Source of the DNA: an uncultured delta proteobacterium
Lineage (GTDB): Bacteria; Desulfobacterota; Binatia; UBA9968
Reading direction: 5' to 3'
Assembly (NCBI GenBank): GCA_963727625.1
Contig: CAVSHR010000002.1
Coordinates: 352,001-416,000, forward strand
Length of the DNA: 64,000 bases
Part shown: one piece after another, positions 1-64,000 of the stretch
How the letters are laid out: every line of letters starts with the position of its first letter
How positions within the stretch are numbered: position 1 is the first letter of the stretch
Translations under genes and position numbers: made by a program
The notes under the pieces: model-generated
Database searches by the model: none
What the model saw: only the letters and a program-made list of their open reading frames with translations
What the model was told of the DNA's origin: nothing

Positions 1-2
1 AA

Positions 3-551
3 GACGAGAATTTTCGCACCCGTTTTCAAGAAGTGGTCGGCAACGACATCGAACGAATGGACGATCTCCTGGAAGTGATGATCGAATTCGCCGATTTCGC
101 CCAACCCCGCTTGAGCAAGGTCGCGCTCGGCGAACCGCTCCGCACCGTGTTGACGGAACTCCACGGCGTATGCGCCAAGCGGCAGACCCGCTTCGAATGG
201 AAGGGTAACGGCGCCACGGAAGCGGTGCAGGCGGACGAATCGCAGCTCGGCTACATCTTGAAAAATGTCATGCTGATGGCTCTTTCTGAGGCCAGAATGG
301 GCAGTGAGATCGAGATCGACGTTTCGACACGGGGCGCCCTGGTAATCCGCTATCTGCGCGAAAGCGCGCGGGTGGCGTCGATCTCGCAATACCTGAACGA
401 AGTCGGATCGGGGATGAAGGAGGGCATTCTTCCGCTGCGCGTGTTGCTGGCGAAGTATCTATTGGAAAGAAACGGTGGGCGCTTCGCGATCGATGCGTCC
501 GACCGCGAGAAAGAAACCCTGAGAATGGAGTTCCCGATTGCAGAGCGCTGA
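3..551 (+). CDS. Sensor histidine-kinase-like protein, C-terminal part (5' truncated by window edge; degenerate HATPase)
   Basis: Open frame from position 3. HisKA/HATPase-like segments (IERMDDLL..FADFAQP, QADESQLGYILKNV, LLERNGG). Precedes an NtrC-type regulator. Confidence 0.6.
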   Translation, partial: DENFRTRFQEVVGNDIERMDDLLEVMIEFADFAQPRLSKVALGEPLRTVLTELHGVCAKRQTRFEWKGNGATEAVQADESQLGYILKNVMLMALSEARMGSEIEIDVSTRGALVIRYLRESARVASISQYLNEVGSGMKEGILPLRVLLAKYLLERNGGRFAIDASDREKETLRMEFPIAER

Positions 552-564
552 AATAAAAAATGAC

Positions 565-1971
565 ATGAACCAGCCGCGGCTTTTGGTTGTCGATGACGAG
601 GTGGGGGTGCGGCAGTCCCTGCAAATGGTTTTCAACAAGAATTACGTTGTTTTCGAAGCGTCCTCCGCCGACGAGGCGATTCAAAAAACCACCGAAGAAA
701 AACCAGACGTCGTTCTATTGGACATCATGATGCCCGGCACCGACGGTCTCGCCGTGCTAAGACACATCAAGTCCATGCATCCCGACTGCCAGGTGATCAT
801 GTTGACGGGTCTCAATACCGCACGTACGGCATTCGTCGCCAAGAGCACGGGCGCCTTCGACTACATTACCAAACCCTTCGATGTGGAAGAGCTGCGTCTC
901 AAAGTGGAGCACGCGCTCGAGAAAATTCTCTTGTCGCGCGAGCTGGAGCGGTTGAAAGAAGAAGTTGGCCGAAAGTACGGCATCGAGCATATTATCGGCA
1001 AATCAGAGCAAATCGTCGACGTGTTCAAGGCCGTGAGCATGGTGGCGGCGAAAAAAACCACAGTGCTCATTACCGGAGAAAGCGGCACGGGCAAGGAGCT
1101 GATCGCGCGGGCGGTTCATTTCAACAGCGATCGGCGCTCGAAGCCGTTCGTCGTGGTCAATTGCGCGGCCTTGCCGGACACGCTGATCGAGAGCGAGCTG
1201 TTCGGTTACGAGCGAGGGGCGTTCACCAACGCGTCGCAGAAAAAGATCGGGCGGTTCGAATTGGCCCATGGCGGCACGCTGTTTCTCGATGAGATCGGCG
1301 AGCTGAATCTTGGCACCCAGTCAAAATTTTTGCGCGCCGTCGAGCAGGAGACTTTCACCCGGCTCGGCGGCACCGATGAGATCAAGGTTGACGTTCGGGT
1401 CATCGCCGCTAGCAATCGGGACCTCGAACAAATGGCCAAGAATGGGGAGTTTCGCCCCGACCTGTTTTACCGGCTGAACGTTGTATCCCTATTTCTTCCG
1501 CCGCTGCGCGAGCGGCGCGACGATATCGCGCTGTTGCTCGATCATTTTTTGCGGCTGAAGGCCCAAGAACATTCCATCGCGACCAAAACCTTATCTTCCG
1601 AGGTGGTTGATTTTTTCACGTCCTACCCATGGCCGGGTAATGTTCGCGAGCTGGAAAATCTCATCGAGCGGCTCACCATTTTAACTCCCCACGAAACCGT
1701 CATGCTGCGCGACCTCCCGATTGGGATGCGCTCGACCGATCAAACCGCGACGCTCAAAGAAGACGTGTTGAACGGCTCGCGGCCCCTTAGCGATGCCGTG
1801 GACGAGTTCGAGCGCGAGCTGATCGTCAAAGCCTTGCAGCGGACTGGCTTCAATCAGACCAAAGCCGCATCGCTGCTCGGAACCAGCCGGCGCATCCTCA
1901 AGTATCGGATCGAAAAGCTAAAGATCAATGACCCCAATGATATCGAACCGGAAGTGAAATTATCGCCATAA
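565..1971 (+). CDS. Sigma54-dependent response regulator (NtrC/AtoC family: REC-AAA+-Fis HTH)
   Basis: LLVVDDE and DIMMP receiver; GESGTGKE Walker A; GAFTNA loop; LFLDEIGE; WPGNVRELEN; C-terminal NQTKAASLLG HTH. ATG at 565 preferred over TTG at 538. Confidence 0.95.
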   Translation: MNQPRLLVVDDEVGVRQSLQMVFNKNYVVFEASSADEAIQKTTEEKPDVVLLDIMMPGTDGLAVLRHIKSMHPDCQVIMLTGLNTARTAFVAKSTGAFDYITKPFDVEELRLKVEHALEKILLSRELERLKEEVGRKYGIEHIIGKSEQIVDVFKAVSMVAAKKTTVLITGESGTGKELIARAVHFNSDRRSKPFVVVNCAALPDTLIESELFGYERGAFTNASQKKIGRFELAHGGTLFLDEIGELNLGTQSKFLRAVEQETFTRLGGTDEIKVDVRVIAASNRDLEQMAKNGEFRPDLFYRLNVVSLFLPPLRERRDDIALLLDHFLRLKAQEHSIATKTLSSEVVDFFTSYPWPGNVRELENLIERLTILTPHETVMLRDLPIGMRSTDQTATLKEDVLNGSRPLSDAVDEFERELIVKALQRTGFNQTKAASLLGTSRRILKYRIEKLKINDPNDIEPEVKLSP

Positions 1972-2061
1972 CCGGACAAATTTGTGCTGCGGGTTCTCGC
2001 CGAACACCTCGTTTTATAAAATTCACATTTAATATTAATGGCTTGAGTCGACTCTGGCGGG

Positions 2062-2077
2062 TGGCATATTCCTTGCT
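2062..2077 (+). promoter_or_regulatory. Putative sigma54 (-24/-12) promoter
   Basis: TGGCATATTCCTTGCT = GG-N10-GC consensus, with an AT-rich tract upstream (2013-2040), directly downstream of an enhancer-binding protein gene. Confidence 0.6.
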
Positions 2078-2091
2078 CGACTTTGCTGCCC

Positions 2092-3213
2092 ATGGATACC
2101 ACCAAACCGAACATCTTAGTGGTAGATGACGAAATGGGCCCGCGAGAATCACTCAAGATGATTCTCAACCCCTATTACAACGTTTACACCGCCGACCGGG
2201 GCGCACAGGCGGTCGAGATGCTCAAACAGTTCCCGGTCGATCTAGTCACTTTAGATCTCAAGATGCCCGGATTTAGCGGTATCAATGTCCTGGAAAAGGT
2301 CAAACAGCATGACCCGGACATCGAGGCGATCATCATCACGGGATACGGCTCCTTGGACACCGCGATCGAAGGGCTGCGGCTCGGCGCCTTCGATTACATT
2401 TCCAAACCCTTTGACGTCAATCATATTCTAGCGCTGGTGCGCCGTGGCTTGGAACGACGCAATGCCAAGGCGCAACTTCGACAGGTCAAATCGGATTTTC
2501 TCTCCAATATTTCGCATGAATTGAGGACGCCGCTCAGCGTGGTTGTGGGCTTCGTATATCTGTTGCTCAATCAGGTGATCGGCAAGCTCACCGAGGACCA
2601 GCAAAAGGTTCTCGAAACCGTCTATCGCAACTCTGAAGAATTGCTCGAGTTGATTGACAACGTGTTGTGGATGACTTCGCTCAACGCCGGTGATGCGCAA
2701 GCCACGCTGGAAAAATTCGACGCTCGGGGTTTGGTCAACGAGACGGTGAAACGATTCGAAAAATCGATTCGCGAAAAAGGTTTGCGGCTTGATATCCAGA
2801 TGGCCGACGGAGACATATCGATTGTCAGCGACCGGGCCAAGGTCGAGCGGGTTTTTCATAACGTTTTTAACAACGCGGTCAAGTTCACATCCGAAGGCGA
2901 GATTACTGTAGCGGTGCACCCTTCCTCGCGCCGGGACAGCGTTGAATTTGAAGTCATCGATACCGGAATCGGTATTGACGAAAGCAAGATCGACTCGATT
3001 TTCGAGCCCTTTCACCAGGCCGATAACTCGACGCAGCGATCCTATTCGGGACTCGGGATCGGCCTTACCGTTGCGCGCAGAATGGCGGAGTTGGTGGGTG
3101 GCAAGATTGCTGTGCGCAGCAAGCCGGGCGTGGGAACACGGGTAACGATGGCGTTTCCGTGCCAAGCCTCTGCGGCAGTGCCGTTGGCCGTCGAACAGCG
3201 CAAGTATGGATGA
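2092..3213 (+). CDS. Hybrid response regulator/histidine kinase (REC-HisKA-HATPase)
   Basis: ILVVDDE, DLKMP; SHELRTPL H-box; NNAVKFT N-box; DTGIGI; GLGIGL. Confidence 0.93.
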   Translation: MDTTKPNILVVDDEMGPRESLKMILNPYYNVYTADRGAQAVEMLKQFPVDLVTLDLKMPGFSGINVLEKVKQHDPDIEAIIITGYGSLDTAIEGLRLGAFDYISKPFDVNHILALVRRGLERRNAKAQLRQVKSDFLSNISHELRTPLSVVVGFVYLLLNQVIGKLTEDQQKVLETVYRNSEELLELIDNVLWMTSLNAGDAQATLEKFDARGLVNETVKRFEKSIREKGLRLDIQMADGDISIVSDRAKVERVFHNVFNNAVKFTSEGEITVAVHPSSRRDSVEFEVIDTGIGIDESKIDSIFEPFHQADNSTQRSYSGLGIGLTVARRMAELVGGKIAVRSKPGVGTRVTMAFPCQASAAVPLAVEQRKYG

Positions 3214-3910
3214 TCATTGTTATATCTGGTGCCGCAACTGCGGCGCCGTTCATCACGTCAGCGCATTCGATCGCGAGCCGATTTACAGCTTTGCCGGTGG
3301 CGAAGTTGAAGAAATGCCCGCCAACGATTGGCGTGACTTCATGGACCGGCACGCGGGTCATCGCTTAGAGCCCCTGAAAGCCACCGGTGACGATTACTTT
3401 CCCGGCGGTAAAGCTTTTGACCCGATGAGCGCGGGATATATCGAGGTTAGCAACGGCACCGAGACCCTGCTGTTGCGCCGCAGCCGGTCAACGATTGAAG
3501 AGCCGTTCCATTATGAAATTGTCAACGGCCGTTTGGTTCAGACCGGCGTGAGCTTGGAAGTGCAAGAAGAGGCAATCCGCAAGGAGATGAAATTGCATTT
3601 CTGCTGGGCGCCGGGCGCGCCGCTCGCAGACGCAAAGATCGCGCGCTTTGTCGCTTTGTTTCGCGAAGTCGTTCGCGAGATTGATCCCGATGCGGTTTGC
3701 GAAAGCGGATATTCCGACGCGGATGACAACGTTGTCTACTGCCGACTTCACGTTGCGGTCATTGAAGCCTTGCTCGATCAATGCAGCCGCCACTTTCATC
3801 CGGCCGAATTGGTTTCATTGCGCCGCTTCATCGAGAGCCACCGCGACAGTGATGACGTGATGGCGTTGGTAAAACGGCGCGCTGTTTCAATCGAGCGGGT
3901 CGCTCACTAG
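3206..3910 (+). CDS. Hypothetical protein with N-terminal CxxC/His (possible Zn-binding)
   Basis: 234-aa ORF overlapping the upstream stop; CRNCGAVHH and RHAGH. Confidence 0.65.
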   Translation: MDDHCYIWCRNCGAVHHVSAFDREPIYSFAGGEVEEMPANDWRDFMDRHAGHRLEPLKATGDDYFPGGKAFDPMSAGYIEVSNGTETLLLRRSRSTIEEPFHYEIVNGRLVQTGVSLEVQEEAIRKEMKLHFCWAPGAPLADAKIARFVALFREVVREIDPDAVCESGYSDADDNVVYCRLHVAVIEALLDQCSRHFHPAELVSLRRFIESHRDSDDVMALVKRRAVSIERVAH

Positions 3911-4060
3911 CCTCGCGACCCATCTTTTATTCCGTTAAAGTTACACTAACTCGATTCAATGGGCGAGTCCTAGACTCGGTCTCGGTAAGCGATCGGACTG
4001 AGTAGTCATTCTCCCGGCTCGTTCTGCGACATCTGCAACGAACAAAGCCCGGGTGGCAAG

Positions 4061-4420
4061 TCATCGCCACGCGGGCTTTGGTGAATCGCTCACGAAAAAC
4101 CCAAAGTTAGAGATGCCTATGATTTCGGCGACCACGGAACGGATTTCTTCGTATTTCTTCAAGGTCGCTTCATTGTTGCCGAACTTGTCCATGTTTTCAT
4201 TGCCCTTTTGCCCCAAGTCGACAGCGCGGACAAATACAAAAGGATTTGCCGCGCCGACCATGGAAACTTCCAGCGCGTCCAAAGCGGGAAATTTTACCGC
4301 TTCTCTAACTTTTCCGGTGGGCAAGGGTTTACCAGCGACCGAACCGCCCGAACCGATGAAGTGGAACGTGCCATCGCTATGGAACTCGCGGTCCCTGACT
4401 TCAAACTCGGTTAGGATACC
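4061..4420 (-). pseudogene. PrpF/AcnD-accessory (DAP-epimerase-like isomerase) fragment
   Basis: Reads GSGGSVAGKPLPTGK...VSMVGAANPFVFVRAVDLG...YEEIRS, matching the PrpF internal motif. Both termini are missing. Confidence 0.6.
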
Positions 4421-4563
4421 TATCTAGGCAAATCGTTTTCCCGGAAAGAAAATCGGCTTGCTGCTTCCGCCCCGTAAATCGCACATGGAAATTTCATAGG
4501 GCTCCTGCGTCGTTGATGCGGCGCTCAACGTATAAACCTTTGCCACGGCTTTCAAACACTTGA

Positions 4564-5115
4564 TTAATGGGCTGCGTCGACTATCACTTCATCGGCTCGA
4601 TCGACTTCTTTTAGCTTCACTTGCACATTTTTGCCGGACGGTAGAGCGATTTTCTTGCCGACATAACTGGCGGCAATGGGCAGCTCCCGGCCGCCGCGGT
4701 CGATCATGACCGCGAGATGGATCATGCGCGGCCGCCCAAGGTCGATCAGATGGTCCACTGCGGCGCGCGCGGTCCGTCCGGTATTTAGCACGTCGTCGAA
4801 CAGCACGACTATCTTGTTGGCGATGTCGAAGGGAATCCGCGTGTGGTCGATGGTGCCGCCGGGCAAGAGCGAGTTCAGATCGTCGCGATATAACGTGATG
4901 TCCATTTCGCCGACTGGAATCTCTTTGCCGTGGCGCTTTTTGATCAGCTGTGCAAGGCGCTTGGCGAGATAAGGACCGCGCGTGCGCACGCCGATAAACA
5001 CCACCTGATCGAGATCGCCGTACTGGCGCGCCATCTCCCGGCTGAAACGCTCCAGTATCGCTTTGATTTGCATGGCGCTGAGAATCCGTTTTTTCTTGGC
5101 CTCAGAGTTTTTCAT
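4564..5115 (-). CDS. pyrR: Bifunctional pyrimidine regulator/uracil phosphoribosyltransferase PyrR
   Basis: GVRTRG, DITLYRDDL, DDVLNTGRTARAA, DRGGRELPI. Confidence 0.93.
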   Translation of the reverse strand: MKNSEAKKKRILSAMQIKAILERFSREMARQYGDLDQVVFIGVRTRGPYLAKRLAQLIKKRHGKEIPVGEMDITLYRDDLNSLLPGGTIDHTRIPFDIANKIVVLFDDVLNTGRTARAAVDHLIDLGRPRMIHLAVMIDRGGRELPIAASYVGKKIALPSGKNVQVKLKEVDRADEVIVDAAH

Positions 5116-6391
5116 TAGCCACTCGAATCATGGTCTCCATCAGCAATTGGGCGCCGAGGGCGATATCCGCGGAATCGGTCCACTCCAGCGGGTTATGACT
5201 GATGCCGCGCCGGCTCGGCACGAAGATCATTCCTGCTCGTGTGATCTTAGCCATCTGCATGGCGTCATGGCCGGCGCCCGACGGCATGATCTCATAGTCG
5301 ATCCCTTTCTCGTCGCACAGCCGCCTGCTCACACGCAGCAAGCGATCGTCCATCGGCACCGGGTCTTCCTCGCGGATTTTCAAGACTTCAACGGCTACAG
5401 CGCGCTGCCGGGCGATGGCCCGCGCTCGTTCTTTCACCAAGCGTGCCACGCGGTTCTTCGACTCAGCCGAGGTGCCGCGAATGTCGACAGCGAGCTCTGC
5501 TCGGCCCGGCACAGCATTAATGACCCCAGGTTCGAGCTTCATTGCCCCCACCGTGCCGACAACCCGGCCTTTGCTCATGGAAGAATTTTTCCGGCAGACT
5601 TGTTCGACATATTGGATCAATTGCGCCGCCGCGACCAGAGCATCCTTGCGCATTTCCATCGGCGTGGTTCCCGAGTGATCGGTGCGGCCTTTGAAAATCA
5701 CGCGGAAGCGGCTCGGCGCCGCGATCGATGTTACCAAACCGATTCTCTTTCGTTTCGCCTCGAGGATCGGACCCTGCTCGATATGGAGCTCCAAATAGGC
5801 CTTAAGACTTTCAGGGCTGCGCTTGAGGCCATGCAAGTTTCGTCGAAATATGCCGAGACCGGCGAGCACGTCCGCCAGCTTCGTGCCCTCGGGATCGACC
5901 GCGTTGGTCAAGTCTTTGGGGTGCACTTCGCCGGCGACCAGGCTGCTGCCCAAGGTTGAGAAGCCGAAACGACTCGACTCTTCACCGACGAAGCAGATCA
6001 CCTCGAGGGGCGAGCGCACGGCGATGTGATTCTCTTTGATCGTCCGCACCGCTTCGAGGGCGCCGATCACTCCGACCGGTCCGTCGTATTTGCCGCCGTG
6101 GATGACCGTGTCGAGATGCGAGCCGGAGGTGACCGCTGGCGCCCGCGGATTGTTGCCATCGAAACGGCCGAAGATGTTGCCGATCGCGTCGATGTGGATC
6201 TTGAGCCCAGCCTGGCGCATTAAGTGGATTAGCAGCTGGCGACTGCGCAGCTCTTTGATGGAAAAAACCAGGCGGGTAACCGATCCGCGATCACCGATGC
6301 CGATGCGCCCGATGGCGTTCAGGTCGTGCATCAGCCGCCGCTTGTTGATGGCGGTATATTTCGCTGCTGCGGGGTGCCGATCTGGCTTCAT
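5102..6391 (-). CDS. Zn-dependent M20 hydrolase (allantoate amidohydrolase / N-carbamoyl-amino-acid hydrolase family)
   Basis: GSHLDTV..GGKYDG, GEESSRF, ELHIEQGP, HSGTTPM, SGAGHDA, GISHNPLE. Confidence 0.92.
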   Translation of the reverse strand: MKPDRHPAAAKYTAINKRRLMHDLNAIGRIGIGDRGSVTRLVFSIKELRSRQLLIHLMRQAGLKIHIDAIGNIFGRFDGNNPRAPAVTSGSHLDTVIHGGKYDGPVGVIGALEAVRTIKENHIAVRSPLEVICFVGEESSRFGFSTLGSSLVAGEVHPKDLTNAVDPEGTKLADVLAGLGIFRRNLHGLKRSPESLKAYLELHIEQGPILEAKRKRIGLVTSIAAPSRFRVIFKGRTDHSGTTPMEMRKDALVAAAQLIQYVEQVCRKNSSMSKGRVVGTVGAMKLEPGVINAVPGRAELAVDIRGTSAESKNRVARLVKERARAIARQRAVAVEVLKIREEDPVPMDDRLLRVSRRLCDEKGIDYEIMPSGAGHDAMQMAKITRAGMIFVPSRRGISHNPLEWTDSADIALGAQLLMETMIRVANEKL

Positions 6392-6514
6392 TCCCGATTA
6401 TAATACCAGCTTCTCCGGGCGCTGAAAATCCGGTCTCCTGCCGGCGCACTTTATTGGAAAGGACGAACCGCTGTGTTATGACCTGCTCATCTCGTAGTTT
6501 GAAAGGTAGTTCCC

Positions 6515-7183
6515 ATGAGCGAAGTGTCCCAAAGAGTTGCCGAGATGCTGCTGTCCACTGAGTCCATTGCGGTTTACAAAGATAAGCCGTTCGTGTTTGT
6601 TTCCGGCCGCATCTCGCCGGTCTATATCGACTGCCGCAAGCTTTTGTCCTTTGCCGCCGAGCGCGAATATATCGTCACGGCGTTGGCCAACATGGCCGAG
6701 ACTGACATCGGTCTCGATAACATCGATGTCGTTGCCGGCGGTGAAACCGCCGGAATTCCCTATGCGTCTTTCGTCTCTCACCTGATTAAGAAATCGATGA
6801 TTTATATCCGCAAACAGCCAAAAGGGTACGGCGGCACCAAACAGATCGAAGGGATTCTAGAGCCGGGCAAGCGGGTGTTGCTCGTTGAAGACCTGATTAC
6901 CGACGGTCTAAGCAAGCTACGTTTCAACATCGGCATACGAGGGGCCGGCGCCAAGATGACCCACTGCCTCTGCGTGTTCGACTACGCGTCCGATCGACTA
7001 AACCAGCATGAAGGCCAGGTCAACCTGGCCAAGAACGATATCGCGCTCCACGTACTGGCCAATTGGGATGACGTTTTGGACACCGGTTTGAGTAAAAGTT
7101 ACTTCAGCGAAGAATCGAGCCGGCAAATTATCGAATTTCTCAAAGATCCGGAAAATTGGGGCCGGAAGATGGGCTTTGTTTAG
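6515..7183 (+). CDS. pyrE: Orotate phosphoribosyltransferase
   Basis: SGRISPVYIDCRKL, AGGETAGIP, IRKQPKGYG, LVEDLITDG. Confidence 0.9.
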   Translation: MSEVSQRVAEMLLSTESIAVYKDKPFVFVSGRISPVYIDCRKLLSFAAEREYIVTALANMAETDIGLDNIDVVAGGETAGIPYASFVSHLIKKSMIYIRKQPKGYGGTKQIEGILEPGKRVLLVEDLITDGLSKLRFNIGIRGAGAKMTHCLCVFDYASDRLNQHEGQVNLAKNDIALHVLANWDDVLDTGLSKSYFSEESSRQIIEFLKDPENWGRKMGFV

Positions 7184-7450
7184 CGGCGCAAGCGCGGATT
7201 TCGCTTTCCGTGTAAAGATACTACTCATAGATTCCCATCCAGTTCGCGATAGCCGCTGGTTAAATCCTTGAACGGGTTGTTTTTTCCGGAGACCGGCAAT
7301 TTCCCCGTGTAAAATTTATGCACGCGTCTCTGAATTCTTGGTGAGTTTTCTGTCGAGTCGGTGCACATGGGCATCCGTTCGCCTCGCCGACAATCTGATA
7401 GGCCTGTTTAAGTTTCCGTATTTCAACGCTAATTCAAACTCTCTCCGGCG

Positions 7451-7466
7451 CGGCATTGGTATTGCG
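7451..7466 (+). promoter_or_regulatory. Possible sigma54 promoter for the ABC transporter operon
   Basis: CGGCATTGGTATTGCG = GG-N10-GC, ~150 nt upstream of the ATG at 7614. Confidence 0.45.
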
Positions 7467-7613
7467 AATACCTAATACGATCGAAAAAACTGCCGTACTA
7501 TTCGCAAGCTCCGCCTCGCCGCATTCCTCTGCCAGCGGTTACTTGCGCCATCGTCGGCGCTGGAGAAACGTTTTGTCATCATTAATCAGGACCGACAGAA
7601 GGAGGAAACAGCC

Positions 7614-9188
7614 ATGAACCAACTGGACCGTCGCACCTTTTTAAAGGAATTAGGAATTTTGAGCGGCACTGCGCTCGGCTTGAGTGCTTTCGAGCCGCGC
7701 TGGGTTTACGCGGCTGGAGAGACGCTGCGCTACGGTGTCAATTCGCGAGATATTCGCCGGCTCGATCCCATGGCCGGGCCTAACTCCAATGACAAGACTG
7801 TGCTGGGGGCGATTTTCAACGGCTTGTTGCGGACGAAGCCAGGCGAGGTCAATGCCGAGCGGCTGCAGCCCGATCTGGCACTCAGTTGGGAGTCCTCAAA
7901 GGACCTCAAGACCTGGACTTTCAAGCTGCGCCAGGGCGTGGAGTTTCATCGCGGCTACGGCGAGTTCACTGCGGCCGACGTGGTGTTTTCTCTGGAGCGA
8001 GCCAAGGACAAAAAGACTAACGTGTATTACAAGAGCTACGCGCCTTTCGCCAAGATCGAAGCGTTGGACAAGTATACCTTGCGAGTTCATCTCAAGAGTC
8101 CGCAGACGGCGCTCTCTCTGTTGCCTACGGTGCTCGATTGGCAGGCCGGCATGGTGCTGAGCAAGAAGGCGGCCGAGAAACTCGGTGACAAGCTCAAAAC
8201 CACACCCATCGGGACCGGACCCTACGCGTTCAACGAGTATATTTCGCAGGAGCGGCTCGTCCTGGTGCGCAATGATAATTATTTTCGCGGCAAGCCGGGC
8301 TTTGAAAAAATTGAGTTCCGCATGCTGCCCGACCCGAGCAGCCGTACTCTGGCCTTCAAAGCGGGAGAGTTGGATGTCATGGACGTGGACCGCGAGCAGC
8401 GCGCCATCGATCAAGTGAAGGGCTCCGGGGTTGTCATCGAGTCGTTCGGACCGGCAAGCGTTCACGTGCTGCACATCGACCGCAACCGCAAGCCGTTGAA
8501 CGATCTCAGGGTGCGCCAAGCCATCGCCTATGCAATCAACCGCGACGACATCGTGCGGTTCATCGGCCAGGACGTCGCCGAGGCGCTCTATTCGGTCATC
8601 CCCGCGCAGTTCGTCGGCGGCCTCGACCCGGTGCCGGAAAAGCTCAAATATAACCATGACCCGGCGCGGGCCAAGAAGCTTCTGGCTGAAGCCGGTCTGC
8701 CGGACGGTTTTAGTATCGACCCGGTGTATATCAGCGAGCGGCCGCAGTTTCGTCGTCCCATGGAGATCATTCAAAACCAACTGGGTCAAGTCGGCATCAA
8801 AATCAATTTGAGCGTCATCGCTCATCCGGCGTGGCATACCAAGAACGACGAAGGCAGCAATCCGCTGGTGCTGCGCGCCGCTACCCGCTTCCCAACGGCG
8901 AATTTTATTCTCGAGGAGTTCTTCCTGGGCGGCGGCAAGCGCGATTTTTCCCATTTCTCCGCCGCCGATGCCGAGATTAAGCGTGCCCAGGCGGAAACCG
9001 ATCTTGAGATCCAAAAGAAACTCTGGCGCGAGGCGCAGATTAAGATTCTTGAGGACGTTGCGGCGGTCCCCACCCACATTCTCAATACGGTGGTTGCGCA
9101 CAAGGCCAAACTCGACTTGGGCTTCCCTAAGCTAGAGGCGTCGTTGAGCGGCGGCTTGCCGATCAAGTGGAATGCCCGACTGACCTAG
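7614..9188 (+). CDS. Peptide/nickel (family 5) ABC substrate-binding protein, Tat-exported
   Basis: Twin-arginine DRRTFLK; PDLALSWE..WTFKLRQGVEFH; PIGTGPY; RVRQAIAYAINR; RBS AGGAGG. Confidence 0.92.
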   Translation: MNQLDRRTFLKELGILSGTALGLSAFEPRWVYAAGETLRYGVNSRDIRRLDPMAGPNSNDKTVLGAIFNGLLRTKPGEVNAERLQPDLALSWESSKDLKTWTFKLRQGVEFHRGYGEFTAADVVFSLERAKDKKTNVYYKSYAPFAKIEALDKYTLRVHLKSPQTALSLLPTVLDWQAGMVLSKKAAEKLGDKLKTTPIGTGPYAFNEYISQERLVLVRNDNYFRGKPGFEKIEFRMLPDPSSRTLAFKAGELDVMDVDREQRAIDQVKGSGVVIESFGPASVHVLHIDRNRKPLNDLRVRQAIAYAINRDDIVRFIGQDVAEALYSVIPAQFVGGLDPVPEKLKYNHDPARAKKLLAEAGLPDGFSIDPVYISERPQFRRPMEIIQNQLGQVGIKINLSVIAHPAWHTKNDEGSNPLVLRAATRFPTANFILEEFFLGGGKRDFSHFSAADAEIKRAQAETDLEIQKKLWREAQIKILEDVAAVPTHILNTVVAHKAKLDLGFPKLEASLSGGLPIKWNARLT

Positions 9189-9240
9189 TGTGCAGGGTCA
9201 GTCATCGGGCTGAATTTCTGACAACGGGTGAAACCAGACC

Positions 9241-10183
9241 ATGCTGGCCTACTCTATCCGGCGCAGTCTGTGGGCGCTGCCCACGATGTTCGCGGTGTTG
9301 GTGTTCATCTTCGTGGTGATGCGGGTTTTGCCGGGCGATCCCGCCTACGCGATCCTCGGTGATGAAGCGCCGCCTGAAGCGCTCGACCAGTTTCGCCGCA
9401 ACTGGGGGCTCGACCGGCCCCTGCCGCAACAGTTTGCTATTTACATGAGCGGCTTGTTGACCGGCGACCTTGGGCTGTCGATGGCCAACCGCCAGCCGAT
9501 CTTGCCGCAGCTGCTGCGCGCCATGCCCTACACCTTGGACTTGACGATCGCCGGCTCGACCATCGGTTTGCTTTTAGGTATTCCCCTCGGCGTCTTTACG
9601 GCGCGCCATCGCAACAGCTCGGTTGACTATGTCGGCCGAATCGTCTCACTGGCAGGTCTGTCGGTGCCGTCGTTTTATCTGGGCATCCTGCTGATCTTTT
9701 TTCTGTCCTACAAGTATCAATGGTTTCCCGGTCATCGGCGGTGGCGATCTCAGCGATCCGTGGAGCCGATTGTATCACTTGATCCTGCCGGCCTTAAGCG
9801 TCGGCTTGTCGCAGACGGCGTACATCACGCGAATTACCCGGTCGTCATTTTTGGAGGTTGTCAATGCCGATTTCGTGCAGACGGCGCGAGCTAAGGGACT
9901 TAGCGAATGGCCGGTGATGTTCAAACACGCGCTGCGCAACGCGCTGGTGCCGGTCGTGTCGGTGGCCGGGATCTACGTGGGCATTTTGATCGGTAGCTCG
10001 ATCTTGGTGACGATTGTTTTCAACCGGCCCGGCCTCGGCAAATTGATGGTCGGCGCCATCAGCACCTACGACTACACGATGTTGCAATCGATCATGGCGT
10101 TCTACGCCGGCATCATCGTGATCGTAAATCTTTTGACCGACCTCGCCTACGGGCTGGTCGATCCGCGCATACGCTACAGTTGA
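9241..10183 (+). pseudogene. DppB-like ABC permease, split by a 1-nt frameshift at ~9727-9730
   Basis: N-half (LPGDPA, WGLDRPL) in one frame, C-half (HLILPAL, TARAKGL..KHALRNA, DPRIRY) in another. Removing one C from TTTCCCG gives WFPVIGGGDL. Could be a sequencing error. Confidence 0.8.
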
Positions 10184-10193
10184 TGTTGATGGG

Positions 10194-11054
10194 ATGACAG
10201 TCATGGCTGAAACGGATCAACGACGAAATAGAATCGTTCGCGCCATCCGCAAAAATAAGACGACCATGACAGGGATCGTGCTGACGGTGTTGATCTTGCT
10301 GGTCGCGTTGTTCGGGCCCTGGCTCACGCCCTTCGATCCGTTGGAGCAGAACATCGCCCAGGGCGACCTGGCGCCTGGCGGCGAGCATTTTCTCGGCACG
10401 GACAATTTCGGCCGCGACGTGTTGTCGCGGATCATTCTCGGCACCCGAGTCTCTCTGGCTGTCTCGCTCTCGGCGGTGGGGCTTGCCATGGTCATCGGCG
10501 GTCTGTGGGGGATCGTTGCCGGTTACAAAGGCGGCAAAATCGACGCCCTGTCCATCCGATTCATCGACATGTTGATGACCTTTCCGACGATCATTCTGGG
10601 CCTGATGGTTCTGGCCGTTTTGGGCTCCGGCATGTTCAATCTGTCCATCGCGATCGCGGTGGCGATCACGCCACGCTTTGCCCGGATCGCGCGTGGCTCG
10701 GCGATCTCGCTCAAACAGCGTGATTTTATCCAGGCGGCCAGGGCATTGGGTATGAGCGATCTGCGCGTCATCTTGTTTCACATCGTGCCGAACATCGCCA
10801 ACGAGATTCTCGTCGTGGGCACGCTCTGGAGTGCCACCGCGATCTTGCAGGAAGCCAACCTGAGCTTCATCGGTCTAGGCGTCAGGCCTCCCATGCCAAG
10901 CTGGGGCGGCATGATTCGCGATGGTGTTAACCAGCTACTCTTCCAACCCTGGCTCTCGCTGGCGCCCGGCATCGCCATCTTCATCGTCGTCCTCGCCTTT
11001 AACATGATCGGCGACGGCCTGCGCGACGTCCTCGATCCGCGCACCGTGGAGTGA
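10194..11054 (+). CDS. DppC-like ABC permease
   Basis: HFLGTDNFGRDVLSRI, FIQAARALG, LSFIGLG..PSWG, GDGLRDVLDPR. Confidence 0.93.
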   Translation: MTVMAETDQRRNRIVRAIRKNKTTMTGIVLTVLILLVALFGPWLTPFDPLEQNIAQGDLAPGGEHFLGTDNFGRDVLSRIILGTRVSLAVSLSAVGLAMVIGGLWGIVAGYKGGKIDALSIRFIDMLMTFPTIILGLMVLAVLGSGMFNLSIAIAVAITPRFARIARGSAISLKQRDFIQAARALGMSDLRVILFHIVPNIANEILVVGTLWSATAILQEANLSFIGLGVRPPMPSWGGMIRDGVNQLLFQPWLSLAPGIAIFIVVLAFNMIGDGLRDVLDPRTVE

Positions 11055-11161
11055 AGCGAAGGCTTTCGCCGGCCTCCAGACTGCCTTGCGACAGGTCCAG
11101 CGGCAAACACCCGTCGCCCGCGATTGACATAAATACGCGCCGTCGGCTACGCTTCTGCGCC

Positions 11162-12625
11162 ATGCGAATATTAATTCAGAACGCGCACGTCGTGACCATG
11201 AACGAGCGCAACGAGGTCATCGACAAGGGCACCATCGCCATCGATGGCAAACGCATCGTTTACGTCGGCCCCACCGAATGGACGCCGGCAGGGCCATTCG
11301 ACCGGACAATCGACGCCGATCGATTGATCGCTATGCCCGGCATGGTTAATGGGCACTGCCATTCGCCGGCGAATCTGGTGCGCGGCATGCTGCCGAGTAA
11401 ACCGCTGGAAATCTGGCGTGCCTACTACCGGGCGTCGCTGCGCGGCATGCGCGACGAAGACTTTTACGCCAGCGCGCTGCTTGGCGGCCTGGAGATGCTC
11501 AAGAACGGCGCCACCACGGTGCTCGATCACTTCGCCGGCAACCCGGCCTGCCGCTTCATGGGCGCGGGCGCGGCGATCCAGGCGATGCGCGATCTCGGCC
11601 TGCGTCACGTAGCCTCGCTGACGATCACCGACAAAAACTACGAAGATACAATTCCACTCGGCACCACCGATTCGGGTCTGAACGAGGAGATCAAGCGCAT
11701 GAGCGCGAACGAGGCCAAGTCCGCCCATGAGTGGCTCGACGAATGCGAGGCTTTTATCGAAGCTTTCCATGCGCCGGAAAAGCTCACTACAACCTGTCCC
11801 GGGCCGTCCGCGGTGCAGCGCTGCAGCGACGAGCTGCTGACCCAGTCGGCGGCGCTGGCGCGGCGAAAAAATTTGCCCATGCACATTCATCTCGCTGAGA
11901 CCAGGGCGCAGGCCGTGATGGGGCGGCAGCTTTACGGGACGTCGCTGCTCAGGCATTTAGACGCCATCGGCGCCGTGAGCGGCAATCTCTCGCTGGCGCA
12001 CTCGATCTGGATCGACGACGATGACGTCGAACTTTTCGCGGAACGGGGCGCCACGCCAGTGCACAATCCGGCGAGCAATTTGCGCATCGGCAGTGGCTTG
12101 GCGCCGCTCAAACGGTTTCTCGCCGCCGGGGTCAATGTCGGCTTGGGCACCGACGGCTCGGCTTCCAACGATGGACAAAATATGTTCGACGCGCTGCGCC
12201 TAGCAGCTTTGATCCACAACCAGGCGGGGAGCGACTTCAAACATTGGGTGTCACCGGTCCAGGCGCTCGCCATGGCGACGCGCAACGGCGCGCGCGCCTT
12301 CGGCATCGACGCCGGTGTGCTAGCGTCGGGCAAGCTCGCCGATCTAATCCTGTTGCGGCGGGATACTCCTGCGTTCACGCCGCTCAACGACGTGATCGCC
12401 CAGATGGTCTATTGCGAAAACGGCAGCGGCGTCGACAGCGTGATCGTCGACGGCGAGATCGTCGTCGACGGGGGTCGCACCACCAAGGTCGATGAAGCGG
12501 AAGTTTTCAGGCTCGCGGTTCAGGCGCGCAGCCGGCTCGAGCCGTCGATTCAACGCGAACTGGCCGCTGCGCGGACGATGGAGCCGAGCTTGGCGGAAAT
12601 GTATTTTCGGGTATTTGCTAAGTGA
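11162..12625 (+). CDS. Metal-dependent amidohydrolase (Atz/Trz/SsnA-like deaminase family)
   Basis: PGMVNGHCH, HIHLAET, AHSIW, HNPASNLRIGSG, LGTDG, GKLADLI. ATG at 11162 preferred. Confidence 0.9.
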   Translation: MRILIQNAHVVTMNERNEVIDKGTIAIDGKRIVYVGPTEWTPAGPFDRTIDADRLIAMPGMVNGHCHSPANLVRGMLPSKPLEIWRAYYRASLRGMRDEDFYASALLGGLEMLKNGATTVLDHFAGNPACRFMGAGAAIQAMRDLGLRHVASLTITDKNYEDTIPLGTTDSGLNEEIKRMSANEAKSAHEWLDECEAFIEAFHAPEKLTTTCPGPSAVQRCSDELLTQSAALARRKNLPMHIHLAETRAQAVMGRQLYGTSLLRHLDAIGAVSGNLSLAHSIWIDDDDVELFAERGATPVHNPASNLRIGSGLAPLKRFLAAGVNVGLGTDGSASNDGQNMFDALRLAALIHNQAGSDFKHWVSPVQALAMATRNGARAFGIDAGVLASGKLADLILLRRDTPAFTPLNDVIAQMVYCENGSGVDSVIVDGEIVVDGGRTTKVDEAEVFRLAVQARSRLEPSIQRELAAARTMEPSLAEMYFRVFAK

Positions 12626-12672
12626 AGGAGTTTATACTTCTCGGATGGCCATTAAGCCAGGTCGGATCGGTC

Positions 12673-12963
12673 TCAGTGCAATTTCTGGCCGTCACCCGAA
12701 TGACGTAACCTTGTGGCATTATCCTCATGGCAAAGTTCGGGGCTGTCATAACCGCGAACTACGGCGTCATGGAGATGAAATTCACAAACGCCAGCGTGGT
12801 CGAATTCTAAACAACTTATTTGTTCCGAACTCGGTCGCTTCCGGGCGCTCCTGATGGCGCTACCAAAAAGCAGCGCCATCAGGGCGCAGCCCATGGAGGA
12901 GGCGATAATCGTCCCCATCACTAGAATCGTTTGAGGCATTTGTAAGTTCTCGGTAACTCTCAT
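12673..12963 (-). CDS. Small hypothetical membrane protein (doubtful)
   Basis: Short ORF with one hydrophobic helix; no recognisable family. Confidence 0.25.
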   Translation of the reverse strand: MRVTENLQMPQTILVMGTIIASSMGCALMALLFGSAIRSARKRPSSEQISCLEFDHAGVCEFHLHDAVVRGYDSPELCHEDNATRLRHSGDGQKLH

Positions 12964-13150
12964 CCCGCCCTATATCCCAAGCGCGGAGTGACGGTCAAGC
13001 GCAACGTCAAGAAAATCTCGGTGGATGGCTCGCCTGCATTTACAACGGCACTCCATGAGTGTGTGCCCGTAATTCGGCGGATGCGACCGTCGGCCAGCGT
13101 AACCGCGACGGCGCGGCCGGCCCGGAAAACGCTAACCCCAAATCCTTTAG

Positions 13151-14554
13151 TTAAAGCGGCGGTCTTTGCTTATGCCAATCGGTTGCCTGCTCGTAGGCGT
13201 AGGCGGTGCGAAAGGCCATAGCTTCTTCAAAAGGTGGTGCAACGATTTGCAACCCGGCCGGCAATTTATCCGGCGTGAAGCCGCACGGGACACAGATGAC
13301 GGGCAAACCGGAAAGATTGAATGGATTGGTGAAGCTCGGCCGAAGATTTTGCTCGTTGGAGTTCACGGCGGTAAAGGCTTCGGCCGGGCGCGGCGCGCCG
13401 GGCACGGCGAAAACATCGACACGGAAAAAGTTGGCGCGGATCTTCTCGTTCAAAACCGCGCGGGCGCGCTGCGCAGCGAGATAATCCGCGGCGCTCAAGA
13501 ATGCCCCTTCGAGCAGGCGCCGCCTGACCGAGCTGCCGAATTTCATCGGAGTCGCTTGTAAGTTTTTCTCATGGTACGCGTATCCCTCGCACACGAGGAT
13601 CGTCTGATTGGCCTTGCGCGCCAGGGAAAACGGCCTGCCGTCGAGGTCGGTAATCGTCGCGCCGAGGCTTTTCAAGACTTCGAGGGCCGCGTTGAAGACG
13701 GTCTCGGTGGCGGGATCGATTCCAAGGTTTTCATCGAACCAACCGGCGCGCGGCACGCCGATATGCAGCCCTTTGATTCCGATTTTCATATCGGCTTGAA
13801 AATCCGGCATGGGCAGGTTGGCCGACGCCGGGTCTTTAGCGTCGTAGCCGGCGATCGCCTGAAGCAAGATGGCGCAGTCTTCGACGCAACGCGCCATCGG
13901 GCCGGCGTGATCGAGGGACCAGCTGAGCGGGACGACGCCATAGCGGCTCACCCGCCCGTAGTTCGGTTTGATGCCGACGATGCCGCAGTGTGATGACGGT
14001 GTTCGAATCGATCCGCCAGTATCCGAGCCAAGTGCGCCGAAGCACAGGCCAGCGGCAAGCGCCGCGCCGGAGCCGCTGCTCGAGCCGCCGGGGATATGGT
14101 CGGTGTTCCACGGATTTCTTACCGCGGGGAATGGCGCATCCACCGACGGCCCGCCGAACGCGAATTCGTGCATGCCGAGCTTGCCGAGCAGGATTGTGCC
14201 GGCCTCGCGGAGCTTGGTGGCGGTTGTGGCGTCGTAATCCGGAAACCAGTTCTCCAGCACCGCCGAATGACAGGTGGTGCGGATGCCCTTGGTCGCGTAG
14301 AGATCTTTGAGCGCGATCGGCATGCCATGCAGTGGCCCTCGGTCCTTGCCGGTTTGCAGTTCCTTTTCCGCCTGGCGCGCCTGCTGCAAAGCGAGATCGG
14401 CGGTGAGCGTGATGAAGCAATGAAGCTTGCCGTCGATCGCTTCGATACGGCGCAGCAACGCTTCGGTAAGCTCCACCGGCGTGAACTCCTTGCGGCGCAA
14501 CGCCGCGGCGATTTCGCTGATCTTTAAATAACAAAGCGCGTTGGGCTGCATCAT
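13151..14554 (-). CDS. Amidase signature family enzyme (GatA/AtzE-like)
   Basis: GPLHGMPIALKD, PGGSSSGSGAA, GSDTGGSIRTP. Confidence 0.93.
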   Translation of the reverse strand: MMQPNALCYLKISEIAAALRRKEFTPVELTEALLRRIEAIDGKLHCFITLTADLALQQARQAEKELQTGKDRGPLHGMPIALKDLYATKGIRTTCHSAVLENWFPDYDATTATKLREAGTILLGKLGMHEFAFGGPSVDAPFPAVRNPWNTDHIPGGSSSGSGAALAAGLCFGALGSDTGGSIRTPSSHCGIVGIKPNYGRVSRYGVVPLSWSLDHAGPMARCVEDCAILLQAIAGYDAKDPASANLPMPDFQADMKIGIKGLHIGVPRAGWFDENLGIDPATETVFNAALEVLKSLGATITDLDGRPFSLARKANQTILVCEGYAYHEKNLQATPMKFGSSVRRRLLEGAFLSAADYLAAQRARAVLNEKIRANFFRVDVFAVPGAPRPAEAFTAVNSNEQNLRPSFTNPFNLSGLPVICVPCGFTPDKLPAGLQIVAPPFEEAMAFRTAYAYEQATDWHKQRPPL

Positions 14555-14557
14555 TCG

Positions 14558-14755
14558 TTATTTCCTGCGATTGGCGGAAGCGTCGAAGGTTCCGGCGAGT
14601 TCATCATCGGGGCCAACCAACTCGCGCAGCTCGGAGGCTTGCTTGCGGGCTCGGTTGACGCCGGGGAGCAGCCGGTGCAGCTCATCGTCGACTAACCTGA
14701 GTCCGGCCTGTGCCGCGATGATCTGCAAATTTTCCAATGTTAGCTCGTCGGCCAT
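14558..14755 (-). CDS. Small amidase partner protein (GatC/AtzG-like)
   Basis: 65 aa, RBS GAGGA, ends 3 nt before the amidase start; AAQAGLRL..EL..L pattern. Confidence 0.6.
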   Translation of the reverse strand: MADELTLENLQIIAAQAGLRLVDDELHRLLPGVNRARKQASELRELVGPDDELAGTFDASANRRK

Positions 14756-15231
14756 ATTTGTCCTCGACCGCTCCTCTATTACGCATCAAGATGATGCAAG
14801 CAACTCTGCTTTTAATTCGACGGGATACTCATTGTCAATTAATGGAAGGAGCAGCCAGCCATACTCGCGATGGGCGTTGGTTTTCTTTACGGACAATTAC
14901 CGGCCCGTAGCATCCTACCGAGTTCATTCGAGTTCTGTCACGTTTAGGTGCTTCTGGGTCCAAGGGTGGGTGGCTGCCAATTTCAGCAGCTCTCGTCGGC
15001 GTCGTTTGAATCGGCGCTTACGCAGCAATCTATCCTACCGGGTTGTCGAACACCCGGTTGCTTGTTTCTCACTGTCAGCGTGCTCGGGCTTCGCCGAAAT
15101 AGGCTAGTCCAAGACCTTCAACCCTAGCTTGGTCTGCGTTTTAACCCTCGCAGGTTATCGCCTATGAAGGCAAACCTTTGACGCCCAGCGCGAACGGCGC
15201 GAAATTCCCGTGGATTTTTCGGCTGGTGTTT

Positions 15232-16440
15232 CTAGCGCAGATTTCCTGTATGTCCTAACGAGTATCTTCCCGGTTGCGGCCAGACCGTGAGGCCATGGGG
15301 TTCGGACTTGTCCGGAATTTTCTTGACGGCGCCTGAATTCGTATCGATGACGTAAACCACGTTGTCGTAGCGGCCTGAAAGCCAAAGCTGTTTGCCATCG
15401 ATGCTCACATTCCCCATGTCGGGACTGCCGCCGCCGGGAATGGGCCAAGTCGTGGTGACCTTGCGTGTGGCAAAATCAATGACCGAGATGCTGCCCTTGC
15501 CTTTGGGCGGACCATAAACGCGGGCGACGCCGCGGTTGGCGACATAAAGCTTGGTGCCGTCGCGGCTGGGGTACAAACCGTGGGTGCCGATACCGGTTTT
15601 GATGTGGCCGATCTCGGTAAATTTCTCGCCGTCGACAATAAAAACCCCGGCTGCTTTCATATCGGCGACGTAGAACACTTTGCCGTCAGGCGAGATGCGC
15701 ACGTCTTGCGGCATTCCGCCTTTGGAAAATTTCAAATACCCGACCACTTTGCGCTCGACCATGTCGATTTTGGCAACCGTGCCGCCATATTCGCAAGTGA
15801 AAATGGCGTAACGGCCGTCGATGGAAAAATCAGCGTGATTGATTCCCGGACAGTTCGGCGTGTTGATGGAGTACTTGAGAGCCATGGTGTGCGGGTCGCG
15901 GAAATCGAGCCGTTTGTGAGCTTCAGCAACGACAATGGCGGCGCTGCCGTCCGGAGTGAAATACATATTGTACGGGTCGTCGACGGGGATGTTTTTGCCC
16001 GGCTTGCCGGTGAGCGGATCGATGGGCGTGACGCTGCCATCGGTGCGGCCTTCGGCGTTGTTGTTGACCCAGAGGGTTTTTAAATCCCAGGACGGGACGA
16101 CATGCTGCGGATGAATCCCGACTTTATATTTGTCGACGACCTTTAACGTTGCCGGATCGATGACCCAGACATCGTTGGAGCTGCGATTGGGCACGTAGAC
16201 GCGGTGCAGGTGTTTGGCGACCGTCGGGCTCAAATTGTCCGGCCGGGTTTCGCTATAGAGATTGTTGGGATTGATGACCGGCGGCATGCCGGGGACGGTT
16301 TGAATCGTTCGCTGCGGCGACTCCGCGGCGGGCCCCGGCAACGGCAAACCAAACAGCGCCGCGAGCAGAAAAGCCGCAACCGCTGGGACAAGAGCCCGAC
16401 GATGCCTCATGAACTTCACCTCCAACAGGACAATAGCCAT
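15232..16440 (-). CDS. Secreted YVTN/YncE-family beta-propeller protein
   Basis: Signal peptide; repeats VYVPN..V.VID, LYVAN, PHGL. Confidence 0.85.
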   Translation of the reverse strand: MAIVLLEVKFMRHRRALVPAVAAFLLAALFGLPLPGPAAESPQRTIQTVPGMPPVINPNNLYSETRPDNLSPTVAKHLHRVYVPNRSSNDVWVIDPATLKVVDKYKVGIHPQHVVPSWDLKTLWVNNNAEGRTDGSVTPIDPLTGKPGKNIPVDDPYNMYFTPDGSAAIVVAEAHKRLDFRDPHTMALKYSINTPNCPGINHADFSIDGRYAIFTCEYGGTVAKIDMVERKVVGYLKFSKGGMPQDVRISPDGKVFYVADMKAAGVFIVDGEKFTEIGHIKTGIGTHGLYPSRDGTKLYVANRGVARVYGPPKGKGSISVIDFATRKVTTTWPIPGGGSPDMGNVSIDGKQLWLSGRYDNVVYVIDTNSGAVKKIPDKSEPHGLTVWPQPGRYSLGHTGNLR

Positions 16441-16512
16441 CGGTCGAACCGCATGTTTCGACCGATGGTCAGATGTTAGACGAAATAATATCGGAATTCG
16501 AGGATAGCGGAA

Positions 16513-18828
16513 CTATGCGGCGTTTTTTTTCTTGCTCTTCTGGATCGCCCAAAAAACATTCTCGGGCTTGAGCGGAAGGTCGTAAACGCGCACTCCGATG
16601 GCATCTGCTACCGCATTGCCAATCGCCGCCGGTGTCGGCGCGAGGCCGGGCTCGCCCAGGCCTTTTGCGCCGTACGGTCCTTCGGGCTCGGCGCACTCGA
16701 CGATGATCGGAATCATCTTGGGCACGTCGAGCGATGTGACAAGATGGTAATCAAGGAACGACGGATTGCGCACCTTGCCGGTTTTGTCGATGACCATTTC
16801 TTCATGCAATGCGGAGCCGATGCCCATGGCGACGCCGCCTTCGATCTGTGCCACGCAATTGAGCGGGTTGATCGCCTTGCCGACGTCGTGGGCCGCGGAC
16901 ATGCGCAACAAGCGCACTCTGCCACTTTCTTCGTCGACCATGACTTCGGCGGCTTGGGTGGCGTACATATAAAAGGCCGAGGCATGGTCGCTGTGGCCGG
17001 TTTCCAGGTCCAAGTCTTTGCCGATCTCGTAGGTGTAAGAGGCGTCGCCGCGCACGATGCCGTTGATGCCGAGCTTGCGCTTCACGACTTCCCCGATGGG
17101 CAACGCCTGTTGGGGCTGGTCTTTGAGGAAAACTTTGCCGTCGGCGTAATCTAGATCTGGCATTTTCGCTTCGAGCATGGGTCTTGCCGCCTCCATGATC
17201 TGGTGGCGTGCATGAATGGCCGCGCTGCGCACGGCGTTCCCCATGTGATAGGTGCTGCGGCTCGAAGTTGTCGACGCGTCGTAGGGGATCACATCGGTGT
17301 CGAGCTGGTGCATCCGAACTTTTTCCATGGGAACCTTGAGCTCTTCAGCCGCGACTTGCGAGAGAATCGTGTTGCAGCCCTGGCCGATCTCGACGGTTCC
17401 AGCGAACACCGTCACTTCGCCCTGGGCGTTCACGGTGACCCCGGCGTTGGAAGTGGTCGGCGAGCGTGTCGGCTTCTGGATGCAGGCGAAACCTTTGCCG
17501 ATCTTTACACCGGGCTGGGTTTGCTGCCTGGGCTCGCCCCAATCGATCGCCTCGGTGGCCTTGACGAGGGTCTCCTTGAGACCCACCGCATGAAGTCGTT
17601 CACCCCAGTAGGAAACGTCGCCTTCAACGAAAATATTTTTCATGCGAATTGACATGGGGTCCATGCCGAGCCGTTTGGCGAGCTCATCCATTTGCTGTTC
17701 GCCGGCCCAGGCGCCCTGGGGGATGCCGTAGCCGCGGTAAGAACCAGCGACTGGCTTGTTGGTGTAAACCGCATATCCGTCAACTTTGACATGTGGAATT
17801 CGGTACGGGCCGGGCGCAGGCAGACTGCCGCGAATGCAAACCGTCGGGCTCTTTTCGGCGTAGGCGCCGGCACCCCAATAGATGGTCATTTCCCGGGCAA
17901 CTAAAGTGCCGTCTTTCTTAACGCCGGACTTTGAGTAGACGACAGCTTCGTGGCGGGTCAGCGTCGAAATGAAAGTTTCCTCGCGGTTAAATTTCACCCG
18001 CACGGGCCGGCCGTTGGTGTGGAAGGCAAGGGCGACCGCGATGGGTTCGACTTTCAAGCCGCCTTTGGAGCCGAAGCCGCCGCCCTGGGCCGGATTGATG
18101 AAACGGATTTTGTCCTTGGGCATGTTCAACGCTTCGGTGATCTCGTGCAGCGCGCGAAACGGCGCGTCGTTGGCGACCCAGAGAGTCAAGCGACCGCTCT
18201 CTTTATCCCACTGGGCGTGAGCCGAGTGGGGCTCCATGGCTGCGTGTTGAATCATCGGCACGAAATATTTTTCTTCGATCACGAGATCGGATTCCTTAAA
18301 GCCCTGAGCGACATCACCGGTTCGCAGCTTGAAGTGTTCGGCAATGTTGGCGTGGGGCCCGGGTACGATGAAGTCGACTTTGCGGTATTTGTCAAAGTTC
18401 TCGTGAATCGCGATCGCATCCGGCTTGCAAGCTTGTTCCGGGTCGATGTAAACCGGCAAGTCCTCGTATTCGACCTCAATGAGTTTGACCGCGGCTTGGG
18501 CGGTGTCTTCGTCTTCCGCCGCTACCGCCGCCACCGGCTCGCCGATGTAGCGCACTTTCCCTTGGGCGAGAAACGGCTTGTCTTTAATGGATTCGCCGTG
18601 GGTCCACGGTGCATCCGCGCCGGTCACCACCGCGACGACGCCGGGCAACTGTTTGGCTTTCTCGGTGTTGACCTTTTTTATCTTGGCGTGGGCCTTGGTG
18701 CTGAAAAGCGTCTTGCCATAGAGCATATCGGGCAGTACGAGATCATAGCCATAGATGATCTGGCCCGTGACCTTTTCGTTGGCATCGACCCGGGTAACGG
18801 GTTTTCCGACGACTGTGAGTTCCGCCAT
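16513..18828 (-). CDS. Xanthine dehydrogenase family molybdopterin-binding subunit
   Basis: KVTG..YG.D, QHAAMEPH, GGGFGSK, SYRGYG, EIGQG, QIEGG..MGIG, GAKGLGEP. Confidence 0.95.
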   Translation of the reverse strand: MAELTVVGKPVTRVDANEKVTGQIIYGYDLVLPDMLYGKTLFSTKAHAKIKKVNTEKAKQLPGVVAVVTGADAPWTHGESIKDKPFLAQGKVRYIGEPVAAVAAEDEDTAQAAVKLIEVEYEDLPVYIDPEQACKPDAIAIHENFDKYRKVDFIVPGPHANIAEHFKLRTGDVAQGFKESDLVIEEKYFVPMIQHAAMEPHSAHAQWDKESGRLTLWVANDAPFRALHEITEALNMPKDKIRFINPAQGGGFGSKGGLKVEPIAVALAFHTNGRPVRVKFNREETFISTLTRHEAVVYSKSGVKKDGTLVAREMTIYWGAGAYAEKSPTVCIRGSLPAPGPYRIPHVKVDGYAVYTNKPVAGSYRGYGIPQGAWAGEQQMDELAKRLGMDPMSIRMKNIFVEGDVSYWGERLHAVGLKETLVKATEAIDWGEPRQQTQPGVKIGKGFACIQKPTRSPTTSNAGVTVNAQGEVTVFAGTVEIGQGCNTILSQVAAEELKVPMEKVRMHQLDTDVIPYDASTTSSRSTYHMGNAVRSAAIHARHQIMEAARPMLEAKMPDLDYADGKVFLKDQPQQALPIGEVVKRKLGINGIVRGDASYTYEIGKDLDLETGHSDHASAFYMYATQAAEVMVDEESGRVRLLRMSAAHDVGKAINPLNCVAQIEGGVAMGIGSALHEEMVIDKTGKVRNPSFLDYHLVTSLDVPKMIPIIVECAEPEGPYGAKGLGEPGLAPTPAAIGNAVADAIGVRVYDLPLKPENVFWAIQKSKKKNAA

Positions 18829-18847
18829 ATTCTGTCTCCTAAATAAG

Positions 18848-18943
18848 GTTCAAACCGTTTTATTGGTCTCTGTCTGGCGATTGTTTTCAGCCGCTCGGAA
18901 AATCCGTCGAATTGAACGATTTAAACGGCTTGAACTTATTGAA
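18848..18943. repeat. TTGAAC/GTTCAA-type imperfect palindromic intergenic repeat
   Basis: GGTTCAAACCGTT ... TTGAACGATTTAAACGGCTTGAACTTATTGAAC. Confidence 0.4.
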
Positions 18944-19418
18944 CATTCTTATTCCGAATCATCGCCGCCGCGTCCTGAACCGCCTGGACGATCTTCGCGT
19001 AACCGGTGCAGCGGCACAGGTTTCCCGAGAGCGCGTATCGTATGTCTTCTTCAGTGGGGTTGTGATTGTCATCGAGCAGCGCCTTGGACATCATCAGCAT
19101 CCCCGGCGTGCAGTAGCCGCACTGAGCGCCGCCGTCTTGGATGAAGGCTTTCTGAATTGGATGCAGCTCGGGGCCGATCTTCAGTCCTTCAATAGTCACG
19201 ATGTCCGCACCGTCGAGCTCGCCGGAGAGAATCAGACAGGAATTGACCGGTTTGCCATTGAGAAAAACCGTGCAAGCGCCGCAATCGCCGGTGCCGCAGC
19301 CCTCCTTGGTTCCGGTGATGCCGATCTCATCGCGCAACAGGTCTAGCAGAAGCCGATGGTTCGGAACTTCTCGGCTCTCTCGCGTGCCGTTCAATGTGAA
19401 TTGGATTTGTTTCTTCAT
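18936..19418 (-). CDS. 2x[2Fe-2S] subunit (CoxS/XdhC-like)
   Basis: GCGTGDCGACT, QCGYCTPG, GNLCRCTGY. Confidence 0.96.
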   Translation of the reverse strand: MKKQIQFTLNGTRESREVPNHRLLLDLLRDEIGITGTKEGCGTGDCGACTVFLNGKPVNSCLILSGELDGADIVTIEGLKIGPELHPIQKAFIQDGGAQCGYCTPGMLMMSKALLDDNHNPTEEDIRYALSGNLCRCTGYAKIVQAVQDAAAMIRNKNVQ

Positions 19419-19436
19419 ACTAACCTCGAATCGAAT

Positions 19437-19514
19437 TGGAGCAATGGAGTGCTGGAGTATTGGGTCGGGATTCCGAAACCCATTACTCCATCATTCCAAC
19501 TCTCCATCACTCCA
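19437..19514. repeat. REP-like palindrome built from TGGAGT/ACTCCA units
   Basis: TGGAGCAATGGAGTGCTGGAGTATTGGG...CCCATTACTCCATCATTCCAACTCTCCATCACTCCA. Confidence 0.7.
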
Positions 19515-19518
19515 GTCT

Positions 19519-20427
19519 TTAATACCTTCTGTCGCGCCGATCGACCCACGAATTTGCCGGACCGACGGCGGCGTTGAGCAGGGCACGCTTGGTCATTACG
19601 CCCACCATAGCGCGGCGATAATCCGCCGAGGAGCGCACATCGCTGATCGGTTTGCTTTCCCGCGCCGCTTCGTCGCCGACTTTCGCGGCAATCTCTTCGG
19701 TCAAGATTTGGTTTTCGAGCAGAGCTTCAGAATTTTTCGCGCGGAGCGGGGTTGGCGCCACCGCGCCGAGGACGATCCGGACACCGCTACACTTCTTATC
19801 GCTGCCGAGATTATAAGCGACGGCGACCCCGATATAGGCGAGGTCCATCATATCGCGGGGCGAAAATTTAATGTATTCGCCGACCAGCTGAGGGCTGGTC
19901 TTTGGGATGGTGATCTCGGTCAAAATTTCATCCGGGTTCATGATGTTTTGACCCGGGCCACCAAAGAACTCTTCCATCGGCACCGTCCGTTCACTGCCGG
20001 CGCTGGCAATCTTCGCCGTCGCATTGAGCGCGATTAGGCTCGGCGCCACGTCGGCGGAGGGCGTGGCGTTGGCCATGTTGCCGCCGACGGTGGCGCGGTT
20101 TCTGATCTGGATCGATCCGACTTCGGCTGCGCTCTGGGCCAGAAAGGGATATTTTTTTTTGATCACCGGCGAAGTCTCGATGGAGTACATGGTGGTGAGC
20201 GCGCCGATGGTGATGCTGCCGTCGCCGTTCTCGCGCACACCGTCGAGGCCGGGCACGCGCTTGAGATCGACAATATATTTCGGCAGCAACCCTTTTTCCT
20301 TCATCGCGATGACCAGGTCGGTGCCGCCTGCGAGAAAACGGCCGCCGGGTCCTTTGTCTTTGAGTAGCCGGCTCGCCTCCGCTAGGGTTGTCGGCTGATA
20401 AAATTCGAATGGTTCAGTGCGTTTCAT
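19519..20427 (-). CDS. FAD-binding subunit (CoxM/XdhB-like)
   Basis: LAGGTDL, QIRNRATVGGN, SPRD, SDVRSSADYR. Confidence 0.95.
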   Translation of the reverse strand: MKRTEPFEFYQPTTLAEASRLLKDKGPGGRFLAGGTDLVIAMKEKGLLPKYIVDLKRVPGLDGVRENGDGSITIGALTTMYSIETSPVIKKKYPFLAQSAAEVGSIQIRNRATVGGNMANATPSADVAPSLIALNATAKIASAGSERTVPMEEFFGGPGQNIMNPDEILTEITIPKTSPQLVGEYIKFSPRDMMDLAYIGVAVAYNLGSDKKCSGVRIVLGAVAPTPLRAKNSEALLENQILTEEIAAKVGDEAARESKPISDVRSSADYRRAMVGVMTKRALLNAAVGPANSWVDRRDRRY

Positions 20428-20433
20428 AAGAAA

Positions 20434-20497
20434 AGTGCTGAGGACGGAGTGCTGAGGAATGAGTAGAACCAGCCCTCAGCACTCATCACTCAGTCCT
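20434..20497. repeat. REP-like palindrome built from GTGCTGAG/CTCAGCAC units
   Basis: AGTGCTGAGGACGGAGTGCTGAGGAATGAG...CTCAGCACTCATCACTCAGTCCT. Confidence 0.65.
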
Positions 20498-21867
20498 TAA
20501 ATCAAGGGTTTGAGGGCTTTGCCGATGGCCTTGCCGCAGGGTTCGCCGTCTCTCATCTGCACATGGCCACGCACGACGGTGAGCACCGGCATTCCTTTGA
20601 CTTTCCAGCCATGCCACGGCGACGGCTTGTTTTTGCTGTGCAGTTTGTTGACGTCGATGGTGCCTTCCTTGTCCATGTCGACGACCGTGATGTCGCCGTC
20701 TGAGCCGAGGCGGATTGCCCCTTTCCTTGGGTACACTTGCCAAACTTTGGCCGGGTTCTCGGAAGCAACCTTTACATACTGATTAAGCGTCAAGCGGCCC
20801 TTGTTGACTTCGGTCAAGATCAGCGGCACGCCGGTTTCCACGCCGCAGAAACCTGAAATGCAATCCCAGATCGCCGGCTTGGTGAGCTTGCCGTAAATGT
20901 CCGATCCTTTCTCCTCCAAAGTGTGCGGCGAGTGGTCGGTGGCGATGGAGTCGACGAATCCTTCGCGCAGACCCTGCCAGAGCACTTCGGCGTGGTCCTG
21001 GGTGCGCACCGGCGGGTTCATCTTGAGCAACGAGCCGACCTTGTCCATGTCGTTCGGTTCGCGGAGCAGATAGTGCGGGCCGGTCTCGGCGGTGATTCTC
21101 AAGCCGCGCGCCTTGGCGTCGCGGACCATGTACGCAGCCTGCTTCGAGCTCATATGAAAGACGTGCAACTTGGTGCCGAAGGTCTCGGCGAAGAAGATCG
21201 CGTGGTGCACCGATTCCGCCTCGCAGATGTCAGGCCGGGAAGCTTCCCAGTAGCGCGCGTCGTTCTTGCCTTCGGTTTTTAGCTTGTTGGTGCAGTAGGC
21301 CATGATCTGGCGGTTCTCGGCGTGAATACCGAGCGGCAGCTTGGACTGAGCGATGTAGTCGAACGCTTCCATGCACATGCCATCGTCCGGGAAGGGCAGG
21401 TTGCCGATGGTTTCGCCGAAAAAGATTTTGTAGCCGATGACGCCGGCGGCGGCCATCGGGAGAATATCTTTGGTATTCGTCTGCACGACGACGCCGGTGA
21501 TGCCGAAGTCGACGAGCGATTTGGCTTCGCCGAGTTCTTTCTTCACTTTGACCTGTTCTGCGTCGGCGGTCGGCGGCACCGTGTTCGGCATGTCGACGAC
21601 GGTGGTGATGCCGCCGCACACCGCGGCCGTAGATCCGGAATTGAAATCTTCTTTGTGAGTCATGCCCGGCTCTCTAAAATGAACGTGACCATCGAAGAGT
21701 CCCGGCAAGATATGCTTGCCTTTGACATCGATTTCCTCTTTGCCTTGAGGCAATGAGTCGTCCGTGCCGATCGCCACGATCTTTTCGCCGCTGACGGCGA
21801 CGCCGCCTTTAAAGGTCGCGTCGGGGGTGACCACCCAACCGTTTTTTATTATTAAATCTGCTGCCAT
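20497..21867 (-). CDS. Cyclic amidohydrolase (allantoinase/dihydroorotase/dihydropyrimidinase family)
   Basis: PGLFDGHVHFREPG, DMPNT, GYK, HAEN, KMNPPVR, ATDHSPH. Confidence 0.92.
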   Translation of the reverse strand: MAADLIIKNGWVVTPDATFKGGVAVSGEKIVAIGTDDSLPQGKEEIDVKGKHILPGLFDGHVHFREPGMTHKEDFNSGSTAAVCGGITTVVDMPNTVPPTADAEQVKVKKELGEAKSLVDFGITGVVVQTNTKDILPMAAAGVIGYKIFFGETIGNLPFPDDGMCMEAFDYIAQSKLPLGIHAENRQIMAYCTNKLKTEGKNDARYWEASRPDICEAESVHHAIFFAETFGTKLHVFHMSSKQAAYMVRDAKARGLRITAETGPHYLLREPNDMDKVGSLLKMNPPVRTQDHAEVLWQGLREGFVDSIATDHSPHTLEEKGSDIYGKLTKPAIWDCISGFCGVETGVPLILTEVNKGRLTLNQYVKVASENPAKVWQVYPRKGAIRLGSDGDITVVDMDKEGTIDVNKLHSKNKPSPWHGWKVKGMPVLTVVRGHVQMRDGEPCGKAIGKALKPLI

Positions 21868-21897
21868 TTTGCTTCCTTTCTACTGTGATTTGATTTT

Positions 21898-22620
21898 CTA
21901 AATGTCGCTCGCTACGGCTTTGAGCCCGCGAATCGCCTGGCGGTGTTCAAGGTCGGCCATGACGTTTTTCTTGCCTGCTTGAATGTGGCCGCGCAAGACG
22001 GCGACGGCCTCCGCCGTGTCGCGCCGCTCCATGGCGTCGAGCAGCCGCAGGTGTTCCTGGTGCGCGGCGACGCCGCGCGCCTGATCGTACAGTCCGTCGG
22101 TTCTGCGCTTGAGCACGATGCGCTCGAAGACATGGCTCAGGGTGTTTTGCAAAATTTCGTTGCCGGTCAACTTGGCGATCTCAAGATGCACGTCCTGATC
22201 ATAAACTAGCCGCTCGCGGGTGAAGCGATTTTGCACGTCCTGGCCGTAAGCGTTCATCTTACCGCGCAGCTGGTAGAGCGCGGCGTCGGTGATCGTGGCG
22301 ACGGCTTTTTCCACCGCGAAAGCTTCCAACGCTTCACGCAGCTCATAGAGCTCTTCCGCCTCTTGCATTCTAATTTCTTTGCAGGTAAAACCGCGGTTCG
22401 GCAGGAAAGAGACATATCCTTCCTGGACAAGCCGAGTCAGTGCTTCGCGTACTGGAGTGCGACTAACGCCGAGACGTTCACTGAGCTGTTGGTGATGCAG
22501 TTTTTGTCCCGGCAGGATCTCGTTGCACAGAATCAAATTTTTAATTTGGTTGTAAACGCGAGCTGAAAGGTTTTCGACAGCGCGCGGTTTGTTTTTGCTT
22601 CTCTTGAGGGGGTAAGGCAT
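21898..22620 (-). CDS. GntR (FadR/FCD) transcriptional regulator
   Basis: LGVSRTPVREAL wHTH; ELYELREALE; EH..L; ATG at 22620 preferred. Confidence 0.92.
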   Translation of the reverse strand: MPYPLKRSKNKPRAVENLSARVYNQIKNLILCNEILPGQKLHHQQLSERLGVSRTPVREALTRLVQEGYVSFLPNRGFTCKEIRMQEAEELYELREALEAFAVEKAVATITDAALYQLRGKMNAYGQDVQNRFTRERLVYDQDVHLEIAKLTGNEILQNTLSHVFERIVLKRRTDGLYDQARGVAAHQEHLRLLDAMERRDTAEAVAVLRGHIQAGKKNVMADLEHRQAIRGLKAVASDI

Positions 22621-22629
22621 GAATGAAAT

Positions 22630-22643
22630 TTTTGTATGCAAAA
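22630..22643. promoter_or_regulatory. Putative GntR/FadR operator palindrome
   Basis: TTTTGTATGCAAAA, a near-perfect palindrome just upstream of the gntR start in a divergent intergenic region. Confidence 0.45.
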
Positions 22644-22836
22644 GTTTATGCAACGCCGCAAAAACTATCTGATCCGGTGATCCTTGTCAACGAAGAGAAT
22701 TTTGTGCTTGAAAAATCATTTTAAAATGATAAGGAAGCTTGCGGCTGTCGCGATTTGCGCGATGATCGGCAAGGGGCTGCGCGGTCATTTACCTGGCGTG
22801 AATCCGCCGATTAACATATTTTTTTGAGGAGGCATT

Positions 22837-23652
22837 GTGGCACAGACCAAGTTACAGGCGATTGGATTGCGGCACGAGTACTACCAACCGAGAACGGGTG
22901 GCAGACTCTTGGCCTTGGACAACATCAATCTGCAGGTTGAAGACGGCGAGTTCGTGACCATCGTCGGTCCCAGCGGATGCGGCAAGACCACCTTTATTAA
23001 CCTCTGCGACGGATTGCTCAAGCCAACCGCCGGAAAAATCATCATCGACGGAAAACCGGTTACCGGACCGGGCATCGACCGCGGCATGGTGTTTCAGGAT
23101 TCCTGCCTGATGCCCTGGCGCACGGTGCTCAAAAACGTCATATTCGGCTTGGAATGCCAAGGCATGGATAACGGCGAAGGCCAGGAGCGCGCTCGCGGGT
23201 TTATCAAGCTGGTCGGATTGCAGGGTTTCGAAGATCATTATCCGCACGAGCTTTCCGGAGGCATGCAGCAGCGCTGTAACTTGGCGCGCGCTCTCACCGT
23301 CGATCCCCAGATTCTCATTATGGACGAGCCATTCGCCGCCCTCGACGCTCAGACCCGGGAAATCATGCAAGCGGAATTGCTGCGCATTTGGCGAGAGGCG
23401 GGCAAGACTGTGCTCTTCATCACCCATCAGATCAACGAAGCAATTTACCTTGCCGACCGCGTCATCGTGTTCGGCTCGCGCCCCGGAAATGTGAAAGAGA
23501 CGATCAAGATCAACCTGGCGCGGCCGCGCGATCTGTCGATCAAACGCGATCCGAAATTTCTCGAATACGAAGACAGACTTTGGAACTTGATCGAGGAAGA
23601 GGTCAAGAAGACCATGGTCCAAGATCAGGTCGTGCACAACATCAATAACTGA
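22837..23652 (+). CDS. ABC ATP-binding protein (NitT/TauT family)
   Basis: GPSGCGKT, LSGGMQQR, MDEPFAALD, LARPR C-terminus; GTG start with GAGGAGG. Confidence 0.93.
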   Translation: MAQTKLQAIGLRHEYYQPRTGGRLLALDNINLQVEDGEFVTIVGPSGCGKTTFINLCDGLLKPTAGKIIIDGKPVTGPGIDRGMVFQDSCLMPWRTVLKNVIFGLECQGMDNGEGQERARGFIKLVGLQGFEDHYPHELSGGMQQRCNLARALTVDPQILIMDEPFAALDAQTREIMQAELLRIWREAGKTVLFITHQINEAIYLADRVIVFGSRPGNVKETIKINLARPRDLSIKRDPKFLEYEDRLWNLIEEEVKKTMVQDQVVHNINN

Positions 23653-23673
23653 GAGGTTTAGACAGGGTTTTAC

Positions 23674-25368
23674 ATGGGAAGTCGTTTCAATTCCCAATCC
23701 CTGATTTTATTCGGCTGCACCGCTTTCGTCCTCTACCTCGCTGGGGTACCGCTCCTGATGTTGCTCTACGGCAGCTTGAGGAGCGCGCCCATCGGCGAGC
23801 CGGGAGCGACGTACACGATTCAGAATTACATCAAGGCGTATTTCGATAAGGAATTCTATTTACTTCTCTTAAATTCCGTCTACTACGCGCTCGGTACCTG
23901 CACGCTCACTTTTCTGATCGGTACCTTTCTCGCTTGGGTAAGCGAACGGACGAACACACCGTTGAAGAAGCTGTTCGTGGTTATGTCGCTGATCCCGTTT
24001 ATTATCCCCGGCATCTTGAGCACGATTTCGTGGATTCTTCTGCTCAGCCCGAAGATCGGTCTGATCAACATCGCGGTCAAGGATGTTCTTGGTCTGGAGT
24101 CGGCGCCGTTCAACGTTTATTCGATGTGGGGCATGATTTGGGCCGAATCGATTCATCTGTATCCTCTGGTGTTTCTGTTGATGTCCGCGGCTTTTCGCAA
24201 CATGGATACCTCACTGGAGGAGGCCGCGCTCACCGCCGGATCAAGCACCTTCCAAACTTTTTACCGGGTGACCCTGCCGCTCATGCGCCCGGCCATGTTC
24301 AGCGTGCTTTTAATCAACTTCATCCGCGGCATCGAGGCGTTCGAGGTGCCGGCGCTGATCGGCGTGCCGGCGAAGATTTCAGTCTTCACCACCAAAATTT
24401 TTCTCGCGATTCACCAATTCCCATCCGATTTTGGTTTAGCCGGCGCCTACGCGGTGACCCTATTGGCGATTAGCACGGTCGGCGTGCTCATCTACGGTCG
24501 GATCACCCGCGGCGAAGAACGCTACGCGACCGTGACCGGCAAGGGCTACCGGCCGCGGGTGATCGATCTCGGCCCCTGGAAATACGCCACGCTGGGAATT
24601 TCGTTTTTGATATTTTTTCTGGCGGTCGTTATGCCGGTTTTCGTTTTGCTCTGGTCGTCCTTTATTCCTTACTACGGCGTTCCGTCGCGCGAGCTGATGG
24701 CGAAGATGACCTGGGGAAACTATCAATACATTCTTAATTACCCTCTTGCATTAACCGCATTTAAGAATAGTTTTTATTTGTCGGTTGGCTCGGCGACCCT
24801 GGTTATGCTGCTCACATCGGTGATCGCTTGGATCACCGTTAAGACTAAACTGCCGGGAAGAGCCTTGTTGGACAATATGACATTCATCCCCATCGCCATG
24901 CCGGGCATCGTGTTGGGGGTGAGCTTGATTTGGGTTTATTTGACGCTGCCGATTCCCATCTATGGAACAATTTGGGTCTTGCTGCTTGCATATATAACCA
25001 AGTTTATGCCGTATGGGATCCGCGCCGCTTCGGCGTCGATGATTCAAATCAACAAGGAATTGGAAGAGGCTTCTTTGACGGCCGGGGGCACCTGGTTTCA
25101 GACTTTTAGAAAGGTCCTATTGCCGTTGTTGATGCCCGGATTCACCGCAGGGTGGATCTATATCAGCATCATCGCCTTGAGAGAGTTGTCGACGTCGATT
25201 TTGCTTTATTCTTACAACAGCACGGTGCTGTCGATCATGGCATTCGACCTCTGGGAGGGCGGCCAATACACTTACGTGTGTGCTCTCGGCGTGTTGATGG
25301 TGCTCTTGCTCGTCGCCATGGCGTTCACTGCGCGGAAACTCGGCGCAAAAATCGGTATCGCAGAATAA
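23674..25368 (+). CDS. Fe3+/thiamine-type (FbpB-like) fused ABC permease
   Basis: Two EAA motifs (LEEAALTAG, LEEASLTAG); YATVTGKG linker. Confidence 0.9.
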   Translation: MGSRFNSQSLILFGCTAFVLYLAGVPLLMLLYGSLRSAPIGEPGATYTIQNYIKAYFDKEFYLLLLNSVYYALGTCTLTFLIGTFLAWVSERTNTPLKKLFVVMSLIPFIIPGILSTISWILLLSPKIGLINIAVKDVLGLESAPFNVYSMWGMIWAESIHLYPLVFLLMSAAFRNMDTSLEEAALTAGSSTFQTFYRVTLPLMRPAMFSVLLINFIRGIEAFEVPALIGVPAKISVFTTKIFLAIHQFPSDFGLAGAYAVTLLAISTVGVLIYGRITRGEERYATVTGKGYRPRVIDLGPWKYATLGISFLIFFLAVVMPVFVLLWSSFIPYYGVPSRELMAKMTWGNYQYILNYPLALTAFKNSFYLSVGSATLVMLLTSVIAWITVKTKLPGRALLDNMTFIPIAMPGIVLGVSLIWVYLTLPIPIYGTIWVLLLAYITKFMPYGIRAASASMIQINKELEEASLTAGGTWFQTFRKVLLPLLMPGFTAGWIYISIIALRELSTSILLYSYNSTVLSIMAFDLWEGGQYTYVCALGVLMVLLLVAMAFTARKLGAKIGIAE

Positions 25369-25435
25369 TCTTGCGAGTTAAGGCTTGACGGGTCGGTGTC
25401 GCGCGATCTGCGGCAGCGGGCCGGTGGGAGGAGAC

Positions 25436-26584
25436 ATGGCAGAAAAAAAAGACATGGTGGAAATCGAATCGCTGGAGAAGTACTTCGGCGAGGACAAAGA
25501 GCGCGTCCATGTGCTCAAAGGCGTGACGCTCAATATTCCCGAGGGCTCTCTTTACACATTTCTCGGCCCGAGCGGTTGCGGCAAGACCACGACGCTACGT
25601 TGCGTGGCCGGTTTGGAAAGGCCGGACGGCGGCAAGATCAGCATCGGCGGTCATACGGTGTACGCGTCCGGTGAAAGAGTTTACGTTCCAACCAATAAGC
25701 GCCCCATCGGCATGGTGTTTCAGTCCTACGCGATCTGGCCGCATATGACCGTGGCCGAAAACGTTGCTTATCCTCTGACAATTCAGCGCAAGTCCAAGGA
25801 CGAGATCAAGCGGAGGGTGGGCGAAGTCCTAAAAATCGTCGGTCTCGACGGCCTGGAAGACCGTCCGGCGCCGAAGCTCTCCGGCGGCCAGCAGCAGCGT
25901 GTCGCTTTCGCCCGCGCCTTGATCAACGAGCCAAAGGTTATGCTCCTCGACGAGCCCCTGAGTAACCTGGATGCCAAACTGCGGGTGCAGATGCGCTCGG
26001 AGATCAAAGCGCTGCAGCGCAGGACCAGTATAACGACTATCTTCGTCACCCACGATCAGGCCGAAGCCTTGGCCATCTCCGACCAGATCGCAGTGATGCA
26101 TGGCGGTGTGCTGATTGAAGTCGGCGCCCCGCATCAGCTTTACTCCCGACCGACCCGCCGCTTCACCGCGACATTCTTGGGTTTAACCAACCTGATCGAC
26201 GGCAAAATCGTCGAGCTCAGCGGCAACGGCCAGCCGGGAAAAATCCAAACCAAAAAAGGCCTGCTATCATTCATCCCGGCGCCGGGCCTGAAGAAGGACC
26301 AGGCGGCGGTGCTATCGATCCGGCCGGAAAATATTCCGCTTTTCAAAGAGCAGCCGCAAGGGCTGGAAAACGTGCTGGAAGGAAAAGTGACCGAAGCGAT
26401 ATTCATGGGCGACGCCTATCAATGTAAGGTCGCCGTCGGCGATGATATACTGGCGGTGCACACCCATCCTTTCAACGCCGTGAGCCCCGGGGATAAAGTT
26501 TACCTCCAGCTCGATCCGGCTAGCTGCAACGGACTTCCCGCGGATGATAGGGAAGGTGTTGATGAATCGATGTTGGGGGACTAG
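25436..26584 (+). CDS. ABC ATP-binding protein (FbpC/PotA family with TOBE)
   Basis: GPSGCGKT, FQSYAIWPHMTV, LSGGQQQR, DEPLSNLDAKLR; ATG at 25436 after GGAGGAG. Confidence 0.93.
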   Translation: MAEKKDMVEIESLEKYFGEDKERVHVLKGVTLNIPEGSLYTFLGPSGCGKTTTLRCVAGLERPDGGKISIGGHTVYASGERVYVPTNKRPIGMVFQSYAIWPHMTVAENVAYPLTIQRKSKDEIKRRVGEVLKIVGLDGLEDRPAPKLSGGQQQRVAFARALINEPKVMLLDEPLSNLDAKLRVQMRSEIKALQRRTSITTIFVTHDQAEALAISDQIAVMHGGVLIEVGAPHQLYSRPTRRFTATFLGLTNLIDGKIVELSGNGQPGKIQTKKGLLSFIPAPGLKKDQAAVLSIRPENIPLFKEQPQGLENVLEGKVTEAIFMGDAYQCKVAVGDDILAVHTHPFNAVSPGDKVYLQLDPASCNGLPADDREGVDESMLGD

Positions 26585-26622
26585 AATGCCCCCAAGCCGA
26601 GATTGAAAGGAGACTTATTGAA

Positions 26623-28113
26623 ATGACCGCACTGGAGGCTAGGAAATTAGCCGAAGATGAAATGAAAGCCGGGAAAACCCCGAAGTACGCCGACCTGCGT
26701 GAATGGTTGGAGATTGTCGACAGCTTCGGCGAGCTGAAAAAGATCGATGGCGCCGATTGGAACCTCGAAATGGGCACTCTGGCCGAGCTTTTGTCCCGCG
26801 AGACCAAAAGCGGCTCTGTGCCCGCGGTTCTATTCGACAACGTACCGGGTTATCCAAAAGGTTTCCGCACACTGTTCGCACAAAACGCTTCGTTCAAACG
26901 CATGGCTTTGAATTTGGGCCTGGACATGAACCTTTCCAGTCTCGATTTGGTTCGTGCTTTCCGACAAAAACTAGTGAGCCATGAGCCGATTAAGCATAAG
27001 GTCGTCACTAAAGGCCCCATTCTTGAAAATGTCGATTCCGGCGACAAGGTCGACCTGCTTAAGTTTCCCGTTCCTTTCATGCACGAATTGGATGGCGGGC
27101 GTTTCATTGGCACCGCATGCTTGGTTACCACTCGCGATCCGGATGAAGGCTGGGTAAATTTCGGCGCCTATCGGGGCATGGTGCACGACAACAAAACCAT
27201 GGGTCTTTATATCTCGCCCGGCAAGCATGGCAGCATTCAGCGCAACAAGTACTTTGAACGAGGCAAGCCTTGCCCGGTGATCGTCTCCGTCGGCCAAGAT
27301 CCAGTCCTGTTCATGGTGTCCGGCAACGAGATCGACTACGGCGTGTCTGAATTCGATTATGCCGGTGGTCTCAAGGGCGCGCCCATCGAAGTCATTGAAG
27401 GCAAATCCACCGGCCTGCCGTTCGCGGCCCAAGCGGAAATCGTCATCGAAGGTTGGATGGACCCGACCGATAGAAAGACCGAAGGTCCGTTCGGCGAGTG
27501 GACCGGTTATTATGCCAGCTCGAGCCGTCCGGAACCGGTGATTCGCGTCGAAAACGTCTACTACAGAAACAATCCAATTCTCTGCTGCGCCCGTCCGGGC
27601 CGTCCGCCGTCGGATTATTCCATCGCTAAATGCATGGTGAAGGCGGCGTTGATTTGGGAGCAAGTTGAAAAAGCCGGTGTTCCCGATGTGCGGGGCGTGT
27701 GGTGTCACGAGGCTGGCGGTGGGCGCCTGTTCAACATCATTTCAATCAAACAGCGCTATCCGGGCCATGCACGTCAGGCTATGTTGGTCGCTTCCCAAGT
27801 TCATGCGGGCGCGTACCTTGGCCGCTATGTGATCGTCGTCGATGAGGACATCGATCCGACCAACACTTTCGACGTGATCTGGGCATTGGCCAGCCGTTCC
27901 GATCCTGTGGAGTCGATTGAAATTCTGCGCCGCTGCTGGAGCGGTCCGCTCGATCCGCGCATCCAACCGGGCAAAAAGGGCTTCAACTCCCGCGCGGTGA
28001 TCGACGCTTGCCGTCCGTTCGAGTGGATGAAAGATTTCCCGCCGGTGGCCGAGTCTTCGCCTGAGCTGAAGGAGAAGATCTACAACAAGTGGAAGAAGGT
28101 GATTGGAGGGTAG
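26623..28113 (+). CDS. UbiD-family (prFMN-dependent) decarboxylase
   Basis: PAVLFDNV.GY, DGGRFIGT, NFGAYR, EGPFGEWTGYY, VVDEDID. Confidence 0.93.
   Translation: MTALEARKLAEDEMKAGKTPKYADLREWLEIVDSFGELKKIDGADWNLEMGTLAELLSRETKSGSVPAVLFDNVPGYPKGFRTLFAQNASFKRMALNLGLDMNLSSLDLVRAFRQKLVSHEPIKHKVVTKGPILENVDSGDKVDLLKFPVPFMHELDGGRFIGTACLVTTRDPDEGWVNFGAYRGMVHDNKTMGLYISPGKHGSIQRNKYFERGKPCPVIVSVGQDPVLFMVSGNEIDYGVSEFDYAGGLKGAPIEVIEGKSTGLPFAAQAEIVIEGWMDPTDRKTEGPFGEWTGYYASSSRPEPVIRVENVYYRNNPILCCARPGRPPSDYSIAKCMVKAALIWEQVEKAGVPDVRGVWCHEAGGGRLFNIISIKQRYPGHARQAMLVASQVHAGAYLGRYVIVVDEDIDPTNTFDVIWALASRSDPVESIEILRRCWSGPLDPRIQPGKKGFNSRAVIDACRPFEWMKDFPPVAESSPELKEKIYNKWKKVIGG
27810..27962 (+). repeat. Direct repeat copy 1 (internal ubiD segment)
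   Basis: Near-identical to 30598-30748. Confidence 0.9.
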
Positions 28114-28136
28114 TTGAGATTTCGATTGCCGTATTA

Positions 28137-28179
28137 AACTAAAAAGGGCGACCGCTCATCACGGTCGTCCTTTTTAGTT
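28137..28179. terminator. Bidirectional intrinsic terminator
   Basis: AACTAAAAAGGGCGACCG-CTCATCA-CGGTCGTCCTTTTTAGTT between convergent genes. Confidence 0.85.
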
Positions 28180-28215
28180 GTTTTCGGCAGCGAGGCTTTT
28201 AATAAGACACAGTCT

Positions 28216-30135
28216 TTACCACTTGCCGGCCACGGGAAGATCACCTGGCTGCCCAAAGCCTGTGATGTATTTATCAACATCGGCGCCATCCCATTGGCCG
28301 TTGCCGTTGAAGTCCAAGAACCATTCTCCGGTGGCAGCTCTTAGCACGCCGATCTTCGCCGTGCCGTTGCCGTTCCAGTCCCCCACGATCGGCAGATCAC
28401 CGGGTGAGCCGAACGGACCATAGCACCGGTCGATCGTACAACTATCGGCCTTTCCGTTGCCGTTGGCGTCCAGCATCCACATACCGGTCTGCGGGGTGAA
28501 TACACCGATCTGCGCAATCCCCGCGCCATTCCAGTCGCCCACAACGGGAACATCGCCCGCTTGGCCAAAGGGGCCCAAACAACGATCCCGGTGGCAACCA
28601 TCCCATTTGTCGTTACCATTACGATCGAAGTACCAGTAACCCGCTGTTGTCGTGGTGGTCGTCCTATGTTTTCTCTTCCCCGTGGTCTTGGTGGAGGCGA
28701 CCAGTGTGTAAACCCCGGGAGAAGTTTTCGGCGCGCCGTCCCAACTGCCGACTAACGGGGTTTCACGGTTACTCATGTTGTTATTCAAAGCAAAGTTAAA
28801 GCAAGTCTCTTGCGAGCATCCTTGCCCAGTCAAATCTCCGTTGGTGTCGAGCTCCCAACTCTTCTGCGTCGTGTCATAGAGGCCGGGGCTGAGTTGACCC
28901 GTACCATTCCAATCCCCAACGAGGGGCAGGTCAGTGTCGGCGCCGAATGGTCCGCCGCAAACATCGGTTGTGCACCCCTGCCACAGACCGGTGGGGTTCG
29001 TGATCAGATACCAAGCTCCCGTAGCCGGGCGATAGATGCCAACGTTGGCGACGAGTTTTTTGGTGAAACTCGCCGAGCACGACTTGTTGCCGTTAAGCGT
29101 CACCGAACCGTCGAGACAATCCGCATCGCCGCTCCAACCCGAAAAATCGGTATCAGTGGCGGGTGTTGCTGTAAGAGCGACGACCGTTCCTTCGGTGAAC
29201 TCGGCCACGCACTTCGTACCGCAATCGATTCCTGAAGCATGGCTTGTGATCTGGCCGGTGCCGGTTCCCGTGCGCACGACAGTCAAAGAATAAGTGATTA
29301 GTTTGAATGACGCCGTGCAGGTTTTATTGGCACTCATCGTCACCGACCCATCCACGCAATCGCTATCCCCAGACCAGCCGACGAAGGTGGATCCGGAAGC
29401 CGGTGTCGCCTGCAGAGTAACCGCAACTCCGGTCTGAAATGTCACCGAGCACGCGCTACCACAGTCGATCCCCGCTGGCGAGCTGACGATTTTACCGTTG
29501 CCGCTGCCGGCGCTGGTGACGACGCTCACTGAATTTGTCGTTAACAAGTAGCCGGTAGAATTGGCAGTGAAAGTTGCGGCGCACGACTTGTTGGCGTTCA
29601 TCGTGAGCGAACCGTCCAGGCAGTCGCTGTCACCGCTCCAGCCCGCAAATGAATAATCCCTTGCCGGCACCGCCTGTAAGCTGACCGTCGTGCCGCTCGA
29701 GAAATTCGCCACGCATTCCGTGCCGCAACTTATTCCCGACGGGCTGCTGCTCACCGTGCCGCCGACCTGCGATACGAGAGTCACGCTGTAGGTCGTCACC
29801 GGAGGCGGCGGAGTGGTGGCGCAGACCTCGGAGGTGTAAGCCGAGGCACCGGTGTCGTTAAAGGCATCTACGCGATAGCAATACGTGGTGCTATCGGCAA
29901 GGCCGGCGTCACTGTACGAGATCGAATTAACCGGGGCACTGGCAATCGCGATAAAAGCCCCGTTGACACCGATCTTACGCTCAATGTTGAATCCGGTTTC
30001 GTCATTTGAATTATCCGCCCACGATAATTGCGTCACAGCGGCATTTGCTTGGTCCTCGGGAATCGCCAGCGCGACCAGCGATGACAGCATGATGAGCGAA
30101 AAAACGAGAAGAGCTTTAGAAAAATTGTAACGCAC
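28216..30135 (-). CDS. Secreted surface/adhesin-like protein: Fn3 + three InlB-B-like repeats + FG-GAP-like GDWNG repeats
   Basis: GTG start at 30135 after GGAGG; signal peptide; LSWADNS..ETGF.IER..YCYRV Fn3; 3x GI.CG..C...F..G..V.L.A.P...F.GWSGD.DC.DG; repeated P.VGDWNG.G. Confidence 0.85.
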   Translation of the reverse strand: MRYNFSKALLVFSLIMLSSLVALAIPEDQANAAVTQLSWADNSNDETGFNIERKIGVNGAFIAIASAPVNSISYSDAGLADSTTYCYRVDAFNDTGASAYTSEVCATTPPPPVTTYSVTLVSQVGGTVSSSPSGISCGTECVANFSSGTTVSLQAVPARDYSFAGWSGDSDCLDGSLTMNANKSCAATFTANSTGYLLTTNSVSVVTSAGSGNGKIVSSPAGIDCGSACSVTFQTGVAVTLQATPASGSTFVGWSGDSDCVDGSVTMSANKTCTASFKLITYSLTVVRTGTGTGQITSHASGIDCGTKCVAEFTEGTVVALTATPATDTDFSGWSGDADCLDGSVTLNGNKSCSASFTKKLVANVGIYRPATGAWYLITNPTGLWQGCTTDVCGGPFGADTDLPLVGDWNGTGQLSPGLYDTTQKSWELDTNGDLTGQGCSQETCFNFALNNNMSNRETPLVGSWDGAPKTSPGVYTLVASTKTTGKRKHRTTTTTTAGYWYFDRNGNDKWDGCHRDRCLGPFGQAGDVPVVGDWNGAGIAQIGVFTPQTGMWMLDANGNGKADSCTIDRCYGPFGSPGDLPIVGDWNGNGTAKIGVLRAATGEWFLDFNGNGQWDGADVDKYITGFGQPGDLPVAGKW

Positions 30136-30199
30136 GGTGTCCTCCCAGCTGGGTCTGCGCAATCCGAAATTGCACGAGCTGAGTGGAGCACTGTGCGTC

Positions 30200-30298
30200 C
30201 TTTCGGCGGCTCTGCTACCATGTCCTGTCCTTGGGCGACAGGAGTTAGGTCAGAAGCTTTGCGTCCCAACCTTTCGGTTGGTTTGCCTTTATCGTAGA
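30200..30298 (-). ncRNA. Cyclic di-GMP-I (GEMM) riboswitch
   Basis: Minus strand reads AAAGGCAAACCAACC-GAAA-GGTTGGGACGCAAAGCTTCTGACCTAA...ATGGTAGCAGAGCCGCCG: GNRA tetraloop, receptor and conserved GGCAAA/GACGCAAAG core, in the 5' UTR of the adhesin-like gene. Confidence 0.88.
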
Positions 30299-30349
30299 CC
30301 TATTAAAAAACCTTTTATAAACTCATAAACTTACCTAAGTATTATTAAC

Positions 30350-30364
30350 GCAGGATGCGTGCCA
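30350..30364 (-). promoter_or_regulatory. Putative sigma54 promoter upstream of the riboswitch
   Basis: Minus strand TGGCACGCATCCTGC = GG-N10-GC. Confidence 0.6.
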
Positions 30365-30597
30365 CGCGATTGAGCAGAAGAATCATCAATAGATTCACGT
30401 CGAAAGCCCATTTTCCAAGATTAAGCGACTGAATTGCCTAGGCTCGATTACACTCAATGCGCACCGACCCATTATATCCGCCGCTGCAAAAGGAGTTTTG
30501 CCGCGACCGGTACGCGGTTTTACTGGGTTCCATTCCCTCGAATATCGTCGCGGTGGGTGTTCGGCTGACACTCGGAAATTGCTCCGATTGATTAGCC

Positions 30598-30748
30598 CGC
30601 GCACCTTGGCCGCTATGTGATCGTCGTCGATGAGGACATCGATCCGACCAACACTTTCGACGTGATCCGGGTATTGGCCAGCCGTTCCGATCCTGTGGAG
30701 TCGATTGAAATTCTGCGCCGCTGCTGGAGCCCCGCTTGATCCGCGCAT
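30598..30748 (+). repeat. Direct repeat copy 2 (degenerate ubiD fragment)
   Basis: Copy of 27810-27962 with a few substitutions and a 2-nt deletion near the 3' end. Confidence 0.9.
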
Positions 30749-30777
30749 TGACAGGACCTCGATTCCGGAATTATAAG
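30748..30777 (+). promoter_or_regulatory. Candidate sigma70 promoter for the VOC-cupin genes
   Basis: TTGACA-N18-TATAAG upstream of the GGAGG RBS of 30805. Confidence 0.45.
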
Positions 30778-30804
30778 CAAGATAGCAATCGCGGGAGGTG
30801 AAGC

Positions 30805-31575
30805 ATGGGAAAACTACGGCATATCGCTTTTATCTCGAAGCAACCGAAAGTGCTCAGCGATTTTTATCAGAAGCATTTCGGTTTCGAGGAATGCAAGGTG
30901 TTTCCAAGCGGGTCGCGCATGGTGATCGATCCGGCCTTTAATCTGGCGTTCCTGCAGAGCCGGGGCGACGAAGCAGGGGCAGTAGTCGGAACCCACCGCG
31001 CGGATGGTGCGGAACTAGAGCGGCAACCGGGGATTCATCACTACGGGTTTAAGGTCGACGACTTGAACGAATCGGTCGGCAGGCTCCCACCGTCGCTCAG
31101 CCGTGGCAAGAGCCCGCAGGTCTCGGCAGGTGTGGGCGGTCCCGAAGGCGCGCGGCCGGCGGAAATGCGCTTTATCGATCCATGGGGCAATAATGTCGAC
31201 ATCTCGTCGCGGGGCTTTCTCGGGCGCGAAGAGAAGAAATTGCCGGCGGTGACTTTGTTGGCAGTCAATGTCTCTAATCCAGGAGAAGCGGCTGATTTCT
31301 ATAAGCATCAATTCGATATGAATGTCGTTAACCAAGATAATCAGGGTGATGTGCGCTTGAGCGACGGCAAGGTCGCTTTACTACTAACCAAATCGCAGGT
31401 ACGGCCCAAAACCGGCGTGCAATACTTCGGCATTCAAGTAAATGGTCTTGCGGGGTTGAAGAAACGGTTGCAGGATGATGGCGTGGCGGTTTCCGACGAC
31501 GGACAGGGGCAAATTCAATTTACCGATCCAGAAGGCAATCGCGTGCTAGTCTCGGAAAGCGGTTGGGCGAACTAA
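30805..31575 (+). CDS. Two-domain VOC/glyoxalase family protein
   Basis: KLRHIA..FY...FGF, GIHHYGFKV, DPWGNNV, DPEGNRV. Confidence 0.85.
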   Translation: MGKLRHIAFISKQPKVLSDFYQKHFGFEECKVFPSGSRMVIDPAFNLAFLQSRGDEAGAVVGTHRADGAELERQPGIHHYGFKVDDLNESVGRLPPSLSRGKSPQVSAGVGGPEGARPAEMRFIDPWGNNVDISSRGFLGREEKKLPAVTLLAVNVSNPGEAADFYKHQFDMNVVNQDNQGDVRLSDGKVALLLTKSQVRPKTGVQYFGIQVNGLAGLKKRLQDDGVAVSDDGQGQIQFTDPEGNRVLVSESGWAN

Positions 31576-31609
31576 GACTTCCAAGCGAAGAAAGGTTTGG
31601 CGATACAGA

Positions 31610-31984
31610 ATGCGTGTGCTCAAAATTGGCGAGCTCCAGGACAAGCCGATGGATACCGCAACGCCGATCTCCGGATGGACCGGCGGGCCGGTGAGCCGTA
31701 CACGGCAAGCGGTCATTGGCGACGGTCAGTCGGAAAACTTTCGTTGCAACGTCGTCAACTTCCGGGTCGGTGCGACGACCGGCTGGCATGTGCATGATTG
31801 CGACCAGATCCTCGTCGTCACAGCGGGGAAGGGAAAAGTTGCCACGGAAGCTGAAGAACGGGACATTACGGTGGGAGATATCGTCCATATCAAAGCGGGC
31901 GAAAAGCACTGGCACGGTGCTTCGGCCGAGTCGCCCATGTCGCATGTCACGGTGACCACGGTCGGCAGCAAATCAACCCATTAA
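31610..31984 (+). CDS. Cupin domain protein
   Basis: WHVHDCDQILVVTAG.G; GEKHWHGA. Confidence 0.9.
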   Translation: MRVLKIGELQDKPMDTATPISGWTGGPVSRTRQAVIGDGQSENFRCNVVNFRVGATTGWHVHDCDQILVVTAGKGKVATEAEERDITVGDIVHIKAGEKHWHGASAESPMSHVTVTTVGSKSTH

Positions 31985-32156
31985 AATGCGCGGTCAGGCA
32001 AAGTCGCGAGTCGAGGCTCTCTTTTCTGAAATATCGCATCTCGACGGGTTCTCTGTTGCAGATGCGCTCGACCGAATTCGAACTACGGGTTGCGAATAAA
32101 TGTGATACCTCTCTCGCTCGTTATTCGCATGCCTCGCGCTTTGAAGTCTCCACTTG

Positions 32157-32894
32157 CTAATGGGTGTCATCCTCCACCCAGGTTTTCTTTCCATAATAGC
32201 CGCGCCGACTCGCGGTCATGACGAATTTTTGGAATTGCCGGTCATCTCGGTACTTAGCCATATCGTATCGCTCGTAGTGGGTCATCTCATCTACCTCTCG
32301 CCGCGGCCGAGCCGGAATGGGGCGACTGGCATAGCCCAGTGGGATGAGGTGATAAATTCTAAGCGGCTCCGGAACTCCGAGTAGAACTTTCAGCAGGGTT
32401 TCCATATAGACCGAGCTAGCGTCGCTAACATACTGGGTTGCCAAGCCGAGGGAGGTAGCCGCGAGATGAATTAACAATGTGGCGCTGGCCAGGCCTGTGT
32501 AGAAATGAGAATCGGCTTTGTCCAACATGGTCCTGACGGGATAGGTCTCTTTCACCCTGGGATCGCCCAAGATCATGATATGAATCGGCGCATGCCGAAA
32601 GCCGTCGCCGGTCATCTTAGCGTCCCCCCGCACCGCCATTTCCATCTCCTTTTTGTGCTCCTGCTGTTTGAGGAAGATGTCGGCGATTTGATGACGCGTG
32701 TTCTCGTCGCGGATAACGATGAACTCCCAGGGTTGGCCGTTGCCTCCCGATGGAGCCCACCGGGCGCATTCGAGAATCTTTTGGACCATTTCGTCAGGAA
32801 CATCCTTTGTCTTATCGTACCCGCGGATACTTCTCCGGTCGGCCGCCAGCTCCGTCAGAGCGTCAATGGTCATCATAGAAACCTCCCTTGGCAA
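32157..32894 (-). CDS. Nitroreductase family flavoprotein
   Basis: RRSIRGY, ARWAPSGGNGQPWEFIVI, LAATSLGL, IPLGY. The start may be ATG at ~32876. Confidence 0.9.
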   Translation of the reverse strand: MPREVSMMTIDALTELAADRRSIRGYDKTKDVPDEMVQKILECARWAPSGGNGQPWEFIVIRDENTRHQIADIFLKQQEHKKEMEMAVRGDAKMTGDGFRHAPIHIMILGDPRVKETYPVRTMLDKADSHFYTGLASATLLIHLAATSLGLATQYVSDASSVYMETLLKVLLGVPEPLRIYHLIPLGYASRPIPARPRREVDEMTHYERYDMAKYRDDRQFQKFVMTASRRGYYGKKTWVEDDTH

Positions 32895-32903
32895 CTTATC
32901 AAT

Positions 32904-33647
32904 TTAGCGTTTCTTGCGCTTTAGCGTGAGGCTGTAGCTGAAGATGTCGCTCCGGTAAAATCCCAACGTGAGCAGCAATAAATTCTTTCTGTGGAAATAA
33001 TATCTCTTGACAAAAAGTACCGGTGAGCCCGGCGAGATCCCCAGATAGGATGCCGCGTCGTCGTCGGCGAGTTTTGCTCCAACCAGATGCTTCACGTCAC
33101 TGATCGTAATAGGCAACACGGACTCGATGGCACTGGAAAGAGGCAGCGTGAGCAAGCTTCGCGGAGAGAGCTTAGTCGCGACCCCTGTCGGGACGTAGGA
33201 ATGTACATATGCCAGAGCTTGCCCGCGCGCCAATCTCGTCCGCGTTATCCGTGTTATCGTATCCCCTTCGGACAGGTCAAATTCTCTTCGTATGTTTTCC
33301 GTTGGCTTGAGATTCTCCGTCCGAAGAAGCTTGAAACTCGTGCCCTCTAGATTCAGCGTGACTAGAGTTTCCGCTTCGATCTCCAAGTTGATTGCTTGAT
33401 TGACCGGTCCGCTCCAGCTCACAAAAGTGCCCTTGGCGCGCTCGCGCCGGACGAGTCCCTCCTGAGCCAGTTGGCCCAGCGCTTGACGCACGGTGATGAC
33501 GCTCACGCCCAGGTGCCGGGCAAGATCCAATTCGCCAGGGAGCTGAAAGCCTCGACTCCATGTTCCGGAAAGAATGTTGTCGCGGATCTCCGTCATGACT
33601 TTGAAATAGAGCGGCACGGGAGAGCCCGATCTTTTGGCGAGGCGCAT
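32904..33647 (-). CDS. GntR (HutC/UTRA) transcriptional regulator
   Basis: PLY, QLPGELDLA..LGVS..TVRQAL..L..EG, KGTFV; UTRA C-terminus. Confidence 0.9.
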   Translation of the reverse strand: MRLAKRSGSPVPLYFKVMTEIRDNILSGTWSRGFQLPGELDLARHLGVSVITVRQALGQLAQEGLVRRERAKGTFVSWSGPVNQAINLEIEAETLVTLNLEGTSFKLLRTENLKPTENIRREFDLSEGDTITRITRTRLARGQALAYVHSYVPTGVATKLSPRSLLTLPLSSAIESVLPITISDVKHLVGAKLADDDAASYLGISPGSPVLFVKRYYFHRKNLLLLTLGFYRSDIFSYSLTLKRKKR

Positions 33648-33761
33648 GTCGGTGACCTATAATTCGCCGAGAGCGGTCAATTGGCGGGATCCTCCGGCGA
33701 GTGTTTTGCGATCTTAAACCATCAAAGCTCAAACTCTCGATTCAGCCGCTGACCCCTAGAC

Positions 33762-34253
33762 CTACGCACTCTGAGCCTTTCTCTTCTTGAAGAACTGGAT
33801 ATGGCTCAAGGCGTCGGCGGCAACGATGCGCCCGATGGGGCCGATGCTGTACGAGGCATCGCAGACCTTTCTGTCCGAGTCGAGGATGAAATTCGTCGCG
33901 TGAATGATCTTTCTGCGCTCTTCCCAAAAGGCACCGATCTTGTCGGCGTCTCTCGGCACTTCGAGGCCATAGGCCGCGGGAAAGGTAAGCTGCAATTTTT
34001 CTACGGTCTCTTTCGCTTTGTCGAGGGGGTCGACGGATAGGGCGACGACGTCGACATTTTCTTTTTTGAACTCTTCGATATGCGATTGGTAGTCGGCTAA
34101 CTGCCGCATGCAGTACGGTCACCAACTGCCGCGATAAAAGATGAGAACCGCATATTCACCCGTGAGGTCCCGGGGAATTCGGACAGTTCGCCCGTCGACG
34201 GTTTGAACTTCATATTCAGGGAAAAGGTCGCCAGAGTTGAGTTGTCGTGCCAT
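33762..34253 (-). CDS. Peroxiredoxin-like (AhpC/TSA/redoxin) selenoprotein, Sec at codon 45 (FYRGSW-U-PYC)
   Basis: ATG at 34253 with GGAGG RBS; reads MARQLNSGDLFPEY...LIFYRGSW, TGA at 34121-34119, then PYCMRQL in frame with ORF 33762-34109. TGA occupies the first Cys of FYRGxWCPYC. Confidence 0.88.
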
Positions 34254-34552
34254 ATGCCCTCCGTGAGAAGTTAGTGGTCAAACTTCGATATCACGCACCG
34301 TTGCAACATCATTACACAAACTTCGGGTTAAACTGCGTTGTTGTCATCGGTTCGGTTGGCCGCGTATGTTGACTGCTTATATGATTAGTAGTAGGAGGTC
34401 AATTGGTTTGCAGCGCCGGCGCGAGCGCGGTTTCGTCGAGCGCGCCGGCGCCGAATCGCCGCCGATCACGACCGAGGCAAGCTTGAACGAAAGAAGCTCG
34501 CCGCGATTACGGGCAATGACGGTTTCGCGTCGAAAACGGAAAAGGCAGGGCC

Positions 34553-34849
34553 ATGATTGATCTTTACTACTGGACCACGCCGAACGGTCACAAAATCACG
34601 ATCTTTCTCGAAGAGGCGGCGCTGCCCTATTCGATCGCCGACATGGCCAGCTATCCCTGGATCGTGCCCCATGAACGGCATAAGCAAAAGCTCGACGAGT
34701 TTTCGAACTTGAATCGCTGGTTTCTGGCCATCGGGCGGCGACCCGCCGTGCAGCGCGCCTATGAATTGGCAAAAACGATCAACACGAAGCCGACGGTCAA
34801 CGAGGATTCGAAGTCCATCCTTTTTGGGCAAGGGAGGCGCTCGGTATAA
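34553..34849 (+). pseudogene. YfcG-like (Nu-class) GST with a large in-frame internal deletion
   Basis: N-terminal MIDLYYWTTPNGHKITIFLEE..LPY fused directly to C-terminal SIADMASYPW...RPAVQRAY; only 98 aa. Confidence 0.8.
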
Positions 34850-34939
34850 GTGTGGTGGGTTTGGAATCCACCTGTCTTCGACAACCGCCCGCCCGAAGCC
34901 GCAAGCTAAGCTTAGTCTGAGCCGAAAGGAGGAAGTTCG

Positions 34940-35611
34940 ATGCCGTGGATAAAAATTATACCCGAGCATGAGGCCGAGGGTGAGCTGAAAGAAGTCTATC
35001 GAAAGATAAAAAAACAACGCCAGGATGAGAAGATCAATCAAGATCGTGACGCAGGCCCCGGCGGCCCGCCCGTGAGCCCGCCGATGTTGCACAGCCTCAA
35101 TCCCAAAGCCATGTGGCACACCGCCGAGCTTATGTGGGAGATCATGCGCGGTGAGTCGCGTCTGACCACGGTGCAGCGCGAGATGATCGCTACGGTGACC
35201 TCGGCGACGCTGCACTGCCGCTTTTGAACCGTCGCCCACGCAGAGTTTCTGCGTCAGGAAGGCGGCGACGACCTGACGGCGGAGCAGGTTAAAGACGATT
35301 GGCGGCAAATGGAGTTGAGCGGAGCCGAATACGCCATGTTGGAATTTGCCGAAAAGCTCACGCTCACGCCGAGCAATATGCGCGAAACGGACGTGCAAAA
35401 ATTACACGATGCCGGCTGGACGGATCGCGACATCCTCGATATCGTCCATGTTTGCGCCTATTTTAATTTTCGCGTGCGCGTGGTCGACGGTCTTGGCCTG
35501 GAAGTCGCCGATTGGCAAGTCGAGCGCGCCCGCGCCGGTGCCGCGCGGGCGGCAGAAATCGCGAAAGAGCGCGGTGTGACGATGCCGGCCGATCCCTGGA
35601 AAGTACGTTGA
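34940..35611 (+). CDS. AhpD/carboxymuconolactone-decarboxylase-family selenoprotein 1 (HCRF-U-TVAH, Sec96)
   Basis: In-frame TGA at 35225-35227 joins ORFs 34940-35227 and 35309-35611 into a full peroxidase-related AhpD fold (REMIAT..S...CxxU...H; FAEKLTLTP; AYFNF..R..DGLG). Confidence 0.9.
35228..35269 (+). promoter_or_regulatory. Bacterial SECIS-like hairpin
   Basis: ACGCAGA-GTT-TCTGCGT (35238-35254), loop 17 nt after the TGA; lower stem GTCGCC/GGCGAC. Confidence 0.8.
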
Positions 35612-35621
35612 GGATTGCATC

Positions 35622-36269
35622 ATGAGCTTCATCAAAGTCGTTCGCGAATCGGAGGCGACCGGCGAGCTTCAGGAAGTTTACGAGCGGACGCTCAGCCGAT
35701 TGAGCCCTTCGGTGCGCCAGCGCCGCGGCGACAAGCTGCCGCCCATCGTCAGGATTTTCAGTCTCTGCCCGGCGCTGCTCGAAGCGCGGGTCGGTTTCGA
35801 CAAGGGCATCTATCGCCCCGGCCATTCCGGTTTGGGCCGGCGCAAGGAGGAGCTCATCGCCACGCAGGTGGCGGCGCTGAGCGGCTGCCGGTTTTGAGGC
35901 ATCGGCCACGGAGAGTTTCTCCGTGTCGACGGCAAAATGGCGGTGGAGGAAGTCGCCAAAGTGATCTCCAACTGGCGCGAGGCGGATCTGGACGAACAGG
36001 AGAAGGCCATGCTCGCGTTCACGGAAAAATTCACCCTCACGCCGAGTCAGATCACAGACGCCGATATCGAGGCGCTGCGCCGGGCGGGATTCGGCGAGGA
36101 GCAAATACTTTCCATCGCCCTGGGCGCCGGTTATCGAAACTGGGTGGATCGCATCGCCGATCTGCTCGGCGTCGAAGAGGAAAAATTCGACTTCCCCGAG
36201 GAAATCTTGAAAGCTTTCGGGGTAACGCGCGAGCAGCTTCAAACTTCGCTCTACGGGGATGACCGATGA
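35622..36269 (+). CDS. AhpD/CMD-family selenoprotein 2 (GCRF-U-GIGH, Sec92)
   Basis: In-frame TGA at 35895-35897 joins 35622-35897 to 35937-36269; EELIAT.VA....CxxU...H. Confidence 0.9.
35898..35930 (+). promoter_or_regulatory. Bacterial SECIS-like hairpin
   Basis: CACGGAGA-GTT-TCTCCGTG (35907-35925), loop 17 nt after the TGA; extends via TCGG/TCGA. Confidence 0.82.
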
Positions 36270-36718
36270 GCCGCTTGCAAATGGCCGCGGGAAAGAAACT
36301 CGAAAACTTGCTCGGCGCGGCGCCGGGCGCGCTTGAAGCTGACAGCGCGATGCGCACCCTGCTGATCGATCAATTGACACCGCGACTCTACAGTTTGATC
36401 GGCGTTGTGGTCGCCGGTTGTCTGCGTTGCGAAAAGTTCGTCGAAGCTCTGCGCGGGCCGCTGGACAATACTTTTGTTGCTCAAGCCGCGCGTGATTGGC
36501 GCGCGCTTGAACTCACGACGGTGGAAAAGGCAGTGCTGGCCTACGCGGAAAAAGGCACCATGGACGAGGCTTCGGTGCGCAAAGGGGAGATCGACGAGCT
36601 GCGCGCAGCCGGTCTTAGCGATCGAGACGTGTTATTGACCGCCACCGCGATCGCCTATCACAACTATTCGATTCGCATGGCGGCGGCGTTCGACGTTCTA
36701 CCGAGTGCGGGTGAATGA
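36266..36718 (+). CDS. AhpD/CMD-like protein, Cys form (CLRC)
   Basis: AGCLRC; DWRALEL...EKAVLAYAEK; LRAAGLSDRD; AYHNY..RMA; ATGA overlap with the previous gene. Confidence 0.8.
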   Translation: MSRLQMAAGKKLENLLGAAPGALEADSAMRTLLIDQLTPRLYSLIGVVVAGCLRCEKFVEALRGPLDNTFVAQAARDWRALELTTVEKAVLAYAEKGTMDEASVRKGEIDELRAAGLSDRDVLLTATAIAYHNYSIRMAAAFDVLPSAGE

Positions 36719-36748
36719 CCTAAAACCGAAAAGGAAGGATATTCCTAA

Positions 36749-37654
36749 ATGCGAGGCATAACTCCCAGACGAGAGCAGGGCATGGCCGATCCGGTGTTGG
36801 CCGAGATGGTTCATGCTACGGGGGCGACGGAGTCGCGCCACTACGCGGCGGTCAAGCCGACCATCCAAGCCTATCGCGCCAGTTGGGTGAAGCTCGCACC
36901 CTATCGAGATGGTCCCGTCAATTCGAATCGGGTGGCGGTCGACGATCCGGTGGCGATGACCGCTCAGGTCAAGGCAAAAGCATCGGCGTTGGGCGCCAAC
37001 CTGGTCGGGGTCTGTCGTTTGCAGCCGCATATGATCGATCTCGGTTCGGAATTGCCGCATGAATTCGTCATCGCGTGCTGCGTGGCGGAGGATTATGAAA
37101 AAGTCACTCAAGGGCCGGATGCGGTCGAAGAAGAAGCCATGCGGACCTATGCGAAATGCACCGAGATCGCCACGGATCTGGCCGCCTACGTGCGCGACCT
37201 GGGCTATCCCGCCATCGCCCATCACAACGGCGCCAGCGAAGTCCAGGCGATCCCGATTTTCTACCAGGTGGGCTTCGGCGAGCTGGGCCGGCACGGCAGT
37301 CTGATCAACGAGAAATACGGCGCGAGCTTCCGCCCGGGATTCGTGACCACGGACCTGCCGCTGGTGGAAGACCATCCGCGGGAATTCGGCGTGCAGGACT
37401 TCTGCATGACCTGCAACGTCTGCCAGCGCAACTGCCCGGGCGACGCGATACCGCAGGATCATGTCGTCACCCACGGCATCAAACGCTGGCTGATCGATCT
37501 GGAGAAATGCTACCCCTACTCGCGCTTGCGCGAAGAGTACTGTCATCTCTGCGTCGACGCCTGTCCGTACATCGTGAAGTCCTATCCCGAAACCTACAAA
37601 GCCTTCATGAAAGAGCGCAAGCAAGTGGGCTACAAAACGCCGAAGACCTATTGA
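36749..37654 (+). CDS. Reductive-dehalogenase/QueG-like cobalamin + 2x[4Fe-4S] protein (no Tat signal)
   Basis: KASALGANLVGVC, LGYPA, GFGELGRHG, VTTDLPL, CMTCNVCQRNCP and C-X10-CHLCVDACP. Confidence 0.82.
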   Translation: MRGITPRREQGMADPVLAEMVHATGATESRHYAAVKPTIQAYRASWVKLAPYRDGPVNSNRVAVDDPVAMTAQVKAKASALGANLVGVCRLQPHMIDLGSELPHEFVIACCVAEDYEKVTQGPDAVEEEAMRTYAKCTEIATDLAAYVRDLGYPAIAHHNGASEVQAIPIFYQVGFGELGRHGSLINEKYGASFRPGFVTTDLPLVEDHPREFGVQDFCMTCNVCQRNCPGDAIPQDHVVTHGIKRWLIDLEKCYPYSRLREEYCHLCVDACPYIVKSYPETYKAFMKERKQVGYKTPKTY

Positions 37655-37660
37655 ACTTTT

Positions 37661-37870
37661 ATGGAAAAACTCTACGTCAACGAAATCGGCCCCGATGGCC
37701 ACGTGAGCACCGCAGGCTTGTTCTATTCGCTGGCCGAGGCGCAAAGGATCGTCGAAATGCTGCGCGCCAATCCCGAGCGAGCGGGCTATCGGTATGAAAT
37801 CGTCGAGGCGGTGCGGCATACCTTAACCGAGAAGCAGGCGAATCCGACCGCGACCGCGCAGAAGGAGTGA
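37661..37870 (+). CDS. Small hypothetical protein
   Basis: 69-aa ORF filling the operon gap; its stop overlaps the RBS of the next gene. Confidence 0.55.
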   Translation: MEKLYVNEIGPDGHVSTAGLFYSLAEAQRIVEMLRANPERAGYRYEIVEAVRHTLTEKQANPTATAQKE

Positions 37871-37872
37871 CC

Positions 37873-38424
37873 ATGCCCTATATCAAAACCGTGCCGCCGG
37901 CCGAGGCCACCGGCAAGCTCAAGGAAGTTTACGAGTCCGGCTCCGGCCCGTCCGCGGCGCGCGGCAAGGTGTCGATGATCCGCCAGGTGCAAAGCCTCAA
38001 CACTGACAACCTCGCCGCCTGGCGCGCGCTCGACGTGTCGATCATGCGCGGCGAGTCGCGCATCACCCGGCGCCAGCGCGAGATGATCGCCACGGCGGTG
38101 TCGTCGACCAATCATTGCAGCTATTGAATGACCGCCCACGGAGAGGCTCTCCGTACCGAATCCAATGACGACCCGCTGGTCGAAGGCATCAAGCAGGATT
38201 ACACCCGACTGGATCTGCCGCCCGCCGAGCGCGCGATGCTCGACTACGCTGTCAAACTAACGGTGGCGCCGTCGACGGCGAATGAAGCGGATATCGAGAA
38301 CCTACGCGCCCACGGTTTCGATGATCGCGATATCTTGGACATCGTTTACGTCATTTGCCTTTATAACTTCAACGACCGCATGGCGGACGCCACCGGTATT
38401 ACCGGGCATGATTTTTTTAAGTGA
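37873..38424 (+). CDS. AhpD/CMD-family selenoprotein 3 (NHCSY-U-MTAH, Sec85)
   Basis: AAGGAG RBS; in-frame TGA at 38125-38127 joins 37867-38127 and 38128-38424; REMIATAVS..NHCxxU..AH; YNFNDRMADATG. Confidence 0.9.
38128..38154 (+). promoter_or_regulatory. Bacterial SECIS-like hairpin
   Basis: ACGGAGA-GGC-TCTCCGT (38138-38154), loop 17 nt after the TGA. Confidence 0.78.
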
Positions 38425-38469
38425 GTCATTTATTCACCGAGCGTCGCACTCGGTAAGATTGGAGAAAGC

Positions 38470-39015
38470 ATGAGCAAGTCGCCAGGGAAGATCGATCGCG
38501 CAGCGTTTCGCGAGGTGCATAAACAGCAGCAAGAGCGGGCCAAGCAAGGCCCGGAAGGATACACAACGACAACACGAGCTGTGATCCGGCTCATTGAAGG
38601 TCAATTGAAAGAAGCCCGCATCGGCGAATATACCATCCAGTGCGACGAGGCGAAGTCGCGCAAGGGCGGCGGCAAGGCGCCTTCGCCGCTGCAGTACTTC
38701 GTCGCGGCGACGGGATTTTGAATGTTCAGTCAACTGACGCGGTACGCGTCGCAACTGGACATCGAGATCGAAGACGCCGAGATGGACATTCGCATGACCT
38801 ACGACACCCGCGGCAAGCTGCTGCTCGCGGACGTGCATCCGGGCTGCCGCGAGCTGACCTACGTATTCAAGATCAAGAGCTCGGCGCCGTCGGAGAAGGT
38901 TCAGGAGATGCTGCGGCTGATCGAAAAAGGCTGCCACACGATCAATTCTTTGAAAATCCCGGTGCCGGTGGCCGGAAAGTTGATTCACAACGGTCAGGAA
39001 ATCGCCGCGCCGTAA
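38470..39015 (+). CDS. OsmC/Ohr-family selenoprotein (PSPLQYFVAATGF-U-MFSQ, Sec84; second Cys in EKGCH)
   Basis: DE....GG...PSPL.Y..AA.G.(C/U) OsmC motif; in-frame TGA at 38719-38721; C-half contains the typical second Cys. Confidence 0.88.
38722..38762 (+). promoter_or_regulatory. Bacterial SECIS-like hairpin
   Basis: Lower stem ATGTTCAGT/ACTGGACAT; upper stem GACGCG-GTA-CGCGTC; loop 20 nt after the TGA. Confidence 0.82.
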
Positions 39016-39079
39016 AACTTAGCCAGACGCAATTGAAATTCTCTGTTGCCTCGGACTTTAGGGAATCGGCACATGATGC

Positions 39080-39158
39080 CCCTCGCAAAGGCGCAAAGAC
39101 GCCAAGTTTGGAGAAGTACGAAAGAGTTTTCTTTGCGCGCTTAGCGCCTTGGCGAGGG
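39080..39158. repeat. REP-like palindrome (CGCAAAG/CTTTGCG type)
   Basis: CCCTCGCAAAGGCGCAAAGACGCCAAG...CTTTGCGCGCTTAGCGCCTTGGCGAGGG. Confidence 0.7.
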
Positions 39159-39241
39159 AATGAGTCTTGAACTCAATCTTTTAGGCCTCTCGGACGGAAG
39201 ATCCAAGGAGCGAGTTAAAACTGGCTCAGAAGGAAGTATTC

Positions 39242-40027
39242 ATGATTGAGCTCTACCACAACGACATGTCGGTCTGCGCCCAGAAGGTGCGCTTCGCCCT
39301 CGCGGAGAAAAAACTTTCATGGGACGGCCATCACATGAATCTCCGCGCCGGTGATCAGCAAAAGCCGGAATATTTAAAGCTCAATCCCAACGCGGTGGTG
39401 CCGACGCTGGTGGATGACGGCACGGTGATCATCGAGTCCACGGTGATCAACGAGTATCTCGACGACGCCTATCCCGAACCGAGACTCAAGCCGGCGGACG
39501 CCGCCGGACGCGCGCGCATGCGGCTCTGGACCAAGCAACTCGACGAAGGCGTGCACGCGGCTACCAGCGTGGTCAGCTCGGCGATCGCGTTTCGCTATCA
39601 GAAGCTCGCCATCGGCATGGAAGCCCTCGAAGAATTTCACAAGAAAATGCCCGACCCGGTGAAGCGGGAGAAGAGCTGGGAGAATGTCACCAAAGGCGTC
39701 GAATCGCGTTTCTTTCCCGAAGCGATCATGCGCTTTGAAAAGCTGCTCGCCGACATGGAAACAACTCTGGGAGATTCGCCATGGCTCGCCGGCAACGAAT
39801 TTTCGCTCGCGGATATCGGTTTCGCGCCCTACATCACCCGGCTCGATCACTTGCAATTGCAGTTTCTCTGGGACAAGCGGCCGCATATCCCCGACTGGTA
39901 CGATCGCCTGCGCGAGCGGCGGGGTTACACCGAAGCGCTGGAAAAATGGTTCAATCCGAAATATCTGCCGCTAATGAAAGAAAAGGGGCTGGAAGCTCGC
40001 GACCGAGTCAAAGAGATCGTCGGTTAG
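39242..40027 (+). CDS. Glutathione S-transferase family protein (Cys-type active site SVCAQKVR)
   Basis: EYLKLNPNAVVPTLV, IESTVINEYLD, FSLADI. Confidence 0.9.
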   Translation: MIELYHNDMSVCAQKVRFALAEKKLSWDGHHMNLRAGDQQKPEYLKLNPNAVVPTLVDDGTVIIESTVINEYLDDAYPEPRLKPADAAGRARMRLWTKQLDEGVHAATSVVSSAIAFRYQKLAIGMEALEEFHKKMPDPVKREKSWENVTKGVESRFFPEAIMRFEKLLADMETTLGDSPWLAGNEFSLADIGFAPYITRLDHLQLQFLWDKRPHIPDWYDRLRERRGYTEALEKWFNPKYLPLMKEKGLEARDRVKEIVG

Positions 40028-40143
40028 GGGATCAGTCATTAAATTACGACGAACGAGTCACGGAAGGATAAACTCTCCTGGCCGCTCAAGTTGGCCAGAC
40101 TTCAGCTCTCATTAACGGAACGGCGCTGGAAGGCGCAACCTCC

Positions 40144-40490
40144 TCATGGCTGAATGGTCTCGACGAACCCCTCTGTCGGCACTTCATGCCCTAAGCCTGA
40201 TTCTCGGGCTCCGTGGTAGATAAGATCCGCTAGCGCAGTAAATTGCGCGCCCACACCGGTACTGTTGAGGAAGAGGGTGCGTTGCTCGCGGCCTGCTCTA
40301 CCGTTTATCTTTCCCGCGACCAGCTCGCCTAGATCAGGAAATTTGTTCCAGTCGAGATCGCGCGGTGGATGATCGCGCATGACAAATCCATACTGCTTTT
40401 CCATCGAAGAAAAGTCGGTTGAAACGTATTTATGCTCCTTCTCACGAGTATGGAAGACCACCACATCGGCCTGTGCGAAACAATCGCGTA
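40144..40490 (-). pseudogene. Ornithine cyclodeaminase/mu-crystallin family C-terminal fragment
   Basis: DLGELVAGKINGR...TLFLNSTGVGAQF.A....IY..A...GLG. The 5' part is missing, cut at the transposase element's end. Confidence 0.7.
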
Positions 40491-41590
40491 GAATCTTGGG
40501 AGAATCTTGGTGTCAGACTTATTATTTAATTATTTATTTTGCCGGCTCGCAACTCTTTTAATAAGCCGCCAATATTTTTACTCAGATCGGCTTCCTGAGC
40601 CAACCTCTCTCGCAGTCGCTTTAGTCCTAAACTCAAGCTCACCTGATCACGGCCATATCGTGCTGCTACCTCGTTGAGCTTGATAGTCCCCAATTCCTGC
40701 CCGAGGTACGCTACCACCGCGCGCACAAATGACCCTCGATGTTCTTTGGTTCGTAAATGCAGAAGTTCCGCTGCGTATTCATACCGTCGAGATACCGCAC
40801 TCTCGATGGTGCTCAGATCCACTCGTATCTTCGGCGGCGAATCAAGGTCAAGATGACGATTGATTTTATCGACAAACTGATCGTCTCCTAAAAACCTTTG
40901 CTCTTTGATATCGTAAAAATCATCGCGATGTCCCGAGCCAATGCCGTCCGACACAAACTCCTTATACTTGCGGCGCGCACGCGCCATGTCGGGCGCGAAC
41001 TGCTCTAAAACCCAGTCCGTTTGGACCACGGCCGTTCCCTTCGTGGCGCCACTGTTGAGATAGTCGCGGTGGCTGCTCCAGGGATAATCCGCCGGATCGG
41101 CTACAATCTCGGACCGAACCGGATTGAGATGAAGATAGCGTACCAGTTCGAGAAGATAAGAATCTCGATCACAGAGGATGCCTTTGTAGCGTCCCTGGAA
41201 TAGGTGGCCAACAAGCTTGTACTTGCGATTGAAGTACAAGGTGTAGCTTTGCTGCAAGCCCTGCATGATCTTGGCTAGCGGGTACTTTGCGACTTGCATC
41301 AAAAGATGCACGTGGTTGGTCATCAAGACGTAAGCATAAAGTTGAAATTGGTAGCGTCTGCCGTACTGGTTGAGCAACTTCAGATAGCGCCGCCGATCGG
41401 TATCGGCGCGAAAAATGATCTGGCGCTGGTTGCCGCGACAAATCACATGGTAAAGCGCACCAGGGTAGTGCACTCTCGGCTTTCTGGCCACGGATTTTGG
41501 AATATCACGACAGCAACGCTGAATGCAAGAAATAAATATATAAATGTCTGACACCAATTTCCCACCATTTCCCCAATTTCCCCAATTCTT
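40490..41590. mobile_element. RAYT/HUH-Y1 transposase element with terminal inverted repeats
   Basis: TTGGTGTCAGAC (40507-40518) and GTCTGACACCAA (41546-41557) in inverted orientation, with AT-rich inner flanks around the transposase. Confidence 0.75.
40526..41491 (-). CDS. REP-associated tyrosine transposase (RAYT, Y1 HUH) with C-terminal DnaA-like HTH
   Basis: GTG start; ARKPR..YPGALYHVICRGN, YVLMTNHVHLL (HUH), GHLFQGRY, YLHLNPV, YPWSS. Confidence 0.9.
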   Translation of the reverse strand: MARKPRVHYPGALYHVICRGNQRQIIFRADTDRRRYLKLLNQYGRRYQFQLYAYVLMTNHVHLLMQVAKYPLAKIMQGLQQSYTLYFNRKYKLVGHLFQGRYKGILCDRDSYLLELVRYLHLNPVRSEIVADPADYPWSSHRDYLNSGATKGTAVVQTDWVLEQFAPDMARARRKYKEFVSDGIGSGHRDDFYDIKEQRFLGDDQFVDKINRHLDLDSPPKIRVDLSTIESAVSRRYEYAAELLHLRTKEHRGSFVRAVVAYLGQELGTIKLNEVAARYGRDQVSLSLGLKRLRERLAQEADLSKNIGGLLKELRAGKINN

Positions 41591-41898
41591 TCACAAGATG
41601 AATGACGTACAGGATCGGAGCGTGAAAAACCGCACCAAGGATTAGCGTGAGATTGAGGAGCGGATAGCGTGACGGCAATACGTCGGATGCAATCCAGATG
41701 AGGAGGATGATCGCTGCGAAGTTCCACCAACTCATCCCGGTCATGAACGCGCGACGAACTGTGTCAATGGTCATGGGTCTTTTGCTTAGCTCTGTGCGCA
41801 CACACAAAGTCACCGGCCGGGGGCCGTTGTGAGCATACCGCCATTTACCTAGGGTCCATGTTCTTAAGCCAAGAGAAAAGTAGTTTTCTCAGTCCGCT

Positions 41899-42723
41899 TT
41901 AGGCATTAGGTTTTACGGCTACCACTTCGATCAAGCTGACTCGTTCCTCATCAAGATTACGATGCAGATTGTAGGCCTTGGTTTTGATATCGTTTCCGAC
42001 TAGCAGGTGTACGCCCAGTATTGGCAGAACCGGCTCGCCGATGGGTTCCGCCACATTGGCAAAGGCCTGCTGTGCAAGATCCGTTTTGTCATTCGAAACT
42101 TTAATATCAAAACCGGCGGATGTTACGACATCGCAGAATGACTCTGGCGGTATCAGAAAGCTCATGGAACTGTCTTGCGCCCACGGCACCGGAAAATACG
42201 GCGGTGTGTTTTTATTGCCGCACACCTCGTACAAAACAGCACGCGCGCCTGGTTTGAGCACACGATAAGTTTCCTTTAGCCACGACAGCTTGTCCTCGAC
42301 GTTCATGTTCATCTGGAGTGACCAGGCGCCGTCAAAGGAATTGTCGTCAAACGGCAAGTCGAGCGCACTCGTCGCATGGAACTTTACCCGCTCCTGCATA
42401 TTGAGTAATTGCGTCAATCTTTCTGCGGTTTCAATGTATTCTTCACTCAAATCAATACCGGTCACACGACATCCGGTTTGATGCGACAAGCGACGGGTGG
42501 AGCCGCCGATTCCGCAACCGACATCCAGGATATGCATCTCTGGTGTAAAGCCGGCAAGTTTAATCAGCTCTTTGGTTGCGGTGTCACCGCGGATATGAAA
42601 TTCGTCAACGGGCTGAAGATCATCCAGTGTGATTTTCGACAAATCCTTGCCAAGTTTATTAAGGCCATCAATGATCCTGTTGTACAAATCATTCGGCGAG
42701 TAATAACTGTGAATGTTTTTCAT
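41899..42723 (-). CDS. Class I SAM-dependent methyltransferase
   Basis: DEFHIRG, ILDVGCGIGG, VTGIDLS, LPFDDNSFD, RVLKPG. Confidence 0.9.
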   Translation of the reverse strand: MKNIHSYYSPNDLYNRIIDGLNKLGKDLSKITLDDLQPVDEFHIRGDTATKELIKLAGFTPEMHILDVGCGIGGSTRRLSHQTGCRVTGIDLSEEYIETAERLTQLLNMQERVKFHATSALDLPFDDNSFDGAWSLQMNMNVEDKLSWLKETYRVLKPGARAVLYEVCGNKNTPPYFPVPWAQDSSMSFLIPPESFCDVVTSAGFDIKVSNDKTDLAQQAFANVAEPIGEPVLPILGVHLLVGNDIKTKAYNLHRNLDEERVSLIEVVAVKPNA

Positions 42724-42952
42724 ATCTTTAATCCTGATCAGTTAGTTGTTTAAACAGCTTGTCGCAGCAATCCATGCTTTTCATAACCATGAGGCTAATT
42801 AAAGGGGACATTCTGAATTTCTGTTTCTTTTCTCGTCAACCTTGTCGTCTTAGGCTTGCGCCTAAACCATTGCGTCTAGATCTGTGCCCGCCCGGTCCTC
42901 TTGCTCCCCCTCCCGTTTCCGCAGTAGAGATTGAAGGGGAAGGGGCCGGACT

Positions 42953-44110
42953 ATGAAATTCTCAATCTTCATGATGCCGCTGCACCATCCGACGGAAAAT
43001 CCGTCGTTGGCCTTCGATCGCGACATTTCATTGATCGAGTATACCGACGAGCTCGGCTACGACGAGTTCTTCATCGGCGAGCATCATTCGGGCGGGTGGG
43101 AGACCATGCCGGCGCCGGAGATGGCGCTGGCGAAGGCGTCAGCGCGCGCGCACCGCATCCGCCTCGGGACTTCGGTCATAAGCGCGCCGTTTCATCATCC
43201 CTTTCATGTCGCCGAGCGCATGGCGTTCCTCGACCATTTGACTCGCGGTCGCGCTATTCTCGGCGTCGGACCTTGCGCCCTGGTCACCGACAAAAAACTT
43301 TTCGGCCTGCCTAATGAAAAACTGTACCCGATGCTCGCTGAGTCGGTGGATATCATCGTTCGCCTTTTGGAATCTCCTGATCCCATCGACTACGAAGGCA
43401 AATTCTGGTCTTTCAAGCAGATGCGCTTGCAGTTGCGCTCGTACCAGCAACCGCGCATGCCGCTGGCGATCGCTTCGTCGGGTAATGCGATCAGTTTGGA
43501 GCTGGCGGGCAAACACGGCATGTTATTCCTGTCGCCGGCGGGTAAAAACATCCGAAACAATCAATCAAAGGCCGAGCAATGGAACAAAGTCGAGGCGATT
43601 GCGGCGAAACATGGCACGGCGACGTCGCGGGACAATTGGCGCATCGCTACCTGCGTTTATCTGGCCGACAGTAAGGAGAAAGCGTGGCGCGACGTCGGGG
43701 CGGCAATCGATCGCGACAAGGAGTACTTCTTCTCGATCGGCTTGAAGGCGCCCTATGAAGCCTATCCCGGCCAGCCGGCCGGTGAAATTACCGCGCGCTC
43801 CGGAGCCGACCGGCGCGACTGGATCATCGGCACGCCGGACGACGCCATCGGTCACATCGAGCGCATGCAGGCGGAGACCGGGGGTTTCGGCGGGCTGATG
43901 CTGGCGACGCATGAATGGGCGAGCACGGAGAAACTGCGCCGCTCCTATGAGTTGTTCGCGCGCTACGTGATGCCGCACTTTCGCGGCCATACGCTGGGCT
44001 ACCGCGACGAGTGGCGGCGCATTCAAGAGGCGGCGGCCAACGGCGGCTTCAAATCCGACGACCCGAAGAGACCAAGCAATCTCGTGCTCAGGGACGGGTC
44101 GAGCAAGTGA
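42953..44110 (+). CDS. Luciferase-like (LLM) flavin-dependent monooxygenase
   Basis: FMMPLH, GYDEFFIGEHHS, IRLGTSV, LDHLTRGR..LGVG, ELFARYVMPHF. Confidence 0.92.
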   Translation: MKFSIFMMPLHHPTENPSLAFDRDISLIEYTDELGYDEFFIGEHHSGGWETMPAPEMALAKASARAHRIRLGTSVISAPFHHPFHVAERMAFLDHLTRGRAILGVGPCALVTDKKLFGLPNEKLYPMLAESVDIIVRLLESPDPIDYEGKFWSFKQMRLQLRSYQQPRMPLAIASSGNAISLELAGKHGMLFLSPAGKNIRNNQSKAEQWNKVEAIAAKHGTATSRDNWRIATCVYLADSKEKAWRDVGAAIDRDKEYFFSIGLKAPYEAYPGQPAGEITARSGADRRDWIIGTPDDAIGHIERMQAETGGFGGLMLATHEWASTEKLRRSYELFARYVMPHFRGHTLGYRDEWRRIQEAAANGGFKSDDPKRPSNLVLRDGSSK

Positions 44111-44124
44111 TCGGAGTCTAAAGT

Positions 44125-44829
44125 TTGCATACGAAGTGGGACTGGGAAAGCGTCCTTGGCGCGCGTGTGCGGGAAACCATGGCGTCGGTCGACATGGAGC
44201 GCTATTTCGACGTAAAAATGACCAAAACGCGTGCGCGCATCGCGCTGCTGCAGCTCAGTCTATTTGTCAGTTGCCGGCGCGATTGTTGGGCGAATTTGAT
44301 CGCCAATTGCGACGCGCCGGCGATTCGGCAGAAATTGATGGAACACGAGTACGACGAGCTGGTGGAGGATGAATACAGCGCCAAAGGCCACTACGATCTG
44401 CTCATCCGTCAAGGGGCGCTGATCGGCTTGACCGCCGACGACTTCGCGAACGTTCAACCGCTGCGCACCAGCATGGCAACTTTTTATGGCTGGAAGTGGA
44501 TCACCCGCGCGGGTTCTTGGCAAGATGGACTGATCGCGATGATGGCGACCGAGTGGGTGAACGACGACCGCCGCCTGATGGACCAGGGGGGCGGCTTGTC
44601 GCGGCGCGACGGCCTGCGCTGGATTCGCGACTTCGGTTACCAGTGGGAGGAGATGCCCAACTTCGCCGCGCATGCCGTGGCGGATGAGAAGCACGGCGAT
44701 CTCTTCCTGCCGCTGTTGGATAAATTCATTCCGAATCGGGAAAGTGCGCTCAAAATGGCCGACGACGCCATGGAATTGTTCAAGCTGTATCATCTGGGTG
44801 TCGCCGAAGAGATAGAGAGATCGGATTAA
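44125..44829 (+). CDS. Heme-oxygenase-like dimetal enzyme (PqqC/CADD/TenA-like)
   Basis: EHEYDEL...HYDL, ATE, HAVADEKH metal-ligand pattern. Start codon uncertain. Confidence 0.7.
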   Translation: MHTKWDWESVLGARVRETMASVDMERYFDVKMTKTRARIALLQLSLFVSCRRDCWANLIANCDAPAIRQKLMEHEYDELVEDEYSAKGHYDLLIRQGALIGLTADDFANVQPLRTSMATFYGWKWITRAGSWQDGLIAMMATEWVNDDRRLMDQGGGLSRRDGLRWIRDFGYQWEEMPNFAAHAVADEKHGDLFLPLLDKFIPNRESALKMADDAMELFKLYHLGVAEEIERSD

Positions 44830-44931
44830 TTCGAATTCGCCGCAGAGCCGGATTCGGTAAATTAACAAAACATTAAATGTCGATGCGCCGCCTCACCAGC
44901 CCTCTGACCACAATCCGAGATCATTGAACTT

Positions 44932-46167
44932 TTGAACCTTGAACCCTTGAACGGCAACCTCCGACGTTTCTTTCCCCGCGTTCCGTTCGCCGTGCCATTT
45001 TGGAACGGCGAAACTTATCGCCAGGTACTACGCTGCTGCTTTTCCGGCCGCGTCGTCGCCGGTTCACAACTCGCTCAACTTAGATCGCAAATTATGATCG
45101 CCATCGGAGTAAAGGATGCCTTGCTCTGCGGCTCGGGAAGCCTCGCTCTCGAAATCGCCCTGCGCGCGTGCGAGGTTCGACCGGGCGATGAAGTGGTGCT
45201 GCCGGCTTTTTGTTGCAGCGCGGTGGCGGCGCCGGTGCTTGCGGTGGGCGCTATTCCGGTGCTCGCCGACGTGGGTGACGAACTCAATCTCACCGCCGAA
45301 ACTGTCGACGCGGCACTGACGGGAAAAACCAGAGCGATCATCGTGCCGCACCTCTTCGGCAATCCCGCCGACATTGACGCAATCGTCGAATTCGCTCGAC
45401 CGCGAAATATCCGCGTCATCGACGACGCCGCGCAGGCACTGGGTGCGAATATCGGCGGCCGCGCCGTCGGCAGCTTCGGCGATGCGGGGATCGTGAGCTT
45501 TGGCCGGGAAAAGGTCTGTTTCGGTATCGGCGGCGGGGCGCTGGTTTCACGGAACAAAAAACTCATTGGCGATATCGATCTGGCGCGGCTCCCGCCCGGC
45601 GGTTCACTGCCGGTGTTGAAAGACTTTTTTTCGACCCTGGTTTGGCGCCGCTGGCGGCGTTGGAGCGCACCGCTGGCAAGAATTTTTGAGAATTCTAAAA
45701 ACACTGGCCCTTATCTGCCGCCGAGCCCCTATCGCGTGGAGGCGATGGTCAACCTCAAGTCCGCGGTTGCCGTGAGTCTCATGCAAACCATAGCCGAGAA
45801 CATCGCGGCGCGGCGCGCGCGGGTCGAGGTTTATCAGGAGCTTCTCGGCGGCTCTGCGCGGCTGGAATTGATCGCGCACCGCGCAGGCTCGGCTTGCTTG
45901 GCGCAGGTGGTTCGGGTATTGCCAAAACATCGCAATGATGATGCAGCTTCGCGAGCGCTCGGCGCGCTCGGCGCCGCCGGGTATGAAATCCGCGGCAGCT
46001 ATGTGCCGATTCATCTGCTTTCGCAGTTTCCACAATGCGTCTGGGATAGTCTTCCGCGTACCGAACGGGTCTGGGCCGATCTGATCGAACTGCCGTGTGA
46101 GCCGAACATGCCGTTGCGCGAAGCCGAACGTATCGCTGTCATCGTTCGGCGGATGCTCGACTCCTGA
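44932..46167 (+). CDS. DegT/DnrJ/EryC1/StrS PLP-dependent aminotransferase
   Basis: SGSLAL..AL, PGDEV, HLFGNP, IDDAAQALG, SFGREK. Confidence 0.85.
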   Translation: MNLEPLNGNLRRFFPRVPFAVPFWNGETYRQVLRCCFSGRVVAGSQLAQLRSQIMIAIGVKDALLCGSGSLALEIALRACEVRPGDEVVLPAFCCSAVAAPVLAVGAIPVLADVGDELNLTAETVDAALTGKTRAIIVPHLFGNPADIDAIVEFARPRNIRVIDDAAQALGANIGGRAVGSFGDAGIVSFGREKVCFGIGGGALVSRNKKLIGDIDLARLPPGGSLPVLKDFFSTLVWRRWRRWSAPLARIFENSKNTGPYLPPSPYRVEAMVNLKSAVAVSLMQTIAENIAARRARVEVYQELLGGSARLELIAHRAGSACLAQVVRVLPKHRNDDAASRALGALGAAGYEIRGSYVPIHLLSQFPQCVWDSLPRTERVWADLIELPCEPNMPLREAERIAVIVRRMLDS

Positions 46168-46230
46168 GCGGGCGACGTTATTTTTCGCTCGGTCCGCTCG
46201 ACCGAAGCGGGAAAATTATGCTAACGCTCG

Positions 46231-48855
46231 ATGGAGATGGATTGGGTGATCCAGAGTTTAGCTCAGCGAACGCGGAGCGCTTGTTCCCTTTGGACGGTCA
46301 TGGCGCTTGTGCTCATGTCCGGGTGCAGCTTCAATGCGACCGTTGGCGGTGATCGGCCGGTCGCTTTCACATCCGTGCGCTCGGATGGATTCACCAACTT
46401 CGAGACCGAACCGGTGCGCCCGCTGGCGCTCTCTGCGGATGGAAATTATCTCTACGTTCTTAACACGGCGGACGATCGACTGGAGATCTTCGACGCTCGC
46501 GGCGATACGTTGCGTTCCGTGGGCGAGACTGCGGTCGGCTTGCGGCCCGTGGCGCTTGTGCTGCGCGGCAACCAGGCGTGGGTGGTCAATCATCTTTCCG
46601 ATTCCGTCAGCGTGGTCGACGTCGCAGATCCGCACCGGCCGCGCGTGATTCATACCTTGCAAGTTGGCGACGAGCCCCGTGGGATCGTCGCCGCTGGGAT
46701 CAAGCGCGAGAGAATCTTTGTCGCCACCGCGCGGCGCGGTGAAAGCCTCACCCCGGGTATTGGCCGCGCCCAACTGTGGATGTTCGACGCCACGCAACCG
46801 AAGGCGCCTGCCAAGATCTTGACGCTGTTCGGCTCCAAGCCGCGCGCGCTCGCGGCTTCTGCCGACGGGCGGCAAGTTTACGCAGCGGTTTTTCATTCGG
46901 GCAATGGCACGGCCACGGTATCCGGCGAAGACGCGGTGCGCCTCGGGCGCGCAAAGCAACTCTATTTCCCCGATATTCCCTACTCGGCTGTTCCCAAACA
47001 GGGCGCCATCGTGCGCCGTGTAGACGGCCGTTGGCAGGATCACGACAAGCGGGATTGGAGCTCGGTGGTACCGTTTGATCTGCCGGATTACGATGTATTC
47101 GTGATTGCCGCTGCCGATGAAGATCCAAGAGTGGTCGAAACGGTCTCTAACGTCGGCACCGTGCTGTTCAATCTCGCGGTTCAGCCGGGCAGCGGCGAGG
47201 TCTGGGTCAGCAACACCGAAGCCTTTAATGTCCTTCCCTACGAGCCGCGCCTGCAAGGAAGATTCGCGGCGAATCGCATTACCCGCATTTTTGCCGGGCC
47301 GGGACATCGCGTCGAGGCAGTCGATCTAAACCCGCATATTGATCGGCGCGCAGCGGGATCACACGCCGAGCGGGAACAGAGCTTGGCTCAGCCGCTCGAT
47401 CTGGTATTTCAACCGGACGGCAGCCAGGCGTACGTGGCCGCGTTCGGATCGAGGAAAGTCGGCGTGCTCGACGGTGCCGGTCGGGTCATCGACCGCATCG
47501 ACGTAGGGTTCGGTCCGGGCGGGCTGGCGCTCGATGCTAAGCGCCATCGACTCTACGTTCTCAATTGCTTTGACGCGACGATTTCGCTGGTCGATTTGCG
47601 CCAGCGTCGCGCCGTCGCGACGGTCCCGTTACGCTATGATCCTACGCCACCGCCCATCAAACGCGGCCGAGTTCTTCTCTACGACGCCGCGCGAACTTCC
47701 CGTCACGGCGATCTATCCTGCGCCACCTGTCATGTGTTCGGCGATAGGGATGGCTTAGCCTGGGATCTCAGCGATCCTAACGGGCCAAACATCGATTATC
47801 CGGTGGCATTGAGGAATAGCGGTCTGGCGGAACCGAAACAAGCGCTGCATCCGCTCAAAGGTCCGATGGTGACGCAGAGTTTGCGCGGCTTGGTGAACAG
47901 CGCGCCATTTCATTGGCGCGGCGATCGCTTTGGAAATCCCATTGCTCCCGGCGGTGATATCGCCAGCTTCAAGGATTTCAATCCAGCGTTCGTCGATCTG
48001 CTCGGCCGCTCGAAACCGGTTGCGGATTCGACGATGGATGCCTTCGCTCGTTTCGCGATGACGATTCGCTATCCTCCCAATCCGAACCAGCGGCTCGACC
48101 GGCGCCTCGATGCCGAGCAGCAGGCAGGCTTCAATTTTTTTACCGGGCCGTTTTTTTCCGATAGCGGGGAGCAGAACTGCGTAAGTTGCCATGCTTTGCC
48201 ACTGGGCACCAACCGCCTAGTCAACTTTGAAGGGCCGCAGGTCGGCAGGGACATGAAGACCGCCCATCTGCGCGACGTGTATGAAAAAGTTGGGCGATTC
48301 AATGTGCCGGGCCCGCAAGTCTCCGGGTTCGGGTTGCTCCATGACGGCGCTTTCGACACCGTGGTCAACTTCCTTCGTCTGGATATTTTCCTCTTCCCGG
48401 GAGACAGCGTAGAAGAAAAAGATCGGATGCGCCGTTTGCTTGAAAGTTACATCATGGCGTTCGACACGGGCATGGCTCCGGCGGTGGGACGGCAAGTTAC
48501 GGCCTCCGGGCCGATACGCGTCGAAGATCGCCGCGTTCTTGCGCTGCTCATGCAGCGCTCGCTTGCCGGCGACTGCGACTTGATCGCCAAAGGTTGGGAA
48601 GGAAACATCCAGCGAGGTTGGCTGCTGCGCGGCGAACGGTTCGCCGCCGACCGGCGCGGCCAAACCGCGCTGGGGCTCGACGCTTTACTAGAGCGCTACA
48701 ACAGCATCGGCGAACCGCTTACCTTTACTTGCGTTCCGCCGGGCGACGGCCGGCGCAGCGCGCTGGACCGGGATCTGGATGGCCGTTTGGACGGAGACGA
48801 AACCCCGATCGGTAGTGCTCGCGCCAATGCTGAAAAAATGCCGGCATTGCAATGA
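46231..48855 (+). CDS. Secreted YVTN beta-propeller fused to a di-heme cytochrome c (CcP/MauG-like) domain
   Basis: Lipobox-like MSGC; WVVNHLSDSVSVVD repeats; CATCH and CVSCH; FHWRGDR; DRDLDG C-terminal motif. Confidence 0.8.
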   Translation: MEMDWVIQSLAQRTRSACSLWTVMALVLMSGCSFNATVGGDRPVAFTSVRSDGFTNFETEPVRPLALSADGNYLYVLNTADDRLEIFDARGDTLRSVGETAVGLRPVALVLRGNQAWVVNHLSDSVSVVDVADPHRPRVIHTLQVGDEPRGIVAAGIKRERIFVATARRGESLTPGIGRAQLWMFDATQPKAPAKILTLFGSKPRALAASADGRQVYAAVFHSGNGTATVSGEDAVRLGRAKQLYFPDIPYSAVPKQGAIVRRVDGRWQDHDKRDWSSVVPFDLPDYDVFVIAAADEDPRVVETVSNVGTVLFNLAVQPGSGEVWVSNTEAFNVLPYEPRLQGRFAANRITRIFAGPGHRVEAVDLNPHIDRRAAGSHAEREQSLAQPLDLVFQPDGSQAYVAAFGSRKVGVLDGAGRVIDRIDVGFGPGGLALDAKRHRLYVLNCFDATISLVDLRQRRAVATVPLRYDPTPPPIKRGRVLLYDAARTSRHGDLSCATCHVFGDRDGLAWDLSDPNGPNIDYPVALRNSGLAEPKQALHPLKGPMVTQSLRGLVNSAPFHWRGDRFGNPIAPGGDIASFKDFNPAFVDLLGRSKPVADSTMDAFARFAMTIRYPPNPNQRLDRRLDAEQQAGFNFFTGPFFSDSGEQNCVSCHALPLGTNRLVNFEGPQVGRDMKTAHLRDVYEKVGRFNVPGPQVSGFGLLHDGAFDTVVNFLRLDIFLFPGDSVEEKDRMRRLLESYIMAFDTGMAPAVGRQVTASGPIRVEDRRVLALLMQRSLAGDCDLIAKGWEGNIQRGWLLRGERFAADRRGQTALGLDALLERYNSIGEPLTFTCVPPGDGRRSALDRDLDGRLDGDETPIGSARANAEKMPALQ

Positions 48856-49985
48856 CCCCTTTTCGATCCAAGTTCGTAGGCATGCTGGTCGTGACGCTCT
48901 GGTGCTCGGCTTGCGCGGGCATACCGGTGAGCGGCGTGGTCGGTGGGCAGTCAATTACTACTCGCGTCGATTCCGAGGCCGCGCGCTACTACGTCGCCAA
49001 CTACCTGGCGGGCAAACGAGCGAATTCGCCCCTTGACGCGCGCATCGACGACGTTTACCGAAACGGCGATGGCGGTCTTCCCGATCGCAACCAACTCAAA
49101 CAGCTGAGCGACGATTTCTCGACCGATTTTGCCGCGCTCTATTTCGCCGAATCTATCGACCGAGCGGCGAAGAATCGCCGGCTGCGCAACGAATTCGGGA
49201 GAACCCTCGCCGTTCTGGGCGAGAGTCTTTCCAATGGCCGCATACAATTGCCTGCCGGGGCGGCTCGCTACGAGTTTCTCTTGGTGCCGGGTTATCTCTA
49301 CGAACGTCATAGTTTCACAGGCGCCAATCTTGCGGCGCCACGGGCGACGCTCGATCGGCTCGGCTTGCCGCATCATTTCGTCGCGACCATTGAAGACGGC
49401 GCCATCGAGCGCAACGCCGAGATCGTCGCCGCGGCGATCCGCGGCCGTTCTTCGATGGGAAGGCGCTTGATTATTGTCAGCGTCAGCAAGTCCGGGCCGG
49501 AAGTTGCCTTAGCGTTGACTAAATTAGGCGAGGTTAATTCCCGCCGGGTCGCTGCATGGGTCAATATCGTTGGCACGCTGCAAGGCAGCGCGCTTGCCGA
49601 CGATGGGTTGTTGCAATTGGAAGAGCTATCCGGAGCAGTCGACATTACAGGCGTGGAGAGCTTGAGCACCCAACGGAGTCGGGAGCGCTTTCGCCATTTT
49701 CATATCCCTGGCCACGTGCTGGTGCTGAACTATATAGGCATACCCTTGGAGAGCGATATTTCGCTGATGGCGCGCAGTGGTTATTTACAGTTGAAGAGCC
49801 AGGGGCCGAATGACGGTCTTTCGTTACTTGCCGATCTCGTCATTCCCGAAGGCCTGACACTCGCAGCGCTCGGCCATGACCATTTTTTGTTGGACGATCA
49901 AGTCGATGCGGCCACCGCAGCGCTCGCTATCCTGCTGATCCGGCGGCTCGACGCCCGGGCCATGGTGCAATCGGCGGATCGGTAG
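48852..49985 (+). CDS. Putative lipoprotein, alpha/beta-hydrolase-like
   Basis: SAC lipobox; LLVPG, VSVSKSG elbow, GS.LAD, GPNDGL, DH; ATGA overlap with the previous gene. Confidence 0.6.
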   Translation: MTPFRSKFVGMLVVTLWCSACAGIPVSGVVGGQSITTRVDSEAARYYVANYLAGKRANSPLDARIDDVYRNGDGGLPDRNQLKQLSDDFSTDFAALYFAESIDRAAKNRRLRNEFGRTLAVLGESLSNGRIQLPAGAARYEFLLVPGYLYERHSFTGANLAAPRATLDRLGLPHHFVATIEDGAIERNAEIVAAAIRGRSSMGRRLIIVSVSKSGPEVALALTKLGEVNSRRVAAWVNIVGTLQGSALADDGLLQLEELSGAVDITGVESLSTQRSRERFRHFHIPGHVLVLNYIGIPLESDISLMARSGYLQLKSQGPNDGLSLLADLVIPEGLTLAALGHDHFLLDDQVDAATAALAILLIRRLDARAMVQSADR

Positions 49986-50059
49986 TAGCTTGTAAGAAAA
50001 ATTTCCGATTTAAGACGAGAAACGAGTAACGAAAAATTTCTATCCCTAGAAACCCTGAC

Positions 50060-51535
50060 ATGAACGAACTTCACTTTATCGACACCACGCTGCGCGACGG
50101 GCAGTTGAGTCTATGGGCGCTGGGGATGAAAACCGGCGCCATGCTCGCCATCGCCGAGCAGATGGATCGCTGCGGCTTTGAGTCGCTGGAATTCTTCGGC
50201 TTTGCCGGCTTCATCAAGTATGTGCGCGAGCACAAGGAAAACCCTTTCGATTGGATGCGCCTCGGCGCCAGGAAATTTCACCGCACCCGGCTGCGCTACC
50301 ACGGCGGCCTGGCGTCGGGTTTTGAAAAAGTGCCGCGCTCGGTGCGTAAGCTGATGATCGAGCGCATCGTCGCCCACGGCATTACCCTGACGCGATCTTC
50401 CGACCCGTGGAACGATTACGAGGTCGCCGCGAGAGAGAATAAGGATCTGGCCGAGCTTGGCATGGATGTCGTCATCAACATCATCTATTCGGTTTCGCCG
50501 CGCCATACCGACGAATACTACGCGCGCAAGGCGCGCGAGGCGGCGGCGATCAAGCCCTACCGCATCTGCTTCAAGGACGTGGCCGGCCTGCTGACGCCGG
50601 ATCGAGCGCAAACATTGATTCCGCTGATTCAAAAAAATATCGGCCCCGTGCCGCTCGAGTTTCACGCCCACTGCAACAACGGCCTGGCGCCGTTTAATTA
50701 TCTCGAAGCGGTCAAGCTCGGCGTCGACACGTTGCACACGGCGATCCCGCCGCTGGCGAACGGCTCGGCGCAGCCGTCGATTTTCAACGTCGCCGCCAAC
50801 GCCTGCGCGCTCGGTTTCAAACCGCTCGTCGATCTCGAAGCGGTCAAGCCGGTCGAAAACCATTTTACTTACATCGCCAGGCGCGAAGGCCATCCGATCG
50901 GCGCCCAGCGCGAATACGACCACGCGCAGTATTTGCATCAAGTCCCGGGCGGGATGATTTCCAACTTGCGCTACCAGCTCCGCGCGATGGGGATGGAGAA
51001 TAAACTTGCCGAGACGTTGGAGGAATGCGGCCGTGTGCGCGCCGAGTTCGGTTATCCAATCATGGTCACGCCGCTGGCTCAGTTTGTCGGCAGCCAGGCC
51101 GCTATCAACATCATCACCGGCGAGCGCTACAAAGAGGTGACCGATCAATCGATCCAGTACGCGCTCGGCCACTGGGGCAAGGAAGCGCCGCTGGTGATGG
51201 AGGCCAGCGTCAAAGACAAGATTATCAGCCGCCCGCGTGCCAAAGAGTGGGTGAAGTGGACGCCGCCCGATCTCACGCTGAATGAAGTGCGGCAAAAGTT
51301 CGGCGGGCCGGGTGTAACTGATGAAGAGCTGGTCTTGCGCGTAATTGCGGGCGAGGCCGCGGTGAAGACTATGCTTGCCGCCGGCGCGCCGAAGGAATAT
51401 CTGAGCGCCGGCCAACCGCTGCTAAGGTTGATCGGCGAGCTGGCCAACCGCCGAGATTGCCGTCAAGTTTACATTCAAAAAAATGGCTTTACGCTGAGGC
51501 TGGAAAAAAGCGCCAAGCCATCGGAAAGAATTTAG
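50060..51535 (+). CDS. Pyruvate/oxaloacetate carboxyltransferase (PycB/OadA-like, no biotinyl domain)
   Basis: DTTLRDG, FKDVAG, HAH, HQVPGGMISNL, GYPIMVTP..QFVG.QA. Confidence 0.88.
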   Translation: MNELHFIDTTLRDGQLSLWALGMKTGAMLAIAEQMDRCGFESLEFFGFAGFIKYVREHKENPFDWMRLGARKFHRTRLRYHGGLASGFEKVPRSVRKLMIERIVAHGITLTRSSDPWNDYEVAARENKDLAELGMDVVINIIYSVSPRHTDEYYARKAREAAAIKPYRICFKDVAGLLTPDRAQTLIPLIQKNIGPVPLEFHAHCNNGLAPFNYLEAVKLGVDTLHTAIPPLANGSAQPSIFNVAANACALGFKPLVDLEAVKPVENHFTYIARREGHPIGAQREYDHAQYLHQVPGGMISNLRYQLRAMGMENKLAETLEECGRVRAEFGYPIMVTPLAQFVGSQAAINIITGERYKEVTDQSIQYALGHWGKEAPLVMEASVKDKIISRPRAKEWVKWTPPDLTLNEVRQKFGGPGVTDEELVLRVIAGEAAVKTMLAAGAPKEYLSAGQPLLRLIGELANRRDCRQVYIQKNGFTLRLEKSAKPSERI

Positions 51536-51651
51536 CCAGCCGATCACATATGTTCCGGACACCTCCCGCTTCGGTTGACATGCCAGCATGCCATTGGATA
51601 CTCTCCGATCGCGCGCGGAAGCATAGGTCTAGCGTTTAAAAGGGGGCAAGT

Positions 51652-53814
51652 ATGACCAAGGTAAAAGCGTTGTACTGGAGCGTTGCCATCATCGCTGTCG
51701 CCGCGTTCTTGGCGGTTATGCCAAGTCCTCTGAGCAGCCAGCAGGGTGGCACAGTAAGCGTCGACAGTAACGATATCGGCGGCGTGGTCACCAGCTCCAA
51801 AGGACCGGAAGCCGGCGTCTGGGTGATCGCCGAGACTACCGACCTGCCTACCAGGTTTGCGAGAATGGTGGTGACCGATGATCGCGGGCGCTACGTACTG
51901 CCCGATCTACCCAAGGCTCATTACAGTATCTGGGTGCGCGGTTACGGATTGGTCGATTCGCCGAAGCTCAAAGCGACACCCGGCAAGAATCTCAATTTAA
52001 AGGCAGTGCTCGCGCCCAATGATGCAGCTGCGGCGCAATACTATCCGGCAATCTATTGGTATTCGATGCTCAAAATACCCGACAAGGGCGAGTTCGGCGG
52101 AAAGGGCACGATTCCGGCGAAGATCACCCAGACCCAATGGGTGAATACGATGAAGAGCAACGGCTGTATCGGGTGCCATCAGTTGGGTCAGCTTTCGACC
52201 CGCACCTTTCCGAAAAATGTGCCGCATCCCATCAATATGAAAACATCCCAGGAAGCGTGGTTTCGCCGCATCCAGTCCGGTCAATCCGGCGAGTCGATGT
52301 TCGGCACGATGGTCAAACAAATGGGCGGGGCGCCGATTCGCTACCTTGCGGAGTGGACCGACCGCATCGCCAAGGGTGAGTTGCCTCATACCAAGCCGGC
52401 CCGGCCCCAAGGCGTTGAGCGCAACATAGTCGTGACTACGTGGGATTGGCTCGATGAAAAACATTATCTTCACGACTTGATCGCCTCGGATCGCCGCAAC
52501 CCGACGGTCAATGCCTACGGTCCCCTTTACGGCTCCGCAGAGTACAGCACCGACATGATTCCGATCCTCGATCCGGTTAAAAACACCGCCGAACGCATCG
52601 TCGCGCCGGTTCGCGATGCCAATACACCGGAAGCGCTGGGGCCGGGTCACGCGGCAAGCGATAAAATCATGCAACCTTCGCCTTACTGGGGTCAGGAGAA
52701 AATCTGGGACACCAAGGCTAACAATCACAACGGCATGTTCGACAAGAAGGGGCGGGTGTGGTTTGCGGCGAGGTTTCGCGACGCCAAGAATCCGGACTTC
52801 TGCAGAAAGGGCTCCGATCATCCTTCGGCCAAGCTCTTCCCGCTCGAGCGCACCAACCGTCAGATTACGATGCTTGATCCCAAGACCGGGCAGTACACCT
52901 TCGTCGACACCTGCTTCCAGACCCATCATTTGCAATTTGGTTACGACGCCAACGACACGCTGTGGACCAGCGGCGGTAGAACGGTGGTCGGCTGGATTAA
53001 CACCAAGATGCTCGATGAGACCGGCGACATCGCCAAGTCGCAGGGCTGGACCGCACTCGTTCTTGACACTAACGGCAACGGCAAGCGTGACGAATACGTC
53101 GAACCCAATCAACCGGTGGACCCAAGAAAAGACAAGCGCATCGTCGCGGGTTTTTACGCCGTGATGCCGAGCCCGGTCGACGGCTCGATCTGGGGATCTT
53201 GGCGCAGCAATCCGGGAGCTGTCGTACGAGTCGCTCCGGGAAGCAATCCGCCCGAGACGGCGCTCGCGGAAATTTACAAGGTGCCGCCGCCGGCATTCGG
53301 GCCGCGCGGCGGCGACATCGATCGCAACGGTGTGGTCTGGGTATCACTTGCCAGCGGCCATCTCGGCAGCTTCGACCGGAGAAAGTGCAAAGGCCCGCTA
53401 AATGGTCCGAAGGCAACCGGGGATCATTGTCCCGAGGGGTGGACGTTTTACAAATATCCCGGTCCCGGATTCGAGGGGATCGGTGATAACAGCGCGGAGT
53501 CGAGTTACTACACTTGGGTCGATCAGCACAACACGTTCGGCCTCGGCGAGAACGTGCCGATGTCGACCGGCAACTTGAACGACGGCCTGATCGCCATGAA
53601 GGACGCCAAGATGGTCGTGCTGCGCGTGCCCTATCCGATGGGCTTTTACGCCAAAGGGTTCGACGGACGCATCGACGATCCGAAGGCCGGTTGGAAGGGG
53701 CGCGGCTTGTGGACCACGAGCGGCGATCGTACGCCGTGGCTGAAGGAAGGCGGCAAGGGGAGAACGCCGATGGTTGTGCACTTCCAACTGCGCCCCAATC
53801 CGCTGGCGAAGTGA
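51652..53814 (+). CDS. Secreted protein: carboxypeptidase-regulatory-like domain + CxxCH heme + beta-propeller
   Basis: Signal peptide; GPEAGVWVIAET..VTDD.GRY..PDLP; CIGCH; repeated G.VW. Confidence 0.75.
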   Translation: MTKVKALYWSVAIIAVAAFLAVMPSPLSSQQGGTVSVDSNDIGGVVTSSKGPEAGVWVIAETTDLPTRFARMVVTDDRGRYVLPDLPKAHYSIWVRGYGLVDSPKLKATPGKNLNLKAVLAPNDAAAAQYYPAIYWYSMLKIPDKGEFGGKGTIPAKITQTQWVNTMKSNGCIGCHQLGQLSTRTFPKNVPHPINMKTSQEAWFRRIQSGQSGESMFGTMVKQMGGAPIRYLAEWTDRIAKGELPHTKPARPQGVERNIVVTTWDWLDEKHYLHDLIASDRRNPTVNAYGPLYGSAEYSTDMIPILDPVKNTAERIVAPVRDANTPEALGPGHAASDKIMQPSPYWGQEKIWDTKANNHNGMFDKKGRVWFAARFRDAKNPDFCRKGSDHPSAKLFPLERTNRQITMLDPKTGQYTFVDTCFQTHHLQFGYDANDTLWTSGGRTVVGWINTKMLDETGDIAKSQGWTALVLDTNGNGKRDEYVEPNQPVDPRKDKRIVAGFYAVMPSPVDGSIWGSWRSNPGAVVRVAPGSNPPETALAEIYKVPPPAFGPRGGDIDRNGVVWVSLASGHLGSFDRRKCKGPLNGPKATGDHCPEGWTFYKYPGPGFEGIGDNSAESSYYTWVDQHNTFGLGENVPMSTGNLNDGLIAMKDAKMVVLRVPYPMGFYAKGFDGRIDDPKAGWKGRGLWTTSGDRTPWLKEGGKGRTPMVVHFQLRPNPLAK

Positions 53815-54009
53815 AAAAAGGCGTGAGCCGCGAGGCGTGAGTTAAGGAACGATCCGTTCCAGAACTTTCAGGATCGGATCGTCTTAACTCGCGTCCGACG
53901 TTGGCCGTCTTACTATTGATGAGGTCAAGGGAGCAGATTAAGTAGCTAAGCTCGGCTGATTCGCGAACAGCGCGAAGCCGGTGCATCTGCCTGCAGAAAG
54001 GTCGTATAC

Positions 54010-55725
54010 ATGCCGAAGATCGCGCTCAACAATGTAACGGTATCCGACGCCTATATGGCGCTGCTCGCCGACCGCGGTATCGACTACTGGTTTGCCAACG
54101 CCGGGACGGATTTCGCGCCGGTGGTGGAGACTTTGGCGAAGGCTCAAGTGTTGGAAACGAAAGTGCCGACACCGATCACCTGCCCGCACGAGAATACCGC
54201 CATGCATATGGCGATCGGTTATTTTCTCGTCACCGGTAGGCCGCAGGCGGTGATGGTGCATGTCAATGTCGGTACGGCCAACGGCATGAACGGCTTGCTC
54301 AACGCGGCGCGCGGTCATGTGCCGATGCTGTTCACGGCGGGGCGTACACCGACCAACGAAGACGGCTTGCCCGGCCATCGCAGCCTCGACATTCATTGGA
54401 CCCAGGAGATGTACGATCAAGCCGGTATGCTGCGAGAGTCGGTTAAATGGGACTACGAGTTGCGCAACGGCCAGCAGCTCGAAACCGTCGTCGACCGCGC
54501 GCTCAGCATTACCAAAAGCGAACCGATGGGTCCGGTCTATCTTTCGCTGCCGCGCGAAGTGCTGGCGCAACCGATGAGTGAATTCACCTACTCGACGCCG
54601 TCGCGCCAGCATCCGGCCGCGCCGGCCTGTCCCAACGGCGCTGCCGCGGAAGAAGCGGCGGCGCTGATCGCCAATGCGGGAAATCCGTTGATTATTACCA
54701 ATTCGGCCGGTCGAGATCCCAAGGCGTGGACGGCGCTCGGCGAATTCGCCGAGCGTTACGCGATACCGGTAATTCAGTATCGTAACCGATACATATCGCT
54801 CCCGAGCAATCATCCGATGAATTTAGGGTACGAATTGAATCCGCTGCTCGGCAACGCCGACGTGATTCTGGCCATCGATATCGCGGTGCCGTGGCTGCCG
54901 GCGAGCGACAAGGTGCGCGCCGATGCCAAGGTCATTCATATGGCGCCCGACCCTTTGCATGGCTACGTGCCGGTCCGCGGCCATCCCTGCGACATCGCGC
55001 TGGCCTGCTCGACTGCCGAAGGCTTGCGCGTGTTGAACGAGACCATGGCCGAACATGAAGCGAGAGCAAAGGTACGCATCGATAGGCGCCGCGCCACGAT
55101 CGCCGAGGCGTGGAAAACCCTGCGCGACGGATGGCGCAAGAATCTCGAGTCGGCGAAAGACAAATCGCCGATACATCCGGCGTGGATCACGCACTGCATC
55201 AATGAAATCAAAGGCAAGGACACGATCGTGATCAAAGAATCGCCGCTGACGCAGGAGCATATCGATTTCTCCCGGCCGGCGACGTTATTCAATGCCGGTG
55301 CTGCTTCCGGGCTCGGCCACGGCCTGGGCTGCGCGCTGGGCGCCAAGCTGGCTGCGCGCGATCGCCTGGTCATTGGTACCCACGGCGACGGCTCGTACAT
55401 GTTCGGCAATCCGATCTCGGCGCACTATGTCGGCGCGGAGCAGGAGCTGCCGGTGCTGACAGTGCTGTTCAACAATCAGCGTTGGCAGGCGGTGCGCCGT
55501 GCCACGGTTGGGCTCAATCGCGACGGTTACGCGGCCAAGAGCCCGCACCAACCGATCACGTTCCTCGACAGCATCTCGAATTATCATAAGGCAGTGGAAT
55601 GCGCCGACGGTTACGGCGAGAAGGTTACTGATGCGAATCAAGTGCTGTCGGCGCTGGAGCGCGGTCTCAAAGCAGTCACGGTCGAGAAACGCCAGGCAGT
55701 GATCAATGTGATCTGTTCGGCGTAA
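54010..55725 (+). CDS. Thiamine-pyrophosphate-requiring enzyme
   Basis: NAGTDF, HE..A..MA.GY, GPVYLSLPRE, GDGSY...NN TPP motif. Confidence 0.92.
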   Translation: MPKIALNNVTVSDAYMALLADRGIDYWFANAGTDFAPVVETLAKAQVLETKVPTPITCPHENTAMHMAIGYFLVTGRPQAVMVHVNVGTANGMNGLLNAARGHVPMLFTAGRTPTNEDGLPGHRSLDIHWTQEMYDQAGMLRESVKWDYELRNGQQLETVVDRALSITKSEPMGPVYLSLPREVLAQPMSEFTYSTPSRQHPAAPACPNGAAAEEAAALIANAGNPLIITNSAGRDPKAWTALGEFAERYAIPVIQYRNRYISLPSNHPMNLGYELNPLLGNADVILAIDIAVPWLPASDKVRADAKVIHMAPDPLHGYVPVRGHPCDIALACSTAEGLRVLNETMAEHEARAKVRIDRRRATIAEAWKTLRDGWRKNLESAKDKSPIHPAWITHCINEIKGKDTIVIKESPLTQEHIDFSRPATLFNAGAASGLGHGLGCALGAKLAARDRLVIGTHGDGSYMFGNPISAHYVGAEQELPVLTVLFNNQRWQAVRRATVGLNRDGYAAKSPHQPITFLDSISNYHKAVECADGYGEKVTDANQVLSALERGLKAVTVEKRQAVINVICSA

Positions 55726-56111
55726 CGGTTTTTTGAAAATTTCGTCGAGAGTCCGTCGTCGCCAAGCCGGAATCAAGGGTGAAAATTTGGAGTTCAGCGC
55801 CGGCGCAGAGGGGCTATGAATTGGGTTTTGTGCTCTTTATGCATCGCGAGAGGGTCGAGCAGTTTTCTGCTGCGACACCGGATTCACAAAGCGGACGCGC
55901 TGACCTTTCCGCAATTGAAAAACGGATTTGCGCGGGTAGCTCAAGAGATTTTGCCAGCTAAAAGGATTGCCTCACGTAATCGCTCGACCTTCCGGCGGTC
56001 AATTTTCATTGCCTCGCAAGCCGACCTTCCCCGACTCAGCAGGACGGTTTCAGCCCTGCGCTCGACGACGCTTAGCCTTGGCGATTCGAGCGCCGCAATT
56101 CGCGCAATTGA

Positions 56112-56510
56112 TTATCTCGCCATGGTTTTGCGATGGCGCGCCGCGCCCATATGGCCGAGCCCGATTGTTGAAACTCCGAGCAGGGGATGAATGATCTGGA
56201 TGACCCAGTGAAAGTCGCCGACCAGCAATGACGACTGGATCATGCCGAGGCCGGCCGTGAGTGCGCCGACGATCAATGCAACTACGGCGATGATCCAGCT
56301 GCCGCCTTTAGAGAGCGCCTGGGCGACGCCGACCACCCAGAGCGCGCCGACCGCCAGCAGGCCGAGCAGCATGTGCATGGAAACCAAATTCAAGGCGGCG
56401 CTGAACCAGAAGAACAGGCCCAAGATCAGCGCGAGTATTCCGGCCAGACTCAATACGACCGATGCGATACGAATCACCATAGCGATAAAATCTCCTCCTC
56501 TGTCGATCAT
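56112..56510 (-). CDS. Small four-helix membrane protein
   Basis: Hydrophobic helices with His residues (HMLLG, H, GH). Likely start is ATG at 56480 after AGGAG. Confidence 0.65.
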   Translation of the reverse strand: MIDRGGDFIAMVIRIASVVLSLAGILALILGLFFWFSAALNLVSMHMLLGLLAVGALWVVGVAQALSKGGSWIIAVVALIVGALTAGLGMIQSSLLVGDFHWVIQIIHPLLGVSTIGLGHMGAARHRKTMAR

Positions 56511-56657
56511 GACGCTGCAAGACGGTGCGTCCGAAATGGGAACTCATAAAACGGCGGATCGATCGATTAAACAGCGTTCAAGTGCTTGCTGATTGTGTTA
56601 GCAGATTTCTCAGCGGATCACGATGGCGACGCAACCGCGGTTCTTAGCTCGGTTCGA

Positions 56658-58262
56658 TCATTTTGTGCCGCGCGCTGCGGCGGACGAATCTGCTTCTTGG
56701 AGATCCTCGCTTTCTCCCGATTCGAGATTGAGCAAGCGGGCGTCTATGTCGGCAAGAAGTTTTTCATAGACTGTTTGGCTCAGCACTCCTTGATGGAAGG
56801 CATCGATGATTTCTTCTTTCTCTGCGAGCAACAGATGGCGACGCGCCCATTGGGTTTCCTCCTCGTGGATTTCCCTCCGCTCAATGTGAAACTCATTAAG
56901 TTTCGCCCGGTCCTGTTCCCTTTGCTGCTCGTACTCGCGGCGCAGATCGGCGAGCACTTCCGGGCGGGTGAAATGGACATGGGACATGCGGTCTAGCTCC
57001 TGCAGTGCGGCGTTGGCCGCTTGGAGCTTGCCACGAGTGAACTCGTAGAGCGCTCTTTCCTCATGGCCGCGCACGATGCCGAGCCAACGCAGCAGCGGCG
57101 ACATCGTTAAGCCGTGAACGAGAATGGATAAGATGACGACGCCGAAGGTCATTGAAACCAGCAATTGGCGGTGCGGAAATTCATCCGGCAAGCTCAGTAC
57201 GAGGACCATGGGCAAACCGCCGCGCAGGCCTCCCCAGATCAATACAACGCTCCACGCCCATGAAATTCGTTCTTTCGTCCTGCGTAGCAGCAACCAGGCG
57301 GTGAAGATCACAAAAGTGCGGCCCAGGATGACGATCAGGTAGGCGACTAATATTGCCTGCCACGAAGCGAGTAACTCTTGAAAATTCACTTCCAGACCGA
57401 TCAGAAGAAAGACGATCGAGTTGAGTGCAAAAGCGACGTATTCCCAGAAGGTTTCCACTGCGATGCGCGTGGAGGGTGACATGCCGACGCGCGCGGCGTA
57501 GTTGCCGCAGAGCATGCCCGCCGAAACGGTGGCAATCACGCCTGAGTACCCGAAGTGCTCAGCGGCGAGAAACGAGCCGTAAGCGACGATCGTCGTCAGC
57601 GCGATCTCGATCATCGGATCGTCCACCCGTTTGACGATTTGCGCGACGGTTAGGCCGATGGCAATACCGACGAATGCGCCGAGACCGACGATCTTGACAA
57701 AATCGAGAGCCAGATCCTGGGCGGTTACCACCGCGCCGTTGATGAGGGCGAGGCTCAGGGTGAAAAAAACGATCGCGGTGCCGTCATTGAGCAAGCTCTC
57801 GCCGTCGAGCAGCATGGAAAGCCGCTTCGGCACGCCGAGGGATTTAAAAATCGCGATCACCGCGATGGGATCGCTGGCGGCGATCAGTGCGCCGAACACC
57901 AGCGCGTTTTTCCAGGTGAAGCCCTGGACGAAATGCAGCGTATTGGCGACCGGAGTCAAGATCACGGCCGTCAACGCGATCGCCACCACAACACCGGGTA
58001 GGGCCAGTGAGGAAATAGCGAGGCGGTTGCGCCAAAACTGCGTAAAGTCGATGTGAAACGCCGCCTCAAAAAGCAAGCCCGGCAGGAAAACATTGAACAA
58101 CAGCGCCTTGGTTAGATGGGGGGCCTCGAAGGCATTTAGCAGTCCCAGGCCGAGTCCCGTGAGTACCAACGCCACCGTGTATGGAATCGCGAGCCGCTGC
58201 ACGGCGATGGCGACCATCGTGGCGACCATGAACAGGACAATAAAAATAATTTCCGTTTCCAT
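56658..58262 (-). CDS. Na+/H+ antiporter (CPA1, NhaP/NhaG-like)
   Basis: FLPGLLFEAA, SDPIAV, GESLLNDG, SGVIA, WGGLRG. Confidence 0.93.
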   Translation of the reverse strand: METEIIFIVLFMVATMVAIAVQRLAIPYTVALVLTGLGLGLLNAFEAPHLTKALLFNVFLPGLLFEAAFHIDFTQFWRNRLAISSLALPGVVVAIALTAVILTPVANTLHFVQGFTWKNALVFGALIAASDPIAVIAIFKSLGVPKRLSMLLDGESLLNDGTAIVFFTLSLALINGAVVTAQDLALDFVKIVGLGAFVGIAIGLTVAQIVKRVDDPMIEIALTTIVAYGSFLAAEHFGYSGVIATVSAGMLCGNYAARVGMSPSTRIAVETFWEYVAFALNSIVFLLIGLEVNFQELLASWQAILVAYLIVILGRTFVIFTAWLLLRRTKERISWAWSVVLIWGGLRGGLPMVLVLSLPDEFPHRQLLVSMTFGVVILSILVHGLTMSPLLRWLGIVRGHEERALYEFTRGKLQAANAALQELDRMSHVHFTRPEVLADLRREYEQQREQDRAKLNEFHIERREIHEEETQWARRHLLLAEKEEIIDAFHQGVLSQTVYEKLLADIDARLLNLESGESEDLQEADSSAAARGTK

Positions 58263-58444
58263 GACAGCGACAAATTTATATCAACCTTTTATCTATTGTA
58301 AGATGATATGCCGCGAATCGGTTAAACTTCTGTTGACCCTCAATTTTAGATGAGCAGTCGGTTCTGACAGATTCACTTGCCACTCCATGCAAAAGGTCGA
58401 TTCTTGACCAGTTTTGCGCACATATAGTAGGATACTCCCGACTC

Positions 58445-59119
58445 ATGAGTCCGATAAAAGTCGTTATCGCCGATGACCATGTGTTATTTCGCGAAGGTCT
58501 GAAGCGGATACTTTCTTTGGAAAAAGATATCCTGGTTGTCGGCGAAGCGGCCAGTTGCGCCGAGGCCGTTGAAAATACCGTACGGATGCGGCCGGATGTC
58601 CTGCTCATGGATCTCAAGATGCCGGCCGGGGACGCGGTCGAATCGCTGGTTAAGATCGGCGAAAAAAGTCCCGCGACTAAAGTGATGATTCTCACCGCCC
58701 ATTCGGAAGACGAGAGCGTTTTGAGTACGGCGAAAAACCGCGCGCGCGGTTATGTTCTCAAAGGAATATCTGTGCCGACCCTGATCCAGGCAATCAAGAA
58801 AGTCAACGCGGGGGAGATATGGGTGGACCCGGAAGTCCCGGCCGGAGTCGATTTCGAGCGCATTGCAAAAGGCTTGACGCTGGATGTGGGCCCGCCGGCG
58901 AATGAAATTCTGAACAGCTTGACCAAACGCGAGCTGGAAATATTAAATTTGGTTGCCGAGGGTTTGTCGAACGAGGAAATCGGCAAAAAAGTTTTCATCA
59001 GCAAAAAGACAGTCAAGACCCACCTGACCAACATTTTCGACAAGTTGCAAGTCAACAATCGTTTCAAGGCCGCTCTCTTGGTCATGCCCAACTGGAAGAA
59101 GCCTAGCGCATCGAAATAG
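58445..59119 (+). CDS. NarL/LuxR-family response regulator
   Basis: IADDH, DLKMP, LTKRELEIL..GLSNEEI..ISKKTVKTH. Confidence 0.95.
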   Translation: MSPIKVVIADDHVLFREGLKRILSLEKDILVVGEAASCAEAVENTVRMRPDVLLMDLKMPAGDAVESLVKIGEKSPATKVMILTAHSEDESVLSTAKNRARGYVLKGISVPTLIQAIKKVNAGEIWVDPEVPAGVDFERIAKGLTLDVGPPANEILNSLTKRELEILNLVAEGLSNEEIGKKVFISKKTVKTHLTNIFDKLQVNNRFKAALLVMPNWKKPSASK

Positions 59120-59321
59120 GCAATAAGTAGCTCCCCAGTTCCAACCGCGCGCAAGTGAGCGGCGGCTCCGGCCGCGGGCATCGGCGTGAATGAATTTTTA
59201 CCTTCTGCCGCGGGCAGTGCAGGCGAGTCGTCGATCGCCTTGCGCCGCGCTTAAGGTTCCTTGACGGTTCGTCTCGTAGTCGGTAACCTCACTGGACCCT
59301 AAAGAGAATCAGGCAAATCCG

Positions 59322-60059
59322 ATGGTTTCATCTTTTCTGCGATCCGATCTGGCCCCGACGGGCAAAATCCGAGTTGGAATCAACTATGGCAATCCGGTGC
59401 TCGCATCCAAGAATCTATCCAGCGGCGAGCTCTCCGGTGTGGCGGTCGATCTCTCGCGCGAGCTTGGTCGGCGCGTTGAACTGACGGTAGAGCTCGTGGG
59501 CTACGACGCGGCGGGAAAGATGTTCGACGCGGTGAAAACCGGGGCTTGGGACATCGCGTTTCTCGCAGTCGATCCGGGACGGGCCGGCGAGATCGATTTC
59601 ACCGCGCCTTATATCGAAATAGAAGGGACGTATCTTGTGCCTCCCGGATCGCCGTTTCGCGCCGTCGAGGAAGTCGACCGCGCCGGCGTACGCATCGGCA
59701 TATCGGCCAAGAGCGCCTATGATTTGTATTTGAGCCGCTCGATCAAGCAGGCCGAATTGGTGCGCGCATCCGGTCCCAATGCCGCATTTGAACTACTTCT
59801 AGAAGGCAAAGTGGACGTGGTCGCGGGCGTACGCCAACATCTCGATGCCAGCACGGCCAAGCTTGCCGGCGCGCGGGTGTTCGACGGCCGTTTCATGGCG
59901 ATTCAACAAGCGCTCGGTATCCAAAAAGGCCGCGCAGAAAGCGCTAAATACCTGCGCTCATTCATCGAAGATGTGAAAGCCTCGGGATTTGTCGCTCAGG
60001 CGATCGAAAAATCCGGCGTGCGCGGCGTTTTGGTTGCGCCTCCGGCTGCGCTTGACTAG
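59322..60059 (+). CDS. Family 3 ABC substrate-binding-like protein
   Basis: LAPTGKIRVGIN.GN, WDIAFLA.DP.R, IDFTAPY. Confidence 0.85.
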   Translation: MVSSFLRSDLAPTGKIRVGINYGNPVLASKNLSSGELSGVAVDLSRELGRRVELTVELVGYDAAGKMFDAVKTGAWDIAFLAVDPGRAGEIDFTAPYIEIEGTYLVPPGSPFRAVEEVDRAGVRIGISAKSAYDLYLSRSIKQAELVRASGPNAAFELLLEGKVDVVAGVRQHLDASTAKLAGARVFDGRFMAIQQALGIQKGRAESAKYLRSFIEDVKASGFVAQAIEKSGVRGVLVAPPAALD

Positions 60060-60543
60060 CGCGGCGCCGAGATATCCACGCTCCTCTCCAGACCGTGACC
60101 TGCGGCGGTTAAAGTCACGGGATCGACAGACGATATTCTTCCCTTGGTTCGCGCGAACTCATCGCGCTCGATTTTGGCAATTCGAATCTTCCGGCGCTTT
60201 TGCGCTTGTCCGCAGGTTCCCAAAGGAAGAACCTGAAGTCATCAGAAAATTTTTCGGTCGCAGAGATCGCACATAGCCGGGTAGGTCGCTTTGGGCCGGA
60301 CTCATGGAATGAGGCGATTTCTGCCGTTTTCGTCCCCCTTGACCGAAACCTTGCGTATTTATAGGGTGGCGCAGATCCGTTGCGGCGGCTACTCGCTTCA
60401 TTGATCCAACCTCGTCCGACAGAGTCTCCTCCAACGGATCGGCGGCAATTCAATTCAAAAGCGGCTCGGCTGTTTTTGGTTTCTCGCGGAACGCGATTCG
60501 AATCGAGCAATTTCTGCCCCCAAACGATGCAGGAGGAGGAAAA

Positions 60544-61524
60544 ATGAAAAAGATCGGTTGGTTTTCAGCTCTCGCTTTTTTTCTTGGTGGCTTGGCGACG
60601 ACCTCCCTCGCGGCGGCGGATTTGAAAACGGTGAAGATGGTGATTCCCCGGAGCAGCACCTTCGTGTTGAGCTATTTTGGCGCGCGCGACGCAGGGATTT
60701 TCCGCAAGCACGGCATCGAGGTCGAAGTGGACGCCCGTCCCTTTGCCGGGTTCCTGTCGGCTCTGCCGGGCAGGCAGGTTTTTGTCGGCACCTACGCCGG
60801 TCTCAATGCCATCGATCAGATGAACAACGGCAAGGACATGATCGTCATCGGCGGCGGTTTGACCTCGATGCAAGATGTCTGGGTGCGCAAGGACTCGCCT
60901 TTGAAAAAACTGTCCGATCTCAGAGGCAAGAAGCTCGGCGTCTGGTCGAGAGGCGCCGGCGCCACCAAAGCGCTGGAAGTGCTGTCGATGGACGGTTTCA
61001 AGTTGAATATCAATAAGGATCTCGAAACGATCGAGATCGCCGGCCCCGCTCTGGCGGCCCTGTTGGACAGGGGTGAAGTGGATGCGATGTTCAACCTGAG
61101 CTCGCTCTCGATCGCGGCCGCGGCGCAGCCGGACAAGTATCGCGTGCTGTTCAGCCCCGACGATTACTGGAAGGAGAAGACCGGCGCACCGTTGGTCTGG
61201 TCCGCGCCGACCGTTGCCTGGAAGGATTGGATCGACGAGGACCGCCAGCGCGCCAAGAATCTCGTTGACGCGCTGCACGAGTCGTGGCAGTGGCTGCGCC
61301 GGAACTCGGACAAGGCCGTGGAAAAGTACGGCAAGCTCGCCGGCGTGCGGAATGCCGCCGAAGCCGCGACGCTCAAAAAGATGCTCCAGGCGGGCGGCAT
61401 CTTTCTCGACAAGTGGAACCCGAAGATCGTCGATGCGCAGTGGCAGTTTCTCCAGTTGGCCAAAGAAGCGGGCATCATCAAGGCGGTACCCGCCAAAGCT
61501 CAACACTCTTTAATCTTGCGCTAG
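60544..61524 (+). CDS. NMT1/TauA-type ABC substrate-binding protein
   Basis: Signal peptide; GIFRKHGIEV, SDLRGKKLG, L.RGEVDA; GGAGG RBS. Confidence 0.88.
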   Translation: MKKIGWFSALAFFLGGLATTSLAAADLKTVKMVIPRSSTFVLSYFGARDAGIFRKHGIEVEVDARPFAGFLSALPGRQVFVGTYAGLNAIDQMNNGKDMIVIGGGLTSMQDVWVRKDSPLKKLSDLRGKKLGVWSRGAGATKALEVLSMDGFKLNINKDLETIEIAGPALAALLDRGEVDAMFNLSSLSIAAAAQPDKYRVLFSPDDYWKEKTGAPLVWSAPTVAWKDWIDEDRQRAKNLVDALHESWQWLRRNSDKAVEKYGKLAGVRNAAEAATLKKMLQAGGIFLDKWNPKIVDAQWQFLQLAKEAGIIKAVPAKAQHSLILR

Positions 61525-61537
61525 CGAAAGCGACCTC

Positions 61538-62302
61538 GTGAAGTTCTTCAGGCCAGAAAAATTGCCTGGCCTCCTTTCAATGGTCGGACTTCTGCTGCTG
61601 TGGAAGGCCGTGTCGTGGTTCTTTCTGCCGACTTTTCTCCCATCGCCAGGGGAGCTCCTAGCCAACGTCGTGTCGATATTCAGCAGCCCGTCGGCCTATC
61701 TCGTCGTCGGCAAGACCTTGCAACGAGTCTTTGTCGGACTCATCCTCTCCATGGTTATTGGATCCTCCATGGGCCTGATTATGGGACTGCGCCGGTCGGT
61801 GGGAAGTTTTTTAGATAGCTGGGTCATGGTGCTCTTGACCTTCCCGGCGATCTCGTGGGCGTTTCTCTCCGTGCTCTGGTTCGGTTTGTCCGAAATCGCG
61901 CCGATATTCACCGTTGTGCTGATCGTCTTTCCCTACGTCACGATGAACGTCTGGGAAGGCACCAAAGCGCTGGACAAGGAGCTCACCGACATGGCGACGG
62001 TTTTCCGGGCGAAGCGTTTCTTGTTTCTGCGCAAAGTCTTGATCCCGCAGCTCATGCCTTTTCTATTTTCCTCGCTGCGCATCAGCTTCGCGCTGTCGTG
62101 GAAAATCGCCCTGGTGAGCGAAGCCTTCGGCGCCGGCCGCGGTGTCGGCAAAGAACTGATGTACTGGTTTCAGGGAACGAGGGCCGACATGATGCTCGCC
62201 TGGGGTGCCAGCTTCATGGTGCTGATGGTTTTGATCGACACTCTGGTTCTGCGGCGCTGGGAGAACCGGGTTTTTTCCTGGAGACCCCTAGCGGCGAGAT
62301 GA
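61538..62302 (+). CDS. NitT/TauT ABC permease
   Basis: LPSP, TLQRV, WFGLSE, IPQLMP, SWKIAL..E. Confidence 0.9.
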   Translation: MKFFRPEKLPGLLSMVGLLLLWKAVSWFFLPTFLPSPGELLANVVSIFSSPSAYLVVGKTLQRVFVGLILSMVIGSSMGLIMGLRRSVGSFLDSWVMVLLTFPAISWAFLSVLWFGLSEIAPIFTVVLIVFPYVTMNVWEGTKALDKELTDMATVFRAKRFLFLRKVLIPQLMPFLFSSLRISFALSWKIALVSEAFGAGRGVGKELMYWFQGTRADMMLAWGASFMVLMVLIDTLVLRRWENRVFSWRPLAAR

Positions 62303-62310
62303 GGACAACC

Positions 62311-63087
62311 ATGTCGTCTCAGGCGGTGGTGATCGAAGGGTTGAGCAAAAAGTTTCCGAGCCCCAGCGGGTTCGGCGAATTCGCGGTCATCGAGTCCTTG
62401 AGCCTGCAAATTTCCCGCGGCAGCTTCGCCAGCATCGTCGGACCCTCCGGCTGCGGCAAGAGCACGCTGCTCAATATCATCGCCGGCATCGAACCGCACG
62501 ACTCGGGCGAAGTGCGCATCGTCGCGCAAGATGGCGCCGATTCCGGCGCGCGCATCGGTTACGTGTTTCAGAGCCCGCGATTGCTCAACTGGCTTACCGT
62601 GGAAGACAACCTCAAGTTTGCTCTCGAAGCGCAGAACATCGGTCGCGCCATCTGGGGCGAGCGGGTGCGGAAATATCTCGACATGGTGGGACTCGCCGGG
62701 CAGGAGCGCAATTTTCCGCTCAAGCTTTCCGGCGGCATGCAGCAGAGGGTGGCGATCGCGCGCGCCCTGGCGATCGAGCCCGACATCCTGTTGATGGACG
62801 AGCCGTTCAGCCATCTCGACGAAATTACCGCGCGCAAGATGCGCGTCGACTTGATGCATATTTTAGAGCGCGCCCGGCCGACGATTCTGTTTGTCACCCA
62901 TTCATTGCGCGAAGCGGTTTTCCTCTCGGAAGAAATTTATATGATGAGCGTCAAGCCGGCGCGTGTCTTCAAGCACCTGCGCGTGGATATCCCGCGGCCG
63001 CGCGAGCCGGAGGATTCGCGCTTGTTCGATCTGGAGAAAGACTTGGTCAAGGAATTCTTTGCGGTACTGGAGCAGGACCAGCGATGA
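62311..63087 (+). CDS. NitT/TauT ABC ATP-binding protein
   Basis: GPSGCGKST, LSGGMQQR, MDEPFSHLD, IPRPR; true start ATG at 62311 (or 62299). Confidence 0.93.
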   Translation: MSSQAVVIEGLSKKFPSPSGFGEFAVIESLSLQISRGSFASIVGPSGCGKSTLLNIIAGIEPHDSGEVRIVAQDGADSGARIGYVFQSPRLLNWLTVEDNLKFALEAQNIGRAIWGERVRKYLDMVGLAGQERNFPLKLSGGMQQRVAIARALAIEPDILLMDEPFSHLDEITARKMRVDLMHILERARPTILFVTHSLREAVFLSEEIYMMSVKPARVFKHLRVDIPRPREPEDSRLFDLEKDLVKEFFAVLEQDQR

Positions 63088-63854
63088 ATAAACCGATCTG
63101 GCTGCGCTGTTTGTCGATCGTTTCCTTCCTCGGCGTCTGGTGGGTGGGATCGCTCTTCAGCGCGCCGGAGATTTTGCCCGGCCCGCTCGCCATCGGCGCA
63201 ACGATTGTGAGCAATTTCACCACGCCGGGACCGGAAGACAAAACCGCGGAGTTTCACATCGCCATCACGCTGGCGCGAATATTCTTCACCTTCAGCATCG
63301 CGATGGTGCTGGGCATCGCCCTCGGTTTGATCTTGGGGCTGAGCCGCAAGATGGAAATGGCCTTCGGTTACTTAATTCCGATCTCGTTGACGATTCCGAC
63401 GCTCCTGGCGGTGTTTCTCTGCGTCATGTGGTTCGGCTTCAGCGAGGCTGGGGGGCTCTTTGCCGTGATCATGACGGTCACGCCTTTCGTCACCGTGAAC
63501 ATGCTCGCCGGAACCAAGGCGTTGGACAAAGAGCTGATCGACATGGCCCATGCCTTCAAAGCCAGCCGCAGCCTATTGATCCGCAAGGTGCTGATCTGGC
63601 AGCTCATGCCGTATATTTTTTCGGCCTTTCGCTACGCCTTCGGCATGACCTGGAAGATCGTCGCGCTGGCCGAGACCTTCGGCCTCAAGTATGGCATCGG
63701 CTACATGTTCACGTTTTGGTTCGAGCAGTTCAATATGGCGCAGGTGATGGCATGGATTGTTCTTTTCGTCGCGCTCATGTTGATCCTCGAACACGGCGTG
63801 ATCGCGCGCGTCGAGGAAAAACTCTTTGCCTGGCGCCCGGTGCGCGCGGGTTAG
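63084..63854 (+). CDS. NitT/TauT ABC permease (second)
   Basis: ILPGP, TLARI, WFGFSE, WKIVALAE. Confidence 0.9.
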   Translation: MNKPIWLRCLSIVSFLGVWWVGSLFSAPEILPGPLAIGATIVSNFTTPGPEDKTAEFHIAITLARIFFTFSIAMVLGIALGLILGLSRKMEMAFGYLIPISLTIPTLLAVFLCVMWFGFSEAGGLFAVIMTVTPFVTVNMLAGTKALDKELIDMAHAFKASRSLLIRKVLIWQLMPYIFSAFRYAFGMTWKIVALAETFGLKYGIGYMFTFWFEQFNMAQVMAWIVLFVALMLILEHGVIARVEEKLFAWRPVRAG

Positions 63855-64000
63855 CTCGGATCGCGCGCCGCTCCGGCGTTCTGTCGCGAGTCAAACGTTC
63901 GTTAAAATTTTGGGGTTTTCTGGTTTTCCCGTGAAGAAGAATTCACCACAGGGATCCAGTGCGGCAAAGCCGCAACCAAAGTCGAAAAAGTCATTCCACC

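Follow-up and report, generated by a model that had tools for sequence, protein, structure and literature searches.

Five in-frame TGA codons, very probably read as selenocysteine, in a locus around a reductive-dehalogenase-like gene of an uncultured delta proteobacterium

Operons with several selenoprotein genes have already been described, namely the SAO operon with six selenocysteine (Sec) genes and the Tso operon with three such genes and their neighbours (PMC13188914). The three selenoprotein families considered here have all been known since 2005-2008, AhpD-like being a listed selenoprotein family (PMC2398784; PMC13188914), and the adjacency of Prx-like and AhpD-like genes is already in print. 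The locus analysed here lies in a 64,000 nt stretch of DNA (contig CAVSHR010000002.1), referred to below as the window. An earlier note on this DNA had called the Sec forms of AhpD, OsmC and Prx-like proteins individually known, and all three were indeed found in print.

The plus-strand genes of the locus are packed into a tight operon: neighbours overlap by 4 nt at two junctions and are otherwise 6-45 nt apart. It comprised AhpD1 (34940..35611, C93-x-x-U96), AhpD2 (35622..36269, C89-x-x-U92), a Cys-only short AhpD-like paralogue (36266..36718, 150 aa, CLRC) whose start overlapped the AhpD2 stop (ATGA), a single-domain RdhA-like cobalamin/2x[4Fe-4S] oxidoreductase (36749..37654, 301 aa, or 290 aa from Met12), a small ORF (37661..37870, 69 aa with a core of ~50 aa, motif STVGLFYS), AhpD4 (37867..38424, C84-x-x-U87) and an OsmC-like gene (38470..39015, U84 and resolving C153). 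The start of AhpD4 overlapped the stop of the small ORF by 4 nt and, together with the gaps of 6-45 nt, this pointed to one transcript for the plus-strand genes. An intact glutathione S-transferase (GST) gene (39242..40027, plus strand, 261 aa, Pfam GST_N and GST_C) started 226 nt past the OsmC-like gene. The minus-strand unit prx-gntR-ntr consisted of a Prx-like thioredoxin-fold gene (33762..34253, U45-x-x-C48), a GntR/HutC-type transcription regulator (32904..33647) and, as the last gene, a flavoprotein of the IYD/BluB-like branch of the nitroreductase superfamily (ntr, 32157..32894). Genes for UbiD, a Mo-hydroxylase, an amidohydrolase, a glyoxalase and a luciferase-like protein were found around the locus.

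Translation with TGA read as selenocysteine (U) placed the five in-frame codons at 34121-34119 (Prx-like, minus strand), 35225-35227 (AhpD1), 35895-35897 (AhpD2), 38125-38127 (AhpD4) and 38719-38721 (OsmC-like), as the earlier note had claimed, and reproduced its read-through lengths of 163, 223, 215, 183 and 181 aa, respectively; AhpD4 had 183 aa from an ATG and 185 aa from a GTG two codons before it. The tight operon was likewise borne out, and so were its neighbours, a Cys AhpD, an RdhA/QueG-like protein, a small ORF and one GST. The second presumed GST (34553..34849, plus strand, 98 aa) turned out to be a mere remnant of a YfcG-type gene with the middle part absent, which matched models of GSH-dependent disulfide oxidoreductases only at positions 1-26 and 205-264; in a related locus (L017) the two pieces lay ~390 nt apart.

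AhpD1, AhpD2 and AhpD4 scored 127.9, 94.5 and 141 bits, respectively, against TIGR01926 (cut-off 81.8), which is also the model of the "AhpD-like 1" selenoproteins (COG2128/TIGR01926, CxxU) of the Sargasso Sea/GOS surveys. The CxxU motif was common to both, its U taking the place of the second CxxC cysteine in Cys homologues of solved structure; the U of AhpD4 was aligned to that residue in 2pfx and 3c1l. The present operon differed in bringing together three Sec paralogues and a short paralogue with Cys only, and a fourth Sec AhpD paralogue was present in four related loci (L016, L023, L029 and L035). The Cys paralogue remained below the cut-off (47.7 bits), lacked a His after its CLRC motif when aligned with the three Sec paralogues and had orthologues of 62-77% identity in 11 loci.

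The OsmC-like protein matched NF041052, "OsmC-related (seleno)protein", with 145 bits (cut-off 95), and its U84 and C153 were aligned to the Cys residues of 2opl/3cje. It shared with NF041052 and the GOS "OsmC-like protein" a Sec in place of the first catalytic Cys, together with a resolving Cys, whereas its motif was U-M-F-S and that of the GOS table is UxxT (PMC2398784). The Prx-like protein had the AhpC/TSA Pfam match (82.1 bits) and the UxxC motif in common with the "Prx-like 1" selenoproteins (pfam00578). Its U was aligned to the Thr of the peroxiredoxin TxxC, which corresponds to the first Cys of the ResA/thioredoxin-type CxxC. Because U replaces that Thr, the protein is not a typical peroxiredoxin.

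By sequence, the RdhA-like protein is genuinely homologous to the reductive dehalogenases that carry cobalamin and Fe-S clusters. The B12/Fe-S enzyme that the earlier note had placed at the centre of the locus was confirmed by a match to NpRdhA of Nitratireductor pacificus (4ras, E 2.9e-51), followed by PceA (4uqu, E 1.8e-23) and QueG (5d6s, E 0.024). The TIGR02486 score of 119.4 bits was below the curated RDH cut-off of 160.35, and dehalogenation itself is therefore a putative activity. The alignment to NpRdhA covered the cobalamin-binding C-terminal domain and the two Fe-S motifs of the latter. However, the present protein had 301 aa versus ~700 and lacked the N-terminal duplicated domain. 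Eight Cys, Y134 and R195 were invariant among 38 sequences; Y134 was aligned to Tyr426 of 4ras, whereas R195 stood at the Lys488 position. In the 2015 structure paper on NpRdhA, Tyr426, Lys488 and Arg552 are reportedly the active-site residues. A further difference from NpRdhA, a catabolic dehalogenase, was the constant partner gene of the RdhA-like protein, encoding ~50 aa.

The small protein (conserved, 50-70 aa) was a constant partner of the RdhA-like protein, its ORF being found within 400 nt 3' of the Rdh gene in 34/35 loci of at least 76% Rdh identity and in 22/26 loci below 76%. It matched no Pfam or NCBIfam family. A beta-beta-alpha-beta fold was predicted with pLDDT ~90 over residues 1-50, and the fold search gave just a weak PaaB-like match (E 0.088).

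The GntR/HutC protein consisted of an HTH domain (Pfam GntR, 60.9 bits) and a UTRA effector domain (78.4 bits). Its orthologues (56-70% identity) stood beside the operon in nine loci (L014, L015, L023, L029, L036, L048, L073, L077 and the window), and this adjacency suggests that it probably controls the locus. A conserved operator was not found upstream of AhpD1, and promoter- or terminator-like sites at the locus did not exceed the shuffled expectation. The ntr product (Pfam Nitroreductase, 107.1 bits) had BluB as its best NCBIfam match (69.7 bits, short of the 150-bit cut-off), and its PDB matches included iodotyrosine deiodinase (3tnz, E 2.6e-14) and BluB (2isj, E 2.2e-12); ntr orthologues adjoined gntR in L029 and L073. 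The intact GST was closest to LigF in the PDB (4xt0, E 9.5e-23) and had orthologues of 84-91% identity in L015, L018, L021, L033, L037 and L048.

Hairpins were located just downstream of the TGA codons of AhpD1 (35238-35254), AhpD2 (35907-35925), AhpD4 (38138-38154) and the OsmC-like gene (38735-38751). In these four genes the hairpin was conserved and showed compensatory changes. For the AhpD type, an alignment of 46 sequences had 99.7% of its cells paired and contained one GC/CG swap (34 vs 12) and 5 G-U pairs; for the OsmC type, both sides had changed in 3/7 pairs, and an OsmC-type Cys paralogue at C2:45906 had no hairpin. The Prx-like gene carried a weak SECIS candidate (34091..34127, minus strand), an inner hairpin at 34100-34114 (ACUGC-N5-GCAGU) within an outer helix that included the UGA. 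In the consensus fold of 6 sequences its pairs were kept with no compensatory change seen, and the single-sequence folding z-score of the region was 0.36. Four clear hairpins and a weaker one had also been described in the earlier note.

The five TGA codons are very probably Sec codons. Their contexts were GSW-U-PYC (Prx-like U45), HCRF-U-TVAH (AhpD1 U96), GCRF-U-GIGH (AhpD2 U92), HCSY-U-MTAH (AhpD4 U87) and GF-U-MF (OsmC-like U84). It may be argued that the codons are true stops in split or decaying genes, or are read as another amino acid genome-wide; gene callers would split all five genes, and the whole-stretch folding z-scores were modest (0.36 to -2.35). Such an explanation was considered very improbable. 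The genome held the complete Sec machinery, one of the checks proposed in the earlier note: selA (607.5 bits), selB (397.5 bits) and selD (377 bits, itself containing one TGA) were contiguous on contig C5, and a tRNA-Sec scored 76.7 bits (cut-off 47), with an ARAGORN call of SeC, anticodon tca. The codons of homologues of at least 60% identity that covered the Sec position were compared over 64 related loci, and TGA was found in 53/54; the lone TGC was at a match end in L043, a frameshifted copy with TGA in its second match. By gene, TGA was kept in 4/4 close orthologues of the Prx-like gene, 12/13 close homologues of AhpD1, 8/8 close orthologues of AhpD2 and 20/20 AhpD4 orthologues of the related loci, as well as in 15/15 genome matches of AhpD4. 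Decaying genes drift, whereas the mean protein identity past the TGA (0.84-0.92, Prx-like 0.92) was as high as before it (0.75-0.89). The TGA position was always aligned with a redox Cys of solved structures, so that the expected Cys/TGA alignment was obtained, and the earlier claim of a catalytic Cys at every TGA needs qualifying only in the Prx-like case, where U is not at the peroxidatic Cys. A general reassignment is excluded because TGA ends 14 of the 41 long window ORFs with high third-position GC and three of the locus's own selenoprotein genes.

We proposed that the locus is an inducible, lineage-specific module detoxifying (halo)aromatics and peroxides, in which the selenoproteins are accessory and the cobalamin enzyme does not depend on them for electrons, and we regard this reading as reasonably probable. 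Five UGA codons, aided by the hairpins, would yield three AhpD-like CxxU proteins, one OsmC-like peroxidase (U84/Cys153) and one thioredoxin-fold UxxC protein. Organic hydroperoxides may be reduced by the OsmC-like selenolate. The CxxU and UxxC proteins would relay reducing equivalents through selenol/thiol-disulfide exchange, the GST would deal with electrophiles, and the co-transcribed RdhA-like enzyme would probably act reductively on a phenolic substrate that is halogenated or activated in some other way. The selenoproteins would then be protective or handle by-products. In this soil bacterium the set adjoins the regulator and the IYD/BluB-like flavoprotein and is surrounded by aromatic-catabolism genes. 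The analysis establishes the signals for Sec decoding, the protein families and the gene order with its conservation; substrates, regulation and contacts between the proteins are what we infer from them.

The related loci were split by Rdh identity. An AhpD4 homologue followed Rdh and the small ORF in 22/33 loci of at least 76% identity (20 full length with TGA, two fragments) and in 0/26 loci below 76%, where the pair stood alone beside tmk-holB-metG and pilin genes. At least one Sec gene was present in 27/37 close loci, including other Prx-like and OsmC-like Sec paralogues in varied arrangements. The neighbourhood check suggested earlier gave a divided answer, as the locus recurred in relatives and the Rdh pair often lacked AhpD4 (32/41 Rdh-positive genomes of the order). 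The lone pairs would suit mere neighbours, that is, an ordinary antioxidant Sec set inserted around an unrelated RdhA-like/small-protein pair with no shared pathway. A one-time insertion, passed on vertically, could likewise account for the association; in the Rdh tree, the AhpD4 label formed one large clade and two rows (7 changes, 4 forced by well-supported branches). Also in line with mere neighbours, L020 was syntenic with the window (UbiD ... Rdh, small ORF, GST ... luciferase-like, Haem_oxygenas_2) without Sec genes, AhpD4 occurred without Rdh in L095, L098 and 5/14 AhpD4-positive genomes of the order, Sec Prx-like, AhpD and OsmC genes clustered elsewhere in the genome without an Rdh gene, and no protein over the TIGR01926 cut-off was found in five complete chromosomes, all with selA. 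We hold such chance neighbourhood to be unlikely, if still to be reckoned with. The single transcript with its overlapping small ORF and AhpD4 argues against it, and so does the adjacency of AhpD4 and Rdh in 9/9 genomes of the order holding both; other Sec redox paralogues adjoined Rdh and the small ORF in L025, L034, L051 and L076, a variety less likely from one accidental insertion. This recurrence could likewise reflect a tighter functional link than our reading assumes, and the earlier note had gone as far as suggesting an undescribed selenium-dependent reductive system (dehalogenation/detoxification or S/Se/metalloid chemistry). In such a system the selenoproteins would form an electron or substrate relay needed by the cobalamin/Fe-S enzyme. 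The tight operon with its Rdh - small ORF - AhpD4 order conserved in the 20 full-length cases, the second dehalogenase-type homologue next to it (IYD/BluB-like) and the up to six Sec genes in L015, L023 and L048 agree with a relay, and the Pfam and NCBIfam scans found no ferredoxin, flavodoxin or reductase gene in the operon to supply the Fe-S clusters. Nevertheless, a relay appears improbable and the claim was not upheld, given the Rdh-positive genomes without AhpD4, AhpD4 without Rdh, and no CMD/AhpD domain in any of the five longer RdhA homologues found. In the Rdh tree, several rows inside the AhpD4-bearing clade lacked AhpD4. From general chemistry, two-electron selenol/thiol carriers would also be ill-matched to one-electron [4Fe-4S] clusters.

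Set beside the SAO and Tso operons, the detoxification module proposed here shows the same lineage-specific packing of several selenoprotein genes. The families are different, and the SaoL and TsoA/B/C/X/Y models had no match in the NCBIfam scan of the locus. The novelty is this particular arrangement of known parts.

Reading TGA as selenocysteine (U) joined ten short open reading frames of the standard translation into five genes, exactly the read-through genes that the earlier note had described. The source genome, split into 15 contigs, totalled 6.6 Mb, and the window corresponded to positions 352001-416000 of its contig C2. On the minus strand, the gene of a Prx-like selenoprotein (33762-34253, 163 aa, U45) was followed by the genes of a GntR/HutC regulator (32904-33647) and a nitroreductase-family protein (32157-32894). 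The plus strand carried AhpD1 (34940-35611, 223 aa, U96), AhpD2 (35622-36269, 215 aa, U92), the short Cys-only paralogue AhpD3 (36266-36718), the RdhA-like gene (36749-37654), a small ORF of 69 aa (37661-37870), AhpD4 (37867-38424, U87; 185 aa if started at GTG and 183 aa at the following ATG), the OsmC-like gene (38470-39015, 181 aa, U84) and a GST gene (39242-40027). The spacing of these genes was 6-45 nt or a 4-nt overlap (AhpD2/AhpD3 and small ORF/AhpD4), and the sole wider gap, of 226 nt, separated the OsmC-like gene from the GST. The plural "GSTs" proposed earlier held for this intact gene only. The 98-aa ORF at 34553-34849 (+) matched a YfcG-type GSH-dependent disulfide oxidoreductase only over 26 positions at the start and ~60 at the end, and is an in-frame deletion remnant from which the middle is gone. 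In a related locus (L017) the two pieces lay ~390 nt apart.

The machinery of selenocysteine decoding, for which a genome check had been suggested, was all found. The tRNA-Sec, at 76.7 bits, was above its cut-off of 47 and was called SeC with the anticodon tca by ARAGORN, while selA (607.5 bits), selB (397.5 bits) and selD (377 bits) exceeded their cut-offs in the genome search and were contiguous, with one TGA within selD itself. Twelve TGA-bearing homologues of the AhpD, OsmC and Prx-like families were recorded in the genome, five of them in this locus; together with selD, at least 13 selenocysteine genes were present. The locus illustrates how much of the redox proteome of this uncultured, widespread soil lineage gene callers hide, five of these genes lying in one operon. 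Four soil DNA sequencing runs contained the window stretch in small shares, and no RNA run was among the listed holders.

The conservation of the TGA codons was assessed in 64 related loci retrieved by a search with the RdhA-like protein, where homologues were regarded as close if they covered the TGA position and were at least 60% identical. The aligned codon was TGA in 53 of the 54 close homologues (AhpD4 20/20, AhpD1 12/13, AhpD2 8/8, OsmC 9/9 and Prx 4/4). The lone TGC was located at the match end in a frameshifted copy (L043), and a second match in the same locus had TGA. Among more distant paralogues 14 TGA codons, 3 Cys codons and 1 gap were counted. The Cys/TGA correspondence expected earlier was recovered, with Cys in the solved homologues and TGA in the close ones. 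The mean identity downstream of TGA (0.84-0.92) equaled that upstream (0.75-0.89), and the 81 genomes sampled from the order gave 15 AhpD4 matches, all with an internal TGA. Since TGA was the stop codon of 14 of the 41 long window ORFs with high GC at third codon positions, a general reassignment of TGA was rejected.

A common hairpin of 7 bp with a 3-nt loop starting with G was detected 11 nt past the UGA in all three AhpD selenocysteine genes, at 35238-35254 (AhpD1), 35908-35924 (AhpD2) and 38138-38154 (AhpD4), all on the plus strand. Over 46 distinct sequences, 99.7% of the cells were paired; one pair switched between GC and CG (34 vs 12), probably once only, in the AhpD1 branch, and five cells were G-U. 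When the 3' partner was slid by 1-3 columns, pairing fell to 26-65%. Third-codon positions were invariant within the stem and variable in the flanks. The OsmC-like gene had a hairpin with the loop GUA at 38735-38751 (+), in which both sides changed at 3 of 7 pairs with pairing kept among orthologues and two paralogues of the genome; a 46%-identical Cys OsmC paralogue (C2:45906) had no such hairpin. In the Prx-like gene the hairpin ACUGC-N5-GCAGU was conserved within an outer helix that included the UGA, and showed no covariation in 6 sequences and a single-sequence z-score of 0.36. In agreement with the earlier note, four hairpins were clear and this one was weaker. The Rfam scan of 33000-41000 matched no SECIS family, and a Phage_DGR RNA hit in the OsmC-like gene (38558-38687, +; 27.4 bits vs a gathering score of 50, E 0.13) was taken as chance. 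Judged from these sequence patterns, the selenocysteine codons of AhpD1, AhpD2, AhpD4 and the OsmC-like gene are very probably real, and that of the Prx-like gene has a high, if somewhat lower, probability of being so.

The five selenoproteins are new members of already known families. The three AhpD-like ones scored 127.9, 94.5 and 141 bits with TIGR01926 (cut-off 81.8) and shared the motif C-x-x-U-x-x-x-H, U87 of AhpD4 being aligned with the second Cys of CxxC in 2pfx and 3c1l. AhpD3 fell outside this group, as it reached 47.7 bits and was devoid of the motif His. The OsmC-like protein was assigned to the "OsmC-related (seleno)protein" model NF041052 (145 bits vs a cut-off of 95), and its U84 and C153 were aligned with the Cys residues of 2opl/3cje, the two catalytic Cys/Sec positions. 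The Prx-like protein scored 82.1 bits with Pfam AhpC/TSA; its U45, however, was aligned with Thr and C48 with the peroxidatic Cys of the peroxiredoxin TxxC, therefore U-x-x-C was read as a ResA/thioredoxin-type motif and not as a peroxidatic selenocysteine. The same UxxC motif is characteristic of "Prx-like 1" selenoproteins, and a peroxiredoxin proper (PxxxT/SxxC) was ruled out. The earlier placement of every TGA at a catalytic Cys stood for the AhpD and OsmC-like proteins and needed a nuance for the Prx-like one, in which U takes the place of the first Cys of a ResA-type CxxC and not of the peroxidatic Cys.

Related gene pairs were also noticed outside the window. C2:45663-46528 carried an OsmC (Cys) gene and, after it, a TGA-bearing Prx-like gene, and at C5:133271-137497 some 4 kb separated an AhpD-like (Cys) gene from a TGA-bearing OsmC-like one. 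A further AhpD-like selenocysteine paralogue, absent from the window, occurred in L016, L023, L029, L035 and L039; it was 37-42% identical to AhpD2, had the context SY-U-TVAH and the same hairpin, and was situated between AhpD4 and OsmC in L016, L023 and L035.

The best solved homologue of the RdhA-like protein was the catabolic dehalogenase NpRdhA (4ras, E 2.9e-51), whose C-terminal cobalamin domain (residues 346-571) was covered by the query, the N-terminal duplicate being matched more weakly. PceA (4uqu, E 1.8e-23) and QueG (E 0.024) followed. The cobalamin-binding core and two [4Fe-4S] motifs were homologous to those of solved RdhAs. Eight Cys residues (CxxCxxCxxxCP ... C-x10-CxxCxxxCP) were invariant in 38 sequences, as were Y134 and R195, which correspond to Tyr426 and Lys488 of NpRdhA, residues that we take to have a catalytic role. 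The score with TIGR02486, 119.4 bits (115.2 in the genome-wide search), was below the curated cut-off of 160.35. The protein resembled the catabolic NpRdhA rather than the respiratory type: the N-terminus as read contained no twin-arginine motif, and the small gene beside it was modeled as encoding a soluble protein rather than an RdhB-like membrane anchor. The single-sequence fold was unusable (mean pLDDT 39.6), and the sequence homology to 4ras took its place.

The earlier label "RdhA/QueG-like" was retained in its first half only. An identity with QueG was prompted by the position of the gene beside tmk-holB-metG in one clade; the QueG model TIGR00276 gave 40.3 bits against a cut-off of 200, and the identity was rejected because a canonical QueG (C4:1264286-1265284, 393.8 bits) exists elsewhere in the same genome. 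The relatives of the RdhA-like protein numbered 789 database proteins at E<=1e-10, were abundant in metagenomes and were named "ferredoxin", "epoxyqueuosine reductase" or "4Fe-4S dicluster domain-containing protein" in their sources. Five longer homologues were NpRdhA- or BhbA-like, and a CMD/AhpD domain was present in none of them.

Additional RdhA-like copies were observed. A second cluster on the same contig (L082, G000:C2:603169-615900; 4203-7517, minus strand) consisted of a 438-aa RdhA paralogue, a split form (its 206-aa cobalamin-type domain closed by TGA) and a ferredoxin with a fused C-terminal domain, to which an upstream 135-aa gene was similar. The TGA, which lay inside an RDH-like match beside the second paralogue, proved to be an ordinary stop of the split gene, and no selenocysteine codon was seen in this cluster. 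Two tandem copies of 92% and 79% identity were found at 195-2056 of L016. Copies of 70-93% identity occurred in L026, L030, L031, L033, L038, L044 and L065, whose contigs were assigned to MAGs of Verrucomicrobiota, Acidobacteria, Steroidobacteraceae or Bipolaricaulia; transfer seems a less likely cause than mis-binning.

Among the loci with at least 76% identity in the RdhA-like gene (Rdh), 34 of 35 had the 69-aa ORF within 400 nt after Rdh; in the lower-identity group, 22 of 26 did. The protein had a conserved core of ~50 aa with the motif STVGLFYS and was modeled as beta-beta-alpha-beta, with a pLDDT of ~90 over residues 1-50. No family was assigned by Pfam or NCBIfam, and the protein atlas gave unnamed clusters only. 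The fold search returned no match at E<=0.001; the best one, the small PaaB subunit 3egr (E 0.088), was treated as a lead only. The RdhA-like/small-protein pair is an uncharacterised family, and the locus draws attention to abundant "mini" kin of the catabolic reductive dehalogenases, whose small partner is constant.

The linkage of the selenoprotein genes to Rdh was evaluated in the related loci and in sampled genomes. An AhpD4 homologue followed Rdh in 22 of 33 loci with at least 76% Rdh identity (20 of full length with TGA, and two fragments in L025 and L027), AhpD1-3 were located upstream in 13 of 29 such loci, and at least one selenocysteine gene was present in 27 of 37. Six selenocysteine genes each were counted in L015, L023 and L048, and other Prx-like and OsmC-like selenocysteine paralogues adjoined Rdh and the small ORF in L025, L034, L051 and L076. 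Rdh and AhpD4 were adjacent in all nine genomes of the order with both. The gene-neighborhood conservation that the earlier note had wished to see analyzed was evident among close relatives, and the RdhA-like/selenoprotein combination is a lineage-specific operon that may plausibly be a functional unit.

The need of the reductase for these selenoproteins was the point on which the proposal of an undescribed selenium-dependent system weakened: the arrangement recurred in kin, but 32 of the 41 order genomes with Rdh had no AhpD4. AhpD4 followed Rdh in none of the 26 loci below 76% Rdh identity, where Rdh and the small ORF lay between tmk-holB-metG and pilin genes, and five complete chromosomes of this group had selA (5/5), no AhpD4 match (0/5) and no TIGR01926 hit over the cut-off (0/5). 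In the order sample of 81 genomes, Rdh was present in 41 and AhpD4 in 14 (both 9, Rdh only 32, AhpD4 only 5, neither 35); without G402 and G407, flagged as unpublished, the numbers were 40 and 13 of 79 (9, 31, 4 and 35). In one genome with AhpD4 only (G366) the gene started 209 nt from the contig end, hence Rdh may be cut off there, and in L095 and L098 AhpD4 was present with no Rdh within 5 kb upstream. L020 was syntenic with the window and had no selenocysteine genes, and of two loci from one MAG, L023 had six and L021 none. At E<=1e-60 Rdh itself was found in 1 of 201 sampled genomes of the phylum (the source genome only), 9 of 151 of the class and 41 of 81 of the order, which ruled it out as a core gene of the lineage.

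The Rdh tree was built from 52 sequences, 13 of the 64 loci being left out owing to partial or frameshifted matches or less than 1 kb downstream. AhpD4 was distributed over one clade of 25 rows, of which 18 had it and 7 lacked it, and two further rows, and was absent from a supported clade of 21 rows. The label required 7 changes, 4 of them being forced by well-supported branches, a pattern that fits one gain followed by several losses; because kin on a tree are not independent, no statistical weight was claimed for it. Many relatives clearly have the RdhA-like gene without these selenoprotein genes, and the reductase would work there without them. If the selenoproteins do not serve the RdhA-like enzyme, the locus is a neat instance of selenoprotein families already known; if they do, selenium and cobalamin chemistry would be linked in dehalogenation.

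The neighboring genes were also examined. The nitroreductase-family protein was closest to a plain nitroreductase (4dn2, E 1.5e-17), followed by iodotyrosine deiodinases (3tnz, E 2.6e-14) and BluB (2isj, E 2.2e-12), and its BluB model score was below the cut-off. It was read as nearer to the iodotyrosine deiodinase and BluB branch than to classical nitroreductases, and noted as a second dehalogenase-type, or cobalamin-ligand-synthase-type, homologue beside the cobalamin enzyme, with scores below cut-off. The best solved relative of the intact GST was the beta-etherase LigF (E 9.5e-23), with the beta-etherase family model far below its cut-off. The wider window contained a Mo-hydroxylase set, an amidohydrolase, an ABC transporter, a glyoxalase-fold protein, a luciferase-like oxidoreductase, an IS200-type transposase and a UbiD-type (phenylphosphate-carboxylase-like) decarboxylase, which gave the region an accessory aromatic-catabolism flavour. 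A halophenolic substrate of the RdhA-like enzyme would be compatible with this context, which is no proof of it. Beyond the GST, a 106-aa ORF of no family (40144-40464, -) lay between it and an IS200-like Y1 transposase gene (40526-41557, -; Pfam Y1_Tnp 55.9 bits), therefore the locus borders a mobile element.

Scanning for promoters and terminators gave 6 and 12 sites, against shuffled means of 3.7 and 9.1, and was not informative; the operator search upstream of AhpD1 showed no conservation except the ribosome-binding site, and only GC-rich inverted repeats. In L014 and L077 an AT-rich palindrome-like stretch (TTGACTACT ... AGTAGT), absent from the window, was seen ~100-160 nt upstream of AhpD1, between it and a divergent gntR, as a possible operator.

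We considered whether, in one bacterial family, the NpRdhA-type enzyme and its 50-aa partner may have recruited a dedicated selenocysteine set (AhpD-like CxxU, thioredoxin-fold UxxC and OsmC-like) as a working part, which together with the IYD-like flavoprotein would constitute a selenium-assisted dehalogenation pathway. The set might act in it, for example, as a selenol-based reductant, a re-activator or an acceptor of the reactive product. Such a pathway was regarded as rather improbable; if true, selenium-assisted dehalogenation in bacteria would parallel in function what selenium-dependent deiodinases do in animals.

The literature searched, to which supplements and Haft and Tolstoy 2025 did not belong, gave nothing specific on an RdhA-like/AhpD/OsmC combination. 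In the passages covered of the Binatota genome paper (PMC8262859), dcmA and dhaA were the only dehalogenases mentioned, and words beginning with "selen" did not occur. A 2026 review (PMC13188914) listed the same selenoprotein families, with TIGR01926, and its section 9 described the operons grdAB, prdBC and frhA-frhD-hdrA(-glpC) as well as two larger ones, SAO, with six Sec genes, and Tso. The defining models named in the table of that review, SaoL (NF040728), TsoA (NF045695), TsoB (NF045694) and TsoC (NF045708), were not among the NCBIfam matches at E<=0.01 of ten locus proteins, and the families of the SAO and Tso operons differ from those of this locus. The locus is one more multi-selenoprotein neighborhood beside the few described, and its relatives reach six selenocysteine genes. 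What is known are the multi-selenoprotein operons and these families; what appears new, against the literature searched, is this lineage-specific combination.

Follow-up and report, generated by a model that had tools for sequence, protein, structure and literature searches.

Putative SECIS hairpins inside the coding sequences of three AhpD-like genes and one OsmC-like gene of an uncultured delta proteobacterium

Four genes within 4.1 kb (34940 to 39015) of the window, by which we mean the whole 64,000-nucleotide stretch of assembly GCA_963727625.1 that was analyzed, carry an in-frame UGA directly followed by a hairpin. These four hairpins are very probably bacterial SECIS elements that lie inside the coding sequence, each immediately downstream of a UGA that encodes selenocysteine (Sec). 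In the alignments, the UGA takes the place of the second CxxC cysteine in three AhpD-like genes and of the reactive Cys in one OsmC-like gene. Both the SECIS model and the protein families to which the four genes belong have been in print since 2005, and the picture of bacterial Sec insertion is unchanged by them. Their significance lies mainly in annotation, as all four would be annotated as truncated or split genes unless UGA is read as Sec. They also offer a worked example of dual coding, in which an RNA helix dictates which codons, and to some extent which amino acids (Leu, Arg-CGT), are used just past the catalytic CxxU...H motif. The nearest labelled relatives of the genome were metagenome-assembled genomes (MAGs) assigned to Binatia or labelled 'delta proteobacterium'.

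In-frame UGA codons in the AhpD-like and OsmC-like genes

All features described here lie on the forward strand. The AhpD-like genes A (34940..35612; 223 aa; motif HCRFU), B (35622..36269; 215 aa; motif GCRFU) and F (37873..38424; 183 aa; motif HCSYU) each matched the Pfam family CMD. The frame of gene A was open through a single TGA (35225..35227), which we read as Sec; in homologues, this position was occupied by an aligned Cys or, at 66 distinct sites, by TGA. The UGA codons of gene B (35895..35897) and gene F (38125..38127) were likewise read and aligned to homologues. Against TIGR01926, the NCBIfam model for CxxU AhpD-like proteins (cut-off, 81.8 bits), genes A, B and F scored 127.9, 94.5 and 141.1 bits, respectively, all above the cut-off. 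A Cys paralogue with a CLRC motif (36266..36718), recognized by its tblastn similarity to the three genes, scored 47.7 bits and thus fell below it. The CxxU motif and the conserved His (HCRFUTVAH, GCRFUGIGH and HCSYUMTAH) aligned to CxxCxxxH in 21 Cys forms. The three AhpD-like genes are paralogues and do not represent independent events.

The OsmC-related gene (38470..39015; 181 aa; motif GFUMFS) matched Pfam OsmC and NCBIfam NF041052 (OsmC_like_Se), the latter at 145 bits (cut-off, 95 bits). Its in-frame UGA (38719..38721) was also read and aligned to homologues, and the GFU motif corresponded to GFC in 13 metagenomic Cys forms as well as in the genome's own Cys paralogue. Two OsmC TGA paralogues elsewhere in the genome read U-L-L-T, whereas the copy in the window reads U-M-F-S (UxxS).

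Hairpins are overlaid on the active-site coding region

In gene A, a 7 bp stem (ACGCAGA/TCTGCGT) spans 35238..35254, with arms at 35238-35244 and 35248-35254 and a GTT loop at 35245-35247, and doubles as the codons for H-A-E-F-L-R. The putative SECIS of gene B (35907..35925) has an 8 bp stem, CACGGAGA/TCTCCGTG, with arms at 35907-35914 and 35918-35925 and again a GTT loop. That of gene F (38138..38154) has a 7 bp stem (ACGGAGA/TCTCCGT; arms at 38138-38144 and 38148-38154) and a GGC loop. In all three genes, the TGA and the apical loop are 17 nt apart. When the sequence was re-read and folded, the perfect stems of 7, 8 and 7 bp with G-first 3-nt loops at +17, as described in the initial annotation, were recovered at exactly these positions, and the compensating change that it had pointed out (GCA/CTG versus GGA/CTC) was present. 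The Cys paralogue served as an internal control; it had no hairpin (fold z-score, -0.47), and orthologues of this paralogue in related genomes showed a mere 2 bp of pairing at the homologous place.

The OsmC-like gene has a two-tier element at 38722..38762. Its lower stem of 9 bp pairs 38722-38730 with 38754-38762, and its upper stem of 7 bp (UGACGCG/CGCGUCG) pairs 38735-38741 with 38745-38751, leaving a GUA loop (38742-38744) at +20. The hairpin reported earlier for this gene, GACGCG-GTA-CGCGTC on a 9 bp lower stem, was found, and the upper stem gains one U-G pair beyond that description.

Further TGA-containing genes in the genome

When the hairpin was combined with a test of whether coding continues past the TGA, about 30 further candidate selenoprotein genes were obtained from the genome. 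For TGA candidates with coding on both sides of the codon, an initial codon-score threshold was too strict, returning six matches and missing the known genes, and it was relaxed after calibration. Nine of the 39 family-scanned candidates were dropped; eight had no family, and one (L115) consisted of two adjacent genes in one frame. A G-first 3-base loop on a stem of at least 5 bp at +16 to +22 was found in 20 of 35 family-supported TGA genes, compared with 2.1% of ordinary TGA stops and 1.8% of Cys codons, which speaks for the SECIS reading; the 20 of 35 is inflated because part of the 35 were chosen from a hairpin-based list. In the subset chosen by Cys context alone, 9 of 19 genes had such a hairpin, with 27 of 71 candidates of this kind being family-scanned. 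A GGUC loop at +17, resembling the SelB-bound hairpins of E. coli and Moorella, was present in one UGSC gene and in one deiodinase-like gene.

As a means of finding more selenoproteins, the hairpin alone gave too weak a signal. When the genome was searched with a covariance model (R1) derived from 69 AhpD elements, the three sites recovered were all part of its training set (E ≤ 6e-5; the next E value was above 6), and the two other CMD-family TGA genes were not picked up. Genome-wide, a G-first 3-base loop on a stem of at least 6 bp at offset 17 followed 189 of 195,703 TGA triplets, and G-first 3-base-loop matches at offsets 15-21 numbered 1275; with the hairpin pattern alone, no +17 peak was seen across all of these triplets. 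A stem of at least 5 bp at +16 to +22 occurred after 30 of 1432 ordinary TGA stops (2.1%) and after 95 of 5379 Cys codons (1.8%) in long ORFs. Rfam returned nothing at gathering score across the window, and at E ≤ 10 over 33700-39100 the hairpins were unmatched, with four unrelated weak matches alone.

Comparison with published SECIS elements and selenoprotein families

According to the bSECISearch model (Zhang and Gladyshev 2005), summarized in a later figure legend (PMC13188914, Fig. 2 legend), a bacterial SECIS has a loop of 3-9 nt and a stem of 4-16 bp. The same legend gives further limits, namely a G at the first or second loop position, a spacing of 16-37 nt and an MFE of -7.5 or lower, and a consensus loop of G[G|U]N inside the closing pair. 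The four elements fit the bacterial model, as the initial annotation had proposed, and lie within every one of these limits, having 3-nt loops, stems of 7-8 bp, spacings of 17, 17, 17 and 20 nt, and energies of -8.8 to -12.0 kcal/mol. They share with the model, in the form summarized there, a hairpin that lies immediately downstream of the UGA and within the coding sequence, and a small loop with G followed by G or U. They lie wholly inside it, with loops at the minimum of 3 nt and spacings near the minimum of 16 nt.

The AhpD-like CxxU selenoprotein family was first described from the Sargasso Sea, with 27 sequences and a predicted SECIS (PMC1088965, Fig. 3). That family and the window genes have in common the TIGR01926 match, the CxxU motif and a SECIS immediately following the UGA, but the latter comprise three paralogues and a Cys paralogue in one cluster of a soil-type genome. 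For the OsmC-like selenoprotein, the same paper gives the motif UxxT; the window copy likewise matches NF041052 and has a predicted SECIS after the UGA, but its motif is UxxS. Operon-like clustering of Prx-like and AhpD-like selenoprotein genes is already in print (PMC1088965; PMC13188914). Among the papers searched, none mentioned both Binatia and selenoprotein, and one mentioned both Binatota and selenocysteine.

We consider it unlikely that the hairpins form a lineage-restricted compact SECIS class, shorter and more rigidly spaced than the general bacterial element and read by the SelB of this lineage, although such a class would help to explain a large selenoproteome. The best hairpin loop had three bases in 23 of the 35 family-supported TGA genes of this genome, in which most loops started at +17 to +22, and all 22 AhpD sites of the closest relatives had a 3-base loop at +17, both of which are consistent with this idea. 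However, the best loops of the other 12 genes did not have three bases (eleven had 4, 5 or 9 bases, and one gene had no perfect hairpin of at least 4 bp). Furthermore, a G-first 3-base loop at +17 was present in 11 AhpD-like TGA loci with other labels, namely Chloroflexota, Calditrichia, Acidobacteriota, Gemmatimonadota, Bacillus, Halanaerobiaceae and Dehalococcoidia. The published consensus, as summarized in PMC13188914, already has a loop of 3-9 nt with a G[G|U]N core in the closing pair. The lineage specificity suggested for the "compact G-N-N-loop SECIS" of the initial annotation is thus not supported, given the same loop at +17 in at least seven other labelled groups and a published consensus of G[G/U]N. 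It is equally doubtful, though conceivable, that the SelB of the lineage (probably Binatia) accepts an unusually minimal hairpin, some 17-19 nt long, whose three-base G[G/U]N loop keeps a tightly fixed distance of 17-22 nt to the UGA. A signal this short would easily evolve within a coding sequence and could explain repeated Sec gain in paralogue-rich families (AhpD-like, Prx-like, OsmC-like and GrdB-like), at least 35 genes in all.

The stems are associated with TGA rather than Cys forms

To return to the reading of the four hairpins as ordinary bacterial SECIS elements, we compared TGA and Cys forms of AhpD homologues in a set of 78 loci from many phyla, with 66 distinct TGA forms and 21 Cys forms. 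A hairpin of at least 6 bp at the expected position, with G within the first two loop bases, was found in 54 of the 66 TGA forms but in only one of the 21 Cys forms. When stems of at least 5 bp were accepted, the corresponding numbers were 59/66 and 6/21 (Fisher p = 2e-7), and the remaining seven TGA forms had a 7 bp hairpin with a G-first loop moved to +24. In TGA forms, the 7 bp helix was 84.7% paired, compared with 35-54% when the partner columns were slid, and none of 500 shuffles reached the observed value. In Cys forms, the same helix was 48.3% paired, which is the level of their controls. Both-sided changes were seen at three stem pairs (CG/UA in four sequences, GC/CG in eight, and AU to CG or GC in seven), although this covariation is modest, the sequences being related and the three both-sided pairs being matched in 146 of 500 shuffles. 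These data support the earlier proposal of covarying SECIS hairpins overlaid on the active-site coding sequence.

The OsmC homologues gave a similar picture. In 38 TGA forms, the upper helix was 98.9% paired and the lower helix 86.8%, compared with 56.1% and 54%, respectively, in Cys forms. A stem of at least 6 bp was present in 34 of 35 distinct metagenomic TGA forms versus 2 of 13 Cys forms, and in these two Cys forms an 8 bp stem was capped by AUU or UUU. Two OsmC TGA paralogues elsewhere in the genome kept the GUA loop on different stems. Equal retention of the stems by Cys homologues had been named beforehand as the observation that would count against a SECIS; instead, the Cys forms of AhpD and OsmC, each taken as a set, were without these stems.

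The stems might also be a by-product of the amino acid sequence, without any function in RNA; for example, H-G-E-x-L-R may be encoded by CAC GGA GAG ... CTC CGT. In line with this, AhpD TGA forms resampled with synonymous codons still paired at 56.9%, the 8 bp stem was kept in the two OsmC Cys forms noted above, and a stem was also kept in one Cys orthologue of a MetE-like gene. However, none of the 500 resample means reached the 84.7% observed in TGA forms, whereas the similar Cys forms remained at the resample level (50.4% expected, 48.3% observed). For the Arg at the closing end of the stem, most AhpD TGA forms use CGT and the codon varies in Cys forms, and the compensating changes couple a non-synonymous change with a synonymous one. 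A by-product of protein sequence is therefore very unlikely.

Folding energies

Folded alone, the hairpins of genes A, B and F and of the OsmC-like gene had MFEs of -8.8, -12.0, -9.2 and -9.0 kcal/mol, respectively; the corresponding z-scores were -4.0, -4.8, -3.1 and -2.6. The whole two-tier OsmC element reached -18.3 kcal/mol (z-score, -3.8). When the 60 nt after each UGA were folded, the z-scores were weak (-1.1 to -1.8), so that folding in this context is uninformative in G+C-rich coding sequence. AhpD homologues with TGA and those with Cys could not be told apart by the total MFE of the 36 nt downstream of the codon (p = 0.30), and the tests of positioned helices described above replaced the comparison of total MFE.

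Sec machinery and proposed mechanism

The genome encodes a tRNA-Sec (76.7 bits, anticodon UCA) together with SelA, SelB and SelD, and the SelD gene has one in-frame TGA of its own. Standard gene calling would close each of the four genes at its TGA, but it is extremely improbable that these codons are true stops of split or dead genes, or that TGA is reassigned genome-wide, with hairpins acting in termination or pausing, given that family profiles cross the TGA in one frame, the TGA is aligned to the catalytic Cys, TGA forms are conserved across many genomes, the full Sec machinery is present, and TGA ends 1432 long ORFs of the genome and is therefore not reassigned genome-wide.

With the UGAs read as Sec and the hairpins as SECIS elements, the mechanism that we propose for the window is taken from the established model of Sec insertion in E. 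coli and Moorella. The SECIS elements of E. coli fdhF and Moorella thermoacetica fdhA are bound by SelB, and the window elements share with them a small apical loop that exposes G-U roughly 20 nt past the UGA; the window elements differ in having 3-nt loops and lacking a bulged U, and the GGC loop lacks any U. By analogy, SelB carrying GTP and Sec-tRNA(Sec) would grip the exposed G[G/U] of the apical loop with its C-terminal winged-helix domain. Sec would then be delivered to the A site at the UGA instead of release factor 2, resulting in read-through. Subsequently, the ribosome would melt the hairpin, and its translation would yield H-[A/G]-E-[F/A]-L-R for the AhpD-like genes and L-T-R-Y-A-S for the OsmC-like gene.

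A fifth TGA gene of this kind was observed just upstream of the 34940..39015 cluster, on the opposite strand.

Hairpins in a cluster of TGA-containing genes

Seven genes on the plus strand occupy positions 34940-39015 of the window, and four of them contain one in-frame TGA apiece. Three of these are AhpD-like genes, named A (34940-35612, TGA at 35225), B (35622-36269, TGA at 35895), and F (37873-38424, TGA at 38125). When the TGA was translated as U and the products were compared with Pfam and NCBIfam, A, B, and F matched Pfam CMD and scored above the curated cut-off for TIGR01926 (127.9, 94.5, and 141.1 bits, respectively; cut-off 81.8), with U in a CxxU...H motif. The fourth is an OsmC-like gene (38470-39015, TGA at 38719), whose product has U in GFU and matched NF041052, "OsmC-related (seleno)protein" (145 bits; cut-off 95). 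Of the other three genes, one (36266-36718) encodes an AhpD paralogue with Cys in a CLRC motif, one (36749-37654) encodes a reductive-dehalogenase-like 4Fe-4S protein, and the third is a 69-codon ORF (37661-37870). The whole set could be one redox operon. Among relatives, the AhpD-type sites of A, B, the Cys paralogue, and F recurred with the same spacing at loci L015, L018, and L055. Partial sets were found at L026 (A, B, and the Cys paralogue) and L012 (A and F), and L055 and L014 had an extra AhpD-like TGA gene downstream of F.

The hairpins reported in the initial annotation were all present. The AhpD-like stems ACGCAGA/TCTGCGT, CACGGAGA/TCTCCGTG, and ACGGAGA/TCTCCGT close the loops GTT, GTT, and GGC, each of which starts exactly 17 nt past the TGA (+17), and the GCA-to-GGA change is accompanied by the compensating CTG-to-CTC change. 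The OsmC-like GACGCG-GTA-CGCGTC hairpin stands on a 9 bp lower stem; its upper stem reaches 7 bp once a U-G pair is added, and its loop lies at +20. Folded alone, the hairpins of A, B, F, and the OsmC-like gene gave −8.8, −12.0, −9.2, and −9.0 kcal/mol (z −4.0, −4.8, −3.1, and −2.6), and the two-tier OsmC element gave −18.3 kcal/mol (z −3.8). With 60 nt of context, z was weaker, at −1.1 to −1.8.

Adjoining the cluster on the minus strand is a fifth selenoprotein gene (33762-34253, TGA at 34119-34121), which encodes a Prx-like protein of the AhpC-TSA family with the motif YRGSWUPYC. It has a weaker hairpin, in which 4 bp close an AGUUA loop at about +16; the paralogue at C4:691721-692344 has ucggca-GGU-ugccga at +17. 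Positions 30201-30296, likewise on the minus strand, match the c-di-GMP-I-GGC riboswitch aptamer model (RF03167; 70.5 bits, gathering score 59).

The hairpin distinguishes TGA from Cys forms

We compared homologues carrying TGA with those carrying a Cys codon at the same active-site position. Sampling one genome per species gave 78 AhpD loci; in a common CxxU/C...H register, these contain 66 distinct TGA sites and 21 distinct sites with Cys. At a distance of 13-23 nt from the codon, a hairpin of at least 5 bp with G as the first or second loop base was present in 59 of the 66 TGA forms but in only 6 of the 21 Cys forms (Fisher p = 2e-7); raising the minimum to 6 bp gave 54/66 and 1/21. The seven TGA forms without a hairpin so positioned, which belong to an H-x-[ED]-D-L-R-A-E subgroup, instead close a G-first six-base loop at +24 with a 7 bp stem. 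The total minimum free energy of the 36 nt after the codon, a cruder test, did not separate TGA from Cys forms among the AhpD homologues (p = 0.30).

When 69 TGA forms, 68 of them distinct, were aligned without gaps, the 7 bp helix was 84.7% paired, compared with 35-54% when the 3' partners were slid, and none of 500 shuffles matched the observed pairing or the covariation score. Two-sided changes occurred at three pairs: C-G to U-A (4 sequences), G-C to C-G (8), and A-U to C-G or G-C (7). The number of such pairs was not above that in the shuffles, 146 of 500 of which reached it, and the sequences are related. Pairing in the 21 Cys forms was 48.3%, the level of their own shuffles and slid controls; Cys homologues thus do not keep the stems equally well.

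The stem is partly a shadow of the protein sequence. When the codons of each sequence were resampled 500 times among synonyms, following the codon usage of its own locus, the helix of the TGA forms was still 56.9% paired. None of the 500 resample means came up to the observed pairing; taken individually, 39 of the 68 TGA sequences lay within the top 5% of their own resamples. The Cys forms were at the synonymous expectation (50.4%), with 0/21 in the top 5%.

A similar comparison was made for the OsmC family, in which 80 metagenome loci yielded 35 distinct TGA forms and 13 Cys forms. The upper stem reached at least 6 bp in 34 of the 35 TGA forms, always with the loop GUA. Two Cys forms had an 8 bp stem, with loops AUU and UUU, and the remaining 11 paired 0-3 bp. 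With the window copy and the two other TGA paralogues of the genome included, the TGA forms were 98.9% paired in the upper helix and 86.8% in the lower, versus 56% and 54% in the Cys forms. The two paralogues have the same GUA loop on different stems (ugcccg/cgggca and uuucccg/cggggaa).

Relation to the published SECIS model

In the legend to Fig. 2 of PMC13188914, the bacterial SECIS consensus has a loop of 3-9 nt, a stem of 4-16 bp, and G in the first two loop bases. The same paper describes the loop as mostly N1 G[G|U]N N2 with N1 and N2 paired, the spacing as 16-37 nt, and the minimum free energy as ≤ −7.5 kcal/mol; all four window elements fall within the limits given there. Taken together, the restriction to TGA forms, the excess pairing, and the fit to this consensus indicate that the initial annotation correctly read the hairpins as real SECIS elements.

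The proposal that the compact loop is lineage-specific was not borne out. A G-first three-base loop at +17 was found at 33 of the 66 AhpD TGA sites, 22 of which come from close relatives (labelled Binatia, "delta proteobacterium", Syntrophobacteraceae, and others). The other 11 are labelled Ardenticatenaceae, Calditrichaceae, Calditrichia, Blastocatellia, Acidobacteriota, Gemmatimonadota (2), Bacillus sp., Halanaerobiaceae, Dehalococcoidia, and one unnamed bacterium. Another 17 sites share this helix but leave its innermost pair unformed, giving the loops CGGGU and CGGGA.

AhpD-like (CxxU, 27 sequences) and OsmC-like selenoprotein families were described from the Sargasso Sea in 2005, and that report's Fig. 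3 legend mentions SECIS predictions for both (PMC1088965). Neither the type of element nor the protein families are new, and the window genes are additional members. We found no selenoproteome of this lineage in print, and none of the papers searched mentions Binatia together with selenoproteins; supplementary tables of the cited papers may list loop and spacing statistics.

Further selenoprotein genes in the genome

The organism is able to insert Sec, as its genome contains tRNA-Sec, selA, selB, and selD. The last three are adjacent on contig C5 (715340-719466), with one in-frame TGA in selD itself, and tRNA-Sec (76.7 bits, anticodon UCA) lies about 50 kb away at C5:768830-768920.

The suggested use of the motif for finding selenoproteins failed for the motif alone, but the motif was helpful in combination with a codon-usage test. 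Across the whole genome, a G-first three-base loop on at least 6 bp occurred at offset 17 after 189 of 195,703 TGA triplets, a gauge of chance occurrence, with no excess at +17, and a covariance model built from 69 AhpD elements recovered its own three training sites and nothing else. Requiring coding sequence on both sides of the TGA left 912 candidates, among which G-first three-base loops peaked at +17 to +20 (8, 10, 6, and 6, versus about 2-3 elsewhere). Of 39 chosen candidates scanned for families, 30 had a match covering or adjoining U; nine were set aside (eight without a family, and one that was two adjacent genes). The families were CMD (2), Prx-like or AhpC-TSA (10), GrdB-like (4), GrdA, PrdB-like, OsmC-like (2), UGSC (2), rhodanese (2), DsbA-like, thioredoxin fused to TIR, glutaredoxin, ArsM-like, MerB-like, MetE-like, and DUF411.

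With the window's five, this gives 35 family-supported TGA genes. A G-first three-base loop on at least 5 bp at +16 to +22 was present in 20 of the 35, a fraction inflated because some genes were chosen from the hairpin list, compared with 30/1432 ordinary TGA stops and 95/5379 Cys codons. In the subset chosen by Cys context alone, the count was 9/19, the scan having covered 27 of 71 such candidates. The best hairpin lacked a three-base loop in 12 of the 35 genes, eleven of which had loops of 4, 5, or 9 bases (AGUU, GGUC, GGAC, CGGGA, and others); no perfect hairpin of at least 4 bp was found in the DsbA-like gene. At 35 genes or more, the set is smaller than the ten largest selenoproteomes listed in Table 2 of PMC13326102 (46-63 genes).

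MetE-like, DUF411, and Grd/Prd-type genes

The MetE-like gene (C3:159959-161125, minus strand) has TGA where its paralogues have H-x-C, a Cys that we take to be the zinc-binding Cys of MetE. Pfam Meth_synt_2 spans the site (FGFH-I-U-RGNQ), and the hairpin is ggcagcc-GGU-ggcuguc at +19. One in-frame TGA was present in 14 of 15 full-length orthologous matches from relatives (unpublished G005 left out). Of 10 loci checked, 9 have the TGA at the aligned codon and the tenth has TGC but retains the stem; the four MetE-like paralogues in the genome have TGC without the stem. Neither the 2026 review nor the BSepDB paper uses 'Methionine synthase' or 'PF01717' in its main text, and the MetE-like TGA genes may represent an undescribed selenoprotein family. 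Three Cys-coding homologues with a full stem, one MetE-like in relative G009 (L217, loop GUU) and two OsmC-like from metagenomes (L189 and L193, loops AUU and UUU), look like recent Sec/Cys switches, before or after hairpin decay.

The DUF411 gene (C4:166040-166513; YKTPTUGCCDGW) carries a GGU loop at +17 on an 8 bp stem. Its Pfam match covers residues 88-133, with U outside it at residue 46; 'DUF411' was likewise absent from the main text of the two papers.

Grd/Prd-type genes (loci L101-L104, L114, and L098) lie on several contigs and comprise four GrdB-like, one GrdA, and one PrdB-like gene, an unexpected set for a genome of non-clostridial appearance. All four GrdB-like genes (ILTSTUGTSTRSGA and variants) share a c-GGC-g three-base loop at +18.
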